DNA from: Candidatus Thorarchaeota archaeon
GTDB lineage: Archaea > Asgardarchaeota > Thorarchaeia > Thorarchaeales > Thorarchaeaceae
Length of the DNA: 33,501 bases
Assembly (NCBI GenBank): GCA_048882485.1
Contig: JBHLRP010000034.1
Span: 1 to 33,501, forward strand
Direction of reading: 5' to 3'
Within the stretch, counting starts at the first letter, position 1. Every line of letters starts with the position of its first letter. The notes under the pieces were generated by a model. That model was not told the DNA's origin. It worked only from the letters and a program-made list of their open reading frames with translations, and made no database searches. The translations under genes were made by a program, and so were the position numbers. Of the stretch, positions 1 through 33,501 are shown piece by piece.

Positions 1-645
1 GGAATGGTTTAGACTTCAATCCACGTATGGACTTCTAGGCAAGATAGATTGGGAAGCCACATGTAATGGAGTCATTGCTTGTGAGGATGGTTTTCGGGCT
101 ACAACTTATGATCCAAGCAGGTTTGAGGCCCTGACCTTGCAGATGGGCATAGAATCGAGAATCATTGAGGTGGACAACTCAAGTGTGTTTTGTGTGATTA
201 ATAAACAGAGCTGAATCAATGTCATGATTGACCATCGAGATTCTTACTCCTCTTGTGTACAAAGTGATCTTGTGTGAATTTTGGCATTGAGGAACCATGC
301 CTTGCTGCATTGCCCATAGCAATAGCTCATTGAAGGAGGTCTCATCCACTCTCAATTTGCGCCATCGGAAAGTGATGAGTTCACTCTCCGAGCAGGTCGG
401 CTATCTTTGCAGTCAATCTCAGACATTGAATTGACATATATCTACTCTGAGGAAACAGTTTCGGAATGGGTGGCATCGTAATTGATGCATCCTAAGAAAC
501 AATTTATTCTCTTCCGAGAAGTATCTCTTCGAAGACTGCTACTTCAGCATGGCTTTGTTGACTACAGCCCTGGAGCCAGTAGATCTCCATGATGGTCGAC
601 TGATGCAAGACAGTACGCTACCAAACTAGGGACTTGGTAAAGAGA

Positions 646-2085
646 ATGGCATCAACTGACCCAATCAATAGTGAATTACCTGACACTGGAAACATCCTTG
701 AGAAGATACTGGAGCACTCAATGGAAGGTGTCGCCATCATCGGCGATGATGAGAGAATAGAGTACGTCAATGATAGAGTCTGCGAGATCCTTGGCAAGAT
801 GCATGATGAAGTCCTAGGCCAGTCGTTTCAGCGCTTCATTCATCAAGACAGTGCAGACCTTGCCATGAAACGATATACCAGTGGACTGAGTGGAGAACTG
901 ATTCCTTTTACCTGTGAAGCCCGAGTTCTTCGAGGTGAGGATGAGGTCCGGGAGGTCCGTATCCACACTACCACCCTGACAAACGGGGAGAACAAGAACA
1001 AGATACTGGTGAAGTTGCTTGACATCACAGACGAGAAGAGGACCCAACAGGCTTTGGCAAGACATGAGATGATGTATCGCACACTTGTAAGGAATATGAA
1101 CGAGGGGCTGGGAGTCATCGATGACAGGGGCGTGCTGGTCCAAGCAAATCCCGCCCTATGCAGAATCCTGGGATATTCTGAAGAGGAGGTTGTAGGGAAG
1201 ACAGCTGCTGACATCATGTACGGGCTGACAGGAGATGCGGTGTTTGAGAAGATCAAGGAGAGGATAGCTGGCAACTCAGATCGGTATGAGACTCATCTCA
1301 TTCACAGGTCAGGCAAGCTGATTCCTGTGATGGTATCGGCATCTCCGCTCCTCAGTGACACCGGCGAGTACACAGGCAGTTGCGCGATAATCTCTGATAT
1401 CACAGAGCAGAAGGCAATTGAGAGGGCCCTACAGAGAGCCAGAGATCGAGCAGTCTTGTATCTCGACATGATGCGACATGACATAAGAAACCACCTTCAG
1501 GAGGTCCAGGTTTCAGCAGAGCTTCTGCTGTTTAATACCAGCGACCCATCAGTGGGCACCCTTGTTGAGAACATTCTCAATGCGGTCTCAAAATCCGCTA
1601 CTGTTATCTCTAGCTCGAGGGTCATGGAAGAGGCTGCGGAACTACCGCTGAATGAGTGGCGACTTGATGAAGTCCTCTGTGAGAGTATGAAGAATGCATC
1701 GATACTTCTTGATGATGTGATGATAAGCCTATCACTTCATGTGACAGAGGCCAGGACCAGGGCTGATGAATACCTAGAGCTCCTTCTCTCCGATCTGCTC
1801 GTGAACGCATTTGATGGCCACACTTCAGAGATGAAGAGAATATGGGTTGACCTGAAAGAAGAGGGCGACTTCTACGTACTGTCCGTCAGTGATATTGAGC
1901 CGGGGGTAGAGGATGGTGCAGGGGGCAATATGGTTGACCTAGGCTCACGCTCGGAGGGACCTGGTCTTAATCTTGCACGTCACATCATGCGGAAGTATGG
2001 CGGAGCGATTGATGTCATGCGGAGAATGACTGGCGATTCAAGTCAGGGAAGGAGCATCAGGGTGAGCTTTCCACGGTCTGAATAG
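646..2085 (+). CDS. PAS-PAS sensor histidine kinase-like protein with degenerate HATPase domain
   Basis: Two PAS/PAC repeats (ending LLDITDEK and ISDITEQK) and H-box MRHDIRNHL. HATPase boxes are eroded (LLVNAFDGH, SDIEPGV, GPGLNLA). ATG 646 preferred over TTG 634. Confidence 0.85.
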   Translation: MASTDPINSELPDTGNILEKILEHSMEGVAIIGDDERIEYVNDRVCEILGKMHDEVLGQSFQRFIHQDSADLAMKRYTSGLSGELIPFTCEARVLRGEDEVREVRIHTTTLTNGENKNKILVKLLDITDEKRTQQALARHEMMYRTLVRNMNEGLGVIDDRGVLVQANPALCRILGYSEEEVVGKTAADIMYGLTGDAVFEKIKERIAGNSDRYETHLIHRSGKLIPVMVSASPLLSDTGEYTGSCAIISDITEQKAIERALQRARDRAVLYLDMMRHDIRNHLQEVQVSAELLLFNTSDPSVGTLVENILNAVSKSATVISSSRVMEEAAELPLNEWRLDEVLCESMKNASILLDDVMISLSLHVTEARTRADEYLELLLSDLLVNAFDGHTSEMKRIWVDLKEEGDFYVLSVSDIEPGVEDGAGGNMVDLGSRSEGPGLNLARHIMRKYGGAIDVMRRMTGDSSQGRSIRVSFPRSE

Positions 2086-2224
2086 TGTTTACACACATGC
2101 AAACTCCATCAGTTCTGCAGTCGTGGCTTTTTTCAAGAAATGGGTTTGAATTCTAAGAGAAAGATCCTATGAGCCATTTCAATTGGAACGTTTTGGCCAG
2201 TCCATCAGATTGTGTTGCTAAGAT

Positions 2225-2712
2225 GTGGTGCCGCGTGGTTTAGCCATGACCCAGCCTATCGTGCCGCTAAGGATGGTCCCAGATAATTGCCTTTGATGTA
2301 GAGATGAGGGGATGCGATAGTCCATCAGTGAACCCCAGTCGTGAAAAGATGTGCGGTAATCATAGGTTGATGAGTGGGAATTAATAGCAGAGGAAGCCCA
2401 CTGTACACCAACCAGCAGGGTAGTCGACTGTGACAATAGCGTCTGTAAAAGCAACGTTCTCTCCTCAGCGTTCTCGAAGTGCCGTTACCATGCGGCTGGT
2501 TACAGACAGTTCTCAGCTTGACTTTCAATGTTTCGGCTTGAAACGACCCGGAATGCCTACTCAAAGCATTGCGATTGTCATCTTGGTGACTTCAATAGGC
2601 ATAGACAAGGAACACTTCCGAGCAGATGAAACTCTCAACCTTGTTCCGAACAGCCAATGAGATGCCCAGCAGGGCTCTCGTTCATACAGTAGAATATGCC
2701 CTCGACAGGCTG
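2225..2712 (+). repeat. Direct repeat copy 1 (non-coding conserved block plus 5' end of iRadA-like gene)
   Basis: Aligns with 11772-12277. Core 2389-2520 versus 11939-12070 has 9 mismatches in 132 nt by manual count. The 3' part also aligns with 13425-13550. Confidence 0.9.
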
Positions 2713-2763
2713 AGGAGTTCTTTCCATTGGAATTCTCATTACAGTAATACAGTCCAAAACTAA
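2626..2763 (+). pseudogene. 5' remnant of RadA-like (iRadA) gene
   Basis: Translates MKLSTLFRTANEMPSRALVHTVEYALDRL, matching MIPSTVFRTADELSHRTLTPIRDETLDRL at 13464; similarity stops at ~2712. Confidence 0.7.
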
Positions 2764-2935
2764 TGCGTAGATGACTGCTTGGGGTTTGCCCATAATGGTG
2801 ACGGAGCTGATAGGAGGATGTACAATTGTGGCTTCTCGTGTGGGGACCCAGAACGAAGGTGGGGCGCAGGAAAACGAGGGGGATTGCACTTCTAGCTCTT
2901 GACGCATTCCTATCAGCTCACGTCATTGCTTGCGT

Positions 2936-5335
2936 CTATTCTTGCTCCTTCCGCTGTGGTTCTCTGCCTGTTTCTGCCCTAGGAATCCACACTCGAAATT
3001 CTACACCTTGGTAATGCATTCCTGGCACTCGGTCAAGCACATCAACTCTGCCCTTGTATTTCTCTAGAATCTCTTTGACTTGATGAAGCCCTACGCCTCC
3101 AAAGCGCCGGTTTGGATTGAACAAGTGGTTCTTGGTCGTATTCCGTATTCCTGGTCCGTTATCAGATATTGACACCTCATACCCATGACCCTTCTGCTTA
3201 ATCTCAACCCATATTCGTGGGTCCGGAGAGGGATTGTGTTGGATTGCGTTCTCTAGGAGATTGTCCAAGAGGCACTCTAGAAAAGCATCAGCAAGTATTG
3301 GTGCATAATTGACGGCATATTCTGATTCGATGAGAACTTGGTCATCATCCTCAATCATGGCATTGACACAATCGAATAACACAGCCCTCAGGTCCCTCTG
3401 GACAAGTGGAACGTCAGTAAGATGTTCTGTAGATTTGGCCTTGAGCACAATCCGCTCACATTTCTTAACAGCATCTTCAATCATCTCAATGAGATAACCA
3501 TTATCCAGCGTACTCATCTTCTCCTTGAGAAGCGCGTTACATGACATTATTATCTGGAGTTGGTTGGTCACATCATGTCCCATTAGATCCAAGTATAGCC
3601 TTGCTCTCTGCGAGGTCATCTGCAGCTCCCTCTCGATCCTTTTCCGCTCAGTTATGTCCAAGACGGTTCCTATCATTCGAACAGCTTTGCCATTATCATC
3701 ATAGATGACCTCGCTCCGCGCGTGTACTATTCTTTCTGAACCATCAGGTCTGACTATGCGATGCTCAATCCTGTATGGGTCTTTTCTTGACAATGTCCTG
3801 TCAACAGCCGCTCTAACGTATTCTCTATCATTCGGATGGACAAACTTCAGAAATGATTCGTAGCTTCCAAAGAAATCCTGTGGTGTCACGCCAAAGATGT
3901 TATAGACCTCATCTGACCAATGCAGTTCATCTGCTTGAATGTCCCAGTCCCAATTGCCAAGATGAGCAATCCTTTGGGCTTCCGTAAGACTTGCCTGACT
4001 TTGGAGGAGCGCCGCCTCTGCCTCCTTCCGCTCAGTGATGTTTCTCGCTACACTGACGATGCTCTCTCCATCCTCGTGCAGATCCAGAGTGACTGAGAAC
4101 CAGGACTGATTCCCTCCGCTATCGAGGACATACTCTAAGTCCTGACGGTTTCCTATGGCCCGGACAATTTCAGAAAGTTCTACGTATTGATGAGCCACAT
4201 CCATGGGAAACACTTCAGTCAATTTCTTTCCCAAGAACTCTTCAGGAGGTGCAGGGAGGAACTCAATGCTTGATGAATAGAATTGTGAAAACCGATTGTC
4301 CTCGTTAGTCACAAAGATCATGTCTTTGATTGACTGAATGAGAGTCCGATGCCGCTCCTCACTCTCTCTCAGTGCCTCCTCTGCTTCATGCCGTTCTGTT
4401 ATGTCAAGGGCATACTCGATTATTTTTGTGACATCTCCATTGTGATCAAATATCGGATACGCGTGAATCTCAAAGTATCTAGCATTCCCTGATGCGCTAT
4501 GATGAATATGGTTCACAACCACAGGCTCTCTTCTCACCTTCACCTCTTCAAGTGGACATGGATGGTCTGCACCATCACACGGCCTTTTCTTCTGGTGGGT
4601 GAGAGCAAAGCAGGTTGAGCCATCTTCGAGAACACCAAACCCTGAAGCGTCATTTGCCATTGTGATTGTGTAGTCATTAGCATCGATGACATAGAAGGGA
4701 TGCGTCAAGGACTCTTTCACTCGCTCCAGAAAGTCACGTTGACTTCGTATAGTTTCTTGAGCCGCCCTATACTGGGTGATGTCGAAGAACATGGTCACAA
4801 GACAACATTTCTCCGACCTGTATGCTGATACAGAGAGCCATCGTCCGAGATGCTCAAGATACTGCTCGAACTCGACCCTCTCCCCGGTGAGAACCACTCT
4901 TCCGAGAGTCCCGATCCAGTCAAATTCTGATGTCTGAATACCCGGAAATACGTCGGTCATACTGTTCCCAACGATGTTTCTGCGCTTCATTCCAGTCAGA
5001 CTCTCAAAAGCAGCATTGACCTCCACATAAATGCAGTCGTAGGGGTGGCCTTCGTCATCGAGCATGATTCTAAGATAAGCAAGTGCAATTGGCATATTTC
5101 GAAATAGACGTTGAAATCTGAGTTCACTATCTAGCCGGGACTGAGTGAGAGTTCTGATCATGTTCTGAAAGGCTCCGCTCTTATGTGAGTTTCTCTGTGG
5201 TTTCGATGTCCCGTCCTCAGCATCGATTCCACTTGGAGTATCATCTGACAGATCAGCAGAAGATCTATCTGTTCCACTGTGGGTCGTGCCAGTGGGGATT
5301 GAACCTGCATTGGGATGGTCCCTGAAACTAGTCAT
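2936..5335 (-). CDS. Cytoplasmic 4xPAS sensor histidine kinase
   Basis: Four PAS/PAC units, H-box MGHDVTNQL, N-box NLLENAIQH, G1 SDNGPGI, G2 GGVGL. ATG 5335 overlaps the upstream roadblock stop by 8 nt, which suggests translational coupling. Confidence 0.92.
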   Translation of the reverse strand: MTSFRDHPNAGSIPTGTTHSGTDRSSADLSDDTPSGIDAEDGTSKPQRNSHKSGAFQNMIRTLTQSRLDSELRFQRLFRNMPIALAYLRIMLDDEGHPYDCIYVEVNAAFESLTGMKRRNIVGNSMTDVFPGIQTSEFDWIGTLGRVVLTGERVEFEQYLEHLGRWLSVSAYRSEKCCLVTMFFDITQYRAAQETIRSQRDFLERVKESLTHPFYVIDANDYTITMANDASGFGVLEDGSTCFALTHQKKRPCDGADHPCPLEEVKVRREPVVVNHIHHSASGNARYFEIHAYPIFDHNGDVTKIIEYALDITERHEAEEALRESEERHRTLIQSIKDMIFVTNEDNRFSQFYSSSIEFLPAPPEEFLGKKLTEVFPMDVAHQYVELSEIVRAIGNRQDLEYVLDSGGNQSWFSVTLDLHEDGESIVSVARNITERKEAEAALLQSQASLTEAQRIAHLGNWDWDIQADELHWSDEVYNIFGVTPQDFFGSYESFLKFVHPNDREYVRAAVDRTLSRKDPYRIEHRIVRPDGSERIVHARSEVIYDDNGKAVRMIGTVLDITERKRIERELQMTSQRARLYLDLMGHDVTNQLQIIMSCNALLKEKMSTLDNGYLIEMIEDAVKKCERIVLKAKSTEHLTDVPLVQRDLRAVLFDCVNAMIEDDDQVLIESEYAVNYAPILADAFLECLLDNLLENAIQHNPSPDPRIWVEIKQKGHGYEVSISDNGPGIRNTTKNHLFNPNRRFGGVGLHQVKEILEKYKGRVDVLDRVPGMHYQGVEFRVWIPRAETGREPQRKEQE

Positions 5336-5720
5336 TAATAATGCTCGACTCCCAGTTTCCAAATGCTCTCTCGACCCTCTCAACCGTCCTGCTCAGTTCG
5401 AAGTCTATAAGCCCAATCTCTGAGTCAGAGGGAGCTATTCCGACGAGAAGCATTCGACCAATATCCTTGAGCATCACAGACTTCTCTTCACCGTCAATCC
5501 GCGTCGATCTCAATGTCCCGACGTTCAGTTCTACCCCCACTCGGTTACCTATCGATAGAATGGCTGCAGCCATGGCTGAGACTGCCTTCTCTCCAGCACT
5601 CTCTGGCAGAGAGGAGCTTATCATCTGACCCTTGTCTGAAACAAGGGCAGACCCAATCAGATCGCAGTTCTGTTCCAATTCTCTCAATATTGCATCAAGT
5701 TTGGCCATTCTCTTACTCAA
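5328..5720 (-). CDS. Roadblock/LC7 (MglB-like) protein
   Basis: SALVSDKGQMISSSLP...VSAMAAAILSIG...IGLIDFEL is the typical roadblock pattern; close paralogue of 7932-8294. Confidence 0.9.
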   Translation of the reverse strand: MSKRMAKLDAILRELEQNCDLIGSALVSDKGQMISSSLPESAGEKAVSAMAAAILSIGNRVGVELNVGTLRSTRIDGEEKSVMLKDIGRMLLVGIAPSDSEIGLIDFELSRTVERVERAFGNWESSIIND

Positions 5721-5753
5721 ACCTCTCTCACCCCGTTCTTCCTCGTTCCTGAG

Positions 5754-6191
5754 CTATGCACTCTCCAAGATCTTACGAATATCTCGTTCCGCCTTATTGA
5801 ATAAGTCCTCAATCTTCTCCATAGTCATCCTCTTCTCCACAATCATCCGTCTTCTTAAGATTGAGAACCTCTCGGAGTCCTTTAGCACCGCTCCCATTCG
5901 AAACCGGCGATTGCTAACAAGAAACTCGCTCATCACAATAATCACCCCTAATGTCTTGACCAAGGCAGTTCTTGGGTTGCCAAAGCCGAGGTTCCCACTG
6001 ACTCTGCAAGCTGTGTCTGACATCAGGGAAACCATTGCTGACAAGGTTTCACTGGACGAGCCATCTGTTACCACTCCAGCAACAATCAACCCTCTTTCGC
6101 TGATCACCACAGAGCTGGAAATACTATCATTTGATTTTATTATCATTCTTCTCAGGATTCCTTCAAGCCTGTCAATCTTGCTCATACTCAT
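5754..6191 (-). CDS. Roadblock/LC7-like protein (divergent)
   Basis: SVVISERGLIVAG...LSAMVSLMSDTACRVSGNLGFG pattern, with a basic insert before the C-terminal helix. Confidence 0.75.
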   Translation of the reverse strand: MSMSKIDRLEGILRRMIIKSNDSISSSVVISERGLIVAGVVTDGSSSETLSAMVSLMSDTACRVSGNLGFGNPRTALVKTLGVIIVMSEFLVSNRRFRMGAVLKDSERFSILRRRMIVEKRMTMEKIEDLFNKAERDIRKILESA

Positions 6192-6207
6192 TGTCTATCC
6201 ACCCGCT

Positions 6208-7203
6208 TTACGTGACAGTTTCTTTGTGCAGTTTGACATCCCATCGGTTTACAATATCCCAAATCTCGCTGCTCAAGTTCTCCATCTCGAAAGTCACCAA
6301 TCCAAGCTGTGTAGAGCAAGGGAAGATGCATGCAATTAGAACGTTCTCAGCAATGCTTTTCAGGAGAATCGAGAAGGACACTGCGCCTCCAGAGTCCTCC
6401 GAGTCAACCAGTACTTGCCTGAACAGGTTTGTACTATCCACCATCCGGATAAAGTCCTCAGAGATTGTTACTAGACCAGCAGACATGCTGCTGATCACCA
6501 TTCCCAGTTCTTCTGGCATGGCATCATAGAATAGTTTGTGAGCTATTATGTAGCCGTCCACAGTAAAGACTGTGAGGCCCCACACAGGGACCTTCATCTC
6601 GAAGTTGCTCAGACGCTCTCTGATCTCCTTCACAGGAGGAACCTCGACCTCATCCAGTGCAGTCACAGGCTCTCTCACAGGAGGAGCTTCGGCCTCTTCA
6701 ACTTCTTTCCGCTTTTTCCTCGGTAGAGCCTCTACTTGTTCTGGTTTCACACCAGCATCTTTTACAGGAGGCATCATGCTCTCATCAGATTCCATGATAC
6801 CCTCTGTCAGAGTAGTTTCTTCGACCTCCTTTGAATCCATGAGCTGTTCTTTCACTAGGCGAGTTTCAGCCTTCTCTGGTACCATGACAGATTCTTCTTC
6901 CATATGTGCTTCAGCTTCCTCTGGGTCTATAGCCAGTTCCTTCATGGGATGTGCTTCGACCTCCTCTGGTTCCAGTGCAGTTTCTTCCAGGGATGAAACT
7001 TCGGCCGCCTTCCGTTTCTTTCTCATTGAAGCGACCGCTTTTTCTTGTTTCACACCAATTACTTTTACAGGAGAATCTTCGGCCTTTTCCTGCTCAATGA
7101 TGGTTTCTTTCATATGAGAAGCCTCGGCTTCTTCTGGTTCCCTTAGCATTTCATTTGCAGGATCTGCTTCAGCCTCTTCCGTTTCCTTCCGTTTCCTCTT
7201 CAT
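6208..7203 (-). CDS. Roadblock-domain protein with N-terminal acidic 15-aa tandem repeats
   Basis: C-terminal VFTVDGYIIAH...ISSMSAGLVTIS...QLGLVTFEM is roadblock-like. The N-terminal ~195 aa are Glu/Pro-rich repeats. 4-nt overlap with the GTPase stop. Confidence 0.8.
   Translation of the reverse strand: MKRKRKETEEAEADPANEMLREPEEAEASHMKETIIEQEKAEDSPVKVIGVKQEKAVASMRKKRKAAEVSSLEETALEPEEVEAHPMKELAIDPEEAEAHMEEESVMVPEKAETRLVKEQLMDSKEVEETTLTEGIMESDESMMPPVKDAGVKPEQVEALPRKKRKEVEEAEAPPVREPVTALDEVEVPPVKEIRERLSNFEMKVPVWGLTVFTVDGYIIAHKLFYDAMPEELGMVISSMSAGLVTISEDFIRMVDSTNLFRQVLVDSEDSGGAVSFSILLKSIAENVLIACIFPCSTQLGLVTFEMENLSSEIWDIVNRWDVKLHKETVT
6610..7140 (-). repeat. Degenerate ~45-nt (15-aa) coding tandem repeat, ~12 units
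   Basis: EPEEAEASHMKETII / EQEKAEDSPVKVIGV / EPEEVEAHPMKELAI / DPEEAEAHMEEESVM / VPEKAETRLVKEQLM / KPEQVEALPRKKRKE and others. Confidence 0.8.
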
Positions 7204-7874
7204 GTCACACCACCTCGTACTGCCTTATTGTCTACAGCATTCACTCCACTCTGACTACTAGCGGTTATTTCGTCGAGCTTTCTCAAAAGGAGAACTAGGG
7301 CATCTTTCGCAGACTCACGGTTCTTAGCTGACATGCCAGTTGCTTCAGAGACGCCGAGCCAAGACGCAACATTCTCTGGAGGTACTGCGTCAGCCCTGTC
7401 TTGCTTGTTAGCAACTATCTCCAATGGAATATTTCCAAAGGCGGCCTGAGTTTCAGCCAGAATAGCACACGCATCGCCAATCATAGCGGGATCTGATGAA
7501 TCAACAATCATCAAAACCCCATCAGTGCTGATCCTCATGGTGTCTCTCACGAACTTGAAGTGCAGTTGGCCTGGCACTCCTCTCAGCTCGATCTCCCTAG
7601 CGACCCACCCAGGGTATTCTGATCTCTCGCGCTCATACTCGGACTTGGCTACTATGAGGCCTATATGGCCCACTTCCTTCCTGACCCAGATGACTCTTCC
7701 CAGATCAAAACCTGTTGTCGTGGTGCTCTTCTCACCATGGAACTCCTCTTTCATCTCGCGTTCAATCGAGATAGCATCAGGATCCAGAGTGTGGATCAGG
7801 GTCGTCTTCCCAGCCTGAAAGGGCCCAGTCACATAGACCTTATAGTCATAGGACTTCAGCCGTCGCACAGACAT
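7200..7874 (-). CDS. Small GTPase, MglA/CvnD-like
   Basis: G1 GPFQAGKTT, G2 TTTGFDLG, G3 GVPGQ (Asp-less, as in MglA/CvnD types), G4 NKQD, G5 SAK. Confidence 0.93.
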   Translation of the reverse strand: MSVRRLKSYDYKVYVTGPFQAGKTTLIHTLDPDAISIEREMKEEFHGEKSTTTTGFDLGRVIWVRKEVGHIGLIVAKSEYERERSEYPGWVAREIELRGVPGQLHFKFVRDTMRISTDGVLMIVDSSDPAMIGDACAILAETQAAFGNIPLEIVANKQDRADAVPPENVASWLGVSEATGMSAKNRESAKDALVLLLRKLDEITASSQSGVNAVDNKAVRGGVT

Positions 7875-7931
7875 ATCAGACAGTCTCCGTTTCTGGTACT
7901 GGATGCTGTAGGGCCTCGTTCGCCTTGAGGC

Positions 7932-8294
7932 CTACAGGATCTCCTTGATCTCTCCTGCTGTCTTGTCCATCTCAAAATCGATAAGACCTATCTTTGCACC
8001 CGAGGGAGCAGTGGCAATCAGAGCCGCATCTACAACTCTCCTGACAATCACAGTCTTTTCACTACCCTCGATGACGATGTTCTTTGGTGCTCCAGAATCG
8101 AGTGCTGCACCTACTCGGCTCCCAATGGACAACAGTGCTGCAGACATAGCTGAAACAGCCTTTTCGTCTACGTCCTTGTGAAGTGCTGAGGCCATGACCT
8201 GCCCCTTGTCACTCACCAGAGCGCATCCATCAACCTCGCTGTTTGTTTCCAGTTGCTTTATGCATTCAGTTAGTTTTTTCATCTTCGAGCTCAT
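7932..8294 (-). CDS. Roadblock/LC7 (MglB-like) protein
   Basis: GCALVSDKGQVMASAL...VSAMSAALLSIG...IGLIDFEM. Confidence 0.92.
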   Translation of the reverse strand: MSSKMKKLTECIKQLETNSEVDGCALVSDKGQVMASALHKDVDEKAVSAMSAALLSIGSRVGAALDSGAPKNIVIEGSEKTVIVRRVVDAALIATAPSGAKIGLIDFEMDKTAGEIKEIL

Positions 8295-8435
8295 TTACTA
8301 TCACCTCTTTTCGTAAAATACGCAAGTGTGCCTTTCCTCCGCAGACACGTAGATCTTCTTTTTCTCACACCATACTAGTCCTTGGGGATTCTCATCTCCG
8401 GCATATACACAGTCTGACTTTGACATGATGAGTGA

Positions 8436-8906
8436 TCACTCCAAGGTTATTTTGAAGGCACACGTATTCTTTTCAGGTTGCCAGAGAGCCTCTGAAACAT
8501 TAGCTATCTTTCCCCCACTTTCTGTAATTGCTGCGGTTAGCATGGCCATCCAAGCACATGGAGGAATCAGGGCTGGATCATCACCTCTGATCAAGTTCGT
8601 TGCTGGAATGAGGGCACAATCCGCAAGCTCAATTCCAATCTCGGAATCACTCATGCCTGTGATTGTGACGTTCTGGACAGCACCGAGCTTGTTCATGGCA
8701 TCCACAAAACTCTCCACGGTTGACTTTGCGCCATCACCGCCAAAACCCAGACCTGCATATTCTACAAGTTCGCGGAGATCAACCTCTGCGAATTGAGAAG
8801 AAACCTGACTGATAAGTAGGTCCCCACTCAGACCCATGCGCATCAGTGAACGGGCTACTGCCGCAATGATGATATTGGATACGTTTACTAGATCCTTGTA
8901 TTCCAT
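8436..8906 (-). CDS. V4R/MetOD1-like (Bet3/TRAPP-fold superfamily) ligand- or metal-binding protein
   Basis: Helical N-terminus, then three spaced Cys (ELADCAL, IPPCAW, NTCAFKI) ending in a terminal beta strand, as in V4R-type domains. Confidence 0.65.
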   Translation of the reverse strand: MEYKDLVNVSNIIIAAVARSLMRMGLSGDLLISQVSSQFAEVDLRELVEYAGLGFGGDGAKSTVESFVDAMNKLGAVQNVTITGMSDSEIGIELADCALIPATNLIRGDDPALIPPCAWMAMLTAAITESGGKIANVSEALWQPEKNTCAFKITLE

Positions 8907-9193
8907 TGTTCTGTTCTCCTGACTGTTGCTTGTGTCAAAACAGTGTCCACAACTAACAGCCTATAGGAGAGGCACAGTTAGTATTAGATAAGGCTACGCT
9001 GGCAATTCACACTAGATGACCAGATTAGCAAGGATGCTGCGCAATCTGTTCGTTTTTCCGAACGCGCCGCTGATAATTTGTCCAATTTCATTGTGTTTTA
9101 TTTGGTTTAATCGACGAACACTTATTATTTCTCGAAACCAATTCCCTCCCAATTATTGCGTCATTATCTTTAACAGGTAAGGGGATAGCCTGA

Positions 9194-11719
9194 TTGCGCA
9201 ATGGTATTGAGATAGAGTCTATGGAAGCCAACACGATGTCACGCAGAAGCAATCTGCGTGATCACATCAGAGCGATTTTGTGTGCAAATCCCAGTGGAAT
9301 CTCAATCTCTGATGTTGCTCGAAAAGCCAATGTAAGCAGAAACACCGCTGCAAAGTATCTAGGCATTCTCTTGGCTTCTGGGGAAGTCGAAGTGAATGCC
9401 ATCGGATCTGCTAAGGTTTATTCAATCTCAGGTCGCATGCCACTATCATCTATCTTGAATTCGACATCTGATAATATTGCAGTGATGGACCAACATCTCA
9501 GGGTTGTGCGCGCGAATGGAAACTTCCTCAGACTCCTCAATATGGACCAAGATGAACTCATTGGGCGGTCTGCCACTGAGGTTGCCTCATCGTTCCGGTC
9601 CTCTAGTGATGCCACTGAAATTCTCGACGAAGTCCTTGTCAAGCTGGATAATGCATTGGAGGGAAAGCACGTAGTCCATGAATTGAGTGCAGAAATCGAT
9701 GGGAAAGAAAAGCATTTCTCTATGAAACTGGTTCCCACAAAATTTGAGAATGGAGAATATGGTGTGACAGCCATCTTTGAGGACACCACAGAGAGAAAAC
9801 TGGCCCAGAACGCAGCAGTTCATCAACGTGACTTTCTCGAAAAAGTGATTGAGTCTCTGATTCATCCGTTCTATGTCATAGATGTTCATAATCACCGTGT
9901 CAAGATTGCAAACAAATCGGCGAATTTTGGTCCTTTGACGGAAGATTCCAAGTGCTACTATCTCACCCACTGGAGGGACAAGCCATGCACTGGATTGGAT
10001 CACCCCTGTCCGCTGAATGAGGTCAAGAGAACGAAGAAGCCCGTCATTGTGGAACACGCTCATTATGACATTGAGAGCGGCAGAGTGAGGTTCTTTGAGG
10101 TGCATGGCATTCCAATCTTTGATAGTAGAGAAAATGTAGTTCAGATGATAGAGTACAATCTGGACATTACTGAACACAAGATTGCAGAACAAAAGGTCAG
10201 GAGCGGAGAGGTGACATTCCAGAGCTTCATTGAACAGTCAACCGATGGAATTGTCCTTGCTGATGAAAATGGACTAGTTGTTGAATGGAATGCTGTTCTG
10301 GAACACATCACAGGTATGACTCGTTCCCAGGCCATAGGGCAGTATATCTGGGAGGTCATTGTCAATTACATGTCGCCCGAAAAAAAGAGCCAAGAAACAG
10401 CGCAGAGGATTAGAAATTGGATTATAACAGCATTAGAGAATGGAGAAGTCCCTCTCGCCAAATCACCCTATACTTTTGATGTGGTGCTCCCCGATGGAGA
10501 TATTCGTGTGATTCAGGTTTCCATGTTCCCTATCAACACTGACACTGGTTATATGTTGGGATCCATACTTCGTGATGTCACTGACCGGCATCGGGCAGTA
10601 ACTGAGATTCGGCGGTCAGAAAAGAAGTATAGAACACTGTATGAGAACATGCCGGATGGTTTTGTCCGGTGTGACCTAGATGGCAAGTTCTTGGAATTTA
10701 ATAAGTCGTATCTAGAGATTGTCGGATACAGTTCTGACGAGCTTCAAGAACTAACATTCTGGGATATCTCGCCTGTAAAATGGCATGAAATGGAACAGAG
10801 GGTGATAAGCGAGCAAATCTTGCCCTACGGATACTGCGATGTCTTTGAGAAGGAGTATGAGAAGAAGGACGGTTCTGTGGCTTCTGTGGAGGTGAGAATA
10901 CATGCCGAACTGGATGATGAGGGACAGATGATTGGCACCTGGGCTCTTGTACGTGACATCACGAAACGTAAGCACGTTGAAACGGAACTGGAGAAGAGTA
11001 AGAACAAATATCGACACCTTTTCAACTCAAGTCGTGACGGCATTGTATTCACAACGATGGAGGGTTTCTTTATGGAAGCCAATCCTGCATTTATCGAAAT
11101 GACGGGTTATGACATGGCAGAGCTGAGATCCCTGACATACCATCAGCTGACGCCTGAACATTGGTTGAAGAATGAAGCCAAGATACACGAAGCTCAGGTC
11201 ATGAAGAGAGGGTATTCTGATGAGTATGAGAAGGAGTACATTCGAAAAGACGGTACAGCTTTCCTCGCTATGATTCGGACATGGCTGCTAAGAGATGATG
11301 AAGACAATCCAGTGGGAGTCGTTGCCATGATTCGCGACATAACTGAGAGAAAGAAGGTCAGAGAAGCTCTGAGAGACAGCGAAGAGCAATATCAATTGAC
11401 TCTCAACTCGATAAGTGACGCATTGTTTGTGGTTGACGATGAGCTTCGAATTGTTCTGACCAATCAAGCATTTGAACGGTGGTGTGGAACCATTGGTGTC
11501 AATGAGAAGGTTATTGGAATGGAGATATATGAGGCATTTCCCTTCTTCCAAATGAAGCTCATCAGTGATTATCAACATATACTCAAGACTGGCGAAGTCC
11601 TGCATACATCGAATTCGATTGTCGTGGCGGGAATTGAACACCTTACGGAGATGTCGAAAATACCAATCTTCAGAACAGGCTCGGTGGCACAGGTTCTTAC
11701 AATCGTCAAGAATACATAG
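9194..11719 (+). CDS. Winged-HTH plus 6xPAS one-component regulator
   Basis: ISISDVARKANVSRNTAAKYL HTH followed by six PAS/PAC units; no kinase domain. True start may be ATG 9221 or 9236. Confidence 0.88.
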   Translation: MRNGIEIESMEANTMSRRSNLRDHIRAILCANPSGISISDVARKANVSRNTAAKYLGILLASGEVEVNAIGSAKVYSISGRMPLSSILNSTSDNIAVMDQHLRVVRANGNFLRLLNMDQDELIGRSATEVASSFRSSSDATEILDEVLVKLDNALEGKHVVHELSAEIDGKEKHFSMKLVPTKFENGEYGVTAIFEDTTERKLAQNAAVHQRDFLEKVIESLIHPFYVIDVHNHRVKIANKSANFGPLTEDSKCYYLTHWRDKPCTGLDHPCPLNEVKRTKKPVIVEHAHYDIESGRVRFFEVHGIPIFDSRENVVQMIEYNLDITEHKIAEQKVRSGEVTFQSFIEQSTDGIVLADENGLVVEWNAVLEHITGMTRSQAIGQYIWEVIVNYMSPEKKSQETAQRIRNWIITALENGEVPLAKSPYTFDVVLPDGDIRVIQVSMFPINTDTGYMLGSILRDVTDRHRAVTEIRRSEKKYRTLYENMPDGFVRCDLDGKFLEFNKSYLEIVGYSSDELQELTFWDISPVKWHEMEQRVISEQILPYGYCDVFEKEYEKKDGSVASVEVRIHAELDDEGQMIGTWALVRDITKRKHVETELEKSKNKYRHLFNSSRDGIVFTTMEGFFMEANPAFIEMTGYDMAELRSLTYHQLTPEHWLKNEAKIHEAQVMKRGYSDEYEKEYIRKDGTAFLAMIRTWLLRDDEDNPVGVVAMIRDITERKKVREALRDSEEQYQLTLNSISDALFVVDDELRIVLTNQAFERWCGTIGVNEKVIGMEIYEAFPFFQMKLISDYQHILKTGEVLHTSNSIVVAGIEHLTEMSKIPIFRTGSVAQVLTIVKNT

Positions 11720-11771
11720 GAAAATGGCACCTCTGCTTCATCATGATTCCATTGTTGTCGCAGCAGAATTG

Positions 11772-12277
11772 GTGGTGCCGCGTGGTCCGCCATAATCCAG
11801 CTTATTTTACAGCTAAGGATAGCCCCAGATGCGGAATTGCCTTTGATGCAGAGATGAGGGGGTGCTATAGTTCATCAGTGAACCCCAGACGTGAAAAGAC
11901 ATGCGGCAACTATTGGTTGATGGGTGCGTACCAAGGGCAGAGGAAGCCCACTGTACACCAACCAGCGGGGTAGTCGACTGTGACAATTGCGTTTCTAATG
12001 GCAACGTTCTCTCCTCAGCGTTCTCGGAGTGCCGTTACCACGCGGCTGGTTACAGACAGTTCCCAGCTTGATAATCAATGTTTCGTCTTGAAACAACTGG
12101 GATTGCCTGCTCAAAGCATTGTGATTATTCTCAGAGTAATTCCTGTCTTGTTGGTGACTTCAAAAGGCACTGACGAGGAACACTACCGAACAGATGAAAC
12201 CCTCAATCCTATTCCGAACAGCCGATGAGCAGCTCAGCAGGACCTTCCTGTCCACAGGAAACAATCCCCCAGACAGA
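11772..12277 (+). repeat. Direct repeat copy 2 (includes iRadA 5' remnant from ATG 12194)
   Basis: Aligns with 2225-2712 with an 18-nt insertion near 12130. The 3' end translates MKPSILFRTADEQLSRTFLSTG. Confidence 0.9.
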
Positions 12278-12393
12278 AATATGGATTGCTTCTTCCCATC
12301 CACAGGTCTTCGAAATCTAGCCATTGCCTCACTTGAATAGGATTCCTTTTAGGATGGAATATAGATGATGTCTAGTAGCAGCGGCCTTGGAGA

Positions 12394-13317
12394 TTAATTA
12401 GATTCTATGTCTTTGACCATAACTTGCAGACCTTGAAATCCATCTGGAGGTTCAATCAAATAGAGAAAAGCGGGCCAGAATAATAGGCCGAAGGCAAACT
12501 CAAGTTCCTGAATGAAAACATGAAGTAATGCAATTCCAAGAATATAGACTGCAATGCAAAAGATGGCGATATATAGAACTCTCCTATCCCATTGATCCTC
12601 AATCTCAATCTTATTTTCTCCGAATGTTTTGGAGAGTTTTTCTATCTTGATCGGATAGGACTTGGATTGATGATGAATAGATAACACGGGAAGGCACATG
12701 AGAATCACCACGTATCCAGGCAGTAGATTCGGTTCTTGAGTAAATAGCAAGGGGATTGCCATGAGAACAGCTGGGATTAATCCCCACGAAGATACAAACA
12801 AGTATGTTGGTTCGGAGATATACCTTCCAATGTTAACTTGCACCTCTACGGAACGACTTTCCTTGCATAACCACTCCCACACATCAAATCGAGTTGTGCT
12901 CCCTACTCCACTTACAGAGAGCATCGTACCAACCAAGAGTGCGGCAAACGATATACCTTCATTAACTCCTCTAAAGTAACCATAGATAGCATAGAATGGA
13001 ACACTCAATGCAATTGGGAGAAACCACTGGAAGGATTTCACAAGCCAAACACGGATTTCTATTGCATGAAGGACTCTAGCAATTCGATAGGATAACCAAA
13101 AGAACGTAAGCAGGATGAATGATAATAAGCCAAAGACAGCCCTCATCTCTAGCCACGCCAGTGCAAGAACTCCAAATCCAATTGTTGTCACCGTGGACAG
13201 CGTCCCTACACCCTCATCAAGAGAAAATAATCTATCCTTATTGACAGTTGACCTCAGGAAATTCCTTAACGCCATCTTTGATTCGAACATGTTTCTTCGT
13301 ACTCCTTCATTTGTCAA
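12394..13317 (-). CDS. Hypothetical multi-pass membrane protein
   Basis: 307-aa ORF with about 8 hydrophobic segments; no recognisable motif. Confidence 0.7.
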   Translation of the reverse strand: MTNEGVRRNMFESKMALRNFLRSTVNKDRLFSLDEGVGTLSTVTTIGFGVLALAWLEMRAVFGLLSFILLTFFWLSYRIARVLHAIEIRVWLVKSFQWFLPIALSVPFYAIYGYFRGVNEGISFAALLVGTMLSVSGVGSTTRFDVWEWLCKESRSVEVQVNIGRYISEPTYLFVSSWGLIPAVLMAIPLLFTQEPNLLPGYVVILMCLPVLSIHHQSKSYPIKIEKLSKTFGENKIEIEDQWDRRVLYIAIFCIAVYILGIALLHVFIQELEFAFGLLFWPAFLYLIEPPDGFQGLQVMVKDIESN

Positions 13318-13463
13318 CTGAGTGACACATCACATCAGTCTTTTTCTAAGCATTTAAGAGCGTTAATCTCATCAACTCTCTTCAATGACCAAAAATGTAC
13401 AATTGATTGGCTCCTTGCATTTGGGTGGTTCAAAAGGCAGGGACGGGGAACACTTCCGAACAG

Positions 13464-14206
13464 ATGATACCCTCGACCGTATTCCGAACAGCCGATGAGC
13501 TGTCACACAGGACTCTCACACCTATAAGAGACGAAACCCTCGACAGGCTGCTGGGTGGAGGGCTAGAGCTGGGGATGTGTCATCTGTTCTAAGGGGACAG
13601 GATACTCCATGAGGACCTCCTGAGGATGGCTGTGGCTGCGCAGCTACCGAGGGCGAAGGGAGGTCTGGGCAGTCCGTCTATGTTCATCGACTCGGCAAAC
13701 ATGATGAGAGTTGACAAGATTGCAGACATTGCATTCGAGTTGGACCTGTTTCCCGAAGTGGTGAGCGATCATATATTCATCAGTCGTGCCTTCAATGCCT
13801 CACAGACCCATGAACTTGTCGTCAATCAACTGGAAGAGTTTTTCGACACTGTTCCCGCGCGCCTATTGTTCGTGCCTGGACTTGCAGAATCTACATCAGT
13901 GAAGGGCTGACTGCAGAGGGGACGCAACAGATAACTCACATGGCCCATCTCTTGATGACCTTCAGCCTGAAGCGGGAGATTGCAACCGTCATCTCGGCCG
14001 GGTGTTCTCCAAGAAACAAGCTCTATGCTGCTGGTGGAAGAGCACTGGCTTTTTGTTGTCAGATCCATATCCATGTGGAACAGACACCTATGCGTATTCA
14101 CTATACATCGGTGAAGCATCCGTTGTATCAAGTGAGGAGGGAATCCAAAGGGAAAAAGGTAGACTTCGCAACGACATTGCCCTTAGAGAGTTTCGTGGAT
14201 GAGTAG
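13464..14206 (+). pseudogene. Inactive RadA-like ATPase (iRadA, PolB2-operon type) pseudogene
   Basis: LDRLLGGGLE, AQLPRAKGGLG, FIDSAN and IFISRAFN are RadA motifs. In-frame TAA at 13590-13592 and a frameshift near 13888 (continues IYISEGL...THMAHLL). Walker A has no GKT (LF*GDRILHE). Confidence 0.85.
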
Positions 14207-14317
14207 GTGGATGATGTCCATGATAGCGTCCCACAGCCTGAAGAGGACGAACCCACGCCCCCTGTCAACGATGAACTGACCTTACTCGATTACTTCGAGA
14301 GTGGGATTGACGAGTAG
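14207..14317 (+). other. 36-codon acidic segment with PIP-box-like motif, in frame directly after the iRadA stop
   Basis: VDDVHDSVPQPEEDEPTPPVNDELTLLDYFESGIDE*; ELTLLDYF fits the QxxLxxFF pattern with Q replaced by E. Confidence 0.5.
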
Positions 14318-14457
14318 CCAGCTATTACCACGGTTAACTTCGAGGGGTACCACTTGTGCTCAAGGTTTTCCGCTCAGACTGTGTTAAATGCCGCATGAGG
14401 ACTCATTTCAATTGCAGTGAACCAATGACCATTAATCATCTAGTTTCTCCCTCCTAG

Positions 14458-16218
14458 CTAGAATTGTTGCATGAAAGTGAAATCACTACCTTTTAGCCAT
14501 CCGAGATTCAAAGGCAGCTGATGCTTTTTCTTTATCCTTTTCAAATATTGAATGTCATCATCTGTTGGTTCAGATTCTATTAGAATAATCCAATTATCAG
14601 CAGGTTTCCGCCCCTCATAGTAGTTGTACTCGAGAACTTGTCCAATGGCTTCTCTTATTGCATATTTAGTGGAAACCTTGTAGACAATTTTAATTTCCAC
14701 CATATACGTGATGCGGTCATCTTGAAAAGTCACATCAATCTGATCCTTCTCAACCCTAATTCTATCATAGCCCTCATTGGCCAACCATTTCGCAAACTTG
14801 CGAGATAAACGTCTATGACGTGGCTGAATTACTTTCATCATTTTTCGCGTGGCACGAAGATAATCTGATGCTTCTGGCGGTATTTCGCTTTCTGGTTCAG
14901 AATCTGAATCGACGTCTTTCAGAGGCTTTGCAGTTTTCTTTTTCATGAATGAGGTTAATTCACTTGGTTCTAATTCATTGAGAAGGGTTAGATATAGGGG
15001 ATACAAAAGCTCAAGAATCGATTTTACTCTTTCAGGAAGAAGTGGAGCACGTAGAATATCATCTGGAGGCAGTCTGGCTTCATTGAAAGATGCCCAACCT
15101 GAATTATCTTGATAAATTGACCCTAATTCAAGTATCTCATTGATGGTGGAACGTGGAGTTTCGTAAGAGTATTCCTTCCCTGACTGGTACCAAAATGCGT
15201 CTAGATTCTTGAGGATATCTAGAATTGACAGAGGTTCTTTGATGCAGACATCTGCTAGTCTTTGATGCTCAATATTGCACTCACTGGGTATTTCAATTCC
15301 GACAGTGAATTTGTCATTATAGATTCCGAAATTAAGTTGGGGATTCTTGTGATACGGTTCGTCAAACGTAAAAGCAGCCCAGATTCCATTTACTCTTCCC
15401 CGCGATAATTTGCATTTGCTAATGTTCAGAATAAATCGAGAATCCATAGACAACACATAAGGTTCCACCTCAAAAGCAAGTTTCTCTATTTTCTCTCGGA
15501 CTTCACATCTCTCATCATCATACTGTTTGTCCCTATGTTTATGCATTTCAAAAGCTTCGAAGTCAGAATCTTTGAACCCTTCAAATTGAGGCGAAATGAT
15601 TTTTGTTAATCCGGATGCTGTTGGTAATACGTCATGAGCCACATGTGAAATGAATTCGTCAGTGATGCCAAAGTCTGCAAATCCTCCTAAATCCCTCAAT
15701 GCCTTTATTGCAGAGGTTATACGAATGTATCTCTCTCCCAGTGACTCACCGCGAATTGTTGGAGGTATAAGTCCAATTTTATGTAAGCCTTTTTCTACTG
15801 CTGAATTCCAAATTGCACAGGTATCAGGATATATGACATTTAAAATGGTGGAGATGAAATCTTTTCCTGCATTACTGAGCTTATACTTGCCTTCACTTGA
15901 AACAGTTTCTGAGAGTCTTTTAGATAAATCATCTTCACCATATAAGATATAATAAAGAGATTCTCTAATCTGATTAATACCGTTTGATCTAAATTCTTCT
16001 GGTTTTCGGGATCTACCAGTTCGAAGTTTACTAAATACTTCCATGGCTTCTTCAATTAATAGTGTAGAGATTCTTGCTTTTGCAATCAACTCAGGGATCT
16101 TTCCTACACGTTGATTCCACCATATTGGACGCCATTCTTCATAGCTTAAGCCATTGTAATCACTTTGCGGGGTCCTGAACTCTTCAATTAGCTGATCTAG
16201 TATGTCCTGTGCTATCAC
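14458..16218 (-). CDS. Multi-domain restriction endonuclease-like protein (C-terminal PD-(D/E)xK)
   Basis: C-terminal IDVTF...MVEIK...AIREAIGQVLEY nuclease motifs. Central FEGFKDSDFEAF resembles a DUF1054/DUF2461-like start. AT-rich. Confidence 0.75.
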   Translation of the reverse strand: MIAQDILDQLIEEFRTPQSDYNGLSYEEWRPIWWNQRVGKIPELIAKARISTLLIEEAMEVFSKLRTGRSRKPEEFRSNGINQIRESLYYILYGEDDLSKRLSETVSSEGKYKLSNAGKDFISTILNVIYPDTCAIWNSAVEKGLHKIGLIPPTIRGESLGERYIRITSAIKALRDLGGFADFGITDEFISHVAHDVLPTASGLTKIISPQFEGFKDSDFEAFEMHKHRDKQYDDERCEVREKIEKLAFEVEPYVLSMDSRFILNISKCKLSRGRVNGIWAAFTFDEPYHKNPQLNFGIYNDKFTVGIEIPSECNIEHQRLADVCIKEPLSILDILKNLDAFWYQSGKEYSYETPRSTINEILELGSIYQDNSGWASFNEARLPPDDILRAPLLPERVKSILELLYPLYLTLLNELEPSELTSFMKKKTAKPLKDVDSDSEPESEIPPEASDYLRATRKMMKVIQPRHRRLSRKFAKWLANEGYDRIRVEKDQIDVTFQDDRITYMVEIKIVYKVSTKYAIREAIGQVLEYNYYEGRKPADNWIILIESEPTDDDIQYLKRIKKKHQLPLNLGWLKGSDFTFMQQF

Positions 16219-17067
16219 AATTACTAACTCCCATTGGGGGGTACAGTTGATGTAGAAGTATATGTTTGAATTGGTTATGAAGGAGTTTCATATTATTCAT
16301 ACTCCAAACACAGTTCGAATTCGCTCTTTTGTTACTACTCCGTCATCCATCAGTAGCACCATGAAACCAGATGTTCCTAAGTCAAATTCCTTTGGATGTC
16401 AATGGCTATGATCAAGTATTCGAAGAAGGTCCTCTGCCCTAAACATCACAACACCATGATATCAATTTCGAGTTTCATCCCATTGAACTCACCGAATCCT
16501 CCTCATGGAATACTGACTCCGAGAGAGAAGACGTTACGCAGCAAACAACCTTCATGACGGTCAATTCATCTCTCTGAGCTTATTTCTCTGTTAGACATCA
16601 TTTCCCAAAGGAGAGAACAAAAAACAGATGAGATTGTCTTGAAGGGACTTGCAATAGAATTGGTATATCACTCACATAACCTTGATGAAGGACAACTCAT
16701 CAAAAGGCAAAAGGCTGAGAGGGATATCAATCCGCCTCGCTAACGAGATTGATTCTCAATTCTGATGACATATCAGAAACCTATATGTTTCTGTCCCTTA
16801 CGACCCTCCTTTAAAGGAACATGGGTCACTGTGGCTAATTGATGTGGCTGAGTAGTATGCCTGTGGGAACATTGGATCTTGGATGAGAAAGATTCAATCA
16901 AGGAGAGTCTGGAGTCACAATGTGCAAATCCTTTTTTCATTCCCTGAATAGAGTATCCATATCAGGTGACCAGTCCAAAATCTCCAAGAGGGTTGACAAT
17001 AGAGCGGTAGTCAGGCAATGAAGAGGAGAATCTTCAATCTGTGTTACAACAACAAGAGGTGTGTGCC

Positions 17068-17958
17068 GTGTCAGAAAAGAAACAGCCATCATCGAAAAAA
17101 AAACCGGAAGCAGGTATTACAGCAAGCAAGGTGAAGAAGGCCTTGAAGATTCAGGGATTTCCTCTGGAAGTTGAAGTGTACAAATTGTTCCTAGACAATG
17201 ATTGGGATGCAGAACTCGAAGCAAGTTTCCGAACACTGACCCAGAATCCTGGTCAAGAAGCCAGAGAATGGATGAAAATGCTGGCAAGACGTAGTGATGA
17301 ACCTCCAATGAGATTCATTGATGTTACGGCTGAGAAGTGGGTAAGAGGCAAGAAGATTGGCGTTACTATAGAGTGCAAGAGTCACCAGACCATTCCATGG
17401 GTGTTCTATGAGGAGGAAAAAATGCAATTCATGGAAGACTATTCGATTGGAGAAAGATCATCGATTTCAAAACTATCAAGAACTGCGTCGAATTTTGAAT
17501 CGAAGCGGAAGGAGATTAGGAAATGTAGCCATCATACAGCCTTGAAGCATCCCAAGATTGCTAGAGCTGGACACGTCGTACCTTTAGCGAGAGGTGCCCA
17601 GGATGCAAGGGATAGTCTATACGAAGCTTGCAGTACAGTAATTGATGCTTTGGAATACAACTTTGGTTTGAACGCATCAACAATGGAAAGGGTGCTAAGA
17701 AGAGAAACGAGAAACGAAAATGATGTAATGAACCACTATTGGAGATGGTACCCGGTTGTTGTCTTTGGAGGGAGTATGTTCTCAATTAATGTCAAGAAGA
17801 AGGGAGATTTCAATGTCAAGCCAGCAAATTATATTCAATATTCATTCAAGACGGGGGCAAGGGAATACCTCGTAGATATCGTTCAGCGAAGGTTTTTGAA
17901 AAGCTATATCAAAATACTTGAAACGGAATTGGATTGCATTGATAGCATTCAGCTGTAA
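17068..17958 (+). CDS. PD-(D/E)xK restriction endonuclease-like protein
   Basis: GFPLE...FIDVTA...IECK...PWVF...PVVVF pattern. GTG start at 17068 preceded by GAGGTG. Confidence 0.7.
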   Translation: MSEKKQPSSKKKPEAGITASKVKKALKIQGFPLEVEVYKLFLDNDWDAELEASFRTLTQNPGQEAREWMKMLARRSDEPPMRFIDVTAEKWVRGKKIGVTIECKSHQTIPWVFYEEEKMQFMEDYSIGERSSISKLSRTASNFESKRKEIRKCSHHTALKHPKIARAGHVVPLARGAQDARDSLYEACSTVIDALEYNFGLNASTMERVLRRETRNENDVMNHYWRWYPVVVFGGSMFSINVKKKGDFNVKPANYIQYSFKTGAREYLVDIVQRRFLKSYIKILETELDCIDSIQL

Positions 17959-17961
17959 GCC

Positions 17962-18219
17962 TCAATCCTTGGGTAGTTCCCAACTCTCGACTCCAGTTCC
18001 TTCTAGCAGAATATGGATCCTAGTTATATTACGTATCGGGATTAAGGTATCGTAGACGTTTTTTCCTTCTTCCTTACCCATTGCTAGATAGTCCTCACCA
18101 ACATGAATGATGAAGCCCGTGTATTCAAGTTCATCTGCACCAGTGTAAATATCAACCTCACAACGATCATCAGACCAGTCATTTAGGATGTCGATAAGGG
18201 ATTTGGGAATTCGTACCAT
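17962..18219 (-). CDS. Small Sm/Hfq-like fold protein (85 aa)
   Basis: Helix followed by VDIYTG...YTGFIIHVGEDYLAM...TLIPIRNITRI strand pattern. The longer 173-aa ORF call overlaps the next gene and is unlikely. Confidence 0.55.
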   Translation of the reverse strand: MVRIPKSLIDILNDWSDDRCEVDIYTGADELEYTGFIIHVGEDYLAMGKEEGKNVYDTLIPIRNITRIHILLEGTGVESWELPKD

Positions 18220-18443
18220 CTTGTAGCAATAATCTTTGTACGTTGTCTTAAATAAACTGGCGGTTGCAGTATGAGATGTAAGCCTGGAGCATATTTGACC
18301 AAGGCAATTTAGACGTTCAAAGAAGGACAGCCTAGCTAGTTCTTCACTATCACAACATTCTTGGTGGTGAACTGACAGTGACGTGTCTTTTGAAAGAACC
18401 TTGATATGAGAACTGGGTAATTCCCTGAACCATTGGGATATCG

Positions 18444-19754
18444 ATGAATGATGCTGATACAATGAGAAGCCTCCATGACTCATTTAGACGATTATTGGAG
18501 ATTGCTGTTGGGAGATTCGAATCAGGTAGGTATGGATCCACTGCCATCTTTGCCATTGAGGGCATCCTCAGAAACTCGAGTGAGATGAAGCAGACTATTG
18601 AACTTATTCGAGAAGCGGCAGCCGAAACTCGGCAGCTCGAAGTCATGAGTGGTGAAGGGCTGGATGCGGCGCTATCAAAAGTCATCAGTCGCCTTGTTAC
18701 CGAGTGTTTCCTGCCTGATGGACCTCCAGAGGTGAATCGGAAGAATCTGGAATGTGCACTTGAGGATTTGAATAGTTGCTCGTCAGTCAAGATACCTCTG
18801 GGTAGGTTCTGGTGCTACGTCCAGCAACTTGAGATGGATGATGAGATCATCGACATTGATGGTCCCTTACGTCTGAGAAAGGCCACTCCTATTGAGAGAG
18901 CACATTTCATCAGCCAGGGTCTTGCTGTTGGAGGGAGAACTGAGGCGGAGGTCATTGCGGAAACGATGCCTACCACGAAGACCTCAAAGAGCCGCAATGG
19001 CGCCAAGGGACCAAGACAGGTGATTCGGGGTGATATTCTGCCTGAGTTTGATCTCTTAGTGAGCGCTCTCCGACTCTTATCACCTAGTTCCGTCGGTGTG
19101 AATCAGGTGACTAACGACGAGAGCCCAAGAAAGGGTATGGTTGTAATAAGTCTACATCACAACACTAGACCTGATGTGCATCCAGCTGCCTTCAGCAGAA
19201 GATGGAACGCCAAATGCATCTTAAACCATATACAGAGGAAGCTCCTGATAAAGCTGCATAGAAGACTCAGAAAGGCAGTCAGAATGGACCATGAAGAAGT
19301 TCCACGGCTGCTTAGATCCCTGCGGAGGTACAATCGTGCAATCTGCAACGACTTCATTGAGGATGAGGTAATAGACCTCTCAATTATCCTAGAAACAATT
19401 GTTCGAGCAGGAGGTGAGGAAATGGCTTCAAGAATTGCTACTATTACTAGCACATCGGACAGTCAGCGTGCTGAAGTTGAGATGAAACTGAAGAGGATTC
19501 ATAGGTCAGTCAGAGGCCCTCTGGTTCATGGAGCCTCATTCGAATCAAAGAACACATCCTTGATCAATGAACTGCTTTGGATTGCGTCTAATGCCTTGAG
19601 AGCTTATCTAATCCTCTTCAACATCAGGGGAGGGCTTATTGATTATATAATCAAAGTCGACTCTAGCCGGCAGGAGAGAAACAAGCTGAATGTTAGATTG
19701 TCCAACTGGCTAGATTCAGAACAAGGACACCACTGGAACGATATTGTAAGTTGA
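18444..19754 (+). CDS. ApeA-like HEPN domain protein (putative antiviral RNase)
   Basis: LRRYNRA...IDLSIILETIV...RIA...RGPLVHG carries the Rx4H HEPN motif after a large N-terminal domain. Confidence 0.75.
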   Translation: MNDADTMRSLHDSFRRLLEIAVGRFESGRYGSTAIFAIEGILRNSSEMKQTIELIREAAAETRQLEVMSGEGLDAALSKVISRLVTECFLPDGPPEVNRKNLECALEDLNSCSSVKIPLGRFWCYVQQLEMDDEIIDIDGPLRLRKATPIERAHFISQGLAVGGRTEAEVIAETMPTTKTSKSRNGAKGPRQVIRGDILPEFDLLVSALRLLSPSSVGVNQVTNDESPRKGMVVISLHHNTRPDVHPAAFSRRWNAKCILNHIQRKLLIKLHRRLRKAVRMDHEEVPRLLRSLRRYNRAICNDFIEDEVIDLSIILETIVRAGGEEMASRIATITSTSDSQRAEVEMKLKRIHRSVRGPLVHGASFESKNTSLINELLWIASNALRAYLILFNIRGGLIDYIIKVDSSRQERNKLNVRLSNWLDSEQGHHWNDIVS

Positions 19755-19800
19755 TAACTCCACATGTTTTATGCAGTTCTGTGAATATTAGATTTCGTGG

Positions 19801-20532
19801 TTATAGTATGAGCTTTCTCTCCAATATATCAAGCGCAACCTCTGTTCCTTTGGCACCTAGGTACCATGCACCTTGGTTGAACTTTGTGTGGAAAACACTC
19901 CCACGAATACAAGCCTTGGTAATTGCCCTCTGAATGGTATTAATGCTGTTTTCATGTGTGGCTAGCCCTATTTTCTCTGCAATCTTCCTAACCCATGTGT
20001 CAACAGGATGGAGCAAAACGAAGTCGTCCTCATCTATGAAACTCTCAAGTTGGAAAAGGTCAACCACATCTCTGAGATAGAACGATGTAATCTTGGGACC
20101 GAACTGAAATATTGACTTAAGTTCCAAATAGTGTTCTCGAAGTCTTCCTCTTTCTATCTCGAATTTGGTTCTTGCCACAATGCTTGAAGAAGGTTTTTCT
20201 ATGCAGTACTTCAGAACACTCAAAATCATCTTGATGTCGTTTCCTCTACCAATCTTTCCAGGGCCAATGACTTCAGAGAGCTGACTCTCAATGCGTTTTA
20301 GGCCATCATCATTCAAGTTGGCAATTCCTTTCTTTAGAACAGGTTCCAGAATTGAGTCTGCAGATTCTCTTACTCTACTTGAAACAATGTCTCGTCGTCC
20401 CTGGAAGTACATTCTACCTGAAAGGTACTTCCAACTTTCCCACCAGTCATTGAGAACAGCCGCGGAATCTTCCTCCTGATGATAGTAAAGCTCCCCAATA
20501 CGAGCAATCTTTCGGACGAGGTCTATATTCAT
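19801..20532 (-). CDS. HhH-GPD superfamily DNA glycosylase-like protein
   Basis: FQFGPKITSFYLRD hairpin with Lys and HPVDTWVRKI with Asp; no Fe-S Cys motif. Confidence 0.7.
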   Translation of the reverse strand: MNIDLVRKIARIGELYYHQEEDSAAVLNDWWESWKYLSGRMYFQGRRDIVSSRVRESADSILEPVLKKGIANLNDDGLKRIESQLSEVIGPGKIGRGNDIKMILSVLKYCIEKPSSSIVARTKFEIERGRLREHYLELKSIFQFGPKITSFYLRDVVDLFQLESFIDEDDFVLLHPVDTWVRKIAEKIGLATHENSINTIQRAITKACIRGSVFHTKFNQGAWYLGAKGTEVALDILERKLIL

Positions 20533-20819
20533 CGTGATTCGCCAAATTTCATGAACCAGCCTGCTTCAATATTATCAGCCACTCGGATTTGGTTTTATGG
20601 AGTATCAATATCCACAGTGGACGACCAAAAGCCACACTTCCAATCTCGTTTAATAGTTGAATCAAATGACAGCTGGAATTACTGCTCTAAGAACCAGCCT
20701 AGCATGTCCATCATCCTTGAGGGCGAAATATTGCACAGTTCCATAGGAAATTAACCATTCCTTATCTTTCCACTGGAAATTAGATTAGATGATTCTGGCT
20801 CAGATTTCACCTATTCTAG

Positions 20820-21716
20820 TTAATATTCAGTGTCAATCTGTTCGAAGAAAGCATCATCAATCTCATTGATTGCGTACTGCTCCACCACTTCCACTCCAAG
20901 GCCATGGTCAATCATCAGCTCTGCAAGCTTCTCTCCATCAACGAGAACAACACTGGGATCCCTCTGTTCCATTGCAGGCTTTGAAAACTGTGAGGTTGTG
21001 ATGAGTATCCCCTTCCTTGCCCCCTTCCTAGCAAGGGCCCCCTCGAAGGCAGTCACCACAGGATCTCCGACTGTCCTATCCCATTGTTTGGCTTGAATGT
21101 ATATCTTGTAGAGCCCAAGCTTGTCCTGCCAGATGATTCCGTCTATTCCTTGGTCACCGGAACCACCAGTAACGAAAGATGAGTCTTCAAGACCGTATCC
21201 CATCTTGTTCAGAAGTTTCACAACGAGGCGCTCAAAGGCGCGATAAGATATCTCTCTTGTCTTCTTCAGGACGTCCTGCACTAAGATGCTTCTGAGTTCC
21301 TTGCAATTTTCAATCATAGACTCTCGCGGTCCACCAGGAGTCTCCTCCTCTTCTTCTCTCTCCTTGTCCTTCTTTATACGTTCTCTATGTTCCCGATACT
21401 TCTCGAACTTCATGAGATATTTCCTATCCATCTGCTCAACACCAGATTCCAGCTCCTCTTTTCCATCGGGTGTGATGAGGAACTTGCCTCGTCCAGCAGG
21501 TTCGAGGAGTCCCGCACGTTTCAGTTCATGTAGTGCCCAACCAACACGATTGCTGATGACTGACTGTCCATGCTTCAAGGTTCTAGCTCTATCCTCCTTC
21601 GATAGCTTGAACTCATCAGCCACGGCACTGACCACGTCCTTGAAGACCTTGACTTCGCCATCGCTAGCATATCTCAGAAGTGTGATCATACATTCTTGAA
21701 ACGAAGGTATTGTCAT
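20820..21716 (-). CDS. mrr: Mrr type IV restriction endonuclease
   Basis: Mrr N-terminus (MTIPSFQ...NRVGWA...KRAGLLE) and catalytic FERLVVKLL.KMGYG...DQGIDG...YIQAKQW. Confidence 0.93.
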   Translation of the reverse strand: MTIPSFQECMITLLRYASDGEVKVFKDVVSAVADEFKLSKEDRARTLKHGQSVISNRVGWALHELKRAGLLEPAGRGKFLITPDGKEELESGVEQMDRKYLMKFEKYREHRERIKKDKEREEEEETPGGPRESMIENCKELRSILVQDVLKKTREISYRAFERLVVKLLNKMGYGLEDSSFVTGGSGDQGIDGIIWQDKLGLYKIYIQAKQWDRTVGDPVVTAFEGALARKGARKGILITTSQFSKPAMEQRDPSVVLVDGEKLAELMIDHGLGVEVVEQYAINEIDDAFFEQIDTEY

Positions 21717-21932
21717 TTACTGCCTCCCCTAGGAGAATATTCAGCCCCGACATAAAGGCATATCTCATCTACAGCTGGGCACGTTCGAGCTATTGCTACA
21801 AGGACATCTCTACTTCGTCAGGAAGTGGTTCGAAACCCAGCCCAAAGAGCTGGACGGGGATTATAGAGATGGATGGCCTCTTGATATCTATGGTCTTTAT
21901 CAAAGCCGCCACAGGACGAAGCCCCGATTCAT

Positions 21933-22190
21933 ATGAGTCATACAGTTAGAACGGTGAGAGAGGCTATCCAGATAGAGGAGTCCAAGTGGAAACCCTTCCG
22001 CAGGCAGCTCAAGGGTAAGAACAGGGACAGGTTGGACCAGGTGGTCAACTATGCTCGCACCTATGCTAATGCAGGCTCAAGAACAGCGAAGACACACACT
22101 CCCAACCTTGTGCATATGGGTCAAGTATTTCCACCTTGTATGTTGAAGATGGGCTCAAATCAGTATGGCCTTTTAACCAGTTCACCTTAA
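21933..22190 (+). pseudogene. PPB2/arCOG07300-like PolB2-associated protein, C-terminally diverged
   Basis: MSHTVRTVREAIQIEESKWKPFRRQLKGKNRDRLDQVVNYARTYANAGS matches the recalled family pattern MGRT...W..FRR.L...DR..FD.....AR....A.S; the tail looks unrelated. Confidence 0.7.
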
Positions 22191-22888
22191 TGAACTACAG
22201 ATTCATACTCATTGACAACGCACTCTTTGATTCATTCAGAGATATTCGTGCTGAGTGATTGTAGAATCGGGTTTCAATGTTTCAGAGTCTGACAGTTTTT
22301 CCGAAGCTTTTTGTATATTCCCAAAAAAGGAGGAGAATGGCACTGAAGCCCCCTTTTCAGGATCCAGCAAGACCGTTCTCCCAAATTACTCTGTTGCATA
22401 AAGCAATATCCGGATGCTCCTGAGCGATTAACATACCTCAAGGCATCATCATCGCTGCCTAAGAAGAAGTGAAATAGTCGAATGCCAGTTTTTGAAAAAG
22501 GTATATGTTCGTATCGCTTGAGAGCAAAATGGTGCCGCAGGCTTGATATTCTTCTAGACACCCACTCAATACTCATCCCAATCTCATTGCTCTATCATCC
22601 GATTGGACTTCCAGCTGCGCTGTATACACTGGATTGACCCCATACTTTTTGAAGAATCTCTAATTCTGTTCGTCAGAACAGTCACCAATTCGATGAAAGA
22701 AAAGTCAATGTAGGCTCCCGGTCGATTTGAAACCGAGGATTGTCTCGTAGAGATGTGGTGGCTAGTGGATACTCAGTATTCTCCTTTGGAAGTTGCATGG
22801 ATTTGAAGAATCGTTGCTCTTCAGTTTCTGCGTTCTGGATCACTGGTACCTTATTCCACGTATTATGGTCTTGTATCTTGCTCTCTAA

Positions 22889-23626
22889 TTAGCACCCAGT
22901 TGCAGCGATGGCGCTAACAACAGCAGAAGTTCCCACAGCTATCTTAAACACAAAGACACAACCTACCCATACTAGGCAATTCATTAAAACGTAGATTCCG
23001 ATTCCTGCAACTGCTGCGATTAGATACCATTTCCACTCCTCCAAAGGCGAATGGTATTCGCCCCGCCCTCGGGTCTTGCTCTTTGACCTTTGGTTCACCA
23101 AGTTGTTGAGATTCTCTTCCACGCGACCTAGGAGAGTTCCAATATTACTATCCTCCATCATCACATTAAATGAACTCTCCGCTATATCCACAAGCTCTTC
23201 AGCTACTTCAGGTTCTAAGTCGTATTCCAAGAGTTCACGTCTGAAGCTGTCCATTACTTGTCTGCGACTATCTTTCAGTTTTTCAGGGCTTTTTAGAACA
23301 TTGTTCAGTTGTGAGAGCTTGGTGTCGCTTAGTCGGGACCTGCATTCTTTCAGCTGTTTTATAGCTCGCTTGATGTGTTTCATACTATCCTTGTGATGAC
23401 GGTCTTCTAACTTATCCAAGTAGTCGATAGAGTCATGAAAACCAAGAATGCTGGCACGACGTTTAGCCTTGAATGACATTTCACTGCGAATAATAGCCTC
23501 TGCTCCACTCCACAGTGAATCCGAGAATTCACCAAGCCCAACAGTATCCTCATTAATATCTCTCCATTCTGCGATAGACTCCTTTCGCAATGGTATCTTC
23601 CAAAAGACCTCCTTCTTATGTTGCAT
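22889..23626 (-). CDS. Hypothetical helical protein with C-terminal hydrophobic, Cys-containing hairpin
   Basis: Charged helical first ~190 aa, basic linker RSKSKTRGRG, then HSPLEEWKWYLIAAVAGIGIYVLMNCLVWVGC...AATGC. Confidence 0.8.
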   Translation of the reverse strand: MQHKKEVFWKIPLRKESIAEWRDINEDTVGLGEFSDSLWSGAEAIIRSEMSFKAKRRASILGFHDSIDYLDKLEDRHHKDSMKHIKRAIKQLKECRSRLSDTKLSQLNNVLKSPEKLKDSRRQVMDSFRRELLEYDLEPEVAEELVDIAESSFNVMMEDSNIGTLLGRVEENLNNLVNQRSKSKTRGRGEYHSPLEEWKWYLIAAVAGIGIYVLMNCLVWVGCVFVFKIAVGTSAVVSAIAATGC

Positions 23627-24292
23627 CTAAAAACCTCCATTGGCTGCATTTCCATTAGAAACGAGGGAACCTAGCCTTGCTTGATGGATGTGTGCTCTTT
23701 TGCAGTCTAAGATAGCAGTATGTCCGCCGATCTAGAATCGGATAATGCCTAGTGCCGCACTTCAACTCTGTATTTCCCTCTGTCTGCGCGGCACATCTTG
23801 CCCTATCAGGTGAAATGCGTACGCCAGCTAATCAACCATTCATTTGATATAACTCTTTCCACAAAGGGGGCTTTTCGATTGAAACCAAACGATCAACCGA
23901 TGATAGGGATGGCAATATGAGTTCATGTGCAGAACTCGTCATAGTTCGCATCTCATTCAACCTATTGCGACAATGTGAGTTATTAGTCCCGAGTCTTAAA
24001 AAACCGAAATCTTATCTCTCTAATGGATTTTGAAAGCTTATATAAGATAGATTTCTGAATCCTAATCACAACGATTTCTTCATCTTATACAGAATTTATA
24101 ATCATTTGACAATCAATCGAAACTTTCATATCGAAGGTCATAGTTCTAAATAGTTGTAGGTTCGTTGATGGAATCTAGGATTCACTGATTCGAGAACGCA
24201 CTACTTCTGATTCCGAACCAAAGCAGTTTAGAGAACATTAGAAAAGGCATCCAAATAACTGGATCCCTTAATCACTCAGAGGAGGAATAGGC

Positions 24293-26095
24293 ATGGCTGA
24301 AACATTCCGAGGCCGCTGGCGAATTACTGTTAAGGGTAGACAAGCATCCTTCGATCAGCGCTTTGTGATAACAGGCAGTGACACTAGTGATGGCACATAT
24401 CCCGGCGTCGTGGGGTCTCCGGAAATCATTGTTGACGGAGCTGCAGGCTGGCAAGTTCAAATCCAGCATAACGATGGAAGTGGATGGAAAGATTCATTGA
24501 TGCGTCAGGCAAACCAAGTCGTTAATGGGGCAAGTCTTCAATTGGACATCGAGTCTGAAGATTGGACTGACATGGATTGGACTGATTTAGTATTAGCAAT
24601 GGAGAAAGTGGGTCCGATTATTACAATTCCAATAAGACCCTATGCAATTGAAACAATATCTCTCCAAATGATGCCCGATGGAATATTTGAATCCGCCCTT
24701 GGGGGTTACTTCATGGGAGTCCGTGTGATGAATATCTGGGGCAAGCCATTCAAGGAAGGGCAATACATTGAAGTCACGCGCCAGAGTCGAGTCCTACTCG
24801 CTGCTCAGAACATACGGATTATCGATACATGGTCTCAGGCGGAGTTACAGTCTTTCAATCAGCAATTGTATGAAACGGGTGTGGTTATTGGGGCTCTGGA
24901 ACCTTTTCAATCTAGAACCATCTACTTCAAGATTGACTGCGGGGGTGCGATGCCACACAAGCCTACAGTGGAGTTTGTATGCCGAGAACCCAATCCTATG
25001 CCTGATCCAGATTCTTCGCGACGCAAAGCTTCATACACTATCTACGTGACTAGGAGTTACATTGATCCTGTGAACCATGAGATGGTGGCTGAAGCACCTG
25101 AGGGAAGAATAAGAATGGCCCTACGAGAGGCTATAGTAGATACAATATCAGCGAGGAAAGGACGAAGGCGTCGTAAGAAGCCACCAGCTCCCACACAAGC
25201 GACTGGAGAACTGCAGTCCATCTTGAAGAAACTCAAGACAGGACGTTTTCAGGATCTATGTCAGCTGCATAAGCTTCTTCATTGCTATTGTAATTGTCTA
25301 GATTTGCTTCGAGTGGATGACGATCCGACTAAGCCTAAAGACCCACGCTTCGAGTATGATCCCTTTTTAGTTTTGCCAACCAAATTCACATATACACTGC
25401 AATGCACGCCGTATGAAGGAGTCCACAGTCCATTGCCATTTCAAGATCCTTGGTGGAAAGTTCTACTCCTGGTGATTGCAATAGTTCTTCTCATCGCTGG
25501 TATGATTAGCGAAGGTGCTGATCTCGCATATCAAGATGAGGATCTTATTATCGGTTCTCTTGAAGAATGGCAAAGGCATGATATTGATGCTGCCCTCACA
25601 AGACTCAATGACCACAGGACTCTACCGATCCCGTTTCTCCAGTATCTTGACGCTCAGAATGGTGAGGTCAGTACTATACCAGTCGAACCAGTCGGGGCTC
25701 CCACGCTGGGAGGTGTAGTTTCACTTCCAGGTGAAGTCATGACAAAACAAGAGATCATTGACATTCTGGCTTTTGGCACCCGGGACGATAAACGAGTTTT
25801 TAAGACCGGTGCAAGGACGGGTTTGACCCACGCCCTCATCGATGGTCTGAGCCCCTGGTCGGATGCAAGGGATGATGGCACGATGTTCACAATCGACCAG
25901 GTGCATTTTGCACGCGATCCAGACAATAATATGCCAATTAGCAGAAAAGGAGACTCAGGCTCAGTATGGATACATAAGAATAGTATGAAGCTGGTGGCTC
26001 TTAATCACAGCGGCAGTAAAGACGAGAGCGGCAATAGCGCATGGGGTTCTCTAATTGAAGACATTGTATCGAAACTAGGTATTCGATTCTCATAG
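24293..26095 (+). CDS. LecB-like N-domain, TM helix and C-terminal half (Asp+Ser) of trypsin-like serine protease
   Basis: RBS GGAGG. SEDWTDMDWTD motif, TM WWKVLLLVIAIVLLIAG, DIDAAL (D432), VFKTGARTGLT, KGDSGS (S555), LVALNHSG. No catalytic-His motif found. Confidence 0.85.
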   Translation: MAETFRGRWRITVKGRQASFDQRFVITGSDTSDGTYPGVVGSPEIIVDGAAGWQVQIQHNDGSGWKDSLMRQANQVVNGASLQLDIESEDWTDMDWTDLVLAMEKVGPIITIPIRPYAIETISLQMMPDGIFESALGGYFMGVRVMNIWGKPFKEGQYIEVTRQSRVLLAAQNIRIIDTWSQAELQSFNQQLYETGVVIGALEPFQSRTIYFKIDCGGAMPHKPTVEFVCREPNPMPDPDSSRRKASYTIYVTRSYIDPVNHEMVAEAPEGRIRMALREAIVDTISARKGRRRRKKPPAPTQATGELQSILKKLKTGRFQDLCQLHKLLHCYCNCLDLLRVDDDPTKPKDPRFEYDPFLVLPTKFTYTLQCTPYEGVHSPLPFQDPWWKVLLLVIAIVLLIAGMISEGADLAYQDEDLIIGSLEEWQRHDIDAALTRLNDHRTLPIPFLQYLDAQNGEVSTIPVEPVGAPTLGGVVSLPGEVMTKQEIIDILAFGTRDDKRVFKTGARTGLTHALIDGLSPWSDARDDGTMFTIDQVHFARDPDNNMPISRKGDSGSVWIHKNSMKLVALNHSGSKDESGNSAWGSLIEDIVSKLGIRFS

Positions 26096-26112
26096 GAGGT
26101 TGCAGTCTAAAT

Positions 26113-27879
26113 ATGAAAACGAATGGTAAGGAGCTTGAAAAAAGGCAGAAACTGCTTGAGAAATTGCAGCATGCTGTAGAGAAGGCTAGGCGTTTATGGA
26201 GAAATGACTCCAATATTATCAGCATCGGCATTGGATCGAAACATCAGGATGGCAAAGTTACGGAGGAACTAGCTATCGTATTTCATGTCCATAAGAAGCT
26301 TAGATCAGAAACTGCAATACACACAATTGGCAGTAGGACAATCCCATCGGAGTTTGAGGGTTTTCCCACAGATGTGAAAGTCTTCGACGCTGTGTCATCT
26401 GGAGGCGCCACGGGTAATAGAGATGAAACAAGATATGACCCGCTCGTCGGTGGTGTGGCAACTAGCAATGCAGAAAATAACATCGTCTGGTTCAACGGAT
26501 ATGGCACTCTCGGCACACTATGCTTTCTAAATGATTCTCCTATGGCTCTATCTAACTGGCACGTGTGGGCAGATGGAGGTGACAAGGGTGATGACATCAT
26601 CCAACCAGGCCATCCCCGAGGTAGTGAGCACCTTGAAGGCTTGGCGAAGGTCGCTTTTTGCGGCCCACTTCTTGGCTCTCTTTTTGAGTGGGAAGCCCCA
26701 TCACCCTTAACTTGGGGTCTGTATGGGGGCGCGGCTGCTGCTGCTATTGCAGCAGCCGCGAGTGATGAGATAGATCCAATGCGTCGTGGGCAGAACGCCA
26801 CTCCAACAGATCCAGGAGAACTCACATTAGAGGAACAAGTAGACATAGTGATTGACTATCTGGATCAGCCCATACCAGGAACACCCTACAAGTTGAAAAC
26901 AGTCTGGGAGTATCAAAGGACAACAGACAAGAAGATTCACACCCACGAGGTCAAGGAGGAATTAGTGAACCCGCATTACTTGACTCTCAAGCGGCTGTGG
27001 AGTGACCAAGGTAAGTACAGACCGGGGAGCAAAATCCGCTTGTACGCCTTGGTTGCTAGTCCCCATTCACGGCCATGCCAATCCTACTACGTTGTAGCAC
27101 ATTCCATCCCTGATAGCAATCCCTCAAAGCTTGTGTCAACCGTACTCAGTCCTGTATCATGCGACTCTTTGCCACTTATTGACGATGGAGAAGACAAGAT
27201 GAAATGTGTTGATTTCTCTCCTGAAAAGCCGAGCACCCTGTTTCCTCATGTTATTCAGCGAGAAGATGTGCGTTTTGAGGTTCCTGCGCAGCTAAAGGAA
27301 GGTAACCGTATTGTTGATTTCTCGGGAGATGGGGCTGGGGAGCTCTTCTTGCACAATGAGCTTATAGCCTATATTCCTCTCTCCACAACAGTAGAAGCAA
27401 CTGTATTCTTTAACCACTCTGGACTCACAATGGACGCATATTACCAAGGACATCTGGTAGATTCAGCTCAGGTGTCTGGCAAAACTGGGCGAACTATGAA
27501 ACTTCTCACAAAATCTCGAGCGATAGACCGCATAGTCTTGAAGGGAGGTCAGTGGGAATCCTCTTTGCTTAGGCTCTGCTATACACCCATCACAATTAAG
27601 AAAGGTCCATCAGGTGAGCTAAACCTACTAGTCCAAGGAAAGAAGAAAGGTATGTACATCTGCTGTTACACTGGCGAGTTAGTTGTTTCCCCCAGCGAAC
27701 AACCAAGCACATGGAAGAACTATCTAATGGTTCAAAACATAAACGACGTCCCCGGAGGCGTTCCACCTGAAGAAGCAGCGACAACAATCGGGGGATTGAT
27801 TGTATCCCAGAATATGGAAGCCCAACTCGCAGGATGCGGAGCAGTAATGGCTGCTGATCACCTGTTTGATATAATTTGA
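26113..27879 (+). CDS. Nal1-type pro-domain, N-terminal part (His) of trypsin-like protease and beta-rich C-terminal domains
   Basis: RBS GGAGG. IGIGSK...AIVFHVHKK...IPSEFEGFPTDV pro-domain, PLVGG, GTLG, LSNWHV (H150), GDDIIQPG. No GDSG motif. Confidence 0.85.
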   Translation: MKTNGKELEKRQKLLEKLQHAVEKARRLWRNDSNIISIGIGSKHQDGKVTEELAIVFHVHKKLRSETAIHTIGSRTIPSEFEGFPTDVKVFDAVSSGGATGNRDETRYDPLVGGVATSNAENNIVWFNGYGTLGTLCFLNDSPMALSNWHVWADGGDKGDDIIQPGHPRGSEHLEGLAKVAFCGPLLGSLFEWEAPSPLTWGLYGGAAAAAIAAAASDEIDPMRRGQNATPTDPGELTLEEQVDIVIDYLDQPIPGTPYKLKTVWEYQRTTDKKIHTHEVKEELVNPHYLTLKRLWSDQGKYRPGSKIRLYALVASPHSRPCQSYYVVAHSIPDSNPSKLVSTVLSPVSCDSLPLIDDGEDKMKCVDFSPEKPSTLFPHVIQREDVRFEVPAQLKEGNRIVDFSGDGAGELFLHNELIAYIPLSTTVEATVFFNHSGLTMDAYYQGHLVDSAQVSGKTGRTMKLLTKSRAIDRIVLKGGQWESSLLRLCYTPITIKKGPSGELNLLVQGKKKGMYICCYTGELVVSPSEQPSTWKNYLMVQNINDVPGGVPPEEAATTIGGLIVSQNMEAQLAGCGAVMAADHLFDII

Positions 27880-28172
27880 CTCCATTAATCGCCTATGCAG
27901 TACTCTTGGAAGGATGGAGTCCATACCTGTTGATTTTGGTCGGTTATGCCTATGTGGCCGCATTCTTCCCTGTCCTGATTGAAAACGGTCTGGGGCGGAT
28001 GATCTCTCACGTTGAAGCAACCGCTGAGGACATTGAAATGATTAGAGAGGCTGAGCGGACTGCAACTCATCATGTGCGCACTTGTTCTGAATGCGGTAGA
28101 GAGATACTGATTCCGAAGGAAGAGAGAGGAGTCACTACATGTCCCAATTGCGGAAAGAGGCAAGTATTGTAG
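27876..28172 (+). CDS. Small membrane-anchored zinc-ribbon protein
   Basis: Hydrophobic N-terminus and CSECG...CPNCG. TTG start overlaps the upstream stop (TTGA). Could be a 3' gene remnant. Confidence 0.55.
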   Translation: MTPLIAYAVLLEGWSPYLLILVGYAYVAAFFPVLIENGLGRMISHVEATAEDIEMIREAERTATHHVRTCSECGREILIPKEERGVTTCPNCGKRQVL

Positions 28173-28228
28173 TCCACAATACTTGTGAGAGTCTTATATG
28201 GTTGCACGAGTACTATGAACGAGCACTC

Positions 28229-28900
28229 ATGGTTATCGTAGCCAAACCGAGAAAGGTAATTGTACGATTACATGATGCGTTCGAAGACATTCGTTTCAGC
28301 TTGGACAAAGATGTCAGGTGGTTCGACAATGCGGTGCCGCATGTCGAGAATTGCTTTGAGTTCCTCCGAAAACGTGCCATGTCAACCCGTGATCTTGTGA
28401 AGCTCTTTGGCTTTCTATGGCCGAACATCGACCCCGAAATGAAGGAGAAGGAGTTCCTACAGCGATTGACGATAATCATAAGGACTAACTATGTGTTCAG
28501 TCTCTCATCCGCTGAGTACTTCCTAAAGAACGTCATCAAGGCGTCAAAGAGTGGTCCACTCGTGGACTGGCTTCAGGAGAAGACTGAAGAGGCAAAGATG
28601 GAGGACAAGATATTCTGGATGTATCTCACCAACATCATGAAGGAGTCCAAGCGAAAGAAGCTGATAACCAAGACGCAACACAAGAACTGGGATGGATTGG
28701 CCCAACTACGCAATGTCATCATACACAACAATGGCGTCTTTGAGAGGAGTAGAGTAATTCGTATCGGAGGAGTCAAGATTACTGCAGAGGCAGGAGAGCA
28801 GATAGACACCAAGCTGATAAACTATCCCAAGTTCATGAGGACCCTCATCAGGTTGACTCGGGCATGGATTGAGAAGTATCTAGTCGACCATGAGTTTTGA
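28229..28900 (+). CDS. HEPN-like protein
   Basis: Helical protein with SAEYFLK and WDGLAQLRNVIIHNNG (Rx4H). ATG 28229 preferred to avoid overlap with the upstream gene. Confidence 0.7.
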   Translation: MVIVAKPRKVIVRLHDAFEDIRFSLDKDVRWFDNAVPHVENCFEFLRKRAMSTRDLVKLFGFLWPNIDPEMKEKEFLQRLTIIIRTNYVFSLSSAEYFLKNVIKASKSGPLVDWLQEKTEEAKMEDKIFWMYLTNIMKESKRKKLITKTQHKNWDGLAQLRNVIIHNNGVFERSRVIRIGGVKITAEAGEQIDTKLINYPKFMRTLIRLTRAWIEKYLVDHEF

Positions 28901-29082
28901 TAGAGTCAGACCCCGCCAGTCCCAGTGCGGAGCGTTCTAGCGGGCAGGCATATGTAAACTGGAGGTCCAAGGGAGAGATAGCATTTGAAAAACTATGACG
29001 CATTGCCGCACTGCATTGATTAATGTGATTGCGATAATAAGTGAAAACCAATGAGGTTGACCTGCACAGGATGAAGACATTC

Positions 29083-29120
29083 GTTACAACTTCTGAACCT
29101 TGACAACTCTAGGTACTGCG
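29083..29120 (-). other. 3' arm of pre-23S processing stem (bulge-helix-bulge)
   Basis: Transcript CGCAGU-ACCU-AGA-GUUGUCAAGG pairs with the arm at 32235-32266. Confidence 0.9.
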
Positions 29121-29135
29121 CGAGCCACCGTTTCT

Positions 29136-32218
<3,083 letters not shown>

Positions 32219-32234
32219 TTACTCTTGTGACCGG

Positions 32235-32266
32235 CACAGTATTACCTGTTGTCAAGGAGTTGTAAC
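32235..32266 (-). other. 5' arm of pre-23S processing stem (bulge-helix-bulge)
   Basis: Transcript GUUACAACU-CCUUGACAAC-AGGU-AAU-ACUGUG gives a 3-nt bulge, 4-bp helix and 3-nt bulge with the 3' arm. Confidence 0.9.
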
Positions 32267-32778
32267 CATCGGTTGATTACGATTGTAACCCTAATCTTTG
32301 GTTGTGTATCAAAATCGAACATACATTTTGTGTACGTATGCCTTCATCCTCTGCAATCTCCACACAACGATTCTCAGTGCACAGCACATCAATGAATCAT
32401 ATGCTTCGACGGTCCTCCATCGGGAATGACTCCATCCTCCGGTCTGGTCCCGATGGGCCTTCCTCCATGCTAACCACGGAGTCCGGACCTCACACGCACA
32501 CACCACTATTTCTGTGGGGTGCGCTCCGTCAGCCGTCATGACTGACGTTTTAAAGCTTGCTGTACGCCGAGGTTCGCCAGAACGGCTCATGGCGACCTTC
32601 TATAGCCGCCAGACAACGCCTTCTCTACTCGACGAAAGCACACTATCTGTCCATCAATCCAAGATAAAGCTTACGCCCGATGCACAGGTTTTGTAGCCGT
32701 CGGGTACAAGTTTCACTCCAACGAATCTTTTATCACATATGACATCTGTAGATTCTCTCTGAGGGCGGCACGACTGCT

Positions 32779-33405
32779 ATGACTACCGATAACATCTACC
32801 AGGACCTATATGGTGTGAGTCCAGGAGTCATAGCTGCGATTATGGGACTCTTCACGCTGTTGACGCCTTATGGTGTTATGCCTGGTTGGTGGTTTCTTGG
32901 TAACGACTCAGTATATCCTGAAGCGAATATTCTATACTCACTTTTTTGGGTGCTTAGCCTCCAATCCACGAACGTGGGGCTTCATAACTTTGTAGCCTAC
33001 AATCCGGCTCTTCTCTGGACAACACTACCCCTCAGTCTGCCCAATGTCATTTTTGCTTTGAGAGTTGTGAGATACTACCAGAATCGAGCTAGTAAAGACG
33101 GTGTGCTGAGATGGGCGCTGATTGCGCTTTTTGCGCCTATGCTCCTTCTGTGCATTGAATTACTATGGATTCTAGAGATACTCTACGAAACTACTGATTA
33201 CATATATTATGGACCAATTCCAATTCAGATTGCAGTGGGACTGTTCATTATGTATCGTATCCGAGCTCCAGAGCTGGCTACTCCGTGGACAGAACCGGAA
33301 AGAGATGAGTCATGGTGGATAGAAGAAGGAATTGAAGAGTCCTGTGTTGGAAAGCTCTTCATCACAATGGAAGAACTTGACGAGATATACAAGATATGGG
33401 ACTGA
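32779..33405 (+). CDS. Hypothetical membrane protein
   Basis: 208 aa with about 5 hydrophobic segments and an acidic, Trp-containing tail. Confidence 0.75.
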   Translation: MTTDNIYQDLYGVSPGVIAAIMGLFTLLTPYGVMPGWWFLGNDSVYPEANILYSLFWVLSLQSTNVGLHNFVAYNPALLWTTLPLSLPNVIFALRVVRYYQNRASKDGVLRWALIALFAPMLLLCIELLWILEILYETTDYIYYGPIPIQIAVGLFIMYRIRAPELATPWTEPERDESWWIEEGIEESCVGKLFITMEELDEIYKIWD

Positions 33406-33501
33406 TCTGTTTGGGATTGACTGTATAGATTCTATCTATCCAGAAAGTGCTTTCTTCTGAATTTCCATCAGTTCTCGAATGCCTTTGGACGCAAGGTCAA
33501 G

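Follow-up and report, generated by a model that had tools for sequence, protein, structure and literature searches.

Several described systems bring a small GTPase together with roadblock or longin proteins. In MglA-MglB of Myxococcus and Thermus, and in the pairs formed by MglA groups 2-5 with MglB, the GTPase is encoded beside one roadblock gene. The portion of the survey by Wuichet and Sogaard-Andersen (2014, PMC4316618) drawn on here assigns to groups 2-5 a Thr in place of the G2 Arg of group 1, as well as GTPGQ in G3, and describes the loss of the G3 Asp as peculiar to MglA. The actinobacterial conservon comprises a kinase (CvnA), a roadblock (CvnB), a DUF742 protein (CvnC) and a GTPase (CvnD); because conservons contain no response regulator, the same portion of that survey argues that they use the GTPase as output, and it describes CvnA as a membrane-bound HAMP kinase whose C-terminus carries LPxR. 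Ragulator-Rag (LAMTOR1-5, RagA/C) sets several roadblocks beside small GTPases. In the TRAPP core, Bet3/TRAPPC3-family subunits accompany a longin dimer, which binds Rab1 with a geometry similar to that of MglA/MglB according to the excerpt of Tran et al. (2024, PMC10933270) used here, a paper that also bears on the Thorarchaeota TRAPPC3 structure 7yh3. Finally, in the excerpted part of Liu et al. (10.1101/2020.10.19.343400), an Asgard operon of a LAMTOR1-like roadblock, a Rab-like GTPase and a DENN protein is reported.

The locus described here is a cluster of eight genes around a small MglA/Arf-like GTPase in the genome of a Thorarchaeota member, an Asgard archaeon, contained in a stretch of 33,501 nucleotides (the window); its closest homologues carry the label Candidatus Thorarchaeota. 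An earlier sequence-only reading listed seven co-directional genes. All seven ORFs are present on the minus strand, but the count rises to eight with a 41-aa ORF that this reading had missed. The features are as follows:

T3V (g1), 8436..8906, minus strand: 156-aa protein of predicted Bet3/TRAPPC3/V4R fold, from a small family without a name in the Pfam copy scanned
sORF, 8301..8426, minus strand: 41-aa miniprotein rich in cysteine, inside the 141-nt gap between g1 and g2
g2, 7932..8294, minus strand: canonical roadblock/LC7 (MglB-like) protein of 120 aa, Pfam Robl_LC7
g3, 7200..7874, minus strand: small Ras-superfamily GTPase of 224 aa, MglA group 2-5 type by its motifs
RBx (g4), 6208..7203, minus strand: 331 aa, with a divergent roadblock domain (~6208-6663) and an N-terminal extension (~6664-7203)
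RBy (g5), 5754..6191, minus strand: the other divergent roadblock, 145 aa
g6, 5328..5720, minus strand: canonical roadblock of 130 aa, paralogue of g2
g7, 2936..5335, minus strand: putative soluble four-PAS histidine kinase with ATG at 5335; the longest frame (2936-5383) runs from TTG 5383
multi-PAS protein, 9194..11719, plus strand: 841 aa, divergent to the cassette, a possible associated regulator

The 4-nt overlap of g3 and g4 (7200-7203) is exact, and the one of 8 nt claimed for g6 and g7 (5328-5335) depends on translation of the kinase from its ATG, which is residue 17 of the TTG frame, rather than from TTG 5383. From that reading, the genomic linkage of a small GTPase with several roadblocks and a protein of V4R/Bet3 fold is borne out, the fold of the latter being a predicted one.

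Gene order was compared in 75 loci (the window and 74 GTPase-centred public archaeal loci, mostly Asgard) and in a second set of 30 loci centred on T3V. The GTPase-RBx-RBy core occurs in 30 of the 75 loci, spanning records with Thor-, Hermod-, Hel- and Promethearchaeota labels, and because it recurs in this manner, the gene arrangement exceeds chance by far; the survey across Asgard genomes that the sequence-only reading had called for finds the core order kept. In all of the 30 core loci RBx adjoins RBy; 26 of them have a roadblock immediately upstream of the GTPase, and in 14 a further (fourth) roadblock follows RBy, in the position of g6. Each cassette has one GTPase gene, and the number of roadblocks among relatives ranges from 2 to 4. 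The upstream slot is occupied by T3V in 11 core loci, by a Pfam-type V4R in 4 and by neither in 15, while in the T3V-centred set a roadblock comes after T3V in 28 of 30. The complete arrangement was seen in the window alone among the 75 loci; the genome itself has a second full copy on contig C91, with a 77% identical GTPase and the kinase in the same position. The families of RBx, RBy, T3V and the miniprotein have a narrow range, being essentially confined to this gene context. The cassette is patchy: RBx was detected in 54 of the 400 genomes covered for the phylum and, within the genus, in just 2 of the other 16, many assemblies being incomplete.

The GTPase g3 has no Arg in its switch I stretch (GEKSTTTTGFD), carries the G2 Thr motif TTTTGFD and has GVPGQ as its G3 motif (GxPGQ type), with Gly replacing Asp; G-x-P-G is invariant among 35 GTPase relatives. 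These motifs agree with the hallmarks of MglA groups 2-5 in the cited portion of PMC4316618, to which g3 is assigned on this basis. Assignment to MglA group 1 was rejected, since it requires an arginine finger beside the G2 Thr and TVPGQ in G3, and a Rab-like identity is contradicted by profile and structure comparisons. By sequence and fold, g3 is equally close to Arf-like proteins and to MglA: its profile score lies slightly nearer Arf/ArfR, and in structure MglA ties with others for best match, at the lowest rmsd (2.0-2.3 Å). The protein consists of a single G domain, in which ~35 aa are inserted between strands 2 and 3, followed by one long C-terminal helix; it contains no roadblock domain. 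As both the arginine finger and the G3 Asp are missing, its nucleotide cycling would most likely rely on partner proteins.

Four roadblocks had been counted from the sequence, two of which, g2 (E 4.4e-10, 39.6 bits) and g6 (2.9e-11, 43.4 bits), pass the cut-off of 23 for Pfam Robl_LC7 (PF03259), a family with 18 matches in the genome; they share 48% identity (BLASTP, E 5e-35). The other two, RBx (0.027, 14.6 bits) and RBy (0.025, 14.7 bits), fall below the cut-off and are recognized as roadblocks by profile methods alone. The RBx family profile (A2) matches the PDB roadblock 7f8m at 8.8e-9 and MglB at 1.9e-3, and that of RBy (A3) matches the PDB roadblock 9jue at 2.8e-3 and CvnB5 at 7.7e-3, the top PDB profile matches of both being roadblock proteins. 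In hhalign, RBx aligns with canonical roadblocks at 98.7% (E 3.9e-16, 123 columns) and RBy at 97.4% (E 9.3e-12, 89 columns), and these profile-profile comparisons indicate that both are homologous to roadblock domains. RBx and RBy have no detectable likeness to each other (hhalign 1.5%); it is solely their co-occurrence that suggests a pairing. The 180-aa N-terminal extension of RBx is acidic (24% Glu, net charge -21), contains three KRKRK/RKKRK patches and is presumably disordered; its length in relatives is 0 to about 120 aa, and the DNA across it contains no tandem repeat, only a single short 22-bp repeat at 7176-7197.

The V4R assignment of g1 stands at the level of predicted fold, which matches solved members of the V4R/TRAPP(Bet3)/H-NOX superfamily across the whole domain; as a hint of a different kind, its language-model look-alikes are RdxA_C, ATC_hydrolase and TRAPP clusters at 0.90-0.94. 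We regard g1 as a Bet3/V4R-fold protein on this structural prediction. However, it belongs to no Pfam family and is missed by the V4R and TRAPP models even at E<=10. Neither g1 nor any of 44 members of its family matches Pfam V4R (PF02830), which at E<=10 finds seven places in the genome and none on contig C34, the contig of the window; with Pfam TRAPP/Bet3 (PF04051) at the same threshold, the two places found both lie on C6, away from C34; and no sequence-level relation to the genome's own V4R proteins was detected by hhalign (1%). In the V4R/TRAPPC3 zinc site, 3-4 conserved cysteines tether a sheet to a helix; in g1, C97 and C117 alone are nearly invariant in the 44 sequences, and because just these two are kept, ligand or metal binding is a conjecture, as is a composite metal site to which g1 and the miniprotein might both contribute cysteines.

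The miniprotein is present in all 30 T3V-centred loci and in 17 of 74 GTPase-centred loci (tblastn). Of 18 loci bearing T3V, 15 have it 6-20 nt behind that gene, and none of nine Pfam-type V4R loci has it. Across 35 sequences six residues never vary: C6, W19, C20, K22, K23 and C35. It matches no Pfam family and no named Atlas cluster; its exact sequence is on record, the cluster representative being named 'hypothetical protein' at NCBI. In Promethearchaeota-labelled records the module is fused to GNAT/HEAT proteins (near the C-terminus in the single fusion aligned), and in three loci with this label (L068-L070) it matches within longer ORFs, 1-2 genes downstream of GTPase-RBx. When the miniprotein was modelled with T3V and g2 in ESMFold2, the median docking score was 0.55 (0.50, 0.55, 0.60; best of 3 controls 0.00), in a range, up to 0.60, that holds just 18 of 157 solved complexes together with both passing mismatches of a benchmark whose mark was reached by 116 of the 157 and by 2 of 215 mismatches. 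The score falls to 0.00 once T3V is replaced, the runs share at least 97% of their contacts, and partner pLDDT is at least 81. This modelling weakly suggests that the miniprotein may dock on T3V.

Taken together, the window probably holds one instance of a modular signalling cassette of Asgard archaea, based on a small GTPase switch, roadblock control, a T3V-miniprotein input and an added kinase. The physical contacts, signalling direction and output that we infer for it are as follows. Roadblock dimers would dock on the switch face of the GTPase, like MglB on MglA, and supply control; one dimer would be made of g2, joined by its paralogue g6 in copies that have it, and the always-paired RBx and RBy would combine into an obligate heterodimer. 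T3V and its three-cysteine miniprotein would constitute a small-molecule or metal-dependent sensor that feeds the roadblock-GTPase complex. A sensor role is favoured by locus L018, where the upstream slot encodes Pfam V4R (7e-10) with XylR_N (5.9e-7), the architecture of phenol-sensing domains. The four-PAS kinase g7 would be a second input or effector, added in the window copy. This copy has no output component; a winged-helix gene of ~180 aa, common in relatives, is absent from the window. The multi-PAS protein, with PAS_4 in 6 stretches and a weak N-terminal DUF7342 match (2.4e-4), is 38-40% identical over its N-terminal 400 aa to PAS proteins upstream of T3V in L013 and L014, and may thus be associated with the cassette.

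A different reading, possible but on the doubtful side, takes T3V (with the miniprotein) and the roadblock dimers as one multi-subunit exchange factor for the GTPase, by analogy with the TRAPP core, in which Bet3-fold subunits flank longin dimers that open the GTPase nucleotide pocket. The regular succession of T3V and a roadblock, the lack of catalytic helpers in the GTPase itself and the similarity between TRAPP longin dimer-Rab1 and MglA/MglB geometry reported in the excerpt of PMC10933270 would all fit such a complex. However, the GTPase is not Rab-like, and a sensor-type V4R replaces T3V in 4 of the 30 core loci while 15 have neither in the upstream slot, and therefore the Bet3-fold subunit is not obligatory.

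The kinase bears on another alternative, which we consider unlikely, namely that a PAS histidine kinase senses and signals via the roadblocks to the GTPase rather than to a response regulator, as proposed for CvnA-D. Pfam assigns g7 four stretches of PAS and a HATPase_c domain (1.8e-15) but neither HisKA nor HAMP. When g7 is aligned with three kinases from related cassettes, all four share the H-box His (LMGHDVTNQL), and DNGPGI and GGxGL are conserved among them, so by its H, N, G1 and G2 boxes g7 qualifies as a putative two-component histidine kinase; it ends in ...WIPRAETGREPQRKEQE, without LPxR. The sequence and Pfam domains indicate a soluble protein rather than a membrane HAMP kinase. The overlap of 8 nt with g6, the recurrence of the kinase position in three related public loci and the C91 copy, and the argument made for conservon output in the cited part of PMC4316618 are consistent with this alternative. 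So is the lack of a response regulator, which the sequence-only reading had reported correctly: Response_reg has 7 matches genome-wide against 21 for HATPase_c, and 0 on contig C34. However, with so many orphan PAS kinases in the genome, an absent neighbouring receiver is weak evidence. Furthermore, no CvnC/DUF742 was found among the seven cassette proteins (Pfam, E<=0.1) or in the miniprotein family, and the kinase, which had been proposed as the defining input, stands downstream in just 4 of 30 core loci, with some PAS or kinase gene nearby in 9; on these counts it is a variable accessory outside the conserved module. In three related cassettes (L013, L014 and L015) a winged-helix protein is encoded after the kinase, which points towards a more conventional, transcriptional route.

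That independent roadblock, GTPase and kinase genes merely adjoin, with no common function, in a genome rich in such paralogues (the 18 Robl_LC7 matches and many PAS kinases), just as MK-D1 GTPase genes lie generally outside operons with roadblock, longin or TRAPPC3 genes in the excerpt of PMC10933270, is highly improbable and already contradicted by the conserved synteny across four archaeal labels, the translational overlaps of 4 and 8 nt and the near restriction of RBx, RBy, T3V and the miniprotein to this context. For the sensor-roadblock-GTPase cassette that we favour, the recurring core offers testable candidate regulators of one Asgard GTPase.

Among GTPase-roadblock modules, the cassette is a variant without counterpart in the literature searched. 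With the MglA-MglB pairs, as covered by the cited part of PMC4316618, it shares a GTPase without the G3 Asp encoded beside roadblocks, whereas its roadblock genes number three or four and include two very divergent ones; it also adds a predicted Bet3-fold protein, the cysteine miniprotein and the ~35-aa GTPase insertion, and has no motility context. The operon in the excerpt of Liu et al. likewise shows a conserved roadblock-GTPase neighbourhood, but the GTPase family differs, and instead of DENN the cassette has the Bet3-fold protein, the miniprotein and RBx/RBy. Like the conservon, it combines a kinase, a roadblock and an MglA-type GTPase in an operon without a response regulator; the relation that had been drawn fails, since DUF742 is absent and g7, an apparently soluble PAS kinase confined to a few core loci, is not of CvnA type, and there are extra roadblocks and a Bet3-fold protein. 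Resemblance to Ragulator-Rag does not extend past several roadblocks, plausibly heterodimers, beside a small GTPase: the cassette GTPase is unpaired, a single gene lacking the Rag-type C-terminal roadblock domain, and no LAMTOR1-like scaffold was identified in the cassette. As defining features of both systems fail, the description of the locus as intermediate between conservons and Ragulator is an analogy, with no shown relationship. Relative to the TRAPP core, g1 is missed by the Pfam TRAPP model, the partners are roadblock rather than longin proteins and the GTPase is not Rab-like; as an analogy, a TRAPP-like composition of a Bet3 fold, roadblock/longin-like dimers and a GTPase is no less apt.

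In the window, contig C34 of the Thorarchaeota genome (G000; 3.96 Mb, 90.5% complete), seven ORFs occupy the minus strand from 2936 to 8906, at exactly the positions given by a sequence-only reading of this DNA, and the nearest homologues of the window's genes are found in records labelled Candidatus Thorarchaeota. The sole long intergenic gap, 141 nt between g1 and g2, contains a 41-codon ORF, and the cluster therefore comprises eight genes, in order of transcription:

8436–8906, minus strand: g1 (T3V), predicted Bet3/V4R-fold protein
8301–8426, minus strand: miniprotein ORF, 41 codons
7932–8294, minus strand: g2, canonical roadblock, 120 aa
7200–7874, minus strand: g3, GTPase
6208–7203, minus strand: g4 (RBx), roadblock of a second kind
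5754–6191, minus strand: g5 (RBy), roadblock of a third kind
5328–5720, minus strand: g6, canonical roadblock, 130 aa
2936–5335 or 2936–5383, minus strand: g7, PAS histidine kinase

The 4-nt overlap at 7200–7203 is exact, and that of 8 nt at 5328–5335 requires the kinase to start from the ATG at 5335, i.e., residue 17 of its longest frame. The window was also said to lack a response regulator, and the Pfam receiver-domain model indeed matches only 7 places in the genome, vs. 21 matches for HATPase_c, none of the 7 being on C34; Robl_LC7 matches number 18 genome-wide. A 90-aa ORF at 2635–2907 has no Pfam match, and a second PAS histidine kinase at 634–2085 on the plus strand converges on the cassette, with a degenerate G1 box (SDIEPGV vs. 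DNGPGI in the kinase alignment). Farther away, a Mrr-type restriction endonuclease gene occupies 20820–21716 on the minus strand (Pfam Mrr_cat 3.9e-33, Mrr_N 3.7e-23), most other large ORFs of the window lack a Pfam family, and no tRNA was found in the window.

The GTPase g3 consists of one G domain, whose P-loop (GPFQAGKT), NKQD and SAK motifs are intact, with ~35 residues inserted between strands 2 and 3 and a single long helix at the C-terminus; it contains no roadblock domain itself. Its G2 region (TTTTGFD) has no arginine and its G3 motif reads GVPGQ, in which Gly-x-Pro-Gly is invariant across 35 diverse relatives. MglA groups 2–5 are reported to carry a threonine in place of the arginine finger of group 1 and GTPGQ as G3, the loss of the G3 aspartate being described as peculiar to MglA (Wuichet and Sogaard-Andersen, PMC4316618). 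These motifs support the designation of g3 as MglA-like; its overall similarity is less clear, as the family profile ranks Asgard ArfR structures (6.1e-16) and Arf/Arl (about 1e-11) ahead of MglA (1.7e-10).

Four roadblock genes had been counted, and the number is right, but they are of three kinds, canonical (g2 and g6), RBx (g4) and RBy (g5). The canonical g2 and g6, 48% identical, match Pfam Robl_LC7 above its cut-off (4.4e-10 and 2.9e-11, respectively). The corresponding values for g4 and g5, 0.027 and 0.025, are below the cut-off, and family alignments were therefore built from their relatives. The g4 (RBx) family profile hits a solved roadblock protein (8.8e-9) and MglB (1.9e-3) and aligns with the canonical roadblock profile over 123 columns (98.7% probability), and the g5 (RBy) profile finds two roadblock entries (2.8e-3 and 7.7e-3) and aligns over 89 columns (97.4%). 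No direct similarity between RBx and RBy was detected by hhalign (1.5%). RBx also carries an N-terminal extension of 180 residues (window 6664–7203), acidic and presumably disordered, with 24% glutamate, a net charge of −21 and three KRKRK/RKKRK patches, which resemble basic clusters of the nuclear-localisation type. In relatives this extension is missing, or shorter and unrelated (up to about 120 aa); a search for tandem repeats in the DNA found none spanning it and one short 22-bp repeat at its 5′ end (7176–7197).

The protein g1 cannot be placed by sequence. It has no match in Pfam or NCBIfam, and a genome-wide search at E ≤ 10 with the V4R and TRAPP models missed it while finding genes elsewhere, on contigs C6 and C17. 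Only 46 relatives at E ≤ 1e-3, almost all of about 155 aa, came out of an exhaustive profile search covering 1.84 billion representatives. None of 44 aligned family members matches V4R or TRAPP, two match ATC_hydrolase (best 0.029), and hhalign gives 1% against the genome's own V4R proteins. Sequence matches in the PDB were LRR proteins at chance level only. An AlphaFold2 model from the 44-sequence alignment is confident (pLDDT 95.4, pTM 0.89), and its top Foldseek matches are TRAPPC3/Bet3, YslB, the PoxR phenol-sensor domain and H-NOX (best E 5.3e-4). A hint of another kind comes from the language-model look-alikes (0.90–0.94), namely RdxA_C, ATC_hydrolase and TRAPP clusters, and HNOB, V4R and ATC hydrolase domains have been described as alike (PMC5847659). 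Thus, the earlier label "V4R" agrees with the predicted Bet3/V4R fold, but by sequence the protein, which we call T3V, is outside the Pfam V4R family. Of its cysteines, only C97 and C117 are nearly invariant in the 44-sequence alignment. At E ≤ 1e-5, T3V was matched in 129 of 400 genomes, although many weaker matches are partial and fall inside frames of ~350 aa. The same genome holds a separate Bet3/V4R-type gene cluster on C6 (~62099–66054; loci L026, L032 and L033), in which three frames match Pfam V4R and/or TRAPP, and a fourth V4R protein is encoded on C17.

The miniprotein follows T3V closely. Its 41-aa ORF was found by tblastn in 30 of 30 T3V-centred loci and in 17 of 74 GTPase-centred loci, and 15 of the 18 loci with T3V in the latter set have it 6–20 nt behind that gene; none of nine loci with a Pfam-type V4R gene has it. 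Several cassettes carry a second copy upstream of T3V. C6, W19, C20, K22, K23 and C35 are invariant in 35 aligned miniproteins, some of which have a fourth cysteine near the N-terminus. No Pfam family and no named Atlas cluster fits, and the exact sequence is on record in a cluster whose representative is named "hypothetical protein" by NCBI. The module also occurs within longer proteins (41 at E ≤ 1e-3), most of which have GNAT acetyltransferase and/or HEAT-repeat domains and bear the labels Promethearchaeota or Lokiarchaeota. The GNAT and GNAT/HEAT fusions P0051–P0090, from records labelled Promethearchaeota, have 200–500 aa, and in one aligned fusion the module sits near the C-terminus (residues 433–469 of 487). 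In the lineage of loci L068–L070, miniprotein matches lie inside longer ORFs one or two genes downstream of GTPase-RBx, and T3V, miniprotein, roadblock and RBx form one operon divergent from GTPase-RBx. A 244-aa GNAT gene separates T3V from the GTPase in loci L023/L078.

Three-chain complex prediction of the miniprotein against T3V plus g2, with controls, gave a score of 0.55 (runs 0.50, 0.55 and 0.60) vs. 0.00 for the best control, and the score fell to 0.00 when T3V was replaced. The runs agreed in at least 97% of contacts, with partner pLDDT of at least 81; the tool rates the complex as "weak support". Of 157 solved complexes and 215 mismatches, 116 and 2, respectively, reach its mark, and scores of at most 0.60 belong to only 18 of the 157 solved complexes plus both mismatches that passed. 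Because the adjacency of miniprotein and T3V is invariant, we read the score as modest support for docking of the miniprotein on T3V and not on the roadblock.

In the kinase g7, Pfam recognizes a HATPase_c domain and four stretches of PAS; the HisKA models of Pfam do not match it, and an LPxR tail is absent. The H-box histidine is invariant in all five kinases compared (g7, three related cassette kinases and the window's other kinase), and the N, G1 (DNGPGI) and G2 boxes are kept in the four cassette kinases, by which g7 looks catalytically competent.

Among 41 related genomes, 15 have a GTPase match at E ≤ 1e-10, one such match being a second copy on contig C91 of the window's own genome, and the order roadblock, GTPase, RBx, RBy or a near variant occurs in 8 of 13 stretches fetched around such matches. 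The C91 copy (L013:292–7404) reads PAS protein, miniprotein copy, T3V, miniprotein, roadblock, GTPase (77% identical), RBx, RBy, PAS kinase and a winged-helix protein of ~184 aa; it is fuller than the window's cassette, yet lacks the fourth roadblock. A public scan with one genome per species gave 74 GTPase-centred loci, labelled Thor-, Hermod-, Hel-, Baldr-, Atabey- and Freyarchaeota and other Promethearchaeota, plus more distant Thermoproteota and Halobacteriota. ORFs of these loci and the window were labelled with HMMs from the family alignments.

Gene content of the window plus 74 GTPase-centred loci (75 in all); the counts describe this sample and are not frequencies, as some genomes are kin and some contigs are cut at the cluster
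Core GTPase-RBx-RBy: 30 of 75 loci
Roadblock immediately upstream: 26 of 30 core loci
Additional roadblock behind RBy: 14 of 30 core loci
T3V upstream: 11 of 30 core loci
Pfam-type V4R gene in the slot of T3V: 4 of 30 core loci
Downstream histidine kinase: 4 of 30 core loci
Any PAS or kinase gene close by: 9 of 30 core loci
Full order T3V, roadblock, GTPase, RBx, RBy, roadblock, kinase: the window only, of 75 loci

A survey of operon conservation had been called for; it finds the core order widely repeated, but the complete order in the window alone. The originally described gene arrangement is real, and richer than described. Distribution is patchy: at E ≤ 1e-15, RBx occurs in 54 of 400 genomes of the phylum, 23 of 85 of the same family and 2 of 16 others of the same genus. 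In locus L018 a protein matching Pfam V4R (7e-10) and XylR_N (5.9e-7) occupies the upstream slot. A winged-helix protein (~180 aa) flanks many cassettes, behind the kinase in L013, L014 and L015; tblastn with this gene of the relatives did not find it in the window (best E 0.47). In locus L093, from a record labelled Halobacteriota, five roadblock and five V4R genes share a 12-kb stretch with GTPases of ~390 aa from the same superfamily, and three V4R genes adjoin roadblock-GTPase-roadblock in locus L080 (Atabeyarchaeum); linkage of V4R, roadblock and GTPase genes therefore extends past this cassette.

From the gene identities, folds, motifs and linkage we infer a mechanism, and consider it probable, with much room for doubt, that the GTPase is cycled by roadblock dimers, with a T3V-miniprotein sensory subunit and exchangeable accessories. 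Because the GTPase has neither an arginine finger nor the G3 aspartate, roadblock dimers on its switch face would drive the cycle, by analogy with MglA-MglB. One dimer would be formed by g2 (plus g6 where present), and the other would be an RBx-RBy heterodimer, proposed because these two are never apart in the 30 core loci. T3V and the miniprotein may form a sensory subunit, since a bona fide sensor-type V4R protein fills the same slot in other cassettes, and the pair's five invariant cysteines suggest a possible common metal site. The PAS kinase here, and GNAT/HEAT and winged-helix proteins elsewhere, would be swappable accessories.

Small GTPases, roadblock/longin proteins and Bet3-fold proteins are each encoded many times over, by the dozen, in Asgard genomes. 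In the cultured strain MK-D1 these are generally outside operons according to the structural study of Tran et al. (PMC10933270), which makes it hard to pair GTPases with regulators, and the main text of the preprint by Liu et al. puts such genes mostly outside conserved neighbourhoods. The cassette is a conserved exception: for one family of GTPases it names up to four candidate regulators of the roadblock type, a Bet3-fold partner and a miniprotein not remarked on before, all of them small, soluble and co-expressible. The papers searched on Asgard roadblock, GTPase, V4R, MglA and conservon operons yielded no description of it in their main texts, and the asCOG neighbourhood tables of Liu et al. 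may include it. If its proteins assemble, it would become directly testable whether archaea already had Bet3-fold plus roadblock/longin platforms acting on small GTPases, i.e., the logic of TRAPP and Ragulator. If they do not, the cassette still adds a clean new case of modular signalling by GTPase and roadblocks, in which sensors (T3V or V4R) and enzymes (PAS kinase, GNAT) can be exchanged.

While the composition of the cassette recalls the TRAPP core, T3V falls outside the Pfam TRAPP family and the GTPase does not resemble Rab, and a TRAPP-like assembly working as a single exchange factor is an unlikely alternative. Equally speculative is a forerunner of TRAPP/Ragulator-type assemblies, in which a Bet3-fold protein clamped by the miniprotein through a shared metal site would join two different roadblock dimers into one multi-subunit exchange/activation platform for an MglA/Arf-like GTPase, the miniprotein module being a portable docking tag that recruits, e.g., GNAT/HEAT acetyltransferases. 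The sequence-only reading had proposed a conservon-like relay from kinase to GTPase, intermediate between conservons and Ragulator; a GTPase switch with several roadblocks is retained from it, but the kinase lies outside the conserved core. The cassette is not a conservon, because the DUF742 protein is missing, its kinase is not of the conservon type and related cassettes usually have no kinase, and we regard such a relay as quite improbable. Neighbours without relation are hardly credible among genes whose core order recurs. Nor is the cassette Ragulator-Rag, because its GTPase is unpaired and lacks a roadblock domain, and LAMTOR1 was not identified, and the Asgard operon described in the preprint of Liu et al. 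is a different one, with a LAMTOR1-like roadblock, a Rab-like GTPase and DENN. Cycling of the GTPase by roadblock dimers, as we propose it, would make the cassette work most like the MglA/MglB pairs, and the motifs place its GTPase with MglA groups 2–5.

Follow-up and report, generated by a model that had tools for sequence, protein, structure and literature searches.

Three similar strings in a Thorarchaeota locus: entries to two different helices of a predicted two-gene serine protease and the signature of a probably separate neighbour

A stretch of 33,501 nt from a Candidatus Thorarchaeota archaeon (contig JBHLRP010000034.1), here called the window, carries two adjacent genes, A and B, for the halves of a predicted protease, and a gene C for a 245-aa protein. 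The three proteins had been noted to share the tripeptide S-P-L and a Trp just before their main hydrophobic segment, which raises the question whether these strings are one motif, serving cleavage, membrane targeting or assembly, and whether the three genes form one system. The strings are indeed where the original prediction placed them: H-S-P-L occupies residues 378–381 of A (His codon 25424–25426) and residues 192–195 of C (His codon 23053–23051), and P-S-P-L of B starts at nt 26698, 6 nt after the beginning of the string originally quoted (EAPSPL..., from 26692). The features of the locus are collected in Table 1. We consider it likely that A and B constitute one split-protease machine built on the two arms of a hairpin, that their strings are the entries to two different helices, and that C is a separate gene outside this core.

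Table 1. Coordinates of the genes and features discussed (positions refer to the window, except in the last row)
Feature	Position (nt)	Strand	Remark
Gene A, 600 aa	24293..26095	+	Protease half A
A residues 1-108, LecB/PA-IIL-like lectin fold	24293..24616	+	Foldseek, VIA
A juxtamembrane signature, residues 376-389	25418..25459	+	G-V-H-S-P-L-P-F-Q-D-P-W-W-K
A TM1, residues 390-411, putative hairpin arm 1	25460..25525	+	KD19 2.63
A residues 415-600, predicted last N-barrel strands and whole C-barrel of protease	25535..26092	+	
A Asp432	25586-25588	+	V-D-A-A-L motif
A Ser555	25955-25957	+	G-D-S-G-S motif
Gene B, 588 aa	26113..27879	+	Start 17 nt after stop of A
B residues 32-195, NAL1_N-like region and predicted first protease N-barrel strands	26206..26697	+	
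B His150	26560-26562	+	S-N-W-H-V
B P-S-P-L (196-199) and Ala-rich helix 2 (about 198-218), putative hairpin arm 2	26698..26766	+	
B residues 217-227, basic exit of helix 2	26761..26793	+	S-D-x-x-D-P-x-R-R-G-Q
B residues 358-495, carbohydrate-binding-module-like jelly roll	27184..27597	+	VIA
Gene C, 245 aa	22889..23626	-	Helical soluble part of about 185 aa, R-G-R-G-E-Y-H-S-P-L-E-E-W-K, hydrophobic tail
C juxtamembrane signature, residues 186-199	23030..23071	-	Column counts in the text
C hydrophobic tail, residues 200-245	22892..23029	-	Roughly 46 aa, terminal G-C
Single-chain examples, about 520 aa	L064:7983-9581 (Marininema); L081:7992-9536 (Dyadobacter)		Unannotated

As judged from sequence, a chymotrypsin-fold serine protease of the NAL1 type is divided over the two genes, with His150 in B and Asp432 and Ser555 in A. 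In a PDB profile search rice NAL1 was the best match with a solved structure for both proteins, the A profile matching across the G-D-S-G-S barrel (E 0.006) and the B profile across the N-domain up to the catalytic His (E 0.13). The catalytic residues of A and B fall on the His and Ser regions of NAL1, whose triad is H234/D291/S385 (PMC12012508). H150 was invariant in 39 B homologues, as were D432 and S555 in 36 A homologues. The two halves are linked by an un-split relative, a 350-aa ORF encoded in a genome of the same family. It carries Pfam NAL1_N (PF25608; 30.5 bits, the cut-off being 27) and in hhalign aligned both with B 32–172 (93.8%, on its residues 34–166 and thus within its first 166) and with A 499–596 (94.4%). 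B 32–90 aligns with the NAL1_N region of this relative, and B itself gave no Pfam match at E<=0.1. The model of A 415–600 superposed on chymotrypsin-fold proteases from about their residue 50 onward, with 140–144 residues aligned (VIA) and Z of 10.3 for Deg1, 9.6 for alpha-lytic-type proteases, 8.2 for HCV NS3/4A, and 7.8 for NAL1. The protease part of B modelled alone gave pLDDT below 50, as expected of an incomplete barrel, and the assignment of the first barrel strands is therefore one made from sequence only. The fold was divided between two genes, rather than carried by one polypeptide, in every two-gene locus examined. Two candidate A-B fusions (ORFs of 1195–1201 aa in loci L006 and L014) were rejected as long open B frames in high-GC DNA, where A has its own stop.

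Rice NAL1 and prokaryotic NAL1-type proteases have in common with A/B the N-terminal beta region, S/T-N-x-H-V, V-D-A-A, a K-S/T-G-x-x-T-G-x-T strand, and G-D-S-G-S. A/B differ from NAL1 in that the fold is distributed over two polypeptides, with the break between His and Asp, that the gene order is permuted so that the Asp/Ser part comes first, and that extra domains of about 370 aa and a hydrophobic helix are found at each side of the break. Two-chain chymotrypsin-fold proteases are known from viruses: flavivirus NS2B-NS3 and hepacivirus NS3/4A are complete only with a second, membrane-anchored polypeptide that, as in A/B, supplies part of the barrel. In these viral enzymes, however, all three catalytic residues reside on one chain and the cofactor contributes one or two strands, whereas A/B divides the triad itself and has large non-protease domains on both chains.

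Ahead of its Asp/Ser protease part, A consists of a LecB-like lectin domain, an Ig-like sandwich, a helical insert, and the motif with TM1. The first domain resembles LecB-type lectins (Foldseek, E 7e-6), with Z 9.8 and rmsd 2.8 over 100 aligned residues of 1gzt_A (VIA), and Pfam PF07472 is present in one A homologue. The likeness to the fucose-binding lectin LecB/PA-IIL is read from the fold alone, and in A, unlike in LecB, the domain forms one chain with a 500-aa multidomain protein. In B the NAL1_N-like region and His protease part are followed by P-S-P-L, the Ala-rich helix 2, a beta-sandwich, and a carbohydrate-binding-module-like domain (Z 13.0 and rmsd 3.3 over 130 aligned residues of 8wc1_A; VIA). 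In 77 of the 80 genome loci, which come from archaea and many bacterial phyla, B was the gene immediately after A, and more than 60 genomes retain this arrangement; no other conserved neighbour of A/B was found among the genome loci compared.

With the two halves assigned, the strings can be compared within and between families. Homologues of A follow the consensus G-Q-[YF]-G-P-[LI]-P-[FY]-x-D-P-W-W-K, after which comes a strong TM helix: G376, L/I381, D385, P386, W388, and K389 are found in 36/36 sequences and P380 in 35/36, but S379 in only 4/36 (Gly in 32/36) and H378 in only 4/36, so that the His and Ser that first drew attention are minor variants. In B, P196 (39/39), S197 (35/39), P198 (34/39), and L/I199 (38/39) are conserved, but W201 is present in only 5/39. 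The C family has the consensus R-G-R-(E)-x-H-S-P-L-x-W-W-K, followed by the TM region and a terminal G-C, with G187 in all 36 sequences, K199 in 34, R186 and S193 in 33, P194 in 32, R188 and L/I195 in 31, and W198 in 30. Thus each family conserves a signature of its own, and the expected conservation of a single S-P-L/W motif was borne out only to that extent; S-P-L is a family feature in B and C only, and P-L...W-W-K in A and C only. The wording that each string precedes the main hydrophobic segment is accurate for A and C, whose segments are clearly TM-like (KD19 max 2.63 and 2.29), but was generous for the Ala-rich segment of B, which at 1.23 falls under the usual cut-off of 1.6 even though its residues are conserved.

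The strings of A and B also differ in position. In the AF2 models the helix of A spans 386–412 and that of B 198–218; S-P-L is itself the cap in B, whereas in A the helix cap follows 6 residues later. The helix of A would be capped by Asp385-Pro386, the S-P-L ahead of it belonging to an invariant extended segment in which G-P-L is the usual form, and Ser197-Pro198 would cap helix 2 of B. As the two strings enter different helices and A usually has G-P-L, their identity in S-P-L appears to be a coincidence of this lineage. Profile comparison gave no match between A and B (hhalign) nor between B and C, and the proposal of one cleavage or sorting motif in all three proteins finds no support. The motif and TM of C, on the other hand, matched those of A (hhalign, E 5.5e-5, 66%), and with this part of C as profile A was the best non-self match among 3457 ORFs of the genome (E 0.0012); the reverse search of the proteome with the sub-profile of A did not find C. 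The pattern [SG]P[LIV]x(0-6)WW[KR] is present in 33 of 36 A sequences, 18 of 36 C sequences, and none of the 39 B sequences; among the 3457 ORFs of the genome it is found once, in A itself. Of the 18-aa flanks of TM-like segments in the ORF set of this genome, 1.06% contain S-P-L, about twice the share predicted from its proteome-wide frequency, and 0.15% contain S-P-L..W; any tripeptide common to random triples of flanks turned up in 0.07% of draws. The likeness of A and C is accordingly more than chance, and that of A and B, or of B and C, is only a tripeptide.

What the helices of A and B are to each other is indicated by a group of relatives that have no protease. More than 50 of these carry the motif and TM1 of A and the Ala-rich helix of B in one polypeptide, about 31 aa apart; at loci L063–L081 and L101–L145 one ORF of about 510–550 aa matches A 110–410 and then B 217–291. 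With A they share the Ig-like N-domain and G-Q-Y-G-x-L-P-F-Q-D-P-W-W-K with TM1, and with B the Ala-rich helix 2, its exit, and the start of the C-domain. They differ from A/B in lacking the protease and the LecB-like domain and in having the helices joined by a Gly-rich loop, the order being ...G-Q-Y-G-D-L-P-F-Q-D-P-W-W-K, TM1, loop, A-A-G-L-V-A-A-A-A-A.., and S-D-x-R-D-P-x-R-R-G-Q (S-D-x-x-D-P-x-R-R-G-Q as shared with B). The loop has a median length of 31 aa (n=50; range 21–37 aa) and a conserved Cys-Cys. Since the motif and TM1 of A and the helix of B are consecutive in one chain, they are read as two arms of one hairpin. The suggestion of an assembly helix thus survives for A and B, although not as a homotypic one, as the pair is heterotypic. 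The motif of A is even stricter in these protease-less proteins, and its conservation cannot therefore come from recognition by a cognate protease, which speaks against a common cleavage site. The flank after helix 2 has a K/R count of 2.9, compared with 0.1 for the flank preceding it, and the single-chain loop is acidic; this charge distribution would put the loop on the trans side and the protease with it. Given the KD value of the B helix, the hairpin need not span a membrane and may instead re-enter it or lie inside an oligomer. No signal peptide was found in A or B. A protease on the trans side would require B to export about 195 N-terminal residues, which is unusual. Upstream of the single-chain hairpin proteins lies a partner gene of about 270 aa, likewise unannotated.

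The two-gene form can be set beside its probable older type, one chain of about 520 aa with the order N-domain, TM1, short loop, Ala-rich helix 2, and C-domain, a form that is still found in many bacteria and archaea. In A/B a NAL1-type protease most likely occupies the place of the hairpin loop, with the gene break at the natural ends of the protease itself; A comprises the N-domains, the motif with TM1, and the Asp432/Ser555 part, and B the His150 part, P-S-P-L, helix 2, and the C-domains. The bulky Leu/Ile-rich TM1 of A may pack on the small-residue Ala-rich helix of B and thereby unite the protease pieces, in which case the catalytic triad would form only in the A-B heterodimer. A serine protease whose triad is put together from two separately encoded proteins held by former hairpin arms would be unusual in both its construction and its control, and the protease-less relatives show a possible origin for it, with the whole enzyme in the hairpin loop and the gene broken at the termini of the enzyme. 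If the hairpin reading is true, helix swaps or mutations should uncouple assembly from catalysis.

It remains to place C. Its tail probably forms two TM segments with a conserved Cys, the terminal C245 being present in 34/36 homologues. The view of C as an orphan, suggested by a word-based search that found no homologue, was dropped when a full phmmer search over 1.84e9 representatives gave 72 clusters, still a rare family. In the window C is divergent from A/B and 666 nt upstream of A. In an Actinomycetota MAG (L069) it is co-directional and 41 nt downstream of B. The two genomes belong to different domains of life and differ in the orientation of C, but in each the gene is less than 700 nt away from A/B. 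An HMM of the C family found it beside A/B in these 2 of 145 related loci and not in the other 143, nor in the closest A/B relatives (L002, L083, and L084; 68–72% identity), so that the 245-aa gene is largely not syntenic with the protease pair. Elsewhere in five A/B-bearing genomes the only matches were the copy of L069 itself and a chance match to TatC, and small non-homologous proteins with a C-terminal TM stand beside A/B in 3 of 61 loci, none of them alike. Conversely, among 400 genomes searched in the phylum the family is found in 4 others (5/400 with this genome), and four genomes of the phylum, among them G186 (100% complete), G182, and G351, have C but lack A/B. The flanks of C showed no synteny between genomes. 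Two matches given by P0185 were false positives, and none of the matches to the DNA pattern for R-G-R-x3-S-P-x-x-W-W-K (102 in genome_contigs and 15 in viral_contigs) belonged to the C family, save a 46-aa fragment (L229) that was read as spurious. This distribution lends no support to a conserved three-component system, and the most that C is likely to be is a facultative partner or substrate, acquired by A/B in two lineages. Set against the original prediction, the result is chiefly a correction: the three strings are of different kinds, and C does not belong to the system as a conserved component.

That C is rare and yet adjoins A/B in two very distant organisms, with a motif and TM like the arm of A, makes a facultative partnership plausible, and C may be more than an occasional neighbour. 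The H-S-P-L that A has in this window, a minor variant of its own family, is moreover the form that matches the consensus of C. C could be a membrane partner or substrate whose S-P-L-x-W-W-K and TM imitate the arm of A and dock on the hairpin, and a cut at the near-invariant R186-G187-R188, directly before the motif, could free a two-TM peptide ending in G-C. The two different arrangements beside A/B, the rarity of the family, the profile likeness to A, and the near-invariance of R-G-R agree with such a system; we nevertheless hold it to be unlikely, as a search of the remaining 60 or so two-gene loci and of the closest relatives gave neither C nor a C-like gene, and as the genomes G186 and G182 have C without A/B. 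A more elaborate version, which we regard as quite unlikely, would be a modular protease-effector system of Asgard-type archaea and bacteria, in which the hairpin allows protease activity only once two membrane-associated, glycan-binding chains have come together and in which C plugs in by mimicking the arm of A (S/G-P-L-P..W-W-K and TM), either as an inhibitor or as a pro-peptide cut at R-G-R to release a membrane-active two-TM peptide.

The opposite extreme would be that the strings are generic helix-entry features and C an unrelated neighbour in a variable region. TM helices often begin with a Ser/Asp-Pro cap, an interfacial Trp, and a Lys, in keeping with the twofold enrichment of S-P-L in TM flanks, and the C profile picked up a haloarchaeal TatC with S-S-P-I-P-V-W-K and a TM. 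The failure of the reverse search points the same way, and A/B and C are each absent from 16 other searched genomes of the same genus, which makes the whole region variable. Pure coincidence is nonetheless very improbable, because a second independent adjacency of two families this rare (L069) would hardly ever arise by chance and because A was the top non-self match of the C motif profile. The preferred reading remains that of a split protease on hairpin arms with C outside its core.

Searches for further context gave little. Pfam, NCBIfam, and the ESM Atlas had nothing useful for A, B, or C, and a search of Rfam between the genes yielded nothing, its only match being rRNA at the far end of the window. 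A scan for promoters and terminators did not rise above shuffled expectation; the model was bacterial and the host is an archaeon. The PADLOC defence-system models had no match for A or B, and for C a marginal one only (PDC-S06, E 0.0057).

Judged from sequence, the protease encoded by A and B (protease halves A and B) is divided between its catalytic His and Asp, its own N-terminus being the start of B and its own C-terminus the end of A. This follows from matches to NAL1, from the alignment of an un-split ORF, and from the distribution of the three invariant residues, H150 in B and D432 (in V-D-A-A-L) and S555 in A. Compared with the PDB, both profiles had rice NAL1 as best match, that of A over the G-D-S-G-S barrel and that of B over the N-terminal domain up to the catalytic His; the NAL1 triad is H234/D291/S385 (PMC12012508). 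An un-split 350-aa ORF in a genome of the same taxonomic family, with Pfam NAL1_N above cut-off, corresponds to B 32–172 with its residues 34–166 (93.8%) and to A 499–596 with its residues 256–348 (94.4%). In structural superposition the AF2 model of A 415–600 matches all but about the first 50 residues of chymotrypsin-fold proteases, with Z 10.3 for Deg1, 9.6 for alpha-lytic homologues and 7.8 for NAL1 (140–144 residues), and the N-terminal part of B modelled alone gave a pLDDT below 50, as for an incomplete barrel. The catalytic part is related to NAL1-type PA-clan serine proteases and would work alike, but those enzymes are one polypeptide and the A/B protease is not. Viral proteases made of two chains, NS2B-NS3 and NS3/4A, are the nearest functional analogy, although their catalytic triad lies on one chain and that of A/B is divided between chains. 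Of 400 genomes from the phylum of the window, 12 carry un-split NAL1-type proteases of about 340–460 aa (G351:C290, L271:745-1794, and 11 other genomes), and one of the 12 also has a close relative of C, the divergent 245-aa gene, on a different contig.

A scan of one genome per species gave 116 places encoding a relative of A, and in 77 of the best 80, which were kept and examined, B directly follows A. The hosts include Acidobacteriota, Chloroflexota, Actinomycetota, Cyanobacteria, Bacteroidota, Myxococcota, many Pseudomonadota, Methanosarcinales and haloarchaea. Two apparent A–B fusions were rejected as artefacts, and the split is thus universal in the loci seen. No conserved neighbor other than the partner gene was present among the loci examined. 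The homologue clusters of A and B (about 85–100 each) all lack names and few have a precomputed Pfam domain.

The hydrophobic segments of A (TM1) and B (helix 2) are, by sequence comparison, successive arms of a single helical hairpin, since one follows the other within single-chain relatives. In these distant loci (L063–L081; L101–L145, metagenomic) one ORF of about 510–550 aa matches A residues 110–410 and then, some 50 residues on, B residues 217–291. The order is the signature of A with TM1, a loop, an Ala-rich helix (A-A-G-L-V-A-A-A-A-A..) and S-D-x-R-D-P-x-R-R-G-Q, the helix being a clear counterpart of the B segment. The loop is Gly-rich and acidic, has a conserved Cys-Cys pair and measures 21–37 aa (median 31, n = 50). 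The original idea of an assembly helix broadly holds for A and B, but the arms are dissimilar, with bulky Leu/Ile in A and small Ala/Gly in B, and profile comparison of A with B gave no similarity. In the best-supported mechanism TM1 and helix 2 would lie against each other as they did in the ancestral hairpin, bringing His150 to Asp432 and Ser555. Helix 2 with the C-domains, and the N-domains with TM1, all hang from the cut loop of the protease, and the charge distribution would put the two sets of outer domains in cis and the loop or protease in trans. Neither A nor B has a signal peptide. The outer domains comprise a LecB-like lectin, a CBM-like jelly roll and Ig-like sandwiches, and the folds suggest that these proteins may bind glycans. 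Upstream of the single-chain genes there is nearly always another conserved gene, about 270 aa long and without Pfam match (12 loci, e.g., L064:7144-7962 and L081:7175-7981, plus 10 further loci), and the two form a separate conserved two-gene module.

It had been proposed that A, B, and C share a motif, (H/P)SPL..W followed by a hydrophobic helix. All three strings are present, that of B starting 6 nt earlier than given, but each is part of its own family's conserved feature and the three features differ from one another. The segments of A and C are plainly TM-like (KD19 2.63 and 2.29), while the Ala-rich segment of B is weakly hydrophobic (KD19 at most 1.23). Across 36 homologues the consensus of A is G-Q-[YF]-G-P-[LI]-P-[FY]-x-D-P-W-W-K, leading into a canonical TM helix, with G376, D385, P386, W388, and K389 invariant; the Ser of the proposed motif is Gly in 32 of these and the His is Tyr or Phe in 30, so that "SPL" in A is a lineage variant of G-P-L. 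The B family (39 homologues) keeps E-W-E-A-P-S-P-L-[TA]-x-G-L-Y-G-G-A-A-A-A-A-I-A-A-A-A-S-D-x-x-D-P-x-R-R-G-Q nearly residue by residue, and the Trp is found in only five. Nor is "SPL" structurally equivalent in the two: in the models the helix of A begins at Pro386 (cap Asp385), with "SPL" six residues upstream in an invariant extended segment, and that of B at Pro198 (cap Ser197). A common cleavage site is not supported: relatives without the protease also keep the signature of A, and recognition by the cognate protease is therefore not what conserves it. Observation and interpretation hold only in part: the strings of A and B mark the two arms of the hairpin tying the split protease together; C is not a conserved component.

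A word-based search had made C appear an orphan, which was dropped when phmmer, run in full over 1.84 billion representatives, gave 72 relatives of about 240 aa, one annotated as stemming from a Thorarchaeota MAG. Their signature is R-G-R-(E)-x-H-S-P-L-x-W-W-K, a TM helix, conserved Cys and a terminal G-C; neither this family nor the hairpin proteins are annotated in Pfam, NCBIfam, PADLOC, or ESM Atlas. When all 145 A/B and single-chain loci were translated in six frames and searched with the C-family HMM, C was found in only two, the window and an Actinomycetota MAG locus (L069), where a 237-aa member on the same strand begins 41 nt downstream of a short B. In the closest A/B relatives (72 and 68% identity) the genes upstream are different ones, a search of the 40 nearest genomes (16 of the same genus) detected neither A nor C, and among 400 genomes of the phylum the four others carrying the C family, one of them 100% complete, have no A/B; the flanks of C showed no synteny between genomes. 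The conserved three-component system is thus largely contradicted by this lack of synteny, and C is at most a facultative add-on to A/B. As the family is so rare, two adjacencies in differing orientation and different domains of life are nevertheless hard to ascribe to chance. In hhalign, h-S-P-L-(gap)-W-W-K plus TM of C aligned with y-G-P-L-P-F-x-D-P-W-W-K plus TM of A (E 5.5e-5, 66%), and the C motif profile, run against the 3457 ORFs of the genome, had A as its best non-self match (E 0.0012), although a haloarchaeal TatC with S-S-P-I-P-V-W-K plus TM was also picked up and the stretch ahead of TM segments is in general enriched in SPL. Of the family members, 33/36 A, 18/36 C, and 0/39 B contain the pattern [SG]P[LIV]x(0-6)WW[KR], which no ORF of this genome besides A shows. 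The adjacencies and the motif likeness keep a link of C with A/B alive in a weaker form. Distant C paralogues without the TM tail (L272:13920-17598; L274:5208-8398) end in G-F-N-G-C-x-W-C-M-x-x-Y-H-T-D. Downstream of each lies a gene for a large protein lacking annotation (869 and 716 aa), perhaps a further case of a conserved pair.

Features of the window around A, B, and C
Feature	Position	Strand	Remark
C	22889-23626	minus	245 aa
A	24293-26095	opposite to C (divergent)	600 aa; 666 nt from C
LecB-like lectin	24293-24616		A 1-108, N-terminus
B	26113-27879		588 aa; start 17 nt after stop of A
CBM-like jelly roll	27184-27597		B 358-495, C-terminal half
98-aa gene	27876-28172	plus	directly after B; start overlaps stop of B by 4 nt
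253-aa gene	28139-28900	plus	HEPN-like R-N-V-I-I-H motif
LSU rRNA gene	29135-33501	minus	archaeal
Mrr-type endonuclease and 586-aa protein	20820-21716; 14458-16218	minus	

The LSU rRNA gene (Rfam RF02540, 262 bits for the searched part) begins about 230 nt past the last gene of the cluster and identifies the window as archaeal, whereas the closest A/B relatives come from bacteria or metagenomes, a contrast suggesting acquisition of A/B by transfer. The 98-aa protein combines a hydrophobic segment at the N-terminus with a CxxC...CxxC zinc ribbon at the C-terminus, and the 253-aa protein has weak HepT and RTasHEPN matches; neither gene was seen adjoining A/B elsewhere. The window also encodes an Mrr-type restriction endonuclease (Mrr_N and Mrr_cat, E 4e-33) as well as a 586-aa protein whose LmuA-like match is weak (E 4e-4), and the surroundings resemble a variable, defense-island-like region.

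Follow-up and report, generated by a model that had tools for sequence, protein, structure and literature searches.

To our knowledge, trypsin-fold proteases carry their catalytic triad within one gene product. The closest described relatives of the proteins presented here are rice NARROW LEAF 1 (NAL1; PDB 7Y77, 8PME and 8PMG) and prokaryotic Nal1-like S1 proteases (PF25608, PF25819), in which a pro- or N-terminal domain is followed by a two-barrel trypsin fold. A single NAL1 chain holds the whole triad (H234, D291 and S385), and assembly into hexamers controls the enzyme (PMC12012508). The window analysed here is a stretch of 33,501 nucleotides from an Asgard-type archaeon (Candidatus Thorarchaeota). 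Two of its genes, hereafter A and B, have in common with the Nal1-like proteases the general domain layout and the motifs GTLG, NxHV, DAA, KxGxxTG and GDSGS. In contrast to NAL1, the triad of A/B is divided over two genes in permuted order, and the protease halves are fused to halves of a second protein, hereafter H.

Split inteins such as DnaE also consist of an inserted domain distributed over two genes, the pieces of which are fused to host-protein halves and must associate. The A/B insert, in contrast, is a permuted trypsin-fold protease with no Hint domain, splice-junction residues or Pfam intein match, its genes are adjacent, and the model rebuilds H without splicing. In flavivirus NS2B-NS3, HCV NS4A-NS3 and two-chain chymotrypsin, the fold is completed by a second chain or the triad is spread over chains. 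NS3 holds the entire triad in the viral enzymes, and both the viral and the chymotrypsin chains are cut from one precursor, whereas the His and the Asp/Ser of A/B come from separate genes. No precedent for a protease/host cross-split was found in the literature searched, in which few subscription journals were covered.

Both genes are intact and lie on the forward strand at positions 24293–26095 (A, 600 aa) and 26113–27879 (B, 588 aa) of the window. Each has its own GGAGG ribosome-binding motif in the sequence, at 24281–24285 for A and at 26095–26099 for B; the latter overlaps the stop codon of A and lies 13 nt 5' of the ATG of B. These features, as well as the positions of Asp432, Ser555 and His150, agree with a first-pass annotation of this DNA. 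Promoter and terminator scans gave signals below chance. Gene A encodes a lectin domain, the N-half of H and the C-half of the protease, while gene B encodes a pro-domain, the N-half of the protease and the C-half of H. The several hundred extra residues noticed earlier in each ORF are indeed present, but they had not been recognised as two halves of one protein.

The N-terminal domain of A (residues 1–107, 24293–24613) is predicted to be a signal-less lectin of the LecB/PA-IIL fold with an acidic Ca-binding loop; sugar binding is putative. In a structure search, the A model matched 1gzt (Z 10.7, rmsd 3.0, 102 residues aligned) and a structure-atlas cluster with 25% PA-IIL (TM 0.81). In the Ca/sugar loop, E89, D90 and D98 are invariant and D95 is present in 112/117 sequences. 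The site of LecB uses the free C-terminal carboxylate, whereas the lectin domain of A is N-terminal, so that this free C-terminus is missing. Entries 8w20 and 9oee of the Streptomyces umbrella particle were among the fold matches of the A model. Umbrella particles also join a trypsin-fold domain with lectins; the A/B loci, however, contain no umbrella components or repeats, the A/B protease keeps its full triad, and glycan binding is putative. The N-half of H follows (108–410, 24614–25522), with an Ig-like domain, long strands, a PFxDPWWK motif and helix 1 (386–409, 25448–25519; KD19 2.6), a hydrophobic helix belonging to the H hairpin. A conserved acidic linker (410–416, 25520–25540; column identity 0.77 over 411–419) joins helix 1 to the trypsin-fold C-half (417–600, 25541–26092), where Asp432 (nt 25586) and Ser555 (nt 25955) are located. 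With numbering inferred from motif alignment, position 190 is Ser in 104/117 A homologues and position 213 is His in 48/117 and Asn in 64/117, a combination which we take to resemble the acid-preferring S1 pockets of V8/SGPE type. His572, found in 116/117 close A homologues and replaced by Phe in 4/44 paired loci, is an unusual residue for position 214.

From family profiles, B starts with a NAL1_N-type pro-domain (1–92, 26113–26388) ahead of its protease part; PF25608 gave faint matches on homologues, and the copy of this window was below Pfam detection. The protease N-part (100–168, 26410–26616) includes His150 (nt 26560) and ends just past QPG. H resumes with its hairpin loop, containing the invariant Cys183, and the Ala/Gly-rich helix 2 (169–218, 26617–26766), followed by long strands and the start of an Ig/MG-like domain (219–350, 26767–27162). 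A CBM-like jelly-roll domain is inserted at 355–500 (27175–27612), for which the B model matched 8wc1 (Z 12.7, rmsd 3.4, 131 aligned); intact H lacks this domain, as do some pairs (L029–L031). The C-terminal part of H (515–588, 27655–27876) carries the invariant Cys575. Foldseek hits of whole B to birnavirus capsid and leukocidin were discarded as generic beta matches of high rmsd, and HAP2/fusexin and complement C3 (Z 7–8.5) were not used, being Ig-type matches in the common range.

The non-protease parts of A and B are the two halves of H, which is a single chain elsewhere (L049–L077), and the pair is thus doubly complementary. A search for H yielded 444 representatives at E values of at most 0.001, a count that covers fragments and split halves as well. 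No solved relative was found by sequence, atlas look-ups returned unnamed clusters only, and the fold searches of the A and B models were dominated by other domains. H is an undescribed family with a hydrophobic hairpin. Intact H displays two hydrophobic helices (KD19 2.8 and 1.9) and a short Cys-containing loop, and it is this loop that the permuted protease gene occupies. Helix 2 of split forms has a median KD19 of 1.5; the value for B of this window is 1.2. A hydrophobic helix at the split had been claimed for both proteins; it is strong in A but marginal in B. The hairpin fits a pore-former as well as a two-helix anchor, and H gave no sequence match to known toxins or pore-formers. Signal peptides and Tat motifs were found neither in A and B nor in the closest intact H, while distant H relatives carry signal peptides as well as tails of the PEP-CTERM-like, T9SS or beta-barrel type. 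A divergent 245-aa gene of the window (22889–23626) did not match H (probability 0.6%), and its homologues are lacking next to the other pairs.

When searched as single sequences, A and B had no match in PDB, NCBIfam or PADLOC, and B had one sub-threshold match in Pfam; informative evidence came from family profiles and structure models only. The B family profile matched rice NAL1 residues 86–213 (E 1.7e-4, B 32–154), and the A family profile matched residues 295–381 weakly (E 0.037). The model of A 415–600 aligned over 142 residues (Z 12.2, rmsd 2.5) with positions ~50–203 of alpha-lytic-type proteases, and also with NAL1 252–444 (Z 9.5). Profiles and models place the later protease elements in the upstream ORF and the earlier ones in the downstream ORF, as had been read from the motifs. 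In the intact relative L033, the B-half profile covered residues 4–140 and the A-half profile residues 161–308 with no overlap. The chymotrypsin two-barrel fold is reached only by A and B together, and the single-chain order of His, Asp and Ser is abandoned, with His in gene B and Asp and Ser in gene A, which lies upstream. All three catalytic residues are invariant (His in 110/110 B homologues, Asp and Ser each in 117/117 A homologues, all in 44/44 paired loci) at a median pairwise identity of 37–45%. The proposed split of the triad over two gene products is supported, the pair is conserved and syntenic, and a frameshift or decay does not account for it. No fused A+B chain was found among proteins above 1050 aa, which is weak evidence. 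The 1200-aa frames in L005 and L013 were rejected as fusions, as they consist of GC-rich upstream extensions of B in a frame different from A.

Co-folding of A and B gave a score of 0.90 (best control 0.00), the protease part of which may pass through likeness to solved trypsin folds; the mark applied was reached by 58/80 solved pairs and by 2/110 mismatched pairs. Runs shared at least 76% of contacts, and the partner pLDDT was at least 75. The predicted interface comprises ~550 contacts with interlocked beta-strands, among them Asp432–His150, A126–B541, A363–B247 and A366–B243. In the model, Asp432 contacts His150 with an expected error of 0.6 A, both Ser555 and His150 lie within the interface, and so do both hairpin helices, helix 1 being packed on B helices in one particle. 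The model supports a large interface rebuilding both the protease and the H folds, and a composite assembly, as expected by the first-pass annotation, is predicted.

The two-gene synteny was recovered elsewhere: B directly follows A in 48/48 testable genomes from ~12 phyla, with a typical spacing of 10–20 nt, and reverse look-ups with four B proteins and one A protein recovered the pair again. The trees of A and B largely agree (19 strong splits in common, 3 conflicts). The spread is patchy and includes bacteria and archaea, among them the cultured carriers Archangium lansingense, Cellulomonas cellasea and Nostoc; in the host phylum the pair is present in 1/301 genomes, and it is a rare accessory in this Asgard-type host. 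A re-fused H devoid of protease (P0344/P0396), recovered in two separate runs, nests within the split clade (AU p 0.002). Judging from these trees, one lineage lost both protease halves and re-fused H; P0344 as a pre-insertion ancestor was ruled out. B pattern scans of viral contigs found nothing, and a look-up of RNA gave no holder. A blank metagenome scan is attributed to failure of the pattern, since JGI contigs do carry the pair.

A position among defence genes had been pointed out, and an Mrr gene and a HEPN-like gene are indeed nearby in this window. Other loci, however, have mostly housekeeping flanks, with defence matches in ~5/134 flanking genes, mostly generic domains, and PADLOC contains no model matching A, B or H. 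A defence-island context is therefore not supported in general, and a defence role is still compatible. Conflict systems such as vWA-MoxR/Trypco and NucA-trypsin are patchy and mobile and include trypsin-like peptidases, some with membrane segments (PMC7159879). None of the partner genes of these systems adjoins the A/B pair, and the word 'split' is absent from the main text of that work.

The best explanation, to which we assign a probability of roughly 0.7 with the broad role left open, is an obligate heterodimer of A and B that assembles constitutively and would rebuild two proteins at once. One would be a Nal1-type trypsin-fold serine protease, taking His150 and the pro-domain from B and Asp432/Ser555 from A. 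The other would be H, with an Ig-like body and a hydrophobic hairpin to which A contributes helix 1 and B helix 2. The protease would be placed at the hairpin tip, where intact H has its short Cys loop. The architecture together with a working triad is highly probable. It probably arose through the permuted insertion of a protease gene into an H gene, by crossover with a circular protease copy or from a tandem copy that was trimmed, giving H-N/protease-C, stop, RBS, start and protease-N/H-C.

As to its role, our best guess is a membrane effector that is targeted by its lectin and tipped with the protease. Surface glycans would be bound by the LecB-like and CBM-like domains, and the hairpin would engage the membrane. 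The protease may cut targets at the membrane and/or the acidic junction linkers (A 410–417, B 172–175) of a neighbouring dimer, by which the hairpin would be uncapped. Control would be exerted by the pro-domain and the oligomer state as in NAL1, rather than through the initial encounter of the two chains. The lectin fold with its acidic loop, the CBM-like fold, the export signals of distant H relatives, the patchy spread and the occurrence in 1/301 genomes argue for an effector. The missing signal peptides and Tat motifs of A, B and the closest intact H make its release hard to explain, and a soluble effector that lacks a signal, is targeted to glycans and leaves the cell is proposed tentatively, at somewhat less than even odds. 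Helix 1 is hydrophobic enough for a true transmembrane anchor, which counts against the best explanation. So do the lack of a conserved neighbour, immunity gene or secretion gene beside the pair loci and of a known-toxin sequence match for H.

The first-pass annotation had proposed an AND-gate protease. The triad is indeed completed only across two chains, but conditional gating is weakened by the fixed operon and the interlocked strands; the invariable adjacency of the genes and the ~550 contacts favour a constitutive heterodimer. A natural split-protease switch on a lectin-bearing membrane hairpin, where proteolysis would be switched on by a membrane event (ligand-driven helix shift, target insertion or breach of the cell's membrane) that brings His into line or together with Asp/Ser, is unlikely. 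As a two-helix receptor-protease, the natural counterpart of engineered split-protease receptors, the hairpin would span its own membrane with the lectin/Ig/CBM body and the protease halves on opposite sides, and a ligand would shift the helices until the triad is aligned. Each protease half is attached directly to one helix, helix 1 (2.6) and the intact H helices (2.8, 1.9) are suitably hydrophobic, and the loop side is acidic with hardly any Lys/Arg. Nevertheless, an N-terminal part of 385 residues in A or 195 residues in B would have to pass through the membrane with no signal peptide to direct it, split forms have a weaker helix 2, and no conserved substrate or regulator gene is nearby, which leaves this arrangement rather improbable. 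Still less can be said for separation by compartment, with A as an N-in/C-out signal anchor exposing Asp/Ser outside, the His half of B inside, and a damage-triggered protease formed upon membrane breach or pulling of the B helix across. Although A fits the signal-anchor pattern, with Lys preceding helix 1 and acidic residues following it, B has a marginal helix and no export signal, and the split is kept across phyla with the fused form lacking among proteins above 1050 aa (weak evidence), a half barrel is probably unstable when exported by itself, the loci are not enriched near defence genes, and in the co-fold helix 1 packs on B helices in one particle. We regard it as very unlikely.

Programmed DNA excision, would cut out the segment between the junctions, so that the H gene is restored and the intact protease gene is released on a circle. 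The gene order equals that left by integration of a protease-gene circle, and precisely re-fused H occurs naturally. The re-fused form, however, is just 49% identical to its nearest split relative, which indicates an old event, and the junction linkers are conserved as protein. The recombinase and terminal direct repeats of skin/nifD-type elements were not found: the four loci examined have no repeat pair at the two junctions, and no recombinase lies inside the segment or is conserved beside it. Four DNA runs gave no joints, contigs dropping rare variants. Excision is thus highly improbable. Little probability is also given to an intein-like processing in which the split protease would cut both junctions and ligate H-N to H-C via an acyl-enzyme into single-chain H. 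The host-N/insert and insert/host-C layout is the one known from split inteins, and conserved acidic residues are present in both linkers, but Pfam and fold searches of A and B showed no intein motif or Hint fold, and cis cleavage looks unlikely because, judging from the fold, the break lies at a distance from the active site, in a loop that follows the His helix. Activity of A alone through a triad with His572, near-constant and unusual as this residue is, has to contend with its replacement by Phe in paired loci, as against the invariant His150 of B, with the lack of the first ~50 residues of the fold in A and with the modelled Asp432–His150 contact. The invariant GDSGS speaks against the protease fold being merely a structural clamp, and the probability of both variants is close to negligible.

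In the cross-split of protease and H, a triad distributed over two genes is kept across ~12 phyla together with a reciprocal split of H, which makes the dimer a four-way crossover of two folds. It offers a one-step route to an obligate heterodimer, for which unsplit (intact H, intact Nal1-like) and reverted (re-fused H) states are on record. It shows where nature tolerates a break in the trypsin fold, which can be used directly in the design of split-protease sensors, and it exposes the undescribed H family, all with a hydrophobic hairpin and some members with export signals.

The first-pass annotation had proposed that a Nal1-type trypsin-fold protease is divided between two intact genes. Both genes, A (600 aa, 24293-26095) and B (588 aa, 26113-27879), are intact reading frames in the same direction, each with GGAGG upstream, and no indel or joint across them was found in four DNA runs, which are possibly the source of the window. 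Single-sequence searches with A and B returned almost no matches; more than 100 full-length homologues were obtained for each. Rice NARROW LEAF 1 (NAL1) was aligned over residues 86-213 by the B profile (E 1.7e-4) and over residues 295-381 by the A profile (E 0.037). The model of A 415-600 superposed on NAL1 252-444 (Z 9.5) and on alpha-lytic-type proteases (Z 12.2) from residue ~50 to 203, so that A is devoid of the first part of the fold. On an intact relative, the two half-profiles covered residues 4-140 and 161-308. Together with these complementary halves, the invariance of His150 in B (n=110) and of Asp432 and Ser555 in A (n=117 for each) confirmed the division of the protease. Within A 571-574 (window 26003-26014), chymotrypsin position 214 is an unusual His in 116 of 117 close homologues, and position 213 is His or Asn, where intact relatives display a hydrophobic GLLFAG-type motif. 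Many members may possess an acid-preferring S1 pocket.

A second protein, H, which the first-pass annotation had missed, is split between the same two genes. At loci L049-L077, H is a single protein of 510-580 aa without the protease part, and intact H matches A 110-416, then directly B 192-590. The order of the locus is therefore N-half of H, C-half of the protease, stop, start, N-half of the protease, C-half of H. The junction region in H is a helical hairpin in which a hydrophobic helix (helix 1, on A) is followed by a Cys-containing, Gly-rich loop and an Ala-rich helix 2 (both on B). Each gene also has an addition of its own: A begins with a LecB-fold domain whose acidic loop is conserved, and B has a CBM-like jelly roll that is missing from some pairs.

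Profile searches with H yielded 444 representatives. No sequence match was found in Pfam, PADLOC or PDB, and the sole NCBIfam match was a sub-threshold choice-of-anchor X. In 28 of 29 loci, close H was directly preceded by U, an Ig/CARDB-like protein of ~275 aa with an invariant GHxC motif (for example L050, 7144-7962 and 7983-9581); fused U-H chains also occur (P0266, P0279 and P0286, 786-963 aa). U was absent from A-B loci, and U-H is an undescribed two-gene module. Distant H members carry signal peptides, and their tails are of PEP-CTERM-like, T9SS or beta-barrel type, so this subfamily acts outside the cell. These exported proteins (P0321, P0322, P0332 (L093), P0340, P0359 (L094)) have shorter hairpins, and their C-terminal parts are PEP-CTERM-like, T9SS/SprB, dockerin or outer-membrane beta-barrel.

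Co-folding of A 108-600 with B 88-588 gave a score of 0.90 versus 0.00 for the best control, a mark reached by 58 of 80 solved pairs and 2 of 110 mismatched pairs. At least 76% of the contacts agreed between runs, with partner pLDDT of at least 75. Among the best-defined contacts were those of A 432-438 with B 144-152, including Asp432-His150, and the H-body contacts A126-B541, A363-B247 and A366-B243; both hairpin helices lay within the interface. Because they resemble folds already solved, the halves of a split gene tend to score well in such a test. This caveat concerns the protease part; for the H part, no relative with a solved structure is known by sequence. The model supports binding of A to B, in a predicted heterodimer with a composite barrel and a composite hairpin.

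A scan of species genomes identified 49 loci with whole or frameshifted A. B was located directly 3' of A in 48 of them, the remaining contig stopping within A, so that the same two-gene synteny does recur elsewhere. The gap is mostly 10-20 nt, and the pair was also recovered when look-ups were begun from the proteins themselves (four B, one A). Carriers include Acidobacteriota, Chloroflexota, Actinomycetota, Pseudomonadota, Bacteroidota, Cyanobacteriota, Myxococcota, Gemmatimonadota and a Gemmataceae genome, as well as a halophile and a Methanosarcinales archaeon. The A and B trees shared 19 strong splits with 3 in conflict, an agreement that shows co-inheritance only, because kin are not independent. 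Eight of the 49 pairs are frameshifted (L017, L024, L038, L044, L045, L047, L048, L052), several in assemblies whose names suggest long reads, and sequencing error and real decay are indistinguishable there. One Saprospirales genome has two copies, of which L035 is intact and L052 is broken. The L090 pair, from a Streptomyces genome, has integrases, a transposase and a NACHT gene around it, and on a contig of archaeal ammonia-oxidiser type (L091) the pair adjoins amoA/amoC.

In the H-family tree, rooted at midpoint with intact H as outgroup, a branch with strong support separated the split forms, together with one unsplit protein, P0344, from the rest. P0344 was sister to the split pair L084, and a grouping of all split forms without it was rejected (AU p 0.002). 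Lectin and H form one chain without protease in P0344 (L082:56-2074) and P0396 (L095:263-2281); the joint in P0344 runs from the end of helix 1 to the start of B's loop, and a copy from a second run is 98% identical. This protein is read as a natural revertant, from which the two protease halves were deleted in frame, and the tree as a single origin of the split with one later loss. The second tree was limited to the 9 intact rows of adequate alignment. An active excision of the protease segment gained no support, as neither junction repeats nor a recombinase nor joints were found. The genome of the window also encodes an intact Nal1-type protease (347-residue frame, L083:3263-4303; G000 contig C24, minus strand), just preceded by a small stand-alone pro-domain copy (L083:3002-3259). 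The B proteins of L036, L037, L040 and L084 display two tandem pro-domains, which may be the fused remnant of a pro-domain/protease gene pair.

The defence setting initially proposed held for the window, with a clear Mrr restriction endonuclease (20820-21716) and a weak HEPN/HepT-like gene (28139-28900; E 0.003, below cut-off), but not elsewhere: neither neighbour is conserved beside other pairs, and ~5 of 134 flanking genes matched PADLOC, mainly methyltransferase and OmpA-type domains. Divergent from A, a 245-aa gene (22889-23626, minus strand) whose product has two hydrophobic segments at the C-terminus had no homologue in the genome or related loci and no significant match to H. The ~300-nt stretch directly after B (27876-28178) recurs once more in the genome, on C57 (E 6e-60), shows twice the read depth, and encodes a 98-aa frame with two CxxC motifs at its end. 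Window 2936-11719 contains a PAS histidine kinase, several roadblock/LC7 genes, an Arf/MglA-like small GTPase and a divergent HTH-PAS regulator.

The locus thus combines complementary protease halves, an invariant triad, a fixed operon and a second split protein, and its products are modelled as a heterodimer with composite barrel and hairpin. In NAL1, the His loop is set by hexamer contacts (PMC12012508). By analogy, the activity of the A-B pair would be controlled by the pro-domain and the oligomer state. A and B would assemble constitutively, and the protease could possibly cut the acidic linkers in trans. A glycan-targeted, membrane-acting effector is tentatively favoured as the role of the pair (probability about 0.4). 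A transmembrane receptor-protease ranks behind it as an unlikely reading, against which stands the absence of signal peptides on A and B, a difficulty for the effector role too. The AND-gate first proposed, here as a gate between compartments, ranks behind the receptor-protease and appears very improbable.

The literature searched contained no natural example of a trypsin-fold protease whose triad is shared out over separate genes. The enzyme uses chemistry of a familiar type; neither the doubly split, crossed architecture nor the H family is described within that literature. A true actin (E 4e-132) is encoded in the host genome, as are two Snf7 proteins, which suggests that the host is an Asgard archaeon. 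Since the pair was found in one of 301 genomes searched in the host phylum and is most closely related to bacterial pairs, it is an accessory acquisition of this archaeon.
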